From NCBI GenBank assembly GCA_009103225.1, contig RHPI01000772.1, positions 685,312 to 749,311 on the forward strand: a stretch of 64,000 bases of DNA, written 5' to 3'. The stretch comes from Chlorokybus atmophyticus (lineage: Eukaryota > Plantae > Mesostigma and Chlorokybus algae). The first letter of the stretch is position 1. Each line of letters begins with the position of its first letter. The notes beneath the pieces are model-generated. The model did no database searches. It was not told where the DNA came from and saw nothing but the letters and a program-made list of their open reading frames with translations. Both the position numbers and the translations under genes were made by a program. Below are positions 1-64,000 of this stretch, piece after piece.

Positions 1-1312
1 CATACCTAACACATCTCAACACTGTCAATGACGAGTTGTTGTCTGTCACCACTGCTTGTTCCGTGCACGTATATGTACTATGCATACAATAGTCAGTACC
101 AGTTTTTGCGCTGACGCTGTGTCTCAACATCTGTCCAGTCATCTTCTGTGAGGACATGACCGGGTTGCTCCGCCGCTTTGGATGCCATCAAGGCCGCAAA
201 ACTGGAGGTGAGCACAACTCGCCTGTGTACGCAAGTGATTAGGAAGATGCACAACATGCATGCAAATGCACACAGTTGAGTACTGGACTTGTTGCGCACT
301 TTACAGATTGGGTAGACTTGCATGCACGCAGCACAGCGAGTGTGCCATCGACCGCCAAGCGCCTCATCTCTTCCTCCTCTGACCCAGAGCCCTGAAGCAT
401 GAAACCCTTCACGTTAACCAATGCATGCAAAGAACAAAGAAGCAATACATGTTTGATTCAAATTCTTGTTTGCGACTAAATGCAGTCTGTCATGTGTACT
501 CACTGGTGCCGGAACAGGGTATGCTGTGTGAAGGACACCCTCGCAACCCTCAATGGCGGCATCGATGCTTTCTTCGGACAGCAAATCAGCGGATACAAGC
601 GTCAATTTTTCAGCGCCCGGCAGCGCCTTCAAATGCCCTGCAAGGCGCCAAACCATCAGACATATTGCCAACATTGCGCAACATTGATCCGCTGACATGA
701 GGTTTGATGCTGGGGACTATCAGGTTGGGCTTGAGCCTTGCTGGTCGCTTTTGCATGCAGCTCCTATACGTGTGCACGATGCTCACTGAATACCACATGA
801 CTGCAATCAAGTGAGGCTTTTGGTAAGCAACTTGACCGCAACAGCGTGGCCATGCTTAACTGGCATGCTTTACTGGGAGCACGCATGCAAGCACGTGGCA
901 CAGCTGACGAGCAATAAAGTTGGCTTGGTTTCCTTGTTTGGTTGTTAGTGTGTCGCCAAGCAGGCAGCAGCCAACATCCATTTGCACTTCAAATCATAAA
1001 GAATATGCTTCAGTACAAAAAGCATGCATAGCCATGCACGCTTTGCAAAGCTTGCATGCACGCAGTGAAAGCAGCATCACATGGCAATAAGCAGATTGCT
1101 TGCATGTTGGTCAAAATCAGGTGCCATGCAGGCCAGCATGGCGACTGGTTGACGGACCGCACTGACTGACCAGTCTTGTTAGGGTCGTCAGGGTTGCGCA
1201 CGGTGCCCCGGACGCTGTAGCCTCTGGCTAGGAGCTCCCTGACGACGTGGGAGCCGATGAACCCCGCCGCCCCGGTCACGCACACCAGCGATCCTGGCGC
1301 CACCGGCGCCAT
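1..1312 (-). CDS. NAD(P)-dependent epimerase/dehydratase, cinnamoyl-CoA reductase / dihydroflavonol reductase-like (extended SDR); multi-exon, 3' end runs off the window
   Basis: Exon 1312-1171 encodes [41 protein letters not shown] (Rossmann TGxxGFIG). Later exons give [36 protein letters not shown] and [10 protein letters not shown]...DW...NW, typical of the CCR/DFR family. The start may lie further upstream (ORF open to 1450). Confidence 0.88.
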
Positions 1313-1807
1313 GCTGCTGCTAATCCGGATGCTTAGTACTCTACGCTGCTGTTGCAAGCAAGCTGGCTGCTTGGACACCAGCTTTATGCACCTCCACGAC
1401 GACGGCAAGAACTCCCCCGCCGCCCCTACCGCCGCCAACGACAAAGACATGCTGTGGGTGGTGCATGTTAGCTCTTAATATTGCTTGCCAGGCGGGCCAC
1501 CTCCATGCCGGCGGCGGCGACGGTGGAGGCGGCGAGGGCGGCGGCAGCCGCAGGGTTGTGCTGGAGCACATGGCTGTGAGCTGAGCTCCGTTCAGCTTAT
1601 CTAAAATCAACTCAGCTGAAATCAACTCAGCTTAGCTCTGCAAGCAATCAGAGCAAGCACTTGTGCATTGAGTTTTGTTTCTTTGCTAGTTAGTGCATTG
1701 CGTGTTTGTGAGTGTTGGGTTCCTTGGGGGTTGGTTTGAGCTCTGGGTTGGGCTTGCTGGCCAAAAGCTTGCCAATGGCTTCAGCGGGGGCAGCTGTCCA
1801 GAGCAGC

Positions 1808-4800
1808 ATGCCCCGCCCGGCCATGGGGGTGGTGACAAAGGCGGCGCTGGCGGAGTTCCAGCAGACGGGCAAGCTGACCGTTCCCGCTGTTGGCACGGCA
1901 GCCAACGCCAAGCGCTTGCTGTTCGAGCTTTGCCTGGCTGTTGTAAGTGTACAGAAGAAGCTGATTTTGAAGTGTAGTGTACATACATATTCTGCGAATG
2001 GTTTTCAGCGAGAAGTAACCTGTGTAGCTTCATCCAACAGCAGTGCATGCTGGTCGTGTGGTATGCATTGTGTGAACTTCAAAAGTAAAACCAGCTGTGT
2101 ATTTTCAAGTTTTGTGTATCCAATGGGAAGGGAATTCATATACAAAGCCTTATCAGTGACTTGTCATGTTGGCGAATCTGAAATTTGACCACTTCACTGC
2201 TTCATTATTGGTCATGCGCTCGTGCAAGTTGCTTGTTGACTCATGTAAGGGTTATGCTGCTTAGCACGCACATCACAATTGGTTTGCAGCTGTGTAGTTT
2301 GATGTAATGTTATTGCCGTGTTGTTGGTTTAGTTTGTCCGCTTTCATCCTTGTGATAGGTCATTGTTGTAACCTGTTGATTTCCGTAGATTTGCTGCATC
2401 AAACTGCTAACAACATCTACTATTACAGTCAAGGAGCGACATACCTCCAGATATAATTCCCTCGCTGCTGACAACCTTCGATTTCACAAGCATCTCCCCA
2501 CCGCTGGACGTGCCTTCTGTGCTAGCGGATGCACTTGCGCACCTGTCAATCGAGGTATGTGCTCAGGCACAACGCTAGTATACAACATGAAGCATGTATG
2601 CCACACATGAGTGCACACATTTACCTGCAGTGTTGGTTGGTTTCTCATTGTGTGCATTGTGCAGATGGACGCTGCATCGGCACCCGAGGCTCACGCTAAC
2701 CTTGTCAAGCTGGTGAGCTGCTGACTTGCAGAGCTGAAGCTCACGCAAAGAGATCCACATGATCGAGGCCGGCAGCGCCCGCGGGCACTGCCAGACAAAC
2801 CCTCCTGCGGCTCTGTTTGATCAACGTAAACGCGGCAGGTCAAGGAGTTGCTGAAAGCCAAAGTCTTCAAGCCTGTGTTCTTGAAGGAGCGCTTTGAGGT
2901 TAGTGTCAAATTCTAATGAGCCAGTGTTTGTTTCGCCGTGCCTTGTTTTGGTGTACCTAAAGTGTGTGTGCAATTGGTTGCAGTTGGAGTTTTTGGAAGC
3001 TTGTGGGCTTGACGTTGCCGACAAATTTCACAAACGCGAGGTAGGCCTCTGGTTTGGGCAACATCCTTTCACCTTCTGTCTACTTACTCGACCAGAATTG
3101 CTGTTTTTCAAAGCTGAGGCATTGCATTGCTACGCAGATACGAGTCAACACTAGGCAGCTGTACACACAAACCAAGTTCAATCTGCTGCGGGAAGAGAGC
3201 GAAGGATTTGCCAAGCTGGTGATTGCTTGATTGCATAAATGTTGTACCCAATTGCAATGGCAAAGCCGCTCTGCTGGAAGGCTTGACTTTGTGTGCTGCG
3301 CAGATCACACTCCTTAACAATCCCGAGGCCTGGACGGCGCCCACCGTTGCACTCCAACGGATGCAATCGCTCATTGGCTACTTTGACCTAGACCCGAACC
3401 GAGCGCTTGACATCCTGCTCGACAGCTATGAGCTCCATCTACAGAAGACTGGTTACTTGCAACTGCTGCCTGCATTCAACAGGGCAAAAGTGTGCCACGT
3501 GCTTGGCTTCAACTTTGAGTACTACAAACGCCCTGACGTGGCACAGTCCACGCCCGAGCTGTTGTATTTGCTCGCAGCTGCTGTGATAAAGGCGGGTCAG
3601 GTGGACATAGACAGCCTCTATGGTCATCTTTCACCCGCTGATGCGGACGCCAAAGAGGCTCACGCGCTGGAGCTCAATCGAAGATTGGATATCGCCAAGC
3701 GGATCGGCGTGACCAACCTGCTTGCTGCAACCGATGAGGATGCTGCTGCATCGGCAGCGAAGCAGGCGGACGAGGCTGAAGAAGCTCTCACGGCCAAAGT
3801 GGAACCCTGGCAGGAGGACAATCAGAAGCTCGGGCTGCTTTGCGCGTTCCTCAAGTTTGATGATTGGCCGCATGCAGTGCAGTTGCTGGACAGGCTTTCG
3901 GACCTTGACCCCGTGTCGTATCCTCCGGTGGCAGCCGCGCTGTTCGCCCTGATTGAACGTACAATTAAGCCGTTGTACCGGCGCATCGCGCCATTTCAGA
4001 ACTCAGAAAAGAGCAGTACTAGGCCGGTGCTGCAGTGGCAGAACCTGGTAGCCATGCTGCGGCACGCCGGTTATTACTTGCACCAGAACATCGTTCTGTT
4101 AGTCAAAGTGGCACGCGTGCTTCGCGAGCGGCTCGTCACGCAAGGCGCGGTGCCTGTGGCAAACATCTCGTCTGCCAAGGTTTCACCGCAGGTATCTCTT
4201 CGCGTGCACGCACCCACAGACGCCCACCCACATGCGCACAGACACACACGCGAATGCAGGCACGCGGGCGCACGCTCGGGGCATGTCCCCCCCCCCNNNN
4301 NNNNNNNNNNNNNNNNNNNNNNNNNNNNNNNNNNNNNNNNNNNNNNNNNNNNNNNNNNNNNNNNNNNNNNNNNNNNNNNNNNNNNNNNNNNNNNNNNNNN
4401 NNNNNNNNNNNNNNNNNNNNNNNNNNNNNNNNNNNNNNNNNNNNNNNNNNNNNNNNNNNNNCCTCCCCCTGCCACAACACACACATACACATACACATAC
4501 AGCGCAGCGTCATATTTGCACGCGCACTGCCTGACCAGGTCCCTTAACAGGTGCGGTCCGCACGTGCCGATGTGGAGGCAGCGCTCGGAAGTTGTCTGCT
4601 GCCATCACTTAGCTTGATTCCAGCCAATGCTGGGGTCGTCTTTGAGGTGTGGGAAGTGGTCAAGTTGCTGCCGTATCAATCTAGATACCGCCTGTATGCC
4701 GAGTGGAAGACAGCTGGCGGCGATAAAACGCCAGCATTGGTAGCAGCAAGAATTATGGCTGTACAGGTGATGCCTTACATTGGTGCATGCAAGACAAGCA

Positions 4801-7800
4801 CAAATGTTGCAGTTGCTTCTTTTTTGTTTCATGTATGTGAGCCTTGGTAGTGCAGTGTGATTATTGAGTATATTGTTGTTGGCAGGCAACCAAGAAGGTG
4901 ATGCGTCGCATTGCCAAGGAGAACATTAAGCAGATGGGCAGGCAGCTAGCAAAGGCCACGCATGCGAACCCCGTTGTCACCATGGGCGCCATCGTGAGCC
5001 AGATAGAGGCCTACAATACAATGATAGGACCCGTCGTAGATTCCTTCAAGTTCTTGACCAACATGACGTATGATGTTCTGGCATATGTCATCGTGGAGAG
5101 GCTAGCGTTGGGTGGCCGGGACAAGCTTAAGTCCGATGGCACCAACATTGCCGGCTGGCTGCAATCGTTAGCGTCATTCACCGGCCACCTGTAAGCTTTT
5201 TCACACCAACTTGCAGCAAGTATCATATCCAATGCCTGTCCAATGTGTATAACAATATCGCATGTTACAGGTGTCGAAAGACTGCTCATGTGGATTTGGC
5301 GGGACTATTGCAGTACATCGTCAATCAACTCAAGGACGATGAAACATTGGATCTGTTGGTGCTCAAGGAGCTGATAGCACGCATGGCGGTGATTGAGACC
5401 GTGGAAGATCTCAACGATGAGCAGTTAGAGGCTCTTGCTGGAGGTGATGCTTTGCGCGGGGAGGCCACCAGCCTAGGCATGAGCAGACCTGGAAAGGTAT
5501 GCTCATGACAGTCATAGGTCTTGACACTATCAGTCAGTCGCGTGATGTGGTCGTTTGTTGTTGCCACCAACAAGCATTGCGCAATGCAGGTGATGAAGCG
5601 CTTGCGGGATGCATTGCAACCCGCCACGGGCGAACAGCTAGCAGTGCCGCTGCTCTTACTCATTGCGCAAGAGCGCAATGTTATCATGTACAAGAGCCAG
5701 CTTCCACATCTCAAGTTGATCGTGGAACTTTACGATAAGTGCCAGGTTGGACTATCAGAAGCTCAGTTTGCACCAATGGTCAAATGTATAGTTGATTTGG
5801 GGGGAACGTGTCAAAAGTTTCTAGAGTATCAACAGCATGTGTTAACTGGGTTTGATACTTGCATGTCTCAACTGCCGTAGCTGACTATGTGTTGACTCGC
5901 TTGCAGGATACTTTGCTGCAATACGTGGAGTTCTTGCAAGCAGCACTGACGCCAGCCGCGTCGTACCTGTCCATCCTCCCGCCATTGCTGTCCTTGTTTA
6001 CGGACTTCTACTTGCCTGCGGAAGTTGCCTTCTTTATCTACAGGCCTCTGCTGGGCAAACTTGTGACGCAAGGACCTACTACTGAAGCAATGGAAGTCGA
6101 TGATTCCAATCAGGCCAATGGTGCGTGAATAAAACTTTGATGCCAGCCATGTCATGCCCCAGACCTAAATGATGAATTGTAGGGTCTCAGTATGCACACC
6201 GGTACCTGCGCAAAACAACAGTTCTTACATGCAGGCAAGGTGGATGCAAAGCCGCAGTTTACGTACTCCGACTACCTCTCTGTGTGTAGACAAGTGCTGC
6301 CTCCAGAGGCCACGCAGCTGAACGAGCTCCTGTATGCTACTTTCTGGGGGCTGTCTCTGTACGACATATATTGCCCGACAGATAGGTAAGATGCTGCATA
6401 ACATATGGCCTTCTTTTTCTTGTCATCATTGCCAATGCTTGTTGCACCTCAGGTATACGTCAGAGATTGAGCGACAGAAGGTCTTGCTGAAGCAGCTGGA
6501 GGATAGTAGGGACACTTTGCCTGAGGCTATCACTCGCCGCAAGAAGGAGAAGACTCGCATTCAGGAGGTAGTACTGCTGCCCAGTGCCAGATGTCATCTT
6601 CAAATTACAAACATTGGTTGAGCGTATTTACTCGCCATTGTATCAACCCCGTTTGTTGCAGACACTAGATCACCTTGTGCAAGAGAAGGAGTCACAGCAG
6701 AAGCATGTGCAAGCTGTGTTCAGCAGGCTGACAGCTGACAAGGATGACATCCTTCCAGCCAGCGTGGACCGCAAAGAAGTCATTCAGCAGCTGCTACAGA
6801 CGTGCATCTTCCCACGGTTAGGAAGTCTTCTAGCAGAGCTTGCTCTGGGACATACCAGACTTGCCTTATAACAAGCTTGTGCCATGCAGATTGATGTTCA
6901 GCAGCACAGACGCAGTGTACAGTGCCAAGTTTGCGCATCAGCTGCACCGGATGGGCACGCCTGGTTTCCAAAGCTTGCACTACTTTGACCACGCCATCAA
7001 GCTCTCAACACAGGTCAAGGAGTGTCATTCGGCTCCATCTGTTTGCTCACTTCACTGTAATGTGTCATTCTGCTGGCGGTCTGGTGCGTCAGCCGCTGTT
7101 TGGCCACAGTCTGGCGTGGTTCGCAGTGACTGACTTATTTACTTGTTGTTCTGTTGCAGATTGTGGTGTGTTGTACTGAAAGTGAAGCAGGCAGACTTGG
7201 CAAGTACTTGCAAGAGACTTTGCAGTTGCTATCGCACTGGCAGAAAAGCAAGGCTGTTTATGAAGCCGAATGCGAGAGCCTTCCAGGCTTTGCCAAGAAC
7301 CCACACGAGGATTCCGGGCGTGCATCATACGAAGACTTCTTGAAGGCAAGTTGTTCATCAACTCATTGCAGTGCATGGAAAAGGCCGTCATGGTGCATGT
7401 GTTTTATTACATAGCTGTGTTGCAGCTTTGTGCAAGCTGGCAGCAGCGCCTCACCAAGGCTTTCTCCTTCTTTCTTGAGACGAAGGAACATGTGCGCATA
7501 CGCAACGCTCTGCTGGTGCTCACGCGCATTGTCAAAGTCTTCCCGGCCACAAAGAAGGCAAGCCGTGCAATAGAGCTTCGCGTCACCAAGTTGAAGAGCG
7601 ATGAGGAGCGCGAAGACCTCAAGCTCATAGCGACACGCTACCATGGGCTCCTTGTGCAAAGAAGGGTATGTTACTGAGGGGTAGCAGTAGCCACTACCAC
7701 ACACAGTGACCATGCATTGGTCGGAGTCATGTATGCTGCGCTGCAGCTTACATGACTCATGCTGATGTTTTGTTGTTGCAATTCTCCTCGCAGCCTTTGC

Positions 7801-9766
7801 TTCTGACGGATGAGCAGTTCAATCCGTACGGGCCTAAGCCCGCCAAGGGTGCGGCTGGCGATGGGCCTGATGCATCAGGCACGCCTGCAGACATTGGGGA
7901 TATAGAAGCTGGAGAGATCACAGACGGGCTGTCTGGGGACAAAGCAGCAGCAGCCGAACGTGCGCATACTCCCTCAAGCCAACATGAGAAGACTCCGCCA
8001 GCGCGCGCACCTTCACCAACAACCGCACCCGCACGGCCAGTGAGCTCGCCCAGCGCAGCGTCTCAAATACGCTCCGCACTTAAGGTTGGATGATGCATAT
8101 TGTCCTTCGCATCTTCCTATTGCCAGCCAGTGACCATCGCTTGTGTAACAATATTTTGTGAACAGCCTCAATGTTTGCTGTTGGTCTACATTTGTTTTGA
8201 ATAAGTGTACTCACCCTTTGCTTCTGGCTCAGGCTGCTGTCGCAGCAGCAGTATCAAGGCCAGAGGGAGCCGTGTCCGAGGCAAGAGCCTCTAAGCCTGT
8301 CTCTTCTTCCGCCAACGGTCACAGACCTACAACAGAATCAGCAAAGCCTGAAGGCAGGTCTGAAGGACAAGCTGCAGGAGCAAGCAGGCCTCCCAGGCAT
8401 GCTGCGGAAGACAGCAGCAGCGCCAAAGCGCGAGAAGAGCCATCATCATCGGTGAGAGAGCGCGGCAGTAGGGAGCCGCAGCACCGCGAGGAGGGAGAGC
8501 TTCAACATGAAGGAGGAGGAGGAGGAGGTTCCAGAGGGGCTGGAGGAGAGAGGGAGCCTATGCGGAGGCAGCAGCATCCGTCCTCTGAGCAACCGCGCAG
8601 CAGGGGCACTAGTCCGGGAAGTGCGGCCTTTGATTCACCACAGAGGCGGACTATAAATACTACTTCTCAGGCTTCTCAGCCGGCGTCAATCCTACCCGGG
8701 CCGCCGCCCGGCCTCGGCCCTGGCAAGGTCAAATCGCGCTCGCCGGACACGATCTCGCCGGACGAGGAGCGGATGCGGCGCAAGCGGGTACGGGATGCTG
8801 CAGAGGAGCAAGCAGACCGCAAGTTGAAGGTGAGACACAATTGGCTTTGCTGTGGCTTAAACCTGCTGATTGTTATACGTGCGTGCGTGCGTGTGCATGC
8901 GCAAGAACGGGGCATTTGTGACAAGTGCTCACTGCTGGCTTGCTTAGGTGGACAAGCTGGACCGCAAGACGGAAAGGCGCGAGGAGAGGAGCTCTTCACG
9001 TGAGCCGGTCCTGCCGCCTTTGCCGCCGCCACGCGTGGAAGCTTACGAGCGTGAAAGCGCCAGGGATCGAGTGTCTCTCCGCGAGCGCGACCGCGATGCT
9101 GAGCGCGAACAGGAAGCCAGTCATGGTCGCCGCCAGACGAGCTACGAGGTATTGAACACTGGAAGCATGATTTGTTCACACTGGAATATTGTCGCAATCT
9201 GTAATGCAGACTTGTTGCAGGATGCTTGTTATGCTTTGGAGGTGGCTTGTTGTTAGCTAATTGTGCATGTTTGGCATACACGCGCACATGTACGGCATGA
9301 ACAGGCTTGGTCTGCACATGCGTGTGTACACGCATGTTGCATGCCAAACATGCAGTAGGGTTCTCGAGCAACATGCGCACACATGAAGTTGCTGCATGCA
9401 CACCAATCACGTGTTGCTCTTGCGCAGGGGCCGCCTCGACCGGAGGCCAAGCCTGAGTTGGTTCGCTGGCGCAGGAAGGAGCCGGAGAGCAGCGGTGGCG
9501 GCAGCCGACAGCAGCACATGGACGTGGTGTCGCGCGCCGACCGCGAGGACGAGTATGACAAGGAGCTCAAGCGTCGCAAGGTTGGCGGTATGTCAGGGAG
9601 CGGCAGCGTGAAGTCGATGGGTGGGTCCGACAGAGACATGGAGCGAGGATCGAGCATGCTGCCACCTCCGCCACCGCCCGCTTCGCGATTGGAGTCCAGA
9701 GAAGACGATCGGAAGCGCGTCAAGCGACACGAGAAGGACCGCAGAGACTACAGGCGGGAGTACTAG
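1808..9766 (+). CDS. THO2: THO complex subunit 2 (THO/TREX), many exons, spans an assembly gap
   Basis: Spliced segments resemble plant THO2: KRLLFELC, LYTQTKFNLLREESEGFAK, SLIGYFDLDPNRALDILLD, KENIKQMGRQLAKATHANP, IEAYNTMIGPVVDSFKFL, LQTCIFPR, FSSTDAVYSAKF, EHVRIRNALLVL and EEREDLKLIAT. A long charged low-complexity C-terminus ends ...DYRREY-TAG at 9766. Start could be ATG 1808 or 1823. Confidence 0.95.
4297..4461. other. Assembly gap (N run) inside a THO2 intron
   Basis: Run of N next to a poly-C tract. Confidence 0.99.
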
Positions 9767-10428
9767 ACCAGGCGTGCATTGTTGGCAACCCTGACGACCA
9801 CGGAGCTGCTTTACGCCGGGTGCATTGCGACATGTGACACGAACGCTGTCAATGTTTGGTTCACTTGATGTGTTGCGGTCCAGAATTTGTTATTGAGTAA
9901 GGTTATTGATTGGGCTGCCCACACGCAGCCCATCAGGGTCACTGTGCGGGCACAGCCGCCCTGTATGGGCAGAAAGCACTGACGCTCATTATGCCTGTAA
10001 GTTGGGTCACCATGCACATAGATTTGTGTGGAGTAATGAAACACTGAATGGCCAAGGCATGGCCGTGAAAGGTTTCAGTCGCACCACAACGTCAGGAAGA
10101 TGGCATATGCACTTTCAATGCGCTTGGCTTAGCAGCCTGTTTCTATGCGTCAGTGTGACGGTCCGCACGAGGACCATCTATACTTGACATGCTTGCCTCC
10201 ATTGTGTACAAAAGAATGTTGCGGGTATTGCATATCCAACAACCATATGGTCAGAATGCTTGCATGATTAACTGTGTGATACTGTGCTTCAGACGTCTGC
10301 AAGCATGCTTCTAACAAGCTGGACATTGCGCATCCATGCAATGTGTGCAAGTCTTTCCCAACAGATGCAATGGGCAGCGCACAACAGCACAAAGTGAACT
10401 CAACCGTTTACTATGCACAAGCACGGTG

Positions 10429-12697
10429 TCATGTCCTGTGCTTGCAGTACCGCAAGCACAGCGCCCACACAGCGGCCGATGTGACCGCCACGGTGGTAAC
10501 CCGCCACAGAAGCACGCGCACTCGCTTCGGCACCAGCGCCCTCTCGCTCTCCGACGGCATGACCACAAGCTCCTGAACCTGTTCAAGTCAACCCGTGCAT
10601 TGAGCTTAAGAACGCGCAAGACTGGCAGACCGAGCCGCAGCACATGCACGAGTGCTTGCGCGAGGCACACGTGTTGGGGCCACACACAGCCACGCATGCA
10701 CGCAAGCACACACACACCTCTATCTCGCGGTCCCAGTTGGCTTTGATCCCCTGCACATGGCCGGCGCCCACCACCGCCACGACAGAGCCAGCCTTGGCCG
10801 CCACTGCCCTAAGAGTGTGCGCCATGTACCTATGCACAGGCACATACAACAGTGATATGAGACGTCATGTACCATACGCGCAGGCACGCATGCACGGCAG
10901 GTACAATGTGGTGCATACATGTCGCGTTCGGTCAGCAGGGTGGTGACCAGCGTTGGGTAGCGCTGGCCGAGCTCCTTTATGCACTCTGTCAACACGTCCG
11001 TCTCCTTTGCCTCTTCCAACTGTCATAAAACCAATAATTAGACAGCTGTACTAGTGCACAGCTCACTAATAACAGTTCACTATGCTGCAGTCTTCCGCTC
11101 AACGCTGACAATTGTATGCAAGTGTACTCAAGCTTTACAGCTTTAGTACACTCGCTTTTGCACTAAACATGTCCATACCATGACTGTTTGATTCAAGACT
11201 GTGCCAATATGCTACTGTGTTGTGATCACAAGAGCGGTTAATACACACGTGTGTGCAGGCGCATGCACGCAATCACACATGCCGTGCTCACCAGCTTTTT
11301 CAGCTCGTCAGAGTCGGGCAGAAACAGACCCTCGAATAGGATGTTGTACACGAGCGTTATGCGCTGCCACCTCGTGAGCGACGCCCACGCCCTCGCCACG
11401 GTGATCTGAGTATAGTGGGTAGTTGTGGTGACACACACGGGCGCACATAGGCGCACTGAAACACACAAGCACACGCACATACAACGACAAAGACATTTCA
11501 CAAACGTCAACATGCGCACACGCAGACGCTCGCAAGCATACGTGTATGCTCACGCGCACGCATGCACGCTGCGTACTTGCACGGCTCGGTCCCCAAGCAC
11601 GAACGCCCCCACGCGCGCCATCTGCGCTTCCTCCAGAGCCACGCGGAACTCCTCGCCGGGCCGCACTTCCAGACTTGAAGCAACCTGTGGAACGGAGGGC
11701 AAGTTATTATCGGTGCTTGCGCGCGTACGTGTACCACGTGCATGTATGTGCACACATAAGCACGTACATGCATATCTACACACACACATGTACATGCATT
11801 CGCACATGCATAAGTGCATGTGGACACATGTGTGTAGACGTGTATGCATGTGCATGGCCGGGCATGCACATGCATGTATGCGGTAACAACGCCCCTGCCC
11901 CGGCTTATTCTGGTTGCAAAGCAGTGTGCCTTGCAAGTTGAGGGCATGCATACACGCAACTTGAAGGAGACACATGCACATGCACATGTAGCACATGTGC
12001 TTCTACAGTTGAATGCGTGTGCGTGCTTGCGTGCCTCTCCCTTTCTCACCTTCTCCAGGAACCAGCCGTACATAAGCTCGAACATGTTGGCTTGGCCTTG
12101 CCGCCATTGCGCAACAAGCTCACTAAACGTTGGTATCTGATGTAAAGAGACGAGTGCAATGAGTGCGTAATCAACTGTCACACGTACACACAACACGAGC
12201 AAGCATCCACCAACCCATCAGTAAGCTATCCTGGCTTCGTTGTGCGCACGACAACATGAAAACAATTCCCAACCTTGGAGTCGGTCTTCTTCAACAAGCC
12301 GGTCCGAGCATTGCACAACTCCACGAAAACAGCCTGCACAGAAACAGAAACAGACAGAAGCAACATGATCAGGTCAAGTTGCACAACAAGGCCAACACAA
12401 ACCAGCATCCACACCGCACCATCAGCTCACTTTGGGTTGTACAGCTCGTATGAGTCTTCGTACGTCCTCGCAGCTCTTCGCCGACACGTGCGCCGTGCCA
12501 AGCAGGAACACGCCCTCCTTCTCCTTCTCCTCCTTCCCATCATCATCATCATCATCATCGTCCGCGCGGCTACGAGTGCGAAGAGGCGAAGGCAGACGCG
12601 TGACGATGGCGGCGAGATCAGGAGGGAGAGTGGTCGTGGTGGTGGGTTCAGGCTGTTGTTGCTGTTCTGGGGTGCATGCGGCGTCGCTGTCGGGCAT
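10429..12697 (-). CDS. TraB-domain protein with C-terminal hydrophobic tail
   Basis: Exons encode FLLGTAHVSAKSCEDVRRLIRAVQP, VFVELCNAR, PGEEFRVALEEA, VLGDRAVQITVARAW, LLTERDMYMAHTL and VVAVVGAGHVQGI (TraB motifs). The last exon ...LLWRVTTVAVTSAAVWALCLRYCKHRT ends with TGA at 10429-10431. Start codon uncertain. Confidence 0.9.
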
Positions 12698-13479
12698 TGT
12701 GTTGTGGTTGCTGCTGCTGCTATGCTATTGCTCGTTGTTGTGTCGTCTCTCTCGTTGTGTTTTGTTCCGTTCGGTGGCAGCACTGCACTCAGACAAAGGG
12801 TAAGCAAAACACGAAGCAAACAACAGGAAGAAAGGAAACAAAGCTGGTCTGGCTGGCTACGGAGCGTCGTTGCCGAACAGAACGTAAGGCGGGAGAGAAA
12901 AGCAAAAGAAAGAAACGCAAGCACAGACATGCAAGCGACTGTCCATTGGTTGTTCAATCTGTTTTCACATTCACACGCACAGAAGCACGTGCACGCTCGC
13001 AACGCCAACATACTACGAGTCCCCCTCAGGAACATTCGTGAGCTGCATGCATATACTATCACACCATCACGCGAGTGCGCGCGCACACACACAACCACAC
13101 AGGCACACCTCTTAGAGCCCGTCCAAAGCAGGCTGACCAGGCTGGTGCCGCCTTTTGTCCTCCTCCTCCTCCCCCGCTTCGTTATCCTCTATCTATCCGC
13201 GCTTGCTTGCTCCCTCCGCCCTCGTCCTCCGCCGCCGCCGCCTCGGCCTCCGCCTCCGCCAGCACAGCGTGTCTCAGGCGGCATCCACGTGTGCCCAAGG
13301 CGCAACGCAGCTTTCTGGCAGCTCAACGAACAGCTCCGGGGGCAGAGGCGGAGGAGGCGGCGGAGGAGGACGACGAGTTGGATTAGGGGGAGGAGGAGGA
13401 GGAGGAGGAGGAGTAGTAGTAGGAGGAGGAGGTGGTGGAGAGGATGCTGTGACAGAGAGTTGGACCAGGGGAGAGCGTC

Positions 13480-14926
13480 ATGGACAAGTTGCGGGGGCTG
13501 TTTGGTGGTGGCGGCGGCGGCGAGGGGGCGGCGGCGTCCGGCGATCTCGGAAAGGCCATGTCCATGGACAGGGTCAAGCTACTATTCAGGTCGCACAGCC
13601 ATCACCATCACCATCACCATCACCATCACCATCAACATTACCATTATGGTCGTAGATCTGTCAATGTTGACAGTATCCACCCTTGGCTGCCTGGTTGAGA
13701 ATAACAAGCGTGAATGGCAAGCATTGATGGTTGGTCACTGTCACATTGTTACGCACATCTGGGACACATTCAGCAGGCCGCTTCAAGATGGTGATAGCCA
13801 GCAAGCACAGCAGTAGCGCACATTGATGATTTGCGCAAGTGCTGTGACAACAACAGCCACCAGCTTTACTGCAACGACTGATACTATCATCATCACTGAT
13901 AATGCGGAACATCCATTGAAGTTGTGCAATCAAGGACACGAGCATTTGCACGCATGCACGCACGCACGCGCATGGACATGTGCAGAACCAGAAGAGTTCA
14001 CAAACACACCCACAAGCACAATGTCATGCACGGGCATGTGTGTGTCACACACGCACGCGCACACCACTACTGCATTATTACAGTTGAGTTGCATCAAGCT
14101 TGCAAACTTCAAGACTTGTCCATCCAACCCTTTTCATACTCACTCACTCTCTCCCCTCTCTCTCAGTTGGCAAGGTGCCGATGAAGAAGCCGCCGCCTCC
14201 ACAATATCATCCGCCCCCAACTCAACAAGTTCAACCGGCCTAGCGAACGCGCGTCTCAAGGCGTGGATCGGCGCCGTGTCCGGACAGCCCTCGCAGCCGG
14301 CGCAGGAGCCGGGGTTCTTCGACGAGTTGGGGGATTCGATCAAGATGACAAGGATGCAGGTGAGTTGGGTGGCTGGGTGGGTATGGGTGTGGGTGTGGGT
14401 GTGGGTGTGGGTGTGGTTGATTATCCCTTGATGTGTGTGCAGAGGCTGTACGGGTTTGCTATATGCGTGGGACTCGGCCTCATCTGCATGCTGCTGGTGA
14501 GCGAGCCGGAGACAAACCCGTGTTGTGGCACATAAACACGCACACACATGCGTGTGTTTATGCACGCAAGCATACGCGCATGTATGCACGCACATGTCCG
14601 CGCATTCGCACACGCATATACAAGCTTCATGCACATGCATACACATATGCTCACACGCCCACGTGCACATGCACGCATGCGCTTTGTGGTGGTCACAGAC
14701 TGATCAACAACCCAATGGCAGGCGTTTCTTGCTGTGATGGGTCTGAAGCTGACCAAGTTCGCGGTGTTTTACACGGCGGGCAACATGCTGTCTCTCGGCA
14801 GCACGGCGTTCCTGGTGGGTCCCTGGCAGCAGTGCAAGAACATGTTCAAGAAGCACCGCGCCGTCGCGTCCTGCGTGTACCTCTTCTGCATATTTGCAAC
14901 GCTCTTCTGCGCATTCAAGGTATGGG

Positions 14927-14968
<42 letters not shown>

Positions 14969-15400
14969 GGGGGCGTGTGATGTTGGGCAGTCCATACACT
15001 CAGCTGGTCATTCATACTTTGTTCATTTGCTCATTGGTTTGGTGAAAACATCAATTCGTAGAGCATGCGTTCAAGAACTTGAGTGATTGATTTACCGAGC
15101 AAACCTTCCCACAGGGGTTGGAAATCCTCTACCTAATGGTTGTATCTTGTGCTCCGTGCAGTTAAGGAACGTGATACTGGTACTTCTCTTCCTGATATTG
15201 CAATTCGCGGCGCTTGCTTGGTAAGCCAACGACATGATGCAACGCGACAGCACTTGTCACGTACAGAGTTTATGTATGTATCCATTGCGGGAAAAGCCCT
15301 TGTACTCAGAAGCGTTTCCCCTATCAGGTACTGCCTCAGTTACATCCCATTCGCGCGGCAAGTGGTCTCGAATCTGATCGGCCGGTTCGTTGGCGACTAA
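13480..15400 (+). CDS. SFT2: Vesicle transport protein, SFT2/Got1 family
   Basis: MDKLRGLF..., then RLYGFAICVGLGLICMLL, KFAVFYTAGNMLSLGSTAFLVGPWQQCKNMFKKHR and YCLSYIPFARQVV, ending TAA at 15400; four-TM SFT2 signature. Confidence 0.93.
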
Positions 15401-16584
15401 CCGTGCACAGTGGAAGTAACCCACACACATGTAAGCTTCGCTGTACAACAGTCATAGAGCATAGAGACATTTGGAATGTTTATGTCCATTGTTGCATTGC
15501 ACGCTTGTGCACGCACGGTCTAACCCTCGGCTGTTGAGTACTCATCAGCCTACAACAGCCGTCGTCAGATGGGTTGTGTACAAAAAATGCAAGTGATCAT
15601 GATACATGCAACATGCATACACATGCATTGTTAACCAAGCTCATCATCATGCAATGATAACTTACTACCGCAGTATACCTTCACGAGCCACACGTAACTA
15701 TTGTAGTTACACTACTACCTTCAACCTGTGTCTGCATTGGCCGATTTTATGTTTAGAGCCTTTCATGATTAAGCTACTATTTTACAATACGGGTGATCTG
15801 GAGAAAATGCTGCTCCAGTTCACTATAAACACCAGTCGGTTGAGATTAGATTGCTGTACCCTATGATGCAGTGCCCTGAGGAGGCACCTTGCTTGGGATT
15901 GTTTCCGACAGCTGTGTGCAAGGTGTGAGTAAACATGCTGGTCACACAATCCCTCACTGCATACTTGGTACACGAGAGCCCGCAGAATGCAGTCTTCCAA
16001 AGGTTAACACAAAGCCAGTAACAAACAATAAAGTAAATGAACCATTACTGCTCTGCAAACAGTGCGGAAGTCAGGACCCAACAAAACACCGCGTCAGCTT
16101 AACATACTGCAACGACTTACGAGTAATCTACACTGTACGTGTTCATTATAAGATAAGCATGCCATCGACAAGCCTAGCACTGAACCCAACTGTACAGACC
16201 GCACTTTCCACCATGCGACTAACTCGCCCTCTGTCACCTCACAATCAAGCTTCGCTCCAAAGCTGACAGTCACCTCACGACCACCTTTGGCACAGCTTGT
16301 GTAACATGCGCATGCTGATGGCGAGCCTTCAAAAACTCGGGTGCACGAAAGCTGGACACATGACATTGCTATCTCTAATCATAAGAGCCGGGCCAACACT
16401 GGAGTGCGTGTGACGCCTTTCAAGCTTTTTGCTGCGCAAGTCCTCACCACGCCGCTCAAAGTTGCTGTTGGTCAGGTCTGCAATGCGTGTGCGAACAACA
16501 GGGAGACGGGAGGCATGCACGAAGATCCTATGACATCTATCACATGTACAGCATATCTACAACCATGCACATTCTCATCAAGCA

Positions 16585-18995
16585 CTAAGCAGCTGCGGTG
16601 GAACCGGTTGGAGGAGCAGGAGTCACTACAACCCCGCCAGCTGATGCAACCACTGGAAGCAATCGTGCCTGCTGTTGCTGCTGTGAAGCGCTTCCAACTT
16701 CTGCAATCTCGCTCTGATCAATCGATGAATGCGGCAAGGGGCCTTCCATGAGTTGGGCAACTTGCGTTATTGCGGCTTCGTGCGGGCTGCGCGAAGACAC
16801 GGGTGTCATTAAACTTACTCAGTGAATGAGGGAGCCGGTCAAAAACATGCACCAATGTTTCCAGCAACGTGATGACTATGCCCTACACGGCACATATGCA
16901 CCACACGCCCCATACCTATGCGCACACACACGCACACACACGCATGTACGCCACCAAATAACAAGCAGGAGCACACTTGCACGCACACCCGCAACAAAAG
17001 CATGTAGCAAGTTGCTGGGCTGACATGCCATTGCTGGGCTGATCATGTGATTACCTTGGATCGCTGTCCAGTCCCATGGAGTCACCGGCAGATCCCCAAG
17101 AGGCAGACACGGCTGCCGCAGGCAACCCGACTAACTCCGACGCATCCTGCGTGCTGCCGCTCGCATGGTGCGCATTATTGGCGTGATCCTGTGAGTTTGT
17201 AAACAACAGTGATAACTATGCCCAGTACGCGCATAGTACTCACACACAACCATTTGACGACCACTCGACTGTATCGGTGGTCCTCACCTGCAGAGACTGC
17301 CATATGGCTTCCATCACCATGATGTCCTCCAGGTTCAAATCTAGCTCGGCATCCGGCCTGCCAAGGTAACAGGTTGTTATCGGCTGAAGCATGCCATGAA
17401 ATAGATGCATCGTGCTGCACACAGCAATAAGCACAAAACGCATGCATATGCAACAACACTGATGCATACCACAAGATTTGACCGAAAGGCGCATGGCGGG
17501 TCTCATACGCGGCAGCAAGCTGGCGAAGAGAAGGGGACATCGGCAGCCTGCTAAACAACCGACTTGAGTTTGAGCAACACATGCATTGTACCATGCTGAT
17601 AAATTGCACGCATCTCATTACAACCTGCAAACCAGACGTGCTTGGATGAAAGCATAGTTGCATTGGAATGCGTCGTGTACCTCATCGGGCGTGGGCTGCC
17701 AGTTACGCTCAACGGTTGTCTTGACCCGGGAAGCTCTATGGGAGGCCACCTCCGCCTTTCAGGTTGAGAGTAGAAATACAGCGTGTCGAAGGTAGACGAG
17801 GTTGCCCTCGAAGCGCGCTGTGGAGTGCCCTGCACAAGTGTGTGAGAGTTGATATCTCACTTACACAACGTGGGTGCGTATGTGTCCTGCAAGAGGAAAG
17901 CATAACAAACTGACCTCGCCGCGGGCTTGCCTCTCTTCCTGTTCACGCGCGCGCTCTGCAGCATGATCGATTTCAGCCTGCGCCTCCTCCTGGCGCGCGC
18001 GGATGCGAGCCTCGATGACACGCTGTTCCTCCTGCTTAGAAAGCTATAGCAACTCAAAACATGAGAAAACATGTAATACACTAACCGCGAAAGTGTGACA
18101 GTTATAATTGTAATTGTACCACGCGGTCTTGGCCTTTTTCTTCTTGCGATCGCGCGCCGCGGAACTCCACAGCATAGCTCGGCGCTTTGCAGAACGGACA
18201 CTGCGCTGGTCGGGACGACTGCGGGCTTCTGACTTGCAGATAGCACTCTGCAGTGTGGGTATTGCAGCCAAACTCAGCAAGGTTACATGCAAGAGTCTAA
18301 GGAATCAAAGGAACAAGCAACAACAACTCACCGGTGCAGATGCCTTTCTTGCAGCATTTGGACCGGTTCAAGTATGGGTAATGCTGCGCACAAAAAAGAG
18401 TGAAAATACAACACGGCATGAACTCTCAACGCAAATTTGTTGAATACCGCACGCACTGGCATGCAAATGACTTGAGAAAGAAAAAAAAAGGTGGGAAGAA
18501 AACAAAAAACCTTTGGTGCGTGGCACTGCTTTGCGCTGACACTAGGCATGAGACTGTCATGACGCACCTCAAGAATATTCAGATGACAACAACCCATGCA
18601 CGAGAAGCTGACACTATCTCTGCAGGTGTTGGATAGCATATGCTTAGTGAGCACATGAAGTGTCAAACAATTCAGTGCGCGACTTACATGTACCGAGCTC
18701 GTGCAATTGCACATGCATAGCAACCTCTGTAACTCAGCGTCCCCATCTGGTCTGCATGAGATAATTACGAGAGCAATTGTTTTGTGCGTACCAGGAAGCA
18801 TATGGGGCAGTCTTCAAGGTTTCCCAGCACCTCTTCGAGTCCCGGGTAGCACGGGGCGAGCTTGGCGTCGAGGATGAGGCGACGCAGCTTTTTCGGGTCG
18901 AGGTCCTTGTGGGGGTACAGCCCGGAGACGCGGGTGTAGCGTTCCTCAACGGGGGGACCTCTCGTACGCCGCAAACCGCCCAACTTGTTGCCCAT
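16585..18995 (-). CDS. RING-type E3 ubiquitin ligase, GW2/DA2-like
   Basis: MGNKLGG...[37 protein letters not shown]...CPICFL|[17 protein letters not shown]|ECYLQV...[16 protein letters not shown]|[11 protein letters not shown], and later [15 protein letters not shown], all GW2/DA2 hallmarks. The 3' end (TAG 16585-16587) is less certain. Confidence 0.9.
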
Positions 18996-20002
18996 GCTTT
19001 TGGTGTGTGTGCACGTGTGTGCGTGGGTGTAAGGGAATGTATGTGTAGGTGTATGTGGGTTTCTGGCGATTAGGCTGCCCAATCAGCTATATACACCTGC
19101 AACCGCCTGCTGCCACCGCCGTTGGCGGCTTAGCAGCTGCTGCTACCTCCCCATCATCAAGTGAGCTGAGCAATGCCACACATGGACACAGTGAAGGCGT
19201 CAGCTTGTTGATTGCCTTGGCATGCTTCCCAAGACAATCTCACGAGTGCATATGCACACGCAGTTACAGTAATGTATAGACACATATGCGTGCACAAGAA
19301 CAGGGGTCAACCAGATTGGCCGCCAACAATATCAAGCAAGTGATTGAAACTGGTTTTGTGCATTGACTACACTGATCAACAAGGAACAACACGATTTGTG
19401 TGCATGCAATCCAGGAAGCAGCTGCGTGCAGCAATCTAAGGCATGCCTGAGCTATGCAAATAGCCTAGCACACGCATGGCGGAAATAGCCATGCGTATGC
19501 TAGCCCCTCCTCGCAACAGCTGCACTTGCAGGAAACGCTTCGCTCGCTGCACCAACACTGCACAGCCAAGCTATAACAAGAGGGCACCAACCGAGCCAGC
19601 AAAGATCACGCACAATAACATGTACATACACATACTATACTGTATACACATGCAGCCCGACACAGATCGGCATGCCGTGCCAAACCCTACACGGCTGCTG
19701 CTTGACAGGGGCCAGCTTACCTGTGCTGAGAGCATTGAGCAGAGGCATCCCAGCCTGGGGACGACCACCCCCGTCCAATGAAAACCCAACAACGGCCCCG
19801 CCCCTCAAGTAACCTTCCCCCTGGACCACCCCGCCGCCTACGCCGCCGTCACCACCGCCGCCACCCACTGCCGACTCCACCGCAGGTTGCCGCGTGGCAA
19901 GGCGTCGATATCGGTGATGGCGGCGGCACGATAGTCACACGTATAACGTCGCTTGCTGCGTGGTGTATGCGCGAACGTCGTCCTGGTGTTGGCGTGTAGT
20001 TA

Positions 20003-20125
20003 TGACGCGACACGCACGTTGCTGGTCACGTTACCCCAAGTGCTCGAGGCGTGACGCACGCAGCTGTGAGGCGTGACGCGTAGCAAGCCGTTTCATAATC
20101 CGTGCTTTGTCAACAGTGACTCAGC
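20003..20125. promoter_or_regulatory. Motif cluster upstream of the GW2-like gene: GAGGCGTGACGC x2, TGACG, TGACTCA
   Basis: 12-bp direct repeat at 20046-20057 and 20068-20079; TGACG at 20003; TGACTCA near 20118. Confidence 0.5.
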
Positions 20126-21411
20126 CGGTCCTGCAACTGATGCCACGGGTAAATTATCCGGTTCATCTTCAAGAGCGAAGCTAACATGCAGGGGATGAAT
20201 CAGCTCTCGGGTGAGAAGTGTACATGTAATGTTAAGGGTAGGTAAACCATAGGTGCACAAGATGCTGAGGTTTTGTGCATAGGGTGTGCGGCTTGAATGA
20301 GCGAGTTAAGTAGCGATTGTAATAAGTGACGTGAGTTCAAGATGTCCCTATATTATTCACTTGTCACTTAATTACAGTTCATGTCACTTAATCATAGTTT
20401 CAACTTTCAGATGTTTTACTTTTCAACCATGATCAAATTGCATAACTTCATAAGGTATGTATGTAACATGCATGTTGAATGTGTAAAATTATGGAGAACA
20501 AGTAATGATACAAGGTGATACTTTCTTGCATTGTTATCAATAGCTTTATTAAATGTTTGTATATGTATATTTAATTATTATGAAAGCATTGATGCACAAG
20601 CGCAAACAAAACTATGCTAACATTACACGACGATACACGGATGACTGGTACGACAGCTTGGCATAATATCATAATGCAATACAATGACACCCTTTATATG
20701 TAAGATGAGTGTTGGACTCACCTCATGTAAAAGTGGAGGTTTCAACATATTGTAATAAGCGACAAAAATGATATCAAGAATAGTGACAATGACAATAGTT
20801 ACAATGTTTTTATATGTTACGACATTCGTTGATTTACATGATGTAAAACACGCAACATGCATGTCAATGCTTCTTGACAATGCTGCCATGATGACTACAA
20901 CGCAGATATGGAGTATGCCAAGAAATACGTATGCAACCAAATTTACTACCTCCCTCCTCGCCAGAGGGCTGGAAGGAAGGAGTGAATATTGTGAACGACT
21001 TGCTCTTTACTATGTGACCCTCATATGCCCAAAGATCTAGGTGACTGTGCATTGCAGCTGCAAACATGAAAGCAATGTGCAACATTTCCAATGCAAGTAC
21101 TTGACAATGCTCCTCCTCCACTTTGACACTCAACATCTACCTATATGCGAACAACCCTAGTTACAAGCCAATCCAACATGTACTACGCAATGCTGACAAG
21201 GACATTGCCAAGTTGTTGGCAGCATCAATAGCCAGACGCTTGTGTCATCCACAAACATGCACAGATGCAGCATACCCACATTAAGCTGGTCCTTAGCCAA
21301 TGATGTTGCCACTACAAGTGACAACCTGCAAAACCATGTTATGCATACAGTCCTCTGGAGATGAGAAGACGGCGATGGGCAACAACTGATCAATGTACCT
21401 GTGATACATCA

Positions 21412-24400
21412 TCAGTCTTCCTTTGGCTGCAACTTATCCCTTTCCTCCGAGTCTTCTTCCGATTCTTCTTCCAATTCCTCCGAATCCTCTGCACTGTCCT
21501 GCTCATCACCACCTGACTCTGTATTTGGCTCCATGATCGGCTCTTCAATAGCGTCGACAATCGAGCCATCACTGGAATCATCGATTAATTCCTCCTCTGG
21601 TTCTTCAAGAGGCTCCTCCTTGGCCAGAAAGCGCAAAAGCCCATCCATTTCCCAAGCATTGACAACTTGGTCTCGCGTGGCCTGTCACCAAGTCCCAAAT
21701 GTTTTATATTGGCAATTTAACATCAACAGCATGGCCAACAGCAATGGTAATAGCATCAACCAACTCACCCAAGCGCGGCGTGCCAGCGCAGTGGAGTAGA
21801 AGCCAGCATTGCGCGAACTCGACACATTACCATGGTCAGCATCGCTGTCGGTGTTGAGGATCATGCAACACCCATTGTCAAGTGCACGCCTCAGCTGCCA
21901 GTGATTCAACGGGGATGTTGCTGCGTCCACTTCAACCGCCACCATGTGCTCGGCGCATGCCGTGAACACACGCTCCCAATCAAGCACCTCTGCCACCTGT
22001 GAAAACGATCACTTAGCTCCTTGCAAACAACATGCACGTGCATAGAGTGACATGTGTACTTCTGATGGTGTGTAATGCAATCGACAAGCAGTCTTACTTG
22101 TGTGTGAAGCGACAGGATGTTCACACGCGGGTGGTTGATGGCAGCGACGACACGCAATGTGTTGGCATCCGTGTGCTTTGCATCGTCTGTCTCCACATCA
22201 ACATGAGCAATTACCACATCCGCGGCTTGCAGGACCTCTTCCGAAGCCGCGAGCCCTCCCTCCGCCGTCACTAACACCTCCACGCCCTGGAAGGTGTGCA
22301 CGCCAGCCGTGTCATCTATCGTCACATTCTTCCTCTTCTTGAGTATGGCCGCAGCGTCGGTGTCTTTCTCCCCCGGCAGGTTGCAAGCAGTATACTGCAG
22401 GATGCAAACAACGTACTGCATGCCGCTTATTCGCGTCAACACGGAGTCGAGGCTGCTGTCGGCCTCGACGCGAAGCACGCCGCCATGGATGTGTGAAGGC
22501 TGGATGAGGTCGTCGGGTATCTCCCGCGTGAACTCACCCGCGTTCTCACGCAGCTCTGGCGGGACAAAGGACACGCCGAGAGTGGTGTAAACTTGCTCCT
22601 CCTGCATGACACAGAACATGCCCACATTGATTGGTGGCCTTTATGCTGCAGCCAACATTCCAATGCACAATGACATGTGTCATACAACATGTTGACAAGT
22701 AGAAGTAGGCCTCCTAGACTTGCGCAAGTAAGTCACGTACGCAAGTATTGCAGCACGCACTCACCTCTTCGCAGAAGACTTCTTCGCGGTTCTTTGTTCT
22801 GGGCGCAAGGGAGTACTCTGACAGGGAGTATCCTTTGCTCAGCGCAATGTTGCGCAGTGCCACATTGTGCTCCTTGGATCCCGTAAAATACTGTTGCAAG
22901 CGATATACACGTGTTGTGTCCATTGCTGCTGTTGGTCATGCATAAACACCGCAAGGCTCCAGTTGAAGTTTGTGGCTACCTGCAGCGCTGTCCCCCATGA
23001 CCTGGGCTCAATCACCCGCACGTCCACTTGCATCCCGCTCTCTCTGAGCACCCCGCTTGCTTTGGTGTTGCCCTGCAAACCCACACAATCAGGCCACTCC
23101 CATCAATGAAAGAGACACAACCATTCACACACAACATTGGCGGCCTACTTGCACGAGCATGCGTTGGATCTGAGGCATCCGTGAGAAGGCGGACATGATC
23201 GAGGATGCGAAGCTACTATCTGCCGCCACGAGGATGTCAATGTCGCCAATGGTCGCGCGCATGCGACGCAATGAGCCCGACACTGAAGCCTTGTGTACAC
23301 CTGAGCATGCAGGGGATCTCTTAATTGTTGCACAACTCACATACTCTCATATTCCTCACAAGCTCGCTTAACTGCATAGAGCATGCATCATTGCGTACAT
23401 ATACATGCAAACATACACACACATACACACACAACACAAGAAAGTAAGCACACATACGGCACTTAACATAGGTATACTTACACATCACCCTATGACTTGA
23501 CTTTGCAATCGCTGTCATCAATACACTTGCTGGAATCGTAAGGCTCACCCTGGATGGCTCGAAGTCCAGCAACCAAGTCCTCGGCAATCTGCCACACGTC
23601 CTTGAGGGGCAAGCGGCGTTCTTCCGTTCCGGGTTGGTGGGTGGGCTGCGCCAGAGCGGCTGTGGCTGCAGCCAGAAGCTTTGCGGCACTCCTTGGACCT
23701 ATGCCTGGCAACCTGCACAGTGCTTGAGTTAATGTATGTGCATGCACGGTTTTTTAAAGCCTTCCTTTATGCATGTAAAAAGTGTGCCATTGCTGCTCTG
23801 TATGTGTGCGTGCGTCTGCTGGTGCGCATGTGTGTTGTCAAAGCATGTTAAAGCATTCTTGATTTGGTGTAAGTGCATGCAGATACGCGTGCAAAACACC
23901 AGTGCAAGTTGTTGAATGCACTTTGCTCTTGACTTTGCACAGCAACTTCAATATGCTAGGAAACAACAGCGCAACTGCACATGCACGCGTACAACTATGG
24001 GCATCAACACTGAACATGCACTGCACTTACGATGTAAGCAGCCCAGCCTTGCCTGCAGCTTCCAGCTCCTCCACGGTCTATGCACAAGCAATAAAAACAT
24101 GAGCACAAAATACGACATGACACTGTATGACACAACCCTGGACCACCACTGACCTCGATGCCGGCCTTCCAGAATTGTGAAGCACGTTTGGGCCCAACAC
24201 CCTCAATCCTGTTTGCGTTGATGTTCGGTCAGCAAGGCTGCGACCACCACTTAGTGCTACTCTAATACCAACCCATACCACAATTGTACCTGGTCATCTC
24301 AATCACGCCTGGCGGGATCTCTGCATTGAGCCGGTCGAGCAGGTCAAACGTGCCCGAGCGCAGCAGAGACGCTATCTTCTCCGCTATCTGCTTGCCAACT

Positions 24401-25670
24401 CCCTCTAAAGTCTGCATTACACAAGATGCTGGGATGAGTCCAATCAAGGCACGCATGCAAAACTCTACTTGAGCAAGATTGCTTGGGGCAGTGTTTGCCA
24501 GCACTTGCACTTGCTAATGTTGCTGCAGTGGGTGCATGCGACAGCTGCATCAAGAATTGCTTCCAGGGTCATGCAAAAACTAAGCAACCTGCAACTGGCC
24601 TCGTCGCCACAGGTCGATCATGCTCTCATCAGCATTCTCAATGCGCTGAGCGGCAGCTCGGTAAGCTGTCACTTGAAACTTGCCCTCGCCCTCACCTGCG
24701 CAAATGTAACTGCGTGATGCTGTGTCAATGTGTAGTGAGGAACAATGTATGTTTGACTTCTACTGACCCTTGATTGCCAGGAGGTCTGCGAGGTGGTTGA
24801 ACACGCGCGCAATGGCTTCATTCGACATCATCTTGTAATCGCCCTGGCCTGGCTGCTCTGCCTCTTGATGCTCCCCTCTGAACATTGAGTAGACAATTAT
24901 TAGCACTATCAACAAACCGAGAACATCCAATTGCAAACCATGCATGCAGCAGTTCTGGTGTGAATGCTGTTTGCACAAATGCAGCCCTGGGCAACCAGCA
25001 TCAAGGCCAACCCGTTTGCACCCCACAAGTATAGTATAGTCAGCAAGGTTGCCTTGCAAATACAACTACTATGAATAGAAACTCGCCGCAGTGACCGTGA
25101 CTGTGGTTCTTGCACTTGCATGAATTGCGAACCCAAAGCAATTAGCTTTTGCATTCAATCGTTGACCTTGCTTCCTGCGTATTTTTGTACTTACTTGGTG
25201 CTGCTGCCAACTTCTTTCTTGACCCTCTTCTTGCGGGCAGGGGTGGCGGGAGCAGTGGCAGCATCGCCATCGCCAGTGGCAGCGTCAGTGGCGGCGGCGA
25301 AGGTGTCCTCCTTCTCCTGCTCCTGGGTCTGCTGGACTTCCTCCTGCGTGTCGGCTACCTGGTTGGCCGCCGCCCTGGTGCTGTCGGACTTGAAGTAGTG
25401 CTCCAGTGTGCGGGGGCTCATAGTGCTCGAGGAGGGTGTCGTTGCTGTTGTCCTGCGCGTGGGCGTTGTCCTGCTCCTCAGCCAGGTGCGCCTGCTGCTA
25501 CCTGTGGAGGTGAACAAGCTAGCTCTTGCCCTACCAACCACCTCACAGTGTGGTCTGGCTCCACCGCCGCCGCTGGAAGCCAGCAACACTCCCCCCAGGC
25601 GGGGCGCCCATGGCCGTCTCCCCGACGACGAGGACAACGCCCATGCCGCCGCCCATGCGCCACATCTCAT
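21412..25670 (-). CDS. Bacterial-type family X DNA polymerase with degenerate PHP domain, N-terminal extension and acidic tail; intron-containing
   Basis: Spliced exons: [41 protein letters not shown] (HhH), [39 protein letters not shown] (DxD within 23230-23247), MQVDVRV (third Asp), [33 protein letters not shown], then PHP-like QGVEV...HPRVNIL...LDWERVF...VAVEV...NTD...ARRAW. Colinear with bacterial PolX-PHP. Stop TGA at 21412-21414. Confidence 0.92.
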
Positions 25671-26152
25671 GGCCGGCGCCGCCAGCAGCAACGACCACAA
25701 CAACAACAACCACAATTGTGCAAAAAGGGCGGGAACCAATCTTCATCTTGCCATGCTGCCTGTCGGCGGTGGCAGTGGTGGCCTATCGTCAGTGTCCTCC
25801 TGCGTATTCTCCTTGTCGTCCTTGTCGTTGTCGGCATCGTGCTCATGCTCCTGCTCCTACGCCTACTCCTACTCCCGCTGCTGGCGCAGAGGGCCGTTGC
25901 TGCTGGCGCCCTTGAGGGCCAGACTGGGTGGAAGGTGGACAGAGGCATGCATGCTTAGTTGCTGCCTGTTGTGGTGGTGGTGGTGGTGGTGGTAGTCGTT
26001 GCTGTTGTTTGAGTTGTTGTCATTATGCCTGTTGTCGTTTGTGCTGAGCTGTGTTGTGTGGTTGTCTTGCGTTTGTTCTCAACAGGTGGCAGCGACCCTA
26101 TTGCAGTGTTTCCTCCCGGAAAAGTGACGACTGGTGTAAGAAGCTAGTTGTC

Positions 26153-28667
26153 ATGATGGAAGGTGGAGGTGCTTCTGCTTCAACGTCTCAAAGCAGTAGT
26201 AAAGCAGCCGCCGACACGCTACAACGCGTGAAGTTGAATGATGAGAACGAGAACATTGTGTATGCATTTCTTGTGCGTGACGGGCGCGTGCTCTTGAAAC
26301 GAAGGCAAGTATAGGACACACGCACACATGCACACACGCATGCTTGCGCGTGTACATACACATGCGTGCGCATACACGAGCACATGCATGTGGCCATGCT
26401 AAAGGTGAGCGCTCGCCAGCATGCACGCATGCGTCAAGACAACCCGCGCACGCACACAATCCAGCTTTGTTGTATTGCAATTGCATTGCACCATGCTTTG
26501 ATGTGTGTGCAGCAGTGAAGCAAGCGACTTGACAGTCATCAGCGCACACGTGGTGGATGAGGCCAGCAACAACAACAGGAACCACGGAGAAAATGCTGCT
26601 ACCGTTGCTGCTCGTGCAGTCGAGGCCGAAACCGGATACAGGTATACAAGAAGGCATGAAAGCACGTGCACGTGCCAACACAGTGTACTATACTGTATTC
26701 TTACATGCATGTGTGTTTGCATGCAGGCGTGAAGAGGGCGAGGTGGCTCTCATCGCACAATCCAGCAAGCCGGTACAGACTTGTTGTCGTGTGACTTGTG
26801 ACACGTATGTCCAGCCTTACTACACATGCAACCAGGTTAATGTGTCAACGTGGCTCGTACGCTCACGCCGGCCTCCACGCTCAACTGCAGGGGACACTCG
26901 TGTGGAATGGACCTGGTCGACTCCAGAAGTCGTGAGCGGGATGGCTGCCACCCTGTTGAATCAGGTTGGGGAGAGGTAGTGTCATTGTTGTCGATGTTGT
27001 TGTTGTCGTTGTCACCAATACATCTTTGATCTACGTTGCTTTGTCTGCCACTGACAGTGTTTAATCAATGTTGGTGTCACAATTTTCTGACAGTCAACTT
27101 GAGCTATCTCGCGACACCCCACTTTGCTCTATCAGGACTGGCCCGATATCAGCGAGACCGCAAGAGAAGCCACCACTGCGTTGAAGCTTGACGGCCAGAG
27201 TGGTGCTCGCCAGATGGCCGCAAAGCTACTCGACATCATCCACCACCTCACCGACAAGGTGTACCCATCCTACTCCCACTCTCTCAACTCACACATACCA
27301 ACCTTCTCTCTCCCCCTGCAGTCTCCAACCTCCCTGCACCTCTACGTGGACGTCCACGCCGTGGCGGCCGCACGCCCGGCCATGGCTCCCCTCGCGGCTG
27401 TTGCGCGCAGGGTGCTGGAAGCTGATGGTGTGGTTGATATCGATGGTGCGCGGGGGATGACAGCGTTAGAGCGACAGCGTGAGTTGTGGTTGAGTGAACT
27501 TACCTTGTGTGTGTGCACTCGGAGGCGCTGTTGTATGCATGTGTGTGCATTCGTGTGCACAAGTGCTTATTGTCAGTTCCAATGCGCGTAGGTGCATAAC
27601 AGTTGGTATCTACACACGCGCTCTTGTTACAAAAAGAGTGCGAGTGGGTGATTGGATAAGGAGTGATGTGTGTTGTTAGGGGTGAAGGAGAGGGTGGAAG
27701 CGGTGAGGCGGGAGCTTCGTGAGAGCGGGGAGCGTGTGGCGAGGCATGGCGTGGACCTCATCAAAGGTGCTGCACTGAAACGAATGTTCTATTTGCCAAC
27801 ATGCAACAACACCATCATCAGCACAGCACATAGGCATGAAGAAGGTGGCGACACTGAGCTACTCATCATCTTTGGAGGCTGCTTTCCAGCTGCTCGCAAC
27901 CGAACACAGAGACAGCATGCCAGAGGTGTCATTGTCGTCTTCATTGCTGCTGGTGTTGTTGTTGTTGCTGGTGATACTGATGTTGTTTGGTGTTACTCTC
28001 TTTCTCAGGTTATTGTGAGTGTCTCCCGGCCGGGGGGCGAAGGCAAGCGCGTTGCGGGTTTGTTGAGAGGGTGGGGCTATAAGGTATGCTGCGTTGCTTT
28101 GGTTAACACACACGGTTGTGACCAACCTCACACGGATGTTGCGTACACAACAGACCACGCTCGTATCCGATACAGCCTTCTTCTCCGCCCTCACTACGTG
28201 CGACGCGCTCCTGTTGGGCGCTGACTGTGTGTTTGTGGGCGACAGTGCTGATAATGCGGGTGGGGCCACTGGCGCTTGGACTAGGGTAGCCAACAAGGTA
28301 TGTGTGTGGATGGGAGTATATGGAATGTTTGTGTATGCGCACATGCGTCCACCTTGATGGTGTACAGGTTGGCTCAGCACCAGCAGCATTGTGGGCCCAT
28401 ACACATGGTGTGCCAACGTTTGTGTTGGCTGACACATTCAAGGCACAACCGTACGCAGAGTTGTTTCACCCAGAGTCCATCAAAGGTGATGCAGCCTCAA
28501 AGTGTGTCTCAAAGGCACGTGTTGTTCGTGATGATACATATGAGCATGTATGTGATGTGCTGCTAGGTGATGAAGAAGGTGAGGCTGAGTGCCCGCTGTT
28601 TGAGGTCGTGCAAGGTGAGTGGGTGACGCGCGTCGTGTGTGAGTATGGTGACTGGAGAAAAGCATGA
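26153..28667 (+). CDS. Nudix-like domain fused to IF-2B family (eIF2B alpha/beta/delta; MTR-1-P or ribose-1,5-bisphosphate isomerase-like) domain
   Basis: N-terminal VYAFLVRDGRVLLKRS...GENAATVAARAVEAETG (degenerate Nudix box). C-terminal GARQMA, AARPAMAPL, TLSYSSS, SRPGGEGKRVA, LLGADCV, VANKVGS and PLFEVV..EWVTRVVCEYG are IF-2B family motifs. Stop TGA at 28667. Confidence 0.85.
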
Positions 28668-29268
28668 CTTCAACTTGTAGTGCTAGTTGTTTTGTTGACA
28701 GATTATGCATCGGTTGTCATTATGCAGCAAAATTTGTAAAGCTATGCATGTGTATGTAGTGTCAATATAGTAGTGTATAGTTATGTGTCGCGCGACTTCC
28801 GTGACTAGCAATGGTATTGGTTGATGATCACTGATGCGTGTTTAAGCGTCACGTTTTGTGCTAATTGCAAGTTCATCAGCATCGTCGTGCCCACAATGCA
28901 CCTCTAGTGATATAAAATTCGTGCTGTTTACCAAACTTTAACACTTCAAACCAACACACCTAGTGACATAATTGGTGTGATTTGTGATTCTTTGCATTGT
29001 AACACATCATAATGTCATCAACACGAGCTCTTATTTGTTATGTAAGTTTGTTGCAACAAAGATTGAATAATACTTGCATATTGCACACATAGAGCGGTTT
29101 ATAAAGTCTCATTGTTAATTGCTTTTCTCTATCAAAGTCAGTAATGTAGTCTATTCCATCATAATTACCACCATATATGACATGATTATACCATATTGGT
29201 ATGTTGCATCTTGCACATCACACCACCCTGCATTATGCTGGGCGATCGTTGTGGACCAACGACTCGCC

Positions 29269-29397
29269 CGTCAGTCCGAGTCAGCACGCGCTTTTCGCAG
29301 ACAAGCTGCGTGTCAGACGTCAGCACGACAGCGCGTGACGATATTCTCGGAGAGTCACGCACTGTCCTGCCTGCAGGCCGCAGCGTCATGTCCGTCA
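29269..29397. promoter_or_regulatory. Cluster of five TGACG/CGTCA (as-1/ocs-like) motifs upstream of the Wali7/TSJT1-like gene
   Basis: CGTCA at 29269, 29318, 29384 and 29393; TGACG at 29336; several more GTCA/TGAC half-sites nearby. Confidence 0.5.
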
Positions 29398-29900
29398 CGC
29401 CGCAACAGCGTTGACAGTCATCCCGTCGCTGCCGTGACTGCGTTGCGCGCCCCTCTGACACCCGCAAAAAACAAGCCAAGTCGGACTCATGACTTTGTAC
29501 TTGACCGCAGAATTTGCCCCTAAGCAAGTGCTTCTTGATAAAGTTAGGTGCTTCATGAAACCGACTTGCCACCCGACGTGCGCAACACCTTGAGTTCAAA
29601 CGGACATGTTCTCTTACCCTGGGCTTCTTGTCGGTCATTTCCATCATGTTCAGCAGACAATGAAACAAGAATTGTCGGTCATGATCGTTTTCAAGCCGGC
29701 TTGTGCGACCGGTTGCAGCCATAGCTCCGCACGCAAGGCTTTTTTGGTTTGCTTCTGATGAGCAGCTTACAGCTTAGCTTACAGCTTAGCTTGGACGCTG
29801 GCATTGCTGCGGGCGGCGGTGGTGTTGGTGTCGTTGGGGCTATCAGTGGTGTTACTGGTGCTTCGGTGTCGTTACTGCGTAGTAAGTGCTTGCTGGTAAG

Positions 29901-31583
29901 ATGTTTATGTGCGTGTTCGACCGGGACACCTGCCGGGCTCCCACCGGGCTGGAGAGCCCCAGGGATGGTGTCCCTGTGGAGAACATATCTATGGATGAGG
30001 ACCGACGCAATGCCGAGAGCATGGAGCGCCTGCGCTCCATCAAGGACATGGCTGCTTCTCGCGCCGAGGGCAAGTAAGCACTCGCTGCATGCTCCCCGCT
30101 CTTCCCCCTCCCCCTTCCTGTGTCAACCATTGAGCAGGATGCTTGTGTTGTAAGGCAATGCTGCAGAACTATGGTTGCTTGCAACTCACCAACTGGCAGC
30201 TCTTTGACTTTGACTGATTGTGCTTAGCTTGCCAGCATTGCCACTTTGTATGTCTGTATGCATGCGCTTTAGTGCTAAGAGGCTGGCGACTATACTTTCA
30301 CATCACCTCATTGTAAGACGTGGCATTGTAGCCTCTTGGAAGCTGCTGCTTACTCTTACAATCCGACTGCAATGCAGGCCCCCTGTCAACTTGAAGATGA
30401 TGTCGCTGGGCCTAGGCAACGCCGTTGCCATCGAGCAGTCATCGTTGTTGTCTTCAGTGCTTGACGGAGACATTGTGGCAGTCCTTCGCGGCCAGGTTAG
30501 TCGACGGGCCTGGCGTTGTTGCGATGACACGTACGTCCTCACTGCTTCCGTGCACTGCAAGCAATGAGCAGTTTCAGCTGTTGCCAGCATAGCTGACAGA
30601 GTGTCATTGGCAGGTGACGGCCTGGCCTGGTATGAACGCTGTGACCGAAGCTCATGACGCATTCGTGCGCGGAGAGTCTGAAGACGAGGTGGAGAGCCAC
30701 CACATGACGGACGCTCAGCGCCTCGTGCGCTTGTACAAGTACCTCATGGACCTGGAGCACGGTCACCGCGACCTGCCTCACGCCATATCTCAGTAAGCCA
30801 CTTTGCACGCTGAGCTGCAATGGTTATCTGACAGCTGTCTTGACTCGTCACACTTTCTTGTGTGCAGCTTGTCTGCCGTTGAAGGAGCCTTTGCATTCGT
30901 CTTGTATGACCGCATCAGGCGCAATGTGATGGTGGCTCGCGACCGCGAGGGCAAAGAAAACTTGTACTGGGGGTATGCACATGGTCAAAATGCCATGCCA
31001 TCACCAAGTCTGCAATGACAATAGCTCATGTGAGACATCTTCTCCTTGCAGATGCTCACCAGATGGAACCTTGATGCTTGCCGACTCCTGGCGCACCCTG
31101 AATGAGTGCAACCCATCAGCCGTTTCTTTCCCTGCTGGCTGCCTGTTTGCCAACGAAGGTACGTTATTGACTGTCACCGCAGCTGAACACTCAGCACAAA
31201 ATCTAATGCCGATTATCACTTACTGCAATTCGCTTGTTGCATGCAGGCTGCACATTTTACGAGTGCCCCGGCTCAATGGGCTGGTAAGACATTGCGAATT
31301 GACATGTATATGTGAAGTGCTTTGCGTGCATGCACTCGCTGTCAGCACATGTGATTGATCGATGGTGATGAGCTTCTTCTTGATTGTGTAAAGCTCAAGT
31401 ACATCACCCATGTGCAGGGTGATGGGTGGCGGGCACGCGTGGCCGGGCAGGCTGCATTCCTTTGCGAAGCCCGGCCGCACTGTGCAGGCCGTGCCTCGTA
31501 TCAACTCGCGTGGACAACTGTGCGGTGCCGTGTTTCGTGTCGCTTCTGGACCGGACATCGCTGCTATGGGCATGCGCGCTTGA
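29901..31583 (+). CDS. Aluminium-induced / Wali7 / TSJT1-like Ntn-hydrolase-fold protein (DUF3700)
   Basis: MFMCVFDRDTCRAPTGLESP start; LSAVEGAFAFVLYD...ARDREGKENLYWG, DGTLMLAD, SFPAGCLFANE and a last exon LHSFAKP...VPRINSRGQLCGAVFRV ending TGA at 31583. Confidence 0.88.
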
Positions 31584-32543
31584 ATCTAAGTGATGCAAGC
31601 AGTGCTTACAGGCAATGTCAAAGTTCTGGCCGCCGTGTGGCGGCATGTACAGTTAGGCACAGGTACTATACTCACTATACTGGGTCGTGACATGGGTACA
31701 CGCCATGAACATAACACAGCGTAGTGACGCTGGCAGTGTTGGGAATATCGGGGGACAGCCGGCACGTGTAAGATGGCAGCGGTAGTTAGGATGTTAATAC
31801 GGTAGTGTCTCGGCTGCTTATATATTTTGTGAACTTGCCCGTGTGCTGTATGACTGCTTTCCCCTTGTCGCGCTGTGTTGCTGCCTTGCACAACAGCTAG
31901 GTGCTGCGAGTTGAAGTACACCCCGGTGGTAAACGATCACTGCATGGTGGTGAGCATTGTGCACATGCATGTGGCATGTATCATGATCACTTGCATTGTC
32001 TGTATATGTCACAGATATGCATGCATTGCTAGTCAACACTCTACAACATGAATTTACACGGGTGCATCACCGCCAGGTTGCTCGCTATTGCCAAAAGAAT
32101 CATGTGCAAGCTCCCATTGCCACGTGTGCCGGCTTGCGGCAGTATTAGAGACTAGCAACAGCAAAGTTCCCAACATGGTGCCTGAACATGGCACGGTTCG
32201 GCACGGGTCACCCAAGTCATGAAAACAAGTGATGGCGACACAACCATCATGAACAGGCATTCAAAAACCACTTGAAAACCTTATTGACTGCAAATTGCAT
32301 ATACAACCGCCTCAGACTGCATTTCCAAAGCAGACCACTTATCACAACTATATACACAATTTCGCATGCCGAGTGTCGTCGCAGCTATCAGAACCCTACG
32401 GTTCTAAGTCACATCACAAAATATCACTACACCAAAACCAATCAATATGTACAGTAGTACTACGCAAGGGGATATATGCACATGCAGTATAGCACAGTAT
32501 CAGTGGTGTCGCAACACGCTCTCGGTGTCCGACCTGATGGACG

Positions 32544-34593
32544 TCATGAATTTACCGCAGGCAGCACCGCAGGCGGTTGTGGCAGTGTTGTAGCAGGCAA
32601 CCTCTCCGCTATACGCTGCGCATATACAAGCAAGAGCAATGAGATGGTGTTGACACTCGCTTTTACTTTCCAATCAAAGTTGGGCTCATTACCTCAAACA
32701 GCTCGCTGACGTTGATGGCCTGTTTCGCGGACGTTTCAATAAACAGCATCGAGTTCTCCTCCGCGAACGCACGCGCCTCCTGCACAAGAAGAAGAGAGTT
32801 GTGTGCATGTGCTGTCTGCTTAAAGCACACGCAAGAAGCCGTGAGGCTCACCTCAACAGGCACTTCTCTGTGCTTTTCCAAATCAGTCTTGTTGCCTACC
32901 AGTATGATGACCATGCTGGCTGCGCCATGCTTATGCAACTCCTGTCCCCACATGAACCAAGTGTGAGTAACAGACGCACAGATATACACAGCATATGTCA
33001 TGCGATTGGGTGCACATAGCGTGTTACACACCCACACACGCATAGTCAACTTGTGCCATCAGCCTTGTTGTGATGCGCTTGTTGTAAACACATGAGTGTC
33101 ATGGTCATCTAGCATAGCACCCAACATCCATTCCGTTGCAAGTCTCACTCACTTTTGTCCAGAAGCGTGCCTTGTCGAAAGTGTCTTTGTTGGTTATGTC
33201 GTACACAACCGCCGCCGCGCTGGCCCCGCGATAATACAGCGGCACCAGAGAGGCATACCTGAGAGAGCGTGTGCATGTGTGATACTATGTGTCACAGCAC
33301 ACGCATTGCACACATGTGAGAGATAGCTGTACCGTTCTTGGCCTGCAGTGTCCCAAATCTCAAAGCGAACAGTCGTGTTGTCGGACAACGTGACTGATTG
33401 CGACAGAAAAGCCGCACCGACTGTGACCTGTAAAAGCGCAAATAGTGAGAAGGGCTACTGATGGTGCACACATGCAACAGCGGGATGTATCTACTAACAC
33501 AAGCGCGTGACTGCACACACACACACACGCATGCACGCGGTTGCACAACTACCTAGATCTGTGTGTGTGCGTGGAAGCTGGAGAGAGTGGGGGCAAAGGG
33601 AGAGCGTGTGCGTGCATGTGCAGTGGTATGAATCTACTGACAAAAGCTCGTAACCGCACATACGCACACACGCGCGTGTGTGCCATTACACGCAGTTGTA
33701 CAACTTTGCATGTGTGTGTGCGTGCGTGCGCGCGCGCTTGAGAGCACGCAACAAAGGGAGAGTGTGTATACCCGTGTGCGCGCATGTGCACATGTGGTCG
33801 CATGCACGTATGTGATGTACGTACCGACAATGGGACACTGGCGTAAACTCTTTTGGTCCACACAAGTGCCAATAACAAACAAAGCAATCAGATAAGAGCC
33901 AGATCGCAATCACTGGACCCTTCGCAACACCGACCAGCGCGCGTGCACATACAAACAAACATACAGACATACAAACAAACTCCTGCGACCGAGCGCACAT
34001 CCTTGCCTTGGAGTTGGCGTCGAACTGTCCCTTGACGAAGCGCAGCACTATGCAGGATTTGCCAACACCCGTGTCGCCCAACAAAACAAGCTGCGACGTG
34101 ATACACCGTACACGTTTAGTCGAGGAAAACAACACAGGCAGTGAGTGGAGCTGTGCGTGCGTGCGTGCGTGCGTGCGTGTCGTGCGTGCGTCACACCTTC
34201 ACGCGGAGAGTTTTGGTGTCGGAATTGGGTTGATTGGAGATAGGGGCAGGCGCTGCTAGTCGGCACAGCCAATATTACATCAAAGGCGTTTCACACAGTG
34301 TCAAGCCAACAAACAACTGGTGTATGGCCAATGACAGTGCGCGCTACGTTGTGTCCGAGAGTGAGCGAACAAACGACAGGAGCTTAAGTGAAGGTGCATC
34401 GAGCGCTTGATTAATCCTTCTAAGCTTAGAGTGTAACCCTGCTCAGAGTTGCACTGCAGTGTTGCCACAGCATTGCTGTCTCTAGCCAAAGAACGAACTA
34501 CATCAAGCTGCGAGTGTGACAAGGTGCATGGCGCTAAACAGGCGCATGGCGTCAACTGACTGACTGACCAGGCTTGCCGTAGGAGCAGCCCAT
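32544..34593 (-). CDS. RABF1: Plant-type Rab5 GTPase RABF1/ARA6
   Basis: First exon MGCSYGKP (Gly2/Cys3 acylation motif), then ...KTLRVK|[60 protein letters not shown] and ETSAK. The last exon RIAERLP...VNS-stop has no C-terminal prenylation cysteines. Confidence 0.95.
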
Positions 34594-34713
34594 GCCTCCT
34601 CCTTCCCCTCCGTCCCCACCTTCCTCTCCTCCGCCTCCGCCTCCGCCACCAGCCTCGCCTCCTCCGCCTTCTCCACCTTCACTCTCTCAGCTGACAGTGC
34701 AGAAGCAACCACC

Positions 34714-37256
34714 ATGAGCATGTCGGCGGCGGCGGTGCCGTCGCTGTTGCCTGCGCATGGCCAGGGTGATGCCCTCCCAAAGCGTCGTCGCTGGCGTCAG
34801 AACAAGAACCGGCCCAACCCACAGGATAGAGCGAAGAGAAAGGCCCTGGTTGGCATTCCACCAATGTTCCGCGCCTCGGCCTCGTCATCGCCAGCTGAAG
34901 ACGCTGCCAGGTAGGCAAGGGAACAGAGATAGCTTGGTTGTGACACACCTGGGCATGCTATCGTCCATATGCATGCCACTTGATGAAGGCACCACGAAAA
35001 CAGAGAAAGTTAAAACCAGACGCTTGTTCGCATAGCAGCAGCATGCTTGCTTGCCTCTACAACGTTGTGATTACAGCTAGGAGTTGTTGTGCAGGAATGC
35101 AGCTCGAGTTGCAGGCAAACAGCGCTTGCTTGCATGCTAGAGTTCAGCTTTGCTGCTGCGCGTCAAAACGGCAAAGCAGCAATCTGCTTCTTTGTTTGTC
35201 CTTCATTGCAAACCGAAGCACCAACCCAGGCTCACTGCTAGGCTGCTGCTTGCAGCGAAGCTCATCAAGTAGGCAGGCATGCTTGAATGCCACAAGAAGC
35301 ATAGCATGCGCACCACAATGGTCCTCTCAGCAAGGTGTGCATGCATGCTTGCAGTCTGCAGCTGCATTCAAGCAGCAACACGGAGCAAGCACGTGCAGTT
35401 TTGGGCTAACTCGCTCTATGCTCCCACAGACGCTTCCGGCAACAATATGCTGCCGCACTGCTCCAATCTTTAGTTGCATGCCATGGACAGGCTCTTCACA
35501 CATAAGCACGTATGACACGCCTTTAAGCTGACACACCTTCCCACGCAGGTGGGTGGTGGACGGGTACATCAAGGACGGCAGCCTTGTGGGCGTCGGCGGG
35601 GGCGGCGCCGGTGGAGGCGTGTTCCCCGCTCTCATCTTTCAACACCTTGGCAAGAAGCTGCAAGTAAGTAAGCAAATTCGGGGTTGTTGACACATGCATG
35701 CGCAGATGACATGCTTGTGAGCTTACACTTGACATCACATGCCAGCTGTGTGTATGTTATAGCACTGCAAGCATACATGCACAAGCACGTGTATGCAAAC
35801 ACACGCATCTTGTAATCGGGTGTGTGCTTTTCTGTACGTTACTGGTGGTTTTGCTTCTGTATGCTTGCTTCACGAGTCCGCGTCATTCATGTGCTTGTGG
35901 TGGTTGGTTCTGACTTTGGTGTGCTGTTCGCAAGGAAGGGTCCCTGAAGAATGTGACGTGCGTGGCGACCTCCCCGCTGGCCGCACAAGCCGCAGCCGTG
36001 AGCGGCGTGCGGCTTTGGCCCGGTGGAGTCGACACACTTGAGCGCAAGCTCGACTTCTTCTTCGATGGTGCAGACGCGGTAAGGGTGACTGATGGCTGGT
36101 TGAGGATAAGCGCAGTGCATGTGCGCGGTATGCACAAGTACATTCATGCATGCAGGGTTGGAGACGTTTGTTTAGTAGATAACTTGGTACTGATGAGCGG
36201 ATTGACACGCAAGCAGCACCGGCCAGCATGTACCATTCAAGATCTTGTACCCACACAAGCATATGCAGTCGCACACGCGTGCACACACATCCACGCTCGT
36301 ATGCACGCACCCTCGCGCGCGCATGCACATGTACACGTATTCGTGCCACACAGACGTGCGTGTTTTCAAGGTGCAACAGCTTCTGTACTCGAAGACATAC
36401 TCCGCTGCTACACTGCTACACTTAACCACCAAGCTCAGACTGATGCCATCCATGTTCAGGTCACGGACGGCACGCTGCACTGCATCAAAGGCCGCGCGTC
36501 AAAGTCCTCCAACGCGGAGTCGATATCGGCAGACAGGGCGATGGTGGAGCAGAGCGAGCGGTTTGTTGTCGTCTGCTCGGAGGAGCAGCATGTCAACTCC
36601 CTCGTCGGGATGGTCCCGATCATCGTCCGCAGGGTAGGAAAGCATGATGCCCGTGGCATCAAGTGTGTTTACGGTTTTTGGTTCCTTTATGCTAATAAAA
36701 CACAATATATCAAATTGGTTTCCTGCTGCAGGCTGGAAGGGCTTTAAAGTTACATCTGTCAGTCTGTTAACCCTCATCTCCAACATTCAACAAGTGGCTG
36801 ACTTGTACTATCTGAATATCACTAGCTACATCCAACTTTTGTATCACAGTCAAGTCAACGTTCTACACCCGCTTACACACTGACACACACACCTCAACCT
36901 GCTTACTCTCATGTTGCCAACAACAACAACAGGACGGCTGGGAGGACACGGCCGAGGCTCTCGACGAGGTCTTTCTGGGCGTGGCTGCGGGTATCTGGCG
37001 TCGTCCCAGTCGCGGTCGCAGCGGTCCCTCCGGCGGCGACTTCCCTTACATTTCATCTCATGGCCACTTCGTCCTCGACGTCGACTTCGATCGCGGGGTG
37101 GACAGGCCCGACGTCGTGGCGAGAGCGATCGAGGGCGTGGAGGGAGTCGTGACGCACGGGTTGTTTGTTGGGGAGGTGCACGAGTGCATCGTGGTGGGGA
37201 GCGAAGGGTTTGTGACAAAGTGGCCGGTCATGAGAGATGTTCAGGGCTTTGTGTAG
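34714..37256 (+). CDS. Ribose-5-phosphate isomerase A-like protein (divergent RPI4-type), probable transit peptide
   Basis: YIKDGSLVGVG, VTCVATS, LDFFFDGADAV, CIKG, ERFVVVCSE, VPIIV, PYISSHGHFVLDVDF and IEGVEGVVTHGLF; stop TAG at 37256. The N-terminus is Arg/Ser/Ala-rich. Confidence 0.85.
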
Positions 37257-38139
37257 GTAATGAAGCGTGTAGATGTGAGATGTCAAGGGCTTCTTTTAAG
37301 CGGTGCTCTGCATGAACATGGCTACATTTTGCGTGCCTTGGGTGGTCACTATCAGGACCCTTTTGCTCGGCTTGGGCGCTGCAAAGCAAAACTACATAAT
37401 GAGCCCCATCCTTGATATGCCGTCAGGTAGGCACGTTTACAGGCCAATTCACACTACACACACAGTCATTGTGCATGTGCACAAAGTGTGGTGCGTGCGA
37501 GTATCGAGCAACATCTGGCAAGCAATCCATCCTTGCATGCATGCTACATGCCTGGAGGCTTCAGTACACAAGAAGCCCGGTGATGTCCTATTGACTGAGT
37601 GATGTTGTGTGCTATGCGTGTGTTGTGCATGTGGTGCATGTCGTGCATGTTGTGGGCGTGTGTGTGTGGGAATGCGTTGCACGCAGTCAATCCCCTTCCG
37701 ATTCTTTTGTACACAGTCGCATGCCCATGGAAACATGCATATGCCATACACGCACACATTCTGCGTGCTACACAGGCACGGTGCGCGTGGCCGTGCGGCT
37801 ACAGCCGCTGCTGTTGTTTCTACATGATCAGTGTATGGCCAGCATTTGCTTGAGCAGTTGGTAGTGCGACTGCCATACACATGATACCAACAACCAATAT
37901 GCATGCAGCAGTATTGCCAACATGGCACATGTCGCACAACTTGTTAAGCCTCTTGTGTGTGCCACTTCAAGCTTGCCGCGCGCGCGGTGTTCATCACCCA
38001 TGATAGCCGAGCTATGAGTTCAAGCTACGGTCCAATCACGCTCACTTATTCCTGCTATGCACACCCTTCTATAAGCTGCCAAGCGGGTGTGCTGCGTGCG
38101 GAGCGGCCACGCGGTTACGGATAGAGTTGTGGTGTACCA

Positions 38140-40830
38140 CTAGTTGCACATCTTGCCAGCGACCCATGCGTTGTTGCTGGTGTCAAGGTGAGTATCGCCG
38201 TAGCATGCATGTTTTCCGCAACTGAAAAGCTTGCACACCTGCAGTCAGCAGATGTGAGACACGTGACATGCGCGCATACGTGTGCGCGTGTGCGCGTGTG
38301 TGTGACAGGTGTTGCGCACATTGCTGCAGCGGCCGTTGCCGGTGTAGTATGCCCAGTGTGTGCAGGCGAGGTTGGTCTTGCACTTGTGGCAGCAAGTGTC
38401 AGCGTTGTGGATACCGTTGATCCACTTGATGCGTTGCAGCAGGGGAGTCTTCCACAGCCCCGTGGACACTGGCCTTGAGCAGAAGGATTTGCACACCTTG
38501 GTAGCGTTGAGACGCTTCTACACAATAGAGTTAGAAACACCGATCTAGTAAGCCAGAGCAAGTTGCATGCACGCTTTCACACGCACACATGCACTCACGC
38601 ACGCACGCACCACAGCATGTAAACTGACAGCCACTTTAACGTATGTTCATAGAAGCCATGTTCACAGGTGCAGTTGTACCCGCCAGTCACAGGCTGGCAG
38701 CGGCCATTGGAGCCGCATGGGTTGGGCTTGCAGACACTGTGCACACAGACAGTAAGCAAAGCAATGATGGCATGCCATGGCAAGTCTAGTCTCACAAGCA
38801 TGTGCACAACTACCCTCTCTACGATGCACTCACCATCACGAGGAGGTGGTGCGGGCAGTGATGTTGGCAATGGGGGGGATGTTGGGGGTGNNNNNNNNNN
38901 NNNNNNNNNNNNNNNNNNNNNNNNNNNNNNNNNNNNNNNNNNNNNNNNNNNNNNNNNNNNNNNNNNNNNNNNNNNNNNNNNNNNNNNNNNNNNNNNNNNN
39001 NNNNNNNNNNNNNNNNNNNNNNNNNNNNNNNNNNNNNNNNNNNNNNNNNNNNNNNNNNNNNNNNGGGTCGTGGCCGGCAGCTCCTGAGCGAGCAAATTGA
39101 CAGGTATGAGTCGATTACAGCCGCACCAGTAGTAGACACGACAATACTACCACCTCAAACACACCTCACAGTCGTCTTTTAAACGACACACGCCCGGTGT
39201 CGCATAGACGCCATACGGGCAGGGCGTCCAGTCCTGCTTGCCCCAACACACGTTATATAATTCAGCCTGACACACGCCAGTTGGACAGGGTTCCCATCCT
39301 GCTGGCTGTAACAGATATCTGCACAAATTGGTTGTGGGTGAGAGACTATGAGAGACCACAGAGACACACTACACACAGGCACACGACACATGTACATGCG
39401 AGTGTCCACACCACACCTTGGACGAAGATGTAGAAGGTGCAAGCGATTTCGAGCACAACGGACCCATTGTCGCGCTGGAAGGTCTCCCGTACCTTGAACA
39501 ACGGTCTCTATCAGTGACAGCAGGGGTGAAGCAGGGGTGAATATGGCTGTGGTGTGGAGGGGTGAAGCCACGGCAACCCCTGCGGGAGGGGTGATGTTGA
39601 AGGCTGCGTCCGGGGGGGAAGGCGTGATGGAGTAGAGAGGCGTGATGTCCCTGCCCGCGCTGGCCGTGGCGGTGATGCCAAAGGTGATGACATTCCCCAC
39701 GGCGACGTTACACCATATTCCAAAGGCTTCATCAAGTTCGCACGCAGGTGGGAGAGGATCATCGAAGGTGCACGCGGGGGGGCGCGCGGCTGGGGGATCC
39801 ACAATCTTCACGATAAAGTCCAACGCATGGTTGGCAGGGTTGTTGCCGGCGTGGAGCTCCTCGATTATTATCTGCAAGGAGTACAACTGCCCAACCACTG
39901 TCCCGTCCGTGCGCCACGTGAGCGCGCACGAGGGGGATACTGTGAGCGTGTTGATGGTGCTCGTGGTGTTGGGTGTGAGGGACTCATCGACTGTGGCACG
40001 CCGGCGCGTGAAGGAGTCCATGTCAGGATCCGACACCAACAGCTGGATGGTGTTGTCCAACCCCGGGCCGTTCACCTGGACGGTGGGCGGCAAGGTGGAG
40101 ACCACGCCGCCGGTGTTGCCGTTGTTCATGTCGATGACAGTCCTTGCCCGCAAGTAACTGCAGCTGTCCTCAGGGTTGGTTTGGCTTCTGACTCGACAGC
40201 AATTGGTAAAAGACACCGTGTACGGGCCCGGATTGCCGTACGCATGTGTGATCTGCCACATGGAAGGCGTCAGTCAGGTTCGAGCTAAGGGTGTGTATGT
40301 GTACGTGCGTGTGCGCGCATGCGCGCCAGGGTGCATGTGCGTGCACGCGCGTGCGTGTGTATGCGTCTGACCTGAGCCTGGCCGCTTAGTACGTCTCGTG
40401 CATGGTCAGACCCTGTGACAGTAAAGTGCAAGTTAACCGTGCCCCCGTCGCCTAAGTCGATGTTCTCATTATACATCGTGACATTGTTGCCGATGGAGGG
40501 GCAGCCGTATGGCCTTCGCTCCAGCTCCAGCTCTGGGGATCACTATGGTAAGGGTGGTGTGCACAGAGGCAGCAGGTTCACATGGCACTGCACTACTTAT
40601 AGTCACCAGGGTATGAGCTATGTACCTGGTTCAAGGTTATGATGACTTGATGATTATTTCCAGTTGGCGCTGGTGTCTTTGCGCCAGGACGTGAAGCTGC
40701 TGCGGCAAAGCTTCGTGTCTGGGTCTTGGGCTGTGACGCACGTGCCAGCATGCATGGCCAGCGCTACAATGACAACAAGCCACCACCAGGGAGTCGTGGT
40801 TGCTGACGCTCTGCCTGGTTTTATGATGCT
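38140..40830 (-). pseudogene. Frameshifted gene for a secreted modular protein: signal peptide, large beta-rich domain, Cys-rich repeat, Pro-rich linker, EGF, PAN/apple
   Basis: Signal-like WWWLVVIVALAMHAG; beta domain ..DLGDGG..HAYGNPGPYTVSFTNCCRV..; EGF CKPNPCGSNGRCQPVTGGYNCTCEHGF; PAN-like CCHKCKTNLACTHWAYY..C; stop at 38140-38142. Lesions: in-frame TAA at 40654-40656, an 11-bp tandem duplication at 39520-39541, and a 1-nt loss near 39295 that breaks one of two C-x4-D-W-x-P-C-P-x-G-V repeats. Confidence 0.7.
38891..39064. other. Assembly gap (N run) in the Pro-rich part of the pseudogene
   Basis: Run of N flanked by G-rich sequence. Confidence 0.99.
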
Positions 40831-41542
40831 CCCGGCTACACACACACGCACAGGCACACAGAGAAACGTCTTGATAGGCAGCATAGCACACAGAAAGGAG
40901 ACCAGTAGTGACCACCACCTTGAGAGCAGATGTCTGGAGGACAGCTTTTGCAAGCCTTTTGTATGAACGTTCCATATGCAGCATGCAAGAACGCGCTCGC
41001 ATACACACATGCGTGCATTACACGAGTGCCAGAGACCAGCTTACCTTAACTTAAGGCGGGCCAGGCGGCAGGCCAAGGAAAGACGACACTGACAGTGTGG
41101 CTATGCCTGCTGCAACTTTATACCCGCACGGCTGAGCAAGCATTACGCAGCACCGGACGTGATCCTGGCAAGCTGAGGTCAAGGAAGGCTTGAGGTTAGA
41201 GAAGGCACAACAGTCAAGTCAAGAAGCAAGCTGGCGCAGGCAGCTGACAGCTGACAGGTGCTGATGCTCACGCATGAGCACTCGCCAGCTGATAGGCTGG
41301 CGAGTCTGAGGACGCACAGGAGGAGAACACACTGTGGCCTGGTGACAAGACAGCGCACCTTTTGTGCGTCACCAGGGCCTGCGCCGGGCGTGGTGCCGCC
41401 GCCGCCACCAGCTGTTCTGGCCTCATGGACGGTGGCCTGAGGCCGAGCAGCTGGCAACCACCGCTGACCGGCCACGTGTGTACGGGGAGACACACCCCGA
41501 GTGCCGCATGTACATCATGACGCTGCATCTAGCTGCATGATG

Positions 41543-41718
41543 GGCGGTGGCGGCATGCACCCCGTGGTACATGCCGCCACCGCCGCCGCCACTGGCAGTC
41601 CGCCGCTTTGGCGCTCTTTTTCATAAGTTTGTACCGTGCATCACGCAGAATTGTTAAACCCTAGTTCTGAGCGCTACGCTCTAGATCTAGCGTTACGCTT
41701 ACAGACAGCGTGACGCTG
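41543..41718. promoter_or_regulatory. Structured promoter region of the WD40 gene: 15-bp GC hairpin, telo-box, three AGCG[TC]NACGCT motifs
   Basis: ggcggtggcggcatg/catgccgccaccgcc (41543-41557 / 41570-41584); AAACCCTAG at 41656-41664; motifs at 41670, 41689 and 41707. Confidence 0.55.
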
Positions 41719-41943
41719 CTACACATTGCACCGTAGCTGACAAGGCTGAGGCGGACCAGGCGGCGGCGGTGAAGCTGGCGGTGGAGGCGGAGCTGGAGGT
41801 GAACTGGAGTTATGGAGAGGTTTTTGAAAGGGTTGCAATTGCGGAAGGGGTGTGGGGTTGGTGAGAAGAGTCGGACAGCAGGCGGCTTGCTATAGAAGCA
41901 GGCTTTTGTAGCCCGCCTGTGTGAGAGAGTGCTGGTGTACGCC

Positions 41944-44155
41944 ATGGCGGAGGCACCGTCCTCCGCCGCCGCCGCCTCCACACCGTCAGGTATGGCCACA
42001 ACCGCCCCTGCTGTTCCTCTGGTGGGCGGCAAGCGGGCGGAGATCTACACCTACGACGCCAACTGGCCGGTGTACGCCATGAACTGGAGCGTGAGGAGGG
42101 ACAAGCGCTTCCGCCTGGCCATCGGCTCCTTTATCGTGGACGACTACTCCGCCGCCGCAGCAGCAGCAGCAGCAGGCGGAGGAGGCAACGCAGTTTCCTC
42201 AGGGGGACGCAATGGGGGAGGCAACGGAGGCAGCGCCAACCCCGCCGCCAATGCCACCCCCACCGGCGCCGCCGCCGCCGTTCCTGGCGCTTCAGGGTCA
42301 GTCGGCGGCGGCGCTGCCGTCAGCAACCGCATTGAGGTCGTCCACCTGGATGATGAAGCTGGCGTTTTCAGGTGCGTTGCTGGGTTGTTTTGCATGATGT
42401 GCAAGGTGCAAGGTGCTACTCATTGACAGGCACTGCGTGCATTGCTGCACAAGCGGATTGATTGTAGCGCTACATACTTCCTTGTTCCTTGACTACGGTG
42501 GTTATCAACTTGCTATCAGTCGCATGTGCAAATCTGTATGCCATATGTGTAAGACATGTTGACTTCAGACTTGCAACTCCGGAAGACTGTTTGATTTGTC
42601 TTTGAGTAATGTGGACAAGAACAGTTCTTGCATGTGATGGCAGTCAAGCAACTAGAAGTAGGCGATGTGGCTTGTGGAGGTCACATCATGTAGTCTATTG
42701 GACACACAGTGTACTCGGCGCAACAGGAATGTGGCTTATTTACGTGCGATCAGCACGTTCATGTGTAACTGAGAGAAGCTTTGTCGATGTGTGCCAATGC
42801 CCACGCTGAGTGTCTTGGTCCATTGAGCGCGTACACACTAAAGAGCTTCAGAACTGCATGCTAGTTAGGCAAGTGCAGTTGTGTCAGACACCTTGCAGCA
42901 TGTCCACATGCCATTGATGCTATGCAGTCAGTATCCATGCCGACGCTATAAGTCATAGGTCATAAGTCACTACAGCAACATTGATTGCATTGTTCACATG
43001 CATACGTGTGCAGGACCAGTCCGAACATGTCGGTGGCGCACCAGTACCCAGCGACAAAGGTCATGTGGATACCCGATCGCGACGGTCAGCATCCAGATCT
43101 CTTTGCCTCGACAGGGGACTACCTCCGTATATGGGAGATTGAAGAGGACGGCGTGAAGATCAAATCCCTGCTCAACAATAACAAGAACTCGGAGTTCTGT
43201 GCACCCCTCACCTCGTTTGATTGGAACGAAGCCGAGCCCAAACGCATAGGCACATCCTCCATCGACACCACCTGCACAATATGGGACATCGAGAAAGGTG
43301 TTGTAGATACACAGGTGAGAGAGAGCCTTTGAGTACTGCATGGCCTTGCTGCATAGCCGCATGCCACACGTGCCAACATGTCTAACGTGCTGTGCAGCTT
43401 ATAGCGCACGACAAAGAGGTGTATGATATTGCGTGGGGGGGAGTTGGGGTGTTTGCTTCGGTGTCTGCAGATGGCTCCGTTCGTGTGTTTGATCTGCGGG
43501 ACAAGGAACACTCCACCATCATTTATGAGAGCCCGCACCCCGAGACACCCTTGCTTCGGCTAGGGTGGAACAAACAGGACCCTCGCTACATGGCCACAAT
43601 CCTGCAGGACAGGTGTGTCCTTTATAACAGGATGCATGTCCGGTCAGCTGAGCAGTGCTGTACGTTTCATTTATGACTTCCTGTCTGAGCAGTGCTCTTG
43701 TTTTGCTGTTGTGGACCTAACAGGAGTTCTGTTGTTGCTGCAGCCCGAAGGTTGTTGTACTAGACATACGATTTCCCACGCTCCCTGTTGCTGAGTTGCA
43801 GAGGCATCAGATGTGCGTGAATGCATTGGCGTGGGCACCTCACTCGTCATGTCACATATGCACGGCCGGAGACGACTCGCAGGTGTGCAGCAGACCTCAC
43901 CGTTGACTCGTCGTGCAAGCATGCTGGAACACACATTGGTTGTTGTAATTGTTGCAGGCTTTGATCTGGGACCTATCCTCGATGCAGCAGCCGAACAACG
44001 CCACATCCAACTCGACGGGAAGCACAGACCAGGGCCTTGACCCCATTCTGGCGTACACAGCCGGCGCGGAGATCACGCAGCTGCAGTGGTCGTCCACGCA
44101 GCCTGACTGGGTGGCCATCGCGTTTGCGAACAAGTTGCAAATACTTCGCGTCTGA
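41944..44155 (+). CDS. WD40 protein of the DCAF7/AN11/LWD/TTG1 family
   Basis: [113 protein letters not shown] and [24 protein letters not shown], ending TGA at 44155. Confidence 0.97.
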
Positions 44156-45802
44156 GCAGCTGTTTCAATCCATCGCACGCTTAGGTTGGTTTGGTTCTCT
44201 AAGTGCTTGTAGTTGCATATGTTAAGCTCGCTTGCATCAGTGTCAGAGTAGCCTGCTGCTGTAGCTTGAGAAAAGAGACTGCGCTGATGCTACACATTAA
44301 TAAGCTAGAACCAGCGTCAGACTAGCTGCTACTGTTCACAACAGCTTGGGCTTGCTTCACACACTTGCAGTCTATCCACGCAGTGCCAGTGACTTGGAAG
44401 ACACGTTAGTGCAATGTCAAGGCAGGACGGAAGGTGTGGCTGCAAGGCGCCTTGAGCGCTGTGCGATAGTCTTGCAGTGAGTCGTGCAAGCTTGCAACAG
44501 TGCTTGCACAGGGCATACTCCCGCTTGTGCCTGCATGCATAAAGTATAGGAATCCATGAAACACTGTATGCCAAGCGCACAAGCTAAACACCCACCACAC
44601 GACACACTTTATTCACACACCACCACCACCACCACTACCGGGGCTCTGCTCTACGTGACTGCAAGTGCGTCAGCAGGGCAGAGAGGAGCAGCGGGCGTCA
44701 CCTGCACGAAACCTGAGCAGAGGGTTGACGTGGTGGCGGGTGTGATGATCGGACGTGTGGGTAGTGCTGTTGTGCCGTAATGTGCGTGCTTGCCCCCCCT
44801 CACTAGCATTGCCCGCGCTCTCTCTCTAACAGAGCAGAGCAGATACGACGCTCTAACGCATCCTGCGCAGCGCATGTGCATTTACGTTATACTAGGAGGG
44901 TGCATGCGCGAGGGCGCATTTGTGCGTATTATATGCAATGCAGTGTTATGCGTGTGAATATACGTACGGTTACGGTGCATAGTCAGACAGTCCGGTGGTG
45001 GATTTAAGTTGTTGTGTTGCTTGCGTTGCATGCTTGACATGCTGTGGTGGGTGTGACACCTTGCATGCACTCATAGTACCTTACCCTTTATGTATACATG
45101 ATTATCACACGCATGCATGCATGCCTGGACAGTTGCACCCGGTCTCCGCTGAATGCGTATACATGCATCGTACCTGGTCACAAAGACTCTGACAAATGAC
45201 TGCACGCATGAAGCTGTACTTCACTGCGTTGAGCAGTATGTGCGTCTGTCAGAATTGGCAGGCCTGCAGGTAGTCCTGTGACAGCTTGGCATGCTCCTAC
45301 CTGCATGTGGTCTTTCGGGGGGGAGGGGGGAGGTAACGACATCCTTCCTATGGAACTTGTCACTGCTGTGAACGGTTCTGTAGGAAAGCTTTGGTGGTAG
45401 GCCCAAGTCGACAACAGCTCTCGGCAACTTCGACTGCAATCTCCCTCTCTCTCGCGCGCTCGTACAGGCGTTTCACATAGAGATGCGCCAGTCTCACCTC
45501 GACAAGTACGCCTCCTCTCACACCGTCTCTCCCAGTTCCCAACGAGTGTCAAGTTGCAACTGATGTAACAGCTGCATGCACGCCAGCAGCCTGCAATCAA
45601 CATCCCCCTCGCAAGGATATCTCTCTCGATCTCGCCACAGACCCACCCATACCCATGTGGCAGCATTCTTATCCCATAAGCCCAAGCTCGATTAATAACT
45701 TCTCCAGACTCCAAAACACTTGCTACACTGCAAGCTTGGAGCGCATGCAGCTCTACCTGTGTCACATTAACTCTGCGGTCATTTCTGTGCTAGTCTGTCC
45801 CC

Positions 45803-48758
45803 ATGGCGCCTGAGCCTGCGGCGGCGGCGGGGGCGGGCGCGGACGGCCCGGTGCTCTCCCCCGTGTCGGCGGCGGCACGGGGAGGCGTGGCCGTCTCTCC
45901 CTCGTCCCCCCTTGCGGTCGGCCCCGTCGTTGTCAGCGAGATTGACTGGTCCGGCGGAGGAGACGGAGGATGGGTGGAGAGGTGCCACCTGTGGAGGACT
46001 GGGGAACTGTGCGACGTTGCTTTGAGGGTATGGGCTGTGTGCTGCTTGATTTCATCCGCTGCTGGCATGAAGAAGCCTTGTTGTGATGAGGTCGTTGTTG
46101 TTGTTGTTATGGGATGGTTGTGAAGTTGGGACGCAATTGTCGTAGCAGGCACGGTGACACGGTGACGGCAGTTGGCTACGCAGCAGTGCTGACCTTTGGG
46201 TTTAGGGTTTGGTGAGCATGGGTTGATGACAATCAGTGTTGTGCATGCCAATTCAGTTGCAGGACACAGCACGAGGCTATGTGCATGCCTTGTGTGATTG
46301 GTGTGTTATGCTTCTAGGCAGCCCCAGTTCAAGTTACGTGTGCAAGTGCAATTGCGCACTCGACCATAAAGCGGTCACCCTCAAACAACCGGTAGCAGCA
46401 GCATGCAGAGTAGTAGTATGAGAGCAGCCACATATCTATCTATTTACTACTAACTACAGCACAAGTTTTATTGCTGACTCTGCACACATGCATGCATGCA
46501 TGTGCACGCACCCTGTGCACATACTCACAGATATTTAGATAAGTCTGTGAAGTGGCATGTGCGCATCTAGTTGTACTGTTATACACACGCGCGCGTGGGC
46601 ACATACATCCCGGTCAAACACACCCAATTTCCATATACACACGCAAGCCCGTTGGCTGTAGGATCTATAAAAGCGCACACACAACGATTGGAGACATACA
46701 ACAAAACACATACATGCATGCACACGTTGGCGCACATGCATGTGTGCATGTGCGCGCGGGCATGTGCGCATGCGTGTGCATGCCTGTGTACGAATGCATG
46801 CATGCACTCAGTCATGCACTTACCACGCGCATGCCTGTGCAGGCCGGCGATGTTGAAGTTCGGGCGTCCCGTAGCGACCTGGCTCTTGCCTCGCGCTACT
46901 TCCGCAGCCTGTTCCTGGGGAGCGAGTGTCCCCCGAACGGCGCGACGGTCCACCTCGCGGGCGTGTCGGGACCAGCGCTCGAGATGCTGGTCACTGCGAT
47001 CTATGAAAGGAGGCTGGAGATGGACCTCAGCCTGGAACAGGTGTGATGACTCTGTTGTTGATTAGGTGGTTGGTGAGCAGGTAGCCATCAGATGCACTGT
47101 GTGTTTGTACTGTAGTGCATGTACCTCATGCTTACAACAGCATAGATTTGCATACAAGTGCACACGCACGAGTTTACGTGTGCACACATGCTACGAGCAC
47201 CTGTGTGCGCACACATGCACGTGCATGTGTACAGGCGCTTATGCATGTGTGCTGCAACAACAGACGCACACACATTGCATGCAATTCTGCATGCACTGCA
47301 TGTGCGACTGTGTGTGCATGCACCTCTCGTCCTAGTTGTTATTGTGTTATTGACAATCAGTGCCCATCATTTGCATGCAGGTGGAGAGCTTGCTGGCAGC
47401 TGCTCACCGGCTCGACGTTCCTCAAGTGAAGGCTGCCTGCGCTCTGTACCTCACCTCCCTTCTCTCTCCCGGCACGTGCCTTGTCGTGCGCTCGGCCGCC
47501 GCGCGCTACAGCCTCCCGACGCTCAGCCAAGCGGCGGAGAACATCGCGCTGGACCACTTCGCAGAAGTCGCACGCACGCCAACGTTCCTAACACTCAGTC
47601 TGAATGAAGTTGCGAGCCTTGTGCGCTCCGACGCGTTGCATGTGGACTCCGAACTCCAGGTGCTTGCTCGCAATGCTCCACATGGCATTGCTGCACAGTC
47701 AGTGTGGTGTTGGTCATGTGTTGCGTGGTAGGTTCTGTACTCACGTTGTGTAAGTGCGCAGGTGTTTGAAGCGGTGGCCAGATGGACTCGCTACGACTTG
47801 GCCAGAAGGTGCTCGTTCTATACTTGTGACTCTCGCCCAATAGCTCAGTGATGTATGGTCGTTTTACGTGTAATTGCTGTTTGTTGTGCATGCGATCACT
47901 GCGCATGCACACCAAGCCACCCACATCAGGACGTAGATGTAACAACCATGCAGGTCCCGGTTGCTCCCTGAGCTGCTGTCTCTGGTCCGCCTCGCTCTCA
48001 TCTCGCCTCATGACCTGATGGAGCACGTTGCGGCGCACCCCATCGTACGCAAAGACCTCGCCGCTACCGGCGTCGTGCTTGACGCCATTGCTGCACACGC
48101 TGCCCCGACACGCCGCAAACGACTGCTGGTGAGTTGGTGTTGTTGTGTCAAAACACGGTGGCTATGTTGAAGTGTAGACAACATGTGTGGTGGAAACTTG
48201 CAGGTAAGACCAAGAGGGCGAACGAAAACAAGCCTGGCTTTTGAAGTTGAGGGTTGGTTCTCGTGCACAGCGCGGTATCTGAGCTCCAGGTCATTCAAGG
48301 CTATTGACATGCAGTGGTGAGCATTTTCTTATAGTGGCATATTCAGCCTGTTGTAGAGTATGCGTGTGCGTGTGTGTGCGTATGCTTCCAGGTGACAAGA
48401 ACCAAGTTGATCTCAACTTCACGCTTGTGCTCGCAGTTGGGGTCGCCAAGCTGGGCTTGAAGCCGACCCGGCTCCAATCTTTGCGTTGTATCTTGGTTTC
48501 GTGTCACCTCTACAGATTGCAAAGCAGAACTTCTGTGCAATGTTCAACATGTGCTTGCTGGGCTGGTCGGCTGCAACTTCGTTCATCTTACCGACCCGCA
48601 CGGTAATATTTAAGTTTGGTTGGGTTCATTTGCTTGCTCCGCGTGTTGCTTTGTGTCTCGCCCTGACCATACGTCATCACTGTGCAGCTGTTCCATTATC
48701 TGTGGCCGTTGCCGTTGCTGCCGATTTCGCCAAGCAAAACCGGTCTGAATGCAGTTGA
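45803..48758 (+). CDS. BTB/POZ-BACK domain protein, possibly with a C-terminal MATH/TRAF-like domain
   Basis: ELCDVALR|AGDVEVRASRSDLALASRYFRSLF..LEMLVTAIY (BTB); LLAAAHRLDVPQVKAACALYL..TCL..IALDHFAEV..FLTLS..DALHVDSELQVFEAVARW..LVRLALI (BACK). The terminal exons (FEVEGWFS..SRSF, FALYLGF..FGWVHL) are MATH-like but their splicing is unresolved. Confidence 0.8.
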
Positions 48759-48918
48759 GTGAGGCCGGCCGTGTTGTCTCAATATTGATAGTGCGTCAGC
48801 ATCTATCGTGTGTGCATGTAGTTGTGATGTGTACAGTGTGTTGTAGTTGTGACGTGTACAGTGCGGCTTGCTAGGTTGGTAGTGTAGACAAGTTCGATTG
48901 TGTGACTAGAGTGTGACC

Positions 48919-49228
48919 AGTGGTCAAGTGCGTTTGTAGAGTGTGTAACATAGGTATACGTCAGTCACCTGGCGTGCACAGGTGTAAGTGTGCAGATTAA
49001 GCTTGGCAGTTGTTAGTGTACAACAATTAAATTGGTGTGTACATTGTGCGCTTGGTGTACTTCTGGTTTTACATAGTGGTCAAGTTTTGTAGAGTGTGTA
49101 ACATAGGTACACGTCAGTCACCTGGCGTGCACAGAGTTAAGTGTGCAGATTAAGCTTGGCAGTTGTTAGTGTACAACAATTAAATTGGTGTGTACATTGT
49201 GCGCTTGGTGTACTTCTGGTGTTACATA
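48919..49228. repeat. Near-identical tandem duplication, about 156-bp unit x2, preceded by a 25-bp unit x2 near 48818-48866
   Basis: Copies start at 48919 and 49075 (agtggtcaagt...), share the block gtgtgcagattaagcttggcagttgttagtgtacaacaattaaattggtgtgtacattgtgcgcttggtgtacttctggt, and differ at only a few positions. Confidence 0.92.
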
Positions 49229-50651
49229 CGCACATAGCACATAGTTAAATAGCAAACCACACGCAAGTTTCAGCACATGTTGATGGTAATATACGACCAT
49301 GTCAACGGTGTAGTTTTGCTGTTTAGATTCCGTCACATACCGTACTTGTACCATCACAAGTTCTCTTACGTTTGAACTTTGCCCGATATGGACGCAAGGA
49401 GGTTTGTACCCGATGGCAATAGTTGTGTGATTGTGTCACACAATGCACGACCGTCCTTGTCGAAATAGTAATACGACGGTACCAGGATTAGACAGGCCGT
49501 TTGAGTACGTCCATGTTTGCATCACAGTGCTATAGAACGCTGTAACGCAAAAATGGACGTAATTGAACGTGCAACGCTGTAATGCAATTAAGCTATACAT
49601 GTGCATTGCCGTTTCGCATTGTACTTACAACCTGACAGCGCTAGCTATGATTGTAGCTAGCGCTGCTCTGCGCCCCTCGAATTGTCGGCCTTGCTTGCCA
49701 TTGATGTGTGCTTTTGTTGGCTTGCATGGAGTGCTTTGCTTATACACGCACAACCTTGCACTCTTCAGCTTTGTGATGTAACATTTTGGGCACAAACGCA
49801 ATGACCTATGGCTTTTGCCTGCAGTGTGTAGTCCAGTTCTGGCTGCGTAGAGCCTGAGAAACTCTCAGGCACCACACAGCCAGATCTGGACAGTATTGCA
49901 TTGATGCAGTGATGACCGGTTACAGTGGCCTGATCGCCGGTGCACACCAGATACTGCCCTTTCCTCACCAGAAAAGCTTTTCTTAGTTCACTACTCACTT
50001 AGTTCACTACCCTCACAGCCAGTCAGCTAACAGCGAGTAAACGGCAGCGCCAGTTAGGGCCGGTGTGCGCACCGGTCACCTCAGATACATGTGCCGTACC
50101 CTGCCTGCAGCTTCTTGAATTGACTCTGTATTGTGTGGTTGCAGCTAAACACAACCACACAACAGGCTGGCTTACAGCAGAACTCATCATGCTGTCTTGT
50201 CGTCCACTGACATAGCTGCCTTACAGGGGTACGCCTGACACAAATGATACTCAGGTAAAAACCGCGGCCTTGGTGCAACAAGACAGAAACGGGGCAGAAA
50301 ACAATCCACAAGTCAGTATGTGCATGCGTAGTATGTATGGAGGGGCGTGGTTTGGAGCCTGTTCATGCTGAGTAAGCAAATAATAGCTTACTTAGCTGTT
50401 GATAAGCAGAGCTCAGCCCCCCCATGCATGGTTGCGCACTTCCTAGCGTGGCTTAGTCGGCCAAGCCAGGTCTCACACTGTGTGACACGTGGCCTGACAC
50501 AGATGATACTCTAGGCACAGTATCTGCGGCGCCCCTGGTGTGGCAAGAAGGCGTAGCAAACAACATACAATAGTGATCTAGAGTGAGCGAATAGAGTTAG
50601 GGAGACAGACACAACAACTGCAACTGGTCTGCTAGTGTCTTGCTTGGTTGT

Positions 50652-53200
<2,549 letters not shown>

Positions 53201-54784
53201 GGCAGCCACTGGTTGGCGTTCAGATACATGTCTTTTGGTAGTACGAGCGTGCTTATATGTAATAAAGTGTAGACTCTTGTAATATATAAGACTCATGTAA
53301 TATGAAGGCAAGAACAGGATAGATACTGTTGTGATCCATCGACACACCTCTATTCTCATCTTGTACCCCTTTCCTTGCAACACCATCATCATCACAACGT
53401 GCCATTGGGTTTTCTGTACGTGTAAACCCTTCGCATACACAACCATTTAGTATACGCAGCACATGGGGACCTCACTGACCTGCACATGCCAAACCGCTAG
53501 ACTGCAAAGGCACTTGTGCCCAAGCGTACTTATAGCTGCTTGTGCTTGTGATCAAGGAGTTAAGTCTTTCCATTTGCTCACTGTGACTGTTGATCAATAC
53601 TTTTCATGCGCAAATACAGTAGCAAAACAAACAAATAAACACAAGACACATGCGCAGGTAACTACTACACTCGCGATGTATGCATGCAATATAGAAAGCA
53701 GTACGTTGGGTCCCGCAGCAGCAGCACTACCAACACACGAGCAAAAACACAACCAACACATTCACGCCACATTCACACACACGTGCACCAGCACACATGC
53801 AGAGGCAGAGGCAGAGGCATGCGGGCAAACATCCTGAGGGGGGGGGGGGGGGGGGGGGANCATACACATACATGCGCACAGAAACAGAAGTGATGGTTAC
53901 TGCAAGTTCTGTGTGGCTCCGTTAGTGGTTAACGGTTATGGTGACGGTAACGGTAACGGCTGCGGTTGCTGCTTTCATTATCATACAGTTTGGTTTACTA
54001 GCACCATCATGAGTTTTTGCATGTTTTGCGCTGCATCGGAACTAGGCGGGACAATGAAGTGGCGTGACAAAGTGCGTTTTATGTTACATTTGGCATGACT
54101 CGGTTTAGATTGGGATGACTCGGTTCAGATTTTACAAGTCGACTCATAGGGTTGCTATCCGCAGTATGTTATTGATTCATTGCGCGATGCCACTCAACAC
54201 TCTTTTCCCGATCTTGCTCGCTTTGCGGATGAAGGTTGTATTGCAATTCTGCTGGCAAAGGTCACTATTACCAAATTTTGCAATGCGTACCTTACAATGT
54301 TCAAGGCTCATGGAGCCATTAACGAGCAGCAACGACTATTACTCGTCGTTGAGAGGTTCATTGCTGAAAAAAAGCTTATGGATTATCAACAATAAACCGT
54401 TACTGCCGACAATTCACAAGCTCTTGTTCCAATGCCATTGGCGGAGATAAATAAGCATGTACACACGTTTCGGCTCGCTTACACGGAGTTGCACGATCGC
54501 CATGCTGCATGAGAGATGGAAAACTTATAGTTTACCCGTGTAGCTTGGTTCAAATCATGTTTAATGTTGCTTACAAATTGCTGTATTAATGTGTTGCCAT
54601 CGTGTACAGTGCGGTTCCGCGATAATGGTAACACGCTTGTTATCGCATATCGTATAATTGCAACACGTGTTGATCTACTTGTCCAACAAAATGACTAGTT
54701 GACTATGATACACATGCTCGTTAATGACTCATTAACAACTGAGTATTGTGGTTGCAATTTGTGATGAGTTACTTAATTTACCTA

Positions 54785-54975
54785 CCGTATTTACTCGAAC
54801 ACAAGCCCCCACTTTAAACATAAGGCCCCCACCCTTTTTTCTTGGGGTGGCCTATATTCTAGCCTATTCTTGCCTGTACAATGGGGTTTTTTACAAAGGC
54901 CCACCCTTGTTTTAACCAAAGGGCTTGTATACAGGGGGGNNNNGGGGGGGGGGGCTTTTGTTTGAGTACATACGG
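54785..54975. mobile_element. MITE with 26-bp terminal inverted repeats and TA target-site duplication (Tc1/mariner-pogo superfamily-like)
   Basis: Left TIR ccgtatttactcgaacacaagccccc (54785-54810). Right TIR reverse complement ccgtatgtactcaaacaaaagccccc (54950-54975), 23/26 identical. TA at 54783-54784 and 54976-54977. No coding capacity. Confidence 0.85.
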
Positions 54976-55499
54976 TAACAATGAGGATACCAAATCAATT
55001 GTGCAATGCATGAAGCACCCCATGTCATCAGCTGTTTATTCATACCAACCATGACGCAAGTCCTCATCTTTATTTTGCACAAGATACTTTTCAAGTGTAC
55101 ATGAACTCGAAATCATCGTTTAGATTAATGTTTCAGTAATCGTACTAGCATATTGGCTGCTTCATTGTATGTGAGGCATTTGTATTCTTTCTATTGCCCG
55201 GCCTTCATGACAAAAACGAGTTGCATCAATTGGGCTAGAGGTATGCATGAATCATCGTTTGCACGCCGGTTTTACGGTTCATTATATGTTACAGTGTTTG
55301 GAAGACTTCATACTGACTCGTGCCTGGTTAAAACTGTCTTTTACATTTGGCATAGAAAAACTTGGCTGCACATGTGCACGCCACGTTCAACATGTTCAAT
55401 AATCGATTCGCTATGAACCATGCCATATTGGTATTATATCTTTTATATTTATATTATATTAAGCATTTGTGTGTCAGTAAAATACCCAATGGCGGTCCG

Positions 55500-56254
55500 T
55501 TTTGATTGTCATGTTGTCTCTTGAATTCAATCTCTTCCGTAATGCTTTTGCTAATCATATCGTTAACGTCCATGTGAGTTAAGTCGTCGGTGAAAATTTG
55601 GTCGGGCATGCAGGCTACGTTGTCAAGAATACTTATTTGCCTTCATGATAAGCCATTGGCTATGCCTTCATGCTTCTTAAGCATTGTACATTGTCTTCAG
55701 TGTTGAGCTTACTTGTTCGGCTGATGTATTGTTTGGTTTCCAAACAAAAGTTGTTAAGTTAACGAGAAATGGAGGCGCAACAGAATGGTGTTAGATGGCA
55801 TTTATTGTGCTGTGTTAAAAGATTCTTGGGGGGTATGGGGGGCCATCCAACCTCGTACCAATGGATTGGGTGATTGTAGAACGCGCTTTAACACGCGACT
55901 GTTGCACTCCTTTCAATCGCGCGCTCCTTTACTGCGTCGTTTGCCGTTTGCCATTGCATTCGGCGGCCAAAGATGCTTGTAATGTTGTGGATGCCTTTTT
56001 CGCCACTTTTAGCAACTGCGCTAACAGCATCGCCGCCTCGTCATTTATCTCGCATTTCATCGACTGCGGCGTAACGGTTGGGCCACTGTTTGCTTGTAGT
56101 ACGGATTCAATCGATTGGTTTCAAAGGAAATGCAATGGTTCCACATGAGAATAAGAAAATCATTATGTTGCATTGATGATGTAATGCCATCACTCTTGAT
56201 GTGGCAATTGTGATTTTTACCTTTAACCGTCTCTGCAATTTTCCATGCCACCAT
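55500..56254 (-). pseudogene. Degenerate intron-containing ORF remnant divergent from RepHel, function unknown
   Basis: MVAWKIAETVK followed by a GT donor, then a segment ..EINDEAAMLLAQLLKVAKKAS.. with a premature stop, then ..DDLTHMDVNDMISKSITEEIEFKRQ... No domain recognised. Confidence 0.4.
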
Positions 56255-56363
56255 TGATGTTTAGACAGTATGGATGTGTGCGCATCGCAGGCGCCGTCGG
56301 ATGGAAGTTAACCTAAGGTCTCGTATTAGATTGTTGTGCTATTGCGCCATTGCGGTATTGCGC

Positions 56364-56410
56364 CCATATGTCACCATATGGTACACATGGCAGCATATGG
56401 TGACATATGG
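56364..56410. repeat. Perfect 17-bp inverted repeat (hairpin, 13-nt loop) upstream of RepHel
   Basis: ccatatgtcaccatatg (56364-56380) and catatggtgacatatgg (56394-56410) are exact reverse complements. Confidence 0.95.
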
Positions 56411-56484
56411 TTGTATACGATATTATACCGATGCATGTTACGTCAAGTCCAAATGAGTATATTTTTTATGAAGGCCATGATCTA

Positions 56485-56745
56485 GGATGGTGACGGCGAG
56501 ATTGGCGGTGGCGTGAATGTATTGAGGACTATGTGTCGGGAATGTGGCAGTTACATTACTGGGAGTTGAGGTCGAGGTTGCTCTATTATTACGTCAGTTT
56601 GGAGACGCTTTGTGAACACTGGTTGGACGGTGACGGAGAGGTTTGCGGTGGTGCAGATGTAATACGAACTCTTAATATCCGGCAAGTGGCAGCTAATCAT
56701 GTTGCTCTCTGTCACGTCAGGTTGGAGACGCTTTGTGAACACTGG
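56485..56745 (+). repeat. Diverged tandem duplication (about 123-140-bp unit x2) with coding-like character
   Basis: ttggagacgctttgtgaacactgg is identical at 56599-56622 and 56722-56745. Both units translate to DGDGE[IV]xGGxxV[LI]RT and LETLCEHWL. Confidence 0.85.
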
Positions 56746-56749
56746 CTGC

Positions 56750-59700
56750 AGTGTACCTAATGGCTTTTTATGTGGCAAAGTGTACAATGGGATTTTGTTT
56801 CAAAAATGCCGTGCTGCTCTATGTGTGGCTTTGTTCAATTTTATGCTCTCAATGTTTCCCCGATGCGATGTACGTCCTCGTCCGAATCAGCTTACAAAAT
56901 CGCCAATATTTTATGGCTGAACACACGCAACGTCAGCAGAAGTAAATTATCTGTGACCGGTGTCGTCAAGGTTCTTCCCGCTCAGCTGACTTTGCGTTCC
57001 ATAGTGGTGTATACATTTGCCAGGTGTTACAGTCACATCCTATAGACGTGCAGTTGTTGTTATTGTTGAACACGACCACTGTTTTACGCAACTTGTACAA
57101 CCCATGTGGTTTTCCATCTGGTTTGGTTCAACAGTTGATTATAGTGAATAGTCCATTCATTCATTGAGATCAGCTAGGAAGTTCTTCACTTAATTGTGTC
57201 AAGAAGGTATTGGTTGAGCTCGTCGTATCCAACCCGTTGGTTCAAAAATACAGCGCTCTATATGAGCAACCATTTGGTTCGTGGCATTCCCATTGTGAGT
57301 TCCGCTATAATACAAAACATTGTGTCACGTCACCAAGAACGCAACCCACTCAATGTTGTCGACAGTAACGCACATCACTACGTGGTGACTACGTTGTTAT
57401 CAATTCCCGTTCGCAGCAACTCAAATCCATGTTGACGTTTTGATGCGCGCTGGCCATATGCAGTTACGTGATCCGCCCATTCAACTTGAATTGCAAGTAC
57501 AGTTCAACGGCCAGTACAATGTCGCTAATGTCACCATTGAAACAGCATTGTTTCCCATGCTATTTTCAGTTGGCCATGGTTTTTATGATGGCAATGTGTA
57601 TCAAAGATTGTTGGACAATCTCATGGTTCGCTGCTCGCAAAGCTTTTCGCTATTTACGTTGTACAAGCCTTACTTGCTACTGATGTATCATGTTCGACAG
57701 TTTATTACCATGGTCAATAAGTGTCGCAAAGTTGCAAGCGAAGAACATATCCATAAATATCTACAAAAACACCATGATGCGACCATCAATGACGCTATTC
57801 AACGTGTTGTTAACATTGAGTGCCAGGTGATGTGACTGGATCTCCCAATTGGCATCGACAACAGCTTAATGATCTTCCGTGTTTGGTACAATACTAGGGC
57901 ATGCCTACTCTTTTTATTACCCTGACTGCTGATGAAGTCCAGCACTAAGTTTTTACAATTAGCAAACTTACAGCGCGTGTTGCAAAAAATATCAACATCG
58001 TTGTCGTGACAAGATGCTCCAATTGAATGCGCTTATTCATTTTATCATGTATCTAAATTCTTTAAAGAGTACATTGAACAATGCGATATCTTGGGCCGTG
58101 TCATGCATCACGTGATCAGGTACGAAACACAACATTGTGGATCGTTGCATGCACATATTATGCCATGGCTGCACCCTAATGACATTGAAAGCGTGTGCAA
58201 TGAGATACTAGCGTTCATTCCAGGCAATTTTGATGCAAAACAACAACAATCAATTGTGCCATGTGATGGTAAGTTGGAGATTTTGCATGAGTATGTGGTT
58301 CAAAGCAAATGCAGCGATATTGGAATAGGCTGTCGCGCATACAACAAACAATGTGACATGGAATTTCCATATTCAGTTCCATATTCAGTTAAAATGAACA
58401 CAAGCCCCAGTTCAACAACCATATGCACAGGTATGAATATTATCGGCCACGATACTGCGATCGCGATGTAGTTCCATATCATCAAGTGCTATTGCTGTTA
58501 TGGGGTGAACATGTAAATGTGTTGTGTGTGACAGTCATGGGAGCAAGTACCTTTTCAAGTACCAAGTATCAAAAAGATGGAGCCTATTAAAACTCTGAAC
58601 GACGCCATTAATGCCAATGTCTTAGGGCTTTAAGGTTTTACACTCAACGCGCTATGTGTCATTGTATTTGTTTAAACAAATTGCTCCTGCGGAGGCAGCA
58701 TTAATCTATTAGAAATTCCGATTTTTCAGATGTCGGGTACTGTCACATATGATACACGTTCTACAACAACACGAGCGTACATTGCAACATGCTAAATAGA
58801 TTCTGGTGTACCCAGTTGACATATACTATGCTAAGCCAAAAGAATTGAAGCAAATTACTTTGTACAAGCAATTTTGCCGTTTTGTGCAACATGAAAAACA
58901 CAAACCTGCTCCCAGAGGTAATGTACGTGCTTTGCTTGATTGATTTGGTGGCAACTTTACGAACTCAGCACGCCGCGCATTATATGATTTTCAGACTATC
59001 ATCCCACATACCATATTGAGGAATATTACTTTAACCTGCTATTACAAAGTGTTGTTTTCCGCAACGAAGCTGAGTTATTACCCCCCAGCAATACCGCAGG
59101 CAAGTATCTCTTAGAGTGTGTGCAGCGTGGTTTAATTACCGACACCACACGCACATTGCATACTCACATTATGGAATATGCCCAGCAACACCTATATAAT
59201 GATGTCAACATCCAGCAATTGATTACTTCCATGGCCAGGGAGGTTGATGCTGGAGAACATCAAGAATGTTCAGCAACAGCAACAGATGAGTACATTACTG
59301 GTGCGTGTGACATCCAAGAATTTGCCAATATATCCATGTGTACAAGATAAAAAAACAACAAACAATATCCAACAGAATTTGTGCACAAATAATGGGCTTG
59401 CATGTGATATTGGGGTGTCCAGGAGCTGGCAAAACATATCTGATCAAACACATTACACATCAATTGCGCACAGCAGGTTTACTAGTTTTGTTGAGCGCAA
59501 CAACCGGAGCAGCTGCTGCACGACTGAGTCCATATGCGCAAACTGCACATACCAATTCTACTATTCCAGTCGATGGTCAAATTGTATCATATTTTAGTGC
59601 TACGCACGACATATACAAACGACTGGCAGCGTGTCATGTTTTTGTAATTGAATTTTCCATGATAGCAGGGCGATTTTGTAACTTGATGTGCCTACGTATA

Positions 59701-60640
59701 CGGCAAGTTCATATATGAGGTTTTTGGAACCACGTGGCTGTGGTATTGGTGGGAGATCACAAACAACTTCCTGCAGTTTGCTATCATTAAACAGAAGACA
59801 ATACCCAAGTTTGTACCAGGTGCCACATTTTCGAATGTCGCATTTGGTCAATTCGTGTGCAATATGAACTTGCAGTATCAGTGCGCCATGTTTCAGACCT
59901 TGAGTTTGCCAAATTTTTGAGTAATACCCCATCCACTGTCCCCACATCATCAGCTATCTATTCAATTTTAGTCTGATGGTTGGTTTCCGATCAGTTGCTG
60001 AGGCAAATTCTCGACAACACAATAGTGTTGTGTTCCCATGTAGAGGACGTTTTGCAGTTTCATAACATGGTGTTGCATCAGCAGTTCTCACAATCCCAAA
60101 TCCATCAGGTGCAAATTCATACTAATGCTGCTCTAGTGCCAGAACTACAGGACTGGTTGCAAAAACCCAAGTTCAACTTGTTGCCGCGTGTTGCGGTTGG
60201 AGCAAAGGTGTTGATTCTGAAAATTATGAGTTTGAACGATGGGGCTGCCAATGGTGCTGTAGCAACAGTTCAGAAACTTTGCATTTACAACGGCAATCTG
60301 ATCAGTATGTGTGTGAAAGTCGCCTCAACACACGACACACACGCACGACACATAAGCTCATATGGGTACGACGCACAACCCACAAACACACCACTTGTCA
60401 AGGCAAAACCTATCTCACAAATACATTTCCATTGCAGTTAGCCTATGCAATGACTGTTCACAAGGCCTAAGGGACCACATTAGGACACAATACTCCGGTT
60501 CACATGCAGAGTGCATTTAGACCTGAATTGTGGTATGTGGCGCTCTCACTTGTGACCAATCGATCACTGTTAAGCCTGACACGACTGTCAGAGCCTCAGG
60601 AAATGACACCGGTTCCGTGGGATTATCTGCAAGGTGAGTT
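56750..60640 (+). mobile_element. Decayed Helitron RepHel (HUH Rep + PIF1/SF1B helicase) with frameshifts and premature stops; element ends not defined
   Basis: ALFPMLF..GHG, GSPNWH..DL..GMPTLFITLTADE (Rep motif 1, 57901-57936), RYETQHCGSLHAHIMPWL (HUH, 58148-58156), VVPYH..LWGEHVN and KYLFKY (motif 3, 58548-58562). Helicase: GCPGAGKT (59413-59436), SATTGAAA, GDHKQLPAV, VGAKVLIL..DGAANG, FPLQLAYAMTVHKA*G and YVALS. Confidence 0.93.
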
Positions 60641-60643
60641 CAT

Positions 60644-61050
60644 GCAGTCACACGATACTGTGGCGCAGTTCGTTCGAACATGGCAGCACATGGTAGCATA
60701 TATGGACATATGTTGCCATATGCAGATCATCTGCATATGATATATGTTACCATATGTTAACGTATGGTGGAGGATCAATGTACACATGATCGCCAATGTA
60801 CGTCCATGTAGTCACTTTCCATGATAAGTATTTTCAAATTGTTGCATCGCACGCAGTCACGTACTGTGGCGAAGTTTGTTCGAACATGGCAATATATATG
60901 GTAGCATATATAAGCATTTGTTGCCATCTGCAGATATGTATTACCATATGGTAACATATGGTGGAGGATCGTCGTACACATAATCGCGCTCGCCAGTGTA
61001 CTTACATGTAGTTTTTCCATGGTAAGTATCATAAAATCGTTGCATCACAT
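60644..61050. repeat. Diverged tandem repeat, about 209-bp unit x2, with internal palindromes, in a putative intron after the helicase exon
   Basis: Units start gcagtcac at 60644 and 60853 and share tactgtggcg..gttcgaacatggca..atggtagcatat..tatggtggaggatc..ttgcatc. Palindromes: catatgcagat-c-atctgcatatg (60717-60739) and ttaccatatggtaa (60941-60954). Donor CAAG|gtgagt near 60634. Confidence 0.85.
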
Positions 61051-62165
61051 GTGTAATCGTTGGATTGAGTAGCCATTTGACAAGCTGCATGCAATAGGGT
61101 GCATGCTTACTGATTGGTGATTAGTGCAATGTGACCATTGCATATTATTACAGGGCTTCAAAATACAAAGCTGAAACCAGCGACGGCACTAGTGTCTTTG
61201 GTGTCATCCTGCTCTTATTCACTGGCGCTCGTGAGAGCGTCAACCTCGTCTACTTCCACTTAGTCTGTCACATCCAGGTACGTAGCTGAGTGTGCAGATA
61301 TTGGCAGCGGAATGATGTCGACTGTGTGCCTACCCAGCCACCAGCAACCATTCACTTACATTGGTTATGCTGTGCAGCATGGATTCCGATGCTTAGGAAC
61401 TTAACAAGTTGAACTCGCATCTGTTTAATGATGAACTTGGAATTAAACGCCAACGCACCAGCAGCGGCAGCAGAGGAGGTTTTGGACGAGCATTGTCTGC
61501 AAAGCAAATGTGGTCATGCAACAACGCTGGTGTCACTCCCGACAAATTAGAAGGACTGCTCACTAAGACCGAAGAAGATAAGTTGATCCGCGCTGCTAAA
61601 GAACGGGCTTCAAAATTCCGCGTCAAAAATAGGATGCCATTGCCCCAGGTACATAATATATGCAACTCTTGCATACATTAACGCTGTTCTGTTAGGAGCT
61701 TGTATCTTCTACATCCGCAAGATGGGCATCAACGTTAAAGATGAGTCAAAGCGCCAGGTCGCATACAAGTTATGAGACGCCTAGCTTTGCCAAAACAACC
61801 CGGATCTTCCTGACAGTGCAGATCCGCTTCTGGCTAATTAAGTATGAATGCACTTCTTGCTAGTGTTAGATTATTACATTGTGTGTAATATTGCAAAGGT
61901 ATGTGTAACACAGAAATGCATCACACAGGTCTTTGAACTGGTACACATTCGCAAAGTGTGCATCTAGGATGCAGCTCACCTCATGTCTGCGGGTAAAGCT
62001 GAGAAGATCCTCAACCAGATCAACAAAGCTGATTTATGTAGAGATGTTGGCTGCTAATGTTCCCAATCATTAGATAGACGTACAGTTGATTCCATGTGTA
62101 ACACATTCACATAAATATTATTCATGTAGTCGTGTTAATGACAACATAACAACTGCATGCTGCAG

Positions 62166-62545
62166 GTGGCTGAGAATGTGTAGTCCGCTTCATTCAGCAG
62201 CACGCAATGCAACCCCAAACAATCTGCGGGCAGCAGCACGCTGTGCAAAAAACCGTCAGTAGATGAGCTGGATGGTGCGCGTTGCATCTACAAACTCACG
62301 TACCTGAAAAGTGGAAAAGTCTACATTGGTTAAAGCAGCACCCCCTACGTCGTTTTATGGAGCACAAGCGATCTCCTCCCAAGAAATTACATAAATAAAA
62401 CACTTGGTTTATCAAAAGGATTTCAAGAAACAAGCAGTGATGCATGTTTTTGATGTAGCATAGAGCAAACAACTTTCAGATCGGTTGGAAGCAAAGTACA
62501 TTGCACAGTGTGACTAATGTGGCAAAATGGGTTATGGTATTGATC
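62166..62545 (+). pseudogene. Degenerate GIY-YIG endonuclease coding remnant
   Basis: In frame from the acceptor tgcag|62166: ..DGARCIYKLTYLKSGKVYIG*S (62283-62333). After a frameshift LRRFMEHKR, then ..LEAKYIAQ..GY (62485-62535). These match the GIY-YIG, Arg helix and Glu elements. Confidence 0.8.
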
Positions 62546-62829
62546 ATGGCAGTCTGAGTAGATTCAGGGCATTTTGGGCACGACAACGCATTGGTAATAG
62601 CTGGTAGTAGCTTTGGGAAATACAAAAGGAAGCGTTCTTGAGTATCCAATTCACATTAGTCCTTACGCATTAACATGTCATTGCGTTCTGCTCTGCATGT
62701 AAATCTGCGTTACGATTGTTGCATTGGCAGAGAGTGAGTCTCGCACACAGCACCAACACACACCAGCATACTATGCATCTATTGCTGGGTTGGCACATTA
62801 GTTAATCTTCCCACACAATATGTGCGGCA

Positions 62830-64000
62830 TACAAGTGGATGCGTGTTTCTAGTAACAACATAGCCATACAGATATCAACAGATCACGGGAAGTATTCAGT
62901 TGACACCAATTTTGACACATGCAACTCAAGAGCAAAACAGGTACCATGCAATACAGGGCTACTCAGCCCGGGTGGCTGCGAAGGCCAAGCACCATCAGCA
63001 CCGGAATTGTGTTTATTAACATCCTCATCATCATCGTCACTGTTGCTCAATTCAAATACGGGGAGATCGGGAGTCATTGCACCATGTGGTGGGCGATATA
63101 TAAAAATAAGTTAAAAGCAGCGGCAAAAAGAACACTCCATTAGAGGATGAGGTCGTGTGCGCAGCTTCTTCAAGCATTAACGACACAATGTGGCTCCGCA
63201 ACATGGCATTGGCAGCAACGCTTTCACTAGTTTCTGTTCGCAGCGGATTCCATGTGTTATCTTCATTGTCTACACGCGCTTGCCCTTGTAGTCCTGGCGA
63301 ACATGCTGCTGCATTTCTTCGGTTGGTGTTGCTTCACGCAGCAACGGAGCAACTGTGCAGAGGTAGGTGCAAACCTTCTCCCCAAGTATTTGGTAAAGTT
63401 TCAGTTGCTCCTGCTTGTTATCATCTTTGCGGTTGAGGAGCAATACCTGGTACACCAACCAGTAAACACCAAAGGGTTACAATTGATGGCGCACGCAGGC
63501 AATAATTGTAATTGTTGTGCGTTAAGGTCGATCTTTTTCAACATGTCTTTTGCCAAGCTGTCCAACTCTTTTTGGGTGACTTCCATTTGATGCTGGAAGC
63601 TATTAAACTGCATGCCATTGGGTTCAACGCGCTAACGGAATCGCCACTTAACCGTGTGAAGACGCAGAACGCTTGTCAACTCTAAAATCTGCAGCAGCAT
63701 GTCAATTGCTGAAAAGTTGTTGGAGGTTTGAATAGTGCACGAGCAGACACCTTCGTATTTCGTGCGGCAATCGTCTGGTTGGCTTGGTCATTCTGGCCTT
63801 GCAAACGCGCCAGTTTTGCATTGTTGCCCTCATTTTGTTGCTGCAACCCGATGGCCCTGCGTTGCGCTTCTGCCAGCTGCTGGCGTAAGCGCAAGATGCT
63901 TGCTGCGTCTGCATTTGTGACGTTTTATGTCATTTTGGCGTGCTCAGCATGCTCATCGGGTAATGCGCATTTTAGGTCAATAAAGCGTTGTTCTGCAGCA
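62830..64000 (-). pseudogene. Degenerate coiled-coil plus RING-like gene remnant convergent with the GIY-YIG exon; runs off the window
   Basis: LRQQLAEAQRRAIGLQQQNEGNNAKLARLQ and EVTQKELDSLAKDMLKKIDL (coiled coil); PMPCCGATLCR*CLKKL..ECSFCR near 63215-63118 (RING-like Cys spacing with an in-frame TAA); acidic SDDDDED patch. Confidence 0.5.

Follow-up and report, generated by a model that had tools for sequence, protein, structure and literature searches.

Among family X DNA polymerases (PolX), Pol lambda alone is, to our knowledge, usually credited to green plants. Canonical prokaryotic PolX, as found in Thermus thermophilus (3AU2/3AUO) and Bacillus subtilis, comprises 8-kDa HhH, fingers, palm, thumb and PHP domains in that order and is defined by a DDD catalytic triad together with the motifs GSxRR and YxTGSKxH(N/S) (PMC9226535). 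The consensus of the PHP metal site is HHHEHHEDH (QHHEHHEDH in Thermus), most prokaryotic PolXs retain eight or nine of these ligands, and two ligand mutations suffice to abolish exonuclease activity in bacteria (PMC9226535). Decay of one catalytic centre of this two-domain enzyme with retention of the other is known from noncanonical, Deinococcus-type PolX, in which the polymerase site is dead and the PHP exonuclease live (Prostova et al. 2022, PMC9226535). Retention within a polymerase of a PHP domain that had lost its catalytic residues has a precedent in E. coli Pol III alpha (PMC9226535), a bacterial family C enzyme whose homology is limited to the PHP fold. Eukaryotic family X polymerases are stated to lack a PHP domain (PMC9226535; reviews).

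A gene within a 64,000-nucleotide stretch of the Chlorokybus atmophyticus genome (hereafter the window) provides a clear, expressed counter-example to the last statement, in a lineage near the base of the streptophytes. Its product has the domain order of canonical prokaryotic PolX throughout, with the PHP part as a predicted fold, as well as the DDD triad, GSxRR, YxTGSKxHN and the PPELRE linker, but differs in being encoded by a nuclear gene with 12 introns, in carrying additional sequence at both ends and in the condition of its PHP domain. The combination of an intact polymerase site with a degenerate PHP site is the mirror image of that seen in Deinococcus-type PolX. With eukaryotic Pol beta, lambda, mu and TdT the algal protein shares a core of Pol-beta-like fold, comprising the 8-kDa and polymerase domains, but it has neither a BRCT nor a Ser/Pro-rich region and carries a PHP-type domain. 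No published description of a eukaryotic PolX-PHP or of this gene was found in the literature searched, a coverage that did not extend to the Chlorokybus genome paper.

Gene structure and expression

The gene occupies the minus strand of the window from an ATG at 25670 to a TGA at 21414-21412, exactly where an intron-split gene had been placed by a sequence-only reading of this DNA. A hand-built model gave a coding sequence of 2454 nt (817 amino acids) in which all 12 introns were bounded by GT-AG and agreed in phase, and the encoded protein was identical to P0001, the public model eukprot jgi/Chlat1/6777/Chrsp50S06465 of Chlorokybus atmophyticus. The features of the locus, all on the minus strand, are as follows.

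21412-25670, minus: whole PolX coding region, 13 exons and 12 introns of 72-318 nt, 817 aa plus stop (gene model; identity to P0001 / Chlat1 Chrsp50S06465; junctions in spliced contigs)
25195-25670, minus: exon 1, N-terminal extension, without bacterial counterpart (gene model and residue composition; alignment)
24768-24877, minus: exon 2, end of extension and start of 8-kDa domain (gene model, spliced contigs, alignment)
24589-24695, minus: exon 3, 8-kDa (HHH_8) domain (gene model, spliced contigs, Pfam)
24290-24411, minus: exon 4, end of 8-kDa domain and first HhH (gene model, spliced contigs)
24154-24208, minus: exon 5, HhH (IEGVGPKRA) (gene model, spliced contigs, Pfam)
24031-24077, minus: exon 6, linker joining HhH motifs (gene model, spliced contigs)
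23549-23712, minus: exon 7, second HhH (LPGIGPRSA) and start of palm, with a 6-residue insertion relative to bacterial proteins (gene model, spliced contigs, alignment)
23149-23300, minus: exon 8, palm, with GSLRR and catalytic D380 and D382 (gene model, alignment columns)
22980-23072, minus: exon 9, palm, with third catalytic Asp, D428 (gene model, alignment columns)
22765-22890, minus: exon 10, dNTP-binding motif YFTGSKEHN, Pfam DNA_pol_B_thumb (Pfam, alignment columns)
22098-22601, minus: exon 11, end of polymerase core (PPELRE) and N-terminal half of PHP-like domain, with R528, E530, Q553, E592, D619 and deletion of HPxGRL after S648 (alignment)
21769-21996, minus: exon 12, C-terminal half of PHP-like domain, with E674, D676, D702, D704 and a 5-residue insertion containing H707 (alignment)
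21412-21681, minus: exon 13, last PHP helix, 72-aa acidic tail and TGA stop (gene model, alignment, residue composition)
22518-24861, minus: polymerase core, aa 165-512 (8-kDa, fingers/palm/thumb), introns included (75/83 conserved columns; 50% identity to P0151)
21631-22517, minus: PHP-like domain, aa 513-745, introns included, fold predicted and metal site degenerate (31/70 conserved columns; 3/9 ligands; 31% identity to P0151)

Confirmation of the splice junctions from RNA, suggested in the sequence-only reading, was obtained for all 12, each of which was present in spliced contigs of 100% identity from runs X1 (2021) and X2 (2013), i.e., from two independent studies. GC content was 0.59 in exons and 0.45 in introns, and the genes flanking the PolX gene were intron-split, whereas the closest bacterial PolX gene formed one continuous ORF, and its contig was compact. 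Bacterial contamination or mis-assembly within the algal genome, to which the exclusively prokaryotic origin of the best database matches might point, is opposed by each of these observations; contamination is ruled out by the spliced contigs, and the probability left to an artefact of either kind is negligible. The PolX gene is a real, transcribed and correctly spliced nuclear gene of Chlorokybus. The longest spliced contig stopped at 25665, 5 bases short of the first ATG, and the start codon may be either M1 or M84 (25421); an upstream ORF (25746-25543) overlaps this region. Runs from sister strains (X3 and X4) contained 4-7% of the 31-mers looked for, and nothing from these runs matched the PolX locus at a likeness of at least 95%.

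Polymerase half

Most single exons were too short for Pfam, the thumb exon alone scoring above threshold, and full-length P0001 was used instead. In this 817-aa protein, HHH_8 matched aa 176-252 (E = 9.4e-15), a region that aligns with the start of bacterial proteins, and HHH_5 matched the HhH region (E = 5e-14), while no match to a BRCT domain was found, in agreement with the domain content first proposed. The motifs listed in that proposal were likewise all present. Thus, in addition to the 8-kDa and HhH regions, the palm triad was represented by D380 and D382 in GDIDIL (379-384) and by D428 in VDVRV (427-431), all in conserved columns of the bacterial alignments, the dNTP-binding motifs by GSLRR (369-373) and by YFTGSKEHN (443-451, of which YFTGS is 443-447), and the linker by PPELRE (498-503). 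The triad, GSLRR and YFTGSKEHN are thereby in line with how canonical PolX is defined in PMC9226535. Among the columns conserved in 129 bacterial PolXs, 75 of 83 (90%) were retained in the polymerase half, and the changes were conservative only. The polymerase core appears to be strongly constrained and is expected to remain a template-dependent polymerase that fills short gaps and that probably also has dRP-lyase activity.

The protein had been expected to fall outside the Pol beta/lambda/mu/TdT group, and comparisons made with Foldseek bore this out, as Pol beta and Pol lambda structures were aligned over approximately 340 columns at 22-25% identity compared with approximately 600 columns for Thermus PolX. 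Since the Pol-beta-like core fold is common to both, the biochemical role of the algal enzyme is likely to be similar to that of its eukaryotic counterparts, namely short-gap filling in BER or NHEJ.

PHP half and its metal site

At the nine PHP metal-ligand positions, each of which was 97-100% conserved among the 129 bacterial homologues (the first being divided between H and Q), the algal protein has R528, E530, Q553, E592, D619, a deletion, E674, D702 and D704, so that three of nine ligands are kept. Both HPxGRL, which would follow S648, and the Asp of RLDL are deleted, Leu-Gln stands in place of the Asp-His pair of motif II, and 31 of the 70 conserved columns of this half are retained. Pfam PF02811 (PHP) was not matched by the algal protein even at E<=0.1, in comparison with matches to three of four bacterial proteins scanned in parallel. 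The PHP barrel of the sequence-only reading was nevertheless recovered as a predicted fold. Thus, the alignment to Thermus PolX was colinear up to residue 570 (E=7e-10), and the AlphaFold2 model (pLDDT 89) contained a PHP-like domain of seven alternating strands and helices with T. thermophilus PolX 3AUO as its best Foldseek match (TM 0.75/0.78, 602 columns), although this model rests on the bacterial alignment and a folded PHP barrel was thus partly expected. The description of the protein as a bacterial-type PolX-PHP holds for its colinearity and its PHP-type C-terminal domain but not for an intact enzyme, most of the PHP active-site residues being gone.

Identity to the nearest bacterial protein, P0151, was 50% for the polymerase half versus 31% for the PHP half. 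In none of five bacterium-bacterium pairs was conservation lower in the PHP half than in the polymerase half. As judged from these alignments, the two halves of Chlorokybus PolX have diverged unequally, a feature that is new here. Because six of nine ligands and the HPxGR motif have been lost, the PHP nuclease half is most likely inactive, with neither 3'-5' exonuclease nor AP-endonuclease activity, and the domain is probably kept because it supports the structure of the polymerase or its contact with DNA.

Remodelling of the PHP site, as opposed to its death, was also considered. Asp or Glu now stands in place of three of the lost histidines and an asparagine (E530, D619, D704 and D676), and these residues could join E592, E674 and D702, all of which are retained, and perhaps H707 in a new hard-metal site (Mg2+ or Ca2+) that would still hydrolyse DNA ends or some other phosphoester. 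The presence of acidic, not random, residues at three of the six His/Gln ligands that were lost and at the conserved Asn is consistent with such a site, as are the location of H707, which lies in the 5-residue insertion adjoining the last motif, three residues beyond the last ligand, and the full length and confidently predicted barrel of the domain. The reading is made doubtful by the changes at motif II, HPxGRL and RLDL, by changes in over half of the columns conserved in the PHP half along with the failure to match Pfam PHP, and by the loss of bacterial exonuclease activity on mutation of two ligands (PMC9226535). Loss of the nuclease with retention of the domain is the preferred interpretation.

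Relatives and origin

Colinearity with prokaryotic PolX extended over residues 165-745, beginning with the 8-kDa domain and including the PHP domain. Bacterial proteins were the closest relatives (E ~1e-118, identity of 36-42% across 96% of aa 165-760, approximately 570 residues), and those with names, among the matches listed, were Thermoflexales, Thermoflexus or Anaerolineae. No protein at >42% and <100% identity to Chlorokybus PolX was present among the matches listed of 4448 from a search of 5.8 billion clusters. In a search of 1.84 billion representatives with exon 11 as query, nothing but the PolX protein itself was found below E 1e-10, the next-best representative (E = 1.4e-9, 33% identity) being no close orthologue. 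A genome scan performed with exon 11 alone gave 260 pattern matches and no confirmed relatives, because this degenerate PHP part is too divergent; when repeated with alignment A1, the scan gave 593 relatives. As far as the databases show, the PolX-PHP gene appears to be confined to Chlorokybus, and the earlier presentation of it as an algal feature in general was not borne out.

In the tree, the algal protein was sister to the P0151-P0174 group, which contains a 'Thermoflexales bacterium' protein (support 98/94), within a 100/99 clade inside Anaerolineae-type Chloroflexota. Rows with a phylum label in the clade holding the algal protein were only Chloroflexota and one Synergistota bin, and the placement was unchanged in a tree of the polymerase half only. 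A placement just outside the Anaerolineae-type clade was not rejected by the AU test (p = 0.095, delta lnL 17), and the terminal branch of the alga (1.7-1.9) was 4-5 times the median (0.39); the exact donor is therefore uncertain. These comparisons suggest that the gene was most likely acquired by horizontal transfer, the donor being a Chloroflexota-like bacterium, probably one resembling Thermoflexales/Anaerolineae. Seven relatives on IMG/VR contigs were at most 35% identical and farther from the algal protein than those of Chloroflexota, and a viral origin or vector was rejected.

The original proposal of a horizontal or endosymbiotic acquisition is retained in its first part only. Endosymbiotic transfer from the ancestor of the plastid or mitochondrion, or ancient vertical inheritance of a eukaryotic PolX, would be in keeping with the organelle-presequence-like composition of the first 83 residues. 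An endosymbiotic origin is disfavoured by the trees, in which the nearest labelled relatives were Chloroflexota and not cyanobacteria or alphaproteobacteria, neither of which occurred among the 80 best genome matches. The absence of eukaryotic proteins at 42-100% identity among the matches listed and the restriction of eukaryotic Pol beta/lambda matches to the core, at the low identity noted above, also weigh against this pair of origins, which together are highly improbable.

Proposed history and function

The explanation that we consider likely as a whole is that of a Chloroflexota-derived nuclear PolX that works as a gap-filling polymerase and has lost its PHP nuclease. A canonical PolX-PHP gene would have passed from a Thermoflexales/Anaerolineae-like donor to the Chlorokybus nucleus and would there have gained 12 spliceosomal introns, the N-terminal extension and the acidic C-terminal tail. 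The polymerase core would still fill short gaps, probably with dRP-lyase activity, in repair of the base-excision or end-joining type, while the PHP domain would have given up its nuclease role and been retained for structure or DNA contact.

The very long terminal branch, the eroded PHP site and the occurrence in a single lineage might also be expected of a transcribed relic that is becoming a pseudogene, with both halves functionless. Such a relic is very unlikely in view of the frame, which is open over 13 exons and 817 codons, the presence of all polymerase catalytic and dNTP-binding residues with retention of 90% of conserved polymerase columns, the precise splicing noted in two studies and the diverged copy that seems to be carried by sister strains.

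If a working polymerase is accepted, the gene amounts to a natural experiment in which, in a host already equipped with AP-endonucleases and exonucleases, the polymerase half has been constrained and the nuclease half left largely without its metal site. This pattern of divergence suggests which PolX activity is useful alone and that a structural role of PHP is worth keeping. The enzyme is a candidate for additional repair capacity in this aero-terrestrial alga, and its gene is one more well-documented, intron-rich bacterial acquisition in early streptophytes, the reach of these points being that of a predicted activity in one lineage as far as databases show.

Terminal extensions and cell compartment

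The 164-residue N-terminal extension is an addition relative to bacterial PolX, homologues of which begin at about aa 185 of the algal protein. Its first part (aa 1-83) is basic and rich in Ser, Thr and Ala, with a net charge of +12 and one acidic residue, whereas acidic residues and Gln are abundant in aa 84-158, which include KKRVKK at 147-152. Judged by residue composition only, the protein may be directed to either the nucleus or an organelle. One possible, though rather unlikely, reading is that the captured enzyme is a plastid or mitochondrial gap-filling polymerase, with the Arg/Ser/Thr/Ala-rich aa 1-83 as transit peptide, a start at M84 together with KKRVKK possibly giving a nuclear isoform, and PHP remodelled to a non-nuclease or different-metal module. 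If so, no eukaryotic PolX-PHP would have been assigned a defined cellular role before it, and the green lineage would have a counterpart of the trypanosomatid mitochondrial Pol beta. At the opposite end of the protein, the 72-residue tail (746-817), missing from bacterial proteins, is 46% Asp plus Glu and has a net charge of -29.

Gene structure, expression and nuclear setting

Open segments bearing PolX motifs, identified from a six-frame ORF list and the sequence, were chained along the minus strand between 21300 and 25800. Joining of exons by hand at GT-AG sites gave a phase-consistent gene of 13 exons, whose CDS spans 2454 nt (817 aa) and whose coordinates are those proposed in the sequence-only reading. 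The gene and its neighbours are as follows.

25670 (ATG) to 21414-21412 (TGA), minus strand: PolX CDS, from joined exons
26051-28667, plus strand: intron-split upstream neighbour, arranged head to head
18765-19082, minus strand: downstream ORF fragment, beginning MGNKLG and ending CPICFL

When the largest exon (22601-22098) was used in an exhaustive search, a single protein, P0001, matched at 100% identity. P0001 is 817 aa long, contains this exon as residues 485-652 and is the same letter for letter as the 13-exon model. This protein is from the public annotation of Chlorokybus atmophyticus (eukprot jgi/Chlat1/6777/Chrsp50S06465), yet a literature search found no paper describing it.

Two sequencing runs that carry the same species label and come from separate studies (X1, 2021; X2, 2013) contained approximately 50% of the 31-mers in the 4.5-kb PolX stretch, a share close to that of its exons. 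Each run contained one contig on this stretch, 100% identical to it, from which exactly the 12 predicted introns were absent, and the skipped pieces were all CT..AC on the plus strand (i.e., GT..AG on the gene strand). Although these runs are not recorded as RNA, the contigs were taken as mRNA-derived since spliced contigs need mRNA. The intron-split structure claimed from sequence alone was thus borne out, with all 12 introns spliced out in contigs of two studies. GC content was 0.59 for exons (GC3 0.67) and 0.45 for introns. Bacterial contamination was excluded because of the spliced contigs, the AT-richer introns and the neighbouring genes upstream (intron-split, IF-2B) and downstream. A GT/GTAT-rich simple repeat was noted in intron 7 (23399-23441), and TG/CA-rich tracts resembling it occurred in flanking intergenic DNA at 26.2-26.7 kb.

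The start codons of the PolX gene and its upstream neighbour are separated by about 480 bp. In the last large exon of this neighbour there was a match to Pfam IF-2B (eIF2B / methylthioribose-1-phosphate isomerase family) that fell just short of the cut-off (E = 1e-4). A Nudix-like stretch, IVYAFLVRDGRVLLKRR, was noted in its first exon and a Nudix-box-like sequence, GENAATVAARAVEAETG, in a later exon; the gene may encode a Nudix-IF-2B fusion. The downstream ORF fragment had no Pfam match at E <= 0.01. It opens with what looks like an N-myristoylation signal and its end resembles the beginning of a RING finger; it served here only to indicate an ordinary nuclear setting.

Homology, fold and the PHP metal site

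Pfam matches of the whole protein were HHH_8 (9e-15), HHH_5 (5e-14) and DNA_pol_B_thumb (1.4e-21), with a palm match (2.5e-5) just short of the cut-off. No BRCT domain was found in the full 817 aa, as the sequence-only reading had stated, nor was a PHP domain matched; PF02811 was matched by three of the four bacterial relatives scanned beside it. A word-indexed search with aa 165-760 returned 4448 matches, the best of which, after P0001 itself, were 571-587 aa long and covered 96% of the query at 36-42% identity (E down to 4e-118); no match fell between 42% and 100% identity. The few named top matches were 'DNA polymerase/3'-5' exonuclease PolX' of a Thermoflexales bacterium, Thermoflexus and Anaerolineae. 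The claimed end-to-end colinearity with bacterial PolX-PHP held in the alignment, from the first bacterial residue (alga ~185) through the last PHP helix (alga ~745), but not at the level of the Pfam PHP domain or the metal site, of which three of nine ligands were kept. Residues 165-760 were modelled with AlphaFold2 from an alignment of 130 sequences (mean pLDDT 89, pTM 0.76), and the C-terminal half of the model showed seven alternating strands and helices. Foldseek ranked Thermus thermophilus PolX 3AUO first (TM 0.75/0.78, 602 columns, 30% identity) and D. radiodurans PolX next. Structures of Pol beta and Pol lambda aligned over about 340 columns, with 22-25% identity.

Conservation differed between halves. 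At columns with conservation of 85% or more across 129 bacterial homologues (alignment A2), the polymerase half (aa 165-512) kept 75 of 83, all eight changes being conservative, while the PHP half (aa 513-745) kept 31 of 70; identities to P0151, the nearest bacterial sequence, were 50% and 31%, respectively. In each of five bacterium-to-bacterium pairs, by comparison, the PHP half was conserved at least as well as the polymerase half (e.g., 57% vs 51% and 66% vs 56% identity). The algal terminal branch measured 0.98 in the tree of the polymerase half and 1.7-1.9 at full length (median 0.39). Canonical PolXs are defined by an acidic triad and the motifs GSxRR and YxTGSKxH(N/S) (Prostova et al., PMC9226535), and the alga has GSLRR (369-373), D380, D382, D428 and YFTGSKEHN (443-451). 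The PHP metal site comprises nine residues, HHHEHHEDH, of which 8-9 are kept in most prokaryotic PolXs (PMC9226535).

PHP metal ligands: consensus and residue in the alga
Ligand 1: H/Q; R528
Ligand 2: H; E530
Ligand 3: H; Q553 (preceding Asp replaced by L552)
Ligand 4: E; E592
Ligand 5: H; D619
Ligand 6: H; lost in deletion of the HPxGRL motif
Ligand 7: E; E674
Ligand 8: D; D702
Ligand 9: H; D704

In addition, the conserved Asn after E674 is replaced by D676 and the RLDL motif is partly deleted. The main rival to loss of the metal site is its remodelling into a carboxylate-rich one. Read plainly, these comparisons suggest that the polymerase is under purifying selection and that selection on the PHP active site has been relaxed or has shifted, while the fold has been kept. 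A 603-aa PolX in alignment A1 (P0006) also had no Pfam PHP match and had partly substituted PHP motifs (e.g., IIDNAR for ITDHS, SSEAR for TDAH); partial PHP erosion therefore occurs among other database proteins as well.

The alga has an expressed nuclear gene encoding a canonical PolX core joined to a PHP-type domain whose fold is predicted to be retained but whose metal site is degenerate. It mirrors the noncanonical Deinococcus-type PolXs, in which the polymerase site is dead and the PHP site live. By analogy with Pol beta and the PolXs of B. subtilis and T. thermophilus, the core would fill short gaps in a template-directed manner, the 8-kDa domain would recognise 5'-phosphates and dRP-lyase activity is probable. 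The bacterial 3'-5' exonuclease, AP-endonuclease and 3'-end-cleaning activities would have been lost and taken over by host enzymes, and the PHP domain may be retained for its packing against polymerase core and DNA.

Origin

Eukaryotic PolXs lack the PHP domain according to a current survey of the prokaryotic enzymes (PMC9226535). Among 593 relatives obtained by scanning one genome from each prokaryotic species, Chloroflexota bins predominated at the top of the list. In a quick tree of 100 rows, the alga fell within a fully supported 39-row clade, the labelled members of which were Chloroflexota and one Synergistota bin, as sister to P0151, P0153, P0156, P0160, P0163 and P0174 (the last named Thermoflexales bacterium). 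A tree of the polymerase half only placed it in the same neighbourhood (support 99), and a careful 60-row tree recovered the same sister group (98/94) within a 100/99 clade. Forcing the alga across the basal branch cost 17 log-likelihood units (AU test, p = 0.095). Because of this value and the long algal branch, Chloroflexota is a best estimate of the donor phylum, not a proven one. Of the "horizontal or endosymbiotic" acquisition suggested earlier, the horizontal part thus agrees with placement in a Chloroflexota-rich bacterial clade, while an endosymbiotic origin is not supported, since no cyanobacterium or alphaproteobacterium was among the 80 best genome matches of the prokaryotic scan. 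A viral source was rejected, copies on viral contigs being more distant (at most 35% identity). The nearest bacterial protein comes from a compact contig, where its ORF is uninterrupted; intron gain by bacterial genes after transfer is a known kind of event.

Two further runs with the same species label from the 2021 study (X3, X4) contained 4-7% of PolX gene 31-mers and 5-7% of those of exon 11 (22601-22098), and no contig on the PolX stretch at >=95% likeness. Such shares would be expected of a copy that differs by about 8-9%, and suggest that sister strains or cryptic Chlorokybus species carry one.

Terminal additions and start codon

Three segments had no bacterial counterpart in the alignment and no Pfam domain. 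Residues 1-83 have a composition like that of an organelle presequence, with a net charge of +12, 30% Ser+Thr, 16% Arg+Lys, 13% Ala and a single acidic residue. Residues 84-164 are acidic, rich in Gln and contain KKRVKK (147-152), which resembles a classical nuclear localisation signal, and residues 746-817 are 46% Asp+Glu (net charge -29). The longest spliced contig ends at 25665, five bases inside the first codon. A 67-codon frame starting from an upstream ATG (25746) runs over ATG 25670 out of frame and stops at 25543, short of the in-frame M84 (25421). For these reasons M1 and M84 are both candidate starts, and nucleus and organelle both candidate compartments. Initiation at M84 by re-initiation is plausible if the 5' UTR reaches the upstream ORFs. 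A three-codon ORF, ATG GCA AGA TGA, was also noted upstream of the annotated start (25754-25743, minus strand).

Follow-up and report, generated by a model that had tools for sequence, protein, structure and literature searches.

A segment starting at about 56.4 kb and reaching at least as far as 62.6 kb, possibly to the end, in a 64,000-nt window of the Chlorokybus atmophyticus genome (assembly GCA_009103225.1, contig RHPI01000772.1, positions 685,312–749,311, forward strand; coordinates below are those of the window) is likely, judging from its sequence, to be a dead copy of a Helitron-like transposon of the green lineage, with an ancestral RepHel and a separate, co-oriented GIY-YIG nuclease unit downstream of it. 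The first unit would be the RepHel transposase (HUH nickase plus PIF1 helicase), ending near 60632, and the second a small nuclease about 1.65 kb further downstream, with a predicted catalytic domain of about 100 residues belonging to the I-TevI type of GIY-YIG. Each unit occurs here in broken form, and the copy is too decayed to reveal its own gene structure. No second copy of the element was found within the 64-kb window, and termini were not found, no ends being definable from the single decayed copy that it holds.

The RepHel pseudogene occupies 57450–60632 on the plus strand, as delimited by tblastn with full-length relatives, by Pfam and by motif coordinates. The full-length relatives, RepHel proteins of 1200–1600 aa with Helitron_like_N and PIF1 domains, were collinear with the window from approximately 57450 to 60617–60632 (tblastn E-values 1e-30 to 1e-74); RepHel homology begins near 57450 and not at 56750, the start of the range first given. 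Rep motif I (LFITLT, 57910–57927), the HUH motif (SLHAHIM, 58142–58162) and the two-Tyr motif (KYLFKY, 58545–58562) are followed by the PIF1-type helicase part (59311–60632), which contains a Walker A motif (GCPGAGKT, 59413–59436) and the helicase motifs VLVGDHKQLPAV (59743–59778) and LAYAMTVHKA (60438–60467), all on the plus strand. Motif I, HUH, two Tyr and then a PIF1-type SF1 helicase, in that order, identify the copy as Helitron-like. Motif coordinates, tblastn and Pfam (PIF1/AAA_30, E approximately 1e-9; PIF1, E 3e-9) all bear out the three Rep motifs and the PIF1 motifs of the initial annotation; one helicase piece (59977–60438) had no match in a word search, a blank that carries little weight in a length-limited search. 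Each of the three Rep motifs is in a frame of its own, and reading the whole of RepHel needs at least five frame changes and passes at least eight in-frame stops; the intact transposase ORF of an autonomous copy is not present.

The nuclease-domain pseudogene was located at 62283–62560 (plus strand) by profile score and tblastn. Its pieces, the GIY-YIG motif CIYKLTYLKSGKVYIG (62283–62330), RRFMEH (62348–62365) and LEAKYI (62485–62502), are all on the plus strand in the region where they were originally noticed, and were also the top tblastn matches. They are distributed over three frames: the frame shifts near 62331 and again near 62396, and stop codons occur at 62461 and 62515. Each piece alone is too short to give a Pfam match. 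A read-through of 111 residues (X at the breaks), scored against a profile of RepHel-linked GIY-YIG ORFs, reached 46.9 bits (E 7e-13) over 92 profile positions, compared with 6.5 bits for the best of 2000 shuffles. The arrangement that defines the superfamily, GIY and YIG 10–11 residues apart and then Arg, His, Glu and Asn, is found here in a broken copy that keeps Tyr, Tyr, Arg, His and Glu and has Gly (GYG) at the position of the conserved Asn.

The same pairing recurs in relatives. A GIY-YIG ORF lies 0.9–2.7 kb downstream of the RepHel stop, on the same strand, in 5/5 independent metagenomic families (L002/L006, L005, L009, L011 and L012/L013), the full set of metagenomic families for which 2 kb or more of downstream sequence was available. 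In them the nuclease is a separate ORF with in-frame stops ahead of it, usually lacks its own ATG within the domain, and ends 15–25 residues past the Asn. Pfam PF01541 matched the relatives' ORFs with E-values of 1.8e-11 and 2.6e-10 (44.6 and 40.9 bits; cut-off 22.6), and the six catalytic positions (Tyr, Tyr, Arg, His, Glu, Asn) were invariant in the five intact families, although identity to the alignment's first sequence was 26–30%. RepHel proteins of the six GIY-bearing families, the window included, were 30–56% identical. Pairwise identities in RepHel and in GIY-YIG were correlated (rho 0.65), and the L011 and L012 pair was recovered in the trees of both. In the helicase tree the five metagenomic families with a GIY-YIG formed a group (support 70) separate from a Volvox/Edaphochlamys pair; the GIY-bearing window fell outside the five-family group, and its long branch was weakly placed (support 52). 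No GIY-YIG was found within 10 kb of the Volvox and Edaphochlamys RepHel loci, and the nuclease is therefore not needed by all related Helitrons; nor was one found in the 1.7 kb of flank available for L003. When 60.6–64 kb was compared with the relatives by tblastx, nothing except the GIY-YIG was significant, and the ORF2 module of L006, L007 and L009 was not detectable in the window.

That a Helitron carries a second nuclease, as had been suggested, is upheld by the identical order and strand in five independent families, and the sequence evidence supports the GIY-YIG as a component of the Helitron rather than a foreign insertion nested within it. For the two units to have met by chance, a Penelope-like retroelement or a free-standing homing endonuclease would have had to land beside a dead Helitron. 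Nucleases of the GIY-YIG kind are indeed characteristic of elements like these, and the intervening 1.6 kb shows no conservation between the window and the relatives, but the linkage in the five other families and the lack of a reverse transcriptase domain in any window piece or in the called genes of the GIY-bearing loci make this origin extremely unlikely. Penelope-like elements resemble this Helitron in being eukaryotic mobile elements that use a GIY-YIG nuclease; in them, however, a reverse transcriptase adjoins the GIY-YIG, whereas the partner in the window is RepHel, and the Cys pair between GIY and YIG is absent from the window copy, as the initial annotation had pointed out.

More was proposed at first: that splicing from 60634, through a series of three or four short exons, joins RepHel to the GIY-YIG to give one Rep-Hel-GIY-YIG polyprotein. 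The consensus-like donor on which this depends, CAAG/GTGAGT, is indeed present right after the helicase (60630–60638, plus strand), and AG/GT-bounded segments follow, with sites near 61153/61277, 61397/61648, 61696/61898 and 62166. Moreover, most of the relatives' GIY-YIG ORFs, lacking an ATG, need joining to something upstream, and in L001 and L009 the ORF past the RepHel stop shares the RepHel frame. The exons themselves do not hold up as well: the segment 61696–61898 has stops in all three frames, and the exon from 62166, supposed to read in frame into the GIY-YIG, meets a TAG at 62181–62183 ahead of motif pieces that lie in three frames. None of the proposed exons alone had a Pfam match. 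The segment 61397–61648 (plus strand), an AG/GT-bounded open stretch of 84 codons with a basic, charged product, may be an upstream exon of the nuclease gene; it too was without a Pfam match, and 61397–61678 had no match in the word search, where length again limits what a blank can mean.

The relatives also tell against such a fusion, which we regard as very unlikely. The proposed donor sits at the stop-codon position of nine related RepHel ORFs, which stop at window position 60632, 2–5 residues past a conserved P-x-P motif; their last residues align to 60617–60632, and conservation of the C-terminal peptide continues as far as the stop. The L005 terminus, for example, reads PVPSQYLQ followed by the stop, and its window counterpart PVPWDYLQ followed by GGTGAG. 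Because an out-of-frame TGA lies inside it, GGTGAG may be the displaced ancestral stop, a reading open to an indel-rich copy such as this one. In addition, 0/134 helicase relatives carried a GIY-YIG motif, ten full-length proteins of 1240–1608 aa among them, and the GIY domain was preceded by in-frame stops in every relative. RepHel and GIY-YIG look like separate genes rather than one spliced protein. Production of the nuclease by splicing onto RepHel is not supported by these sequences; the enzyme probably arises from the final exon of a gene further downstream or via conserved in-frame UGA read-through.

Other structures lie around and between the two units. A perfect hairpin upstream of RepHel (56364–56410, unstranded), with 17-nt arms CCATATGTCACCATATG and CATATGGTGACATATGG, may be an element-internal or a terminal structure. 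Palindromes related to it occur at 60750–60961, and CCATATGKYWMC was found five times in the window (0.08 expected by chance), only at the hairpin and at 60750–60961. In the spacer after RepHel a unit of about 210 bp occurs twice in tandem, the copies being 74% identical and rich in CCATATG palindromes (60641–61049, unstranded). Among the relatives, hairpins flanking RepHel showed no consistent shared pattern. Beyond the nuclease, and convergent with its gene, coiled-coil-like ORFs on the minus strand (62980–63999) mark a possible third gene, which includes a decayed Cys-rich, RING-like stretch (63114–63269) and an acidic VFELSNSDDDDED stretch (63021–63059), both on the minus strand. Pfam searches of the minus-strand pieces, 63114–63269 among them, returned weak coiled-coil matches and no RING, and a regular-expression search of the loci for an intact RING was also negative.

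Among solved structures, the catalytic domain of I-TevI (PDB 1MK0) was the closest to the relatives' GIY-YIG (E 5e-8), sharing with it the Tyr, Tyr, Arg, His, Glu and Asn positions (1MK0/1LN0). TIGR01453 matched 5/6 members below its cut-off (35 vs 56 bits). Only the catalytic domain matched: the linker, zinc finger and helix-turn-helix DNA-binding region of I-TevI were not detected, and whereas I-TevI-type homing endonucleases reside in group I introns or stand free in phage, the Helitron GIY-YIG has a transposon context. SLX1 gave a weak profile match to the N-terminal half of the relatives' GIY-YIG (E 0.01–0.04), far weaker than that of I-TevI, and the RING-type finger fused to SLX1 is absent from the Helitron nuclease ORF.

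Helitron-like elements of the HLE1 type end in 5′-TC...CTRR-3′ with a 3′ hairpin, and those of the HLE2 type (Helitron2/Helentron) have terminal inverted repeats that are short and asymmetric, a hairpin at each end and a TT target; Helentrons are HLE2 elements with an AP-type endonuclease. Like Helentrons, the window element is a rolling-circle transposon that has another nuclease besides the HUH nickase, but theirs is of the Exo_endo_phos type and that of the window element is a GIY-YIG fold in a separate ORF. No AP endonuclease (Exo_endo_phos) Pfam match was found in the window pieces or in the relatives' called genes. The architecture, whose novelty had at first been left to a literature check, has one printed precedent that we found: the HELIANO paper describes a GIY-YIG in HelenSM92, an HLE2 (Helentron/Helitron2-type) family of Sphagnum magellanicum (PMC11417382). 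As portrayed there, HelenSM92 is like the window element a green-lineage Helitron-like element with a GIY-YIG besides RepHel; it is reported as a ‘captured’ domain in one family only, whereas the pairing described here spans six diverged families and involves a separate downstream ORF. The window element is one more, degraded example of a RepHel and GIY-YIG pairing that already has a published precedent.

The nuclease might have been a passenger: an ancestral Helitron would have picked up a host gene or a homing-endonuclease gene on a single occasion and carried it along with no role in transposition. Helitrons are known to capture genes, and ‘captured’ is the HELIANO authors' own word for the HelenSM92 domain (PMC11417382); the related Volvox and Edaphochlamys loci do without the nuclease. 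Even so, this origin appears rather unlikely, because a useless gene would be expected to decay or vanish over such divergence, whereas position and orientation have been kept in six families whose RepHel proteins are as little as 30% and at most 56% identical, and the catalytic residues have not changed in the five intact ones.

If the nuclease instead serves the element, RepHel would perform the rolling-circle (peel-and-paste) steps and the GIY-YIG enzyme would be an accessory nickase, analogous to the presumed role of the AP endonuclease in Helentrons; it might, for example, nick the target or the opposite strand, favouring integration or second-strand synthesis. More tentatively, GIY-YIG Helitrons could form an old, coherent green-lineage subgroup (chlorophyte-like algae, Chlorokybus and Sphagnum) in which an I-TevI-type nickase is a working second transposition enzyme, perhaps expressed by UGA read-through (in a UGA-CUA context) or by trailing-exon splicing. 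Were this so, the nickase of the subgroup would parallel the AP endonuclease of Helentrons. Helitron integration and second-strand synthesis are still unclear, and a nuclease kept beside RepHel across diverged families hints at a step that RepHel alone may do poorly, making the conserved RepHel and GIY-YIG pairing a testable handle on Helitron transposition.

A Helitron RepHel (a Rep HUH nickase with a PIF1-type helicase), now a pseudogene, occupies about 57450–60632 on the window's plus strand, as delimited by tblastn with full-length relatives, Pfam and motifs. The Rep and PIF1 motifs described in the initial annotation were all recovered: motif I LFITLT at 57910, the HUH motif SLHAHIM at 58142 and the two-tyrosine motif KYLFKY at 58545, one in each of three frames, and the helicase motifs GCPGAGKT (59413), VLVGDHKQLPAV (59743) and LAYAMTVHKA (60438), spread over two. 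Full-length relatives aligned by tblastn as a collinear chain with at least five frame changes and at least eight in-frame stops. Pfam recognised PIF1/AAA_30 in the piece at 59338–59718 (E 3e-9 and 8e-10), and in that at 58091–58471 a weak Helitron_like_N tail, nothing more.

The downstream GIY-YIG nuclease, 1.65 kb beyond the RepHel end, is similarly decayed. The motif piece CIYKLTYLKSGKVYIG (62283–62330, plus strand) is followed by TAA, and RRFMEH (62348) and LEAKYI (62485) each occupy one of the other two frames, with extra stops at 62461 and 62515. Searched singly, neither the nuclease pieces nor the exons proposed for a spliced model matched Pfam; that model was searched as separate exons rather than as a joined protein. 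A profile was built from the RepHel-linked nucleases on relatives' contigs, against which a read-through of the window copy, with X at its two frameshifts and two stops, scored 46.9 bits (E 7e-13), compared with ≤6.5 bits for 2000 shuffles and all other window segments. The frame path was picked by eye with the relatives as guide, which inflates this score somewhat, not by 40 bits. The reported RepHel and nuclease motifs are real, whereas the in-frame reading given to the nuclease exon does not hold; in both genes the motifs are scattered over frames with stops between.

Linkage of the two genes recurs among relatives. An exhaustive protein search with the window helicase piece gave 134 RepHel matches, the best of them at 35–44% identity, and the corresponding contigs were retrieved. 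Every metagenomic family whose contig extends at least 2 kb beyond RepHel has a same-strand GIY-YIG ORF, at 0.9 kb from the RepHel stop in L005, 2.0 kb in L002/L006, 2.2 kb in L011, 2.3 kb in L012/L013 and 2.7 kb in L009, and two of these downstream ORFs pass the Pfam GIY-YIG cut-off of 22.6 bits (44.6 and 40.9 bits). Contigs L007/L008 carry the nuclease with an ORF2 module common to L006 and L009, and are therefore of the same element type. No GIY-YIG was seen in the 1.7 kb of flank available in L003, and the other metagenomic contigs stop too close to RepHel to judge. RepHel and GIY-YIG pairwise identities were correlated (Spearman 0.65, pairs not independent), and the pairing of L011 with L012 was recovered in both trees. 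On the evidence of the sequences compared, the nuclease is a component of the Helitron, as had been proposed; within the GIY-bearing subgroup, neither RepHel copies lacking it nor a nuclease with its own reverse transcriptase or termini came to light.

The linkage is not universal among related Helitrons, because RepHel loci of Edaphochlamys and Volvox have no GIY-YIG within 10 kb. In the RepHel tree these form a clade apart from the GIY-bearing metagenomic families, and the window sequence sits on a long branch whose placement is weak (support 52). In the Volvox carteri locus L016 (GL378324.1) the C-terminal part of the helicase is present twice in inverted orientation, at 16618–17634 (plus) and 18896–17874 (minus).

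The initial annotation had RepHel spliced from a donor near 60634 through small exons into the nuclease, giving one protein. A donor-like CAAG/GTGAGT does follow the helicase, but nine related RepHel ORFs stop 2–5 residues past a conserved P-x-P motif, in alignment with the window RepHel end (KPVPSQYLQ and stop in L005; TPVPWDYLQ then GGT GAG in the window), and the donor therefore sits at the ancestral stop position. An out-of-frame TGA inside GGTGAG would fit a small indel, of which the window copy has many. Of the proposed exons, the segment 61696–61898 is closed in all frames and that from 62166 runs into a TAG at 62181. Moreover, the GIY-YIG motif is absent from all 134 RepHel relatives, which include ten full-length proteins (1240–1608 aa), 8/10 of them ending within about six residues of the aligned helicase end, and an in-frame stop precedes the nuclease domain in every relative. 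This is evidence against splicing of the nuclease onto RepHel, and a single fused protein appears very improbable; of the earlier interpretation, the second nuclease is supported and the fusion is not.

How the separate nuclease might be expressed is suggested by its relatives. Most GIY-YIG ORFs (L005, L006, L009, L012) have no ATG ahead of the GIY motif, so the domain is probably joined to coding sequence upstream. In three diverged elements, a Lys/Arg/Ser-rich basic ORF terminates at a same-frame TGA 5–17 codons before the domain (L006:6690–6760, L007:1570–1625, L005:5120–5190), in L006 and L007 as TGA-CTA, a context that favours stop-codon read-through in eukaryotes. Expression may involve TGA read-through or, alternatively, a short trailing exon. 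In four families an ATG-initiated ORF starts −4 to +9 nt from where the RepHel stop codon ends (L001:6404–6420, L005:4258–4270, L006:4703–4720, L009:6167–6175), sharing the RepHel frame in L001 and L009, which suggests very tight, possibly polycistronic packing. A conserved protein module between RepHel and GIY-YIG, without Pfam match, is restricted to one subclade (L006:5132–5602, L007:143–496, L009:6698–6955); no counterpart could be detected in L005, L011, L012 or the window.

Around the window element, a perfect hairpin with 17-nt arms (56364–56410) lies upstream of RepHel and a tandem pair of units, each about 210 bp long (60641–61049), directly after it; a CCATATG-type palindrome is confined to these (5 matches against 0.08 expected in the 64-kb window), which may mark element ends, origins or terminators. 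A 49-bp direct repeat, 88% identical (56577–56625 and 56701–56748), lies just upstream of the start of RepHel homology. Convergent with the nuclease gene, the minus strand (63999–62980) has coiled-coil-like ORFs, an acidic VFELSNSDDDDED stretch and a decayed Cys-rich, RING-like stretch that Pfam did not confirm as RING. Elsewhere, a long (GA/CT)n microsatellite (51380–51650) translates as RERERE or SLSLSL ORFs, and runs of N mark assembly gaps at 4297–4461 and 38891–39064.

The nuclease's catalytic domain resembles that of a homing endonuclease. A six-nuclease profile matched the catalytic domain of I-TevI (PDB 1MK0, E 5e-8; also 1LN0) and, far more weakly, SLX1, and 5/6 members matched TIGR01453 (group I intron endonuclease) below its cut-off. 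Unlike I-TevI, the relatives' nucleases comprise the catalytic domain alone (about 100 residues), with no I-TevI-type DNA-binding region seen. Tyr, Tyr, Arg, His, Glu and Asn are invariant in the six-nuclease alignment, despite 26–30% identity to the first sequence, and this retention of catalytic residues argues for selection on nuclease activity, whatever its purpose. By analogy with the AP endonuclease carried by Helentrons (PMC11417382, introduction), the most likely role is accessory nicking: after HUH nicking and 5′–3′ unwinding by RepHel, GIY-YIG would nick the target or opposite strand, aiding integration or second-strand synthesis. Neither the window pieces nor the neighbouring genes gave an AP endonuclease or reverse transcriptase domain.

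Whether this architecture was uncatalogued had been queried, and only one precedent was found in the literature on Helitrons, Helitron2 and Helentrons with GIY-YIG: HelenSM92, an HLE2 family of Sphagnum magellanicum, carries such a domain, worded in the HELIANO paper as ‘captured and transposed’ (PMC11417382). The Chlorokybus element is thus a dead member of a kind of Helitron already known, yet barely described.
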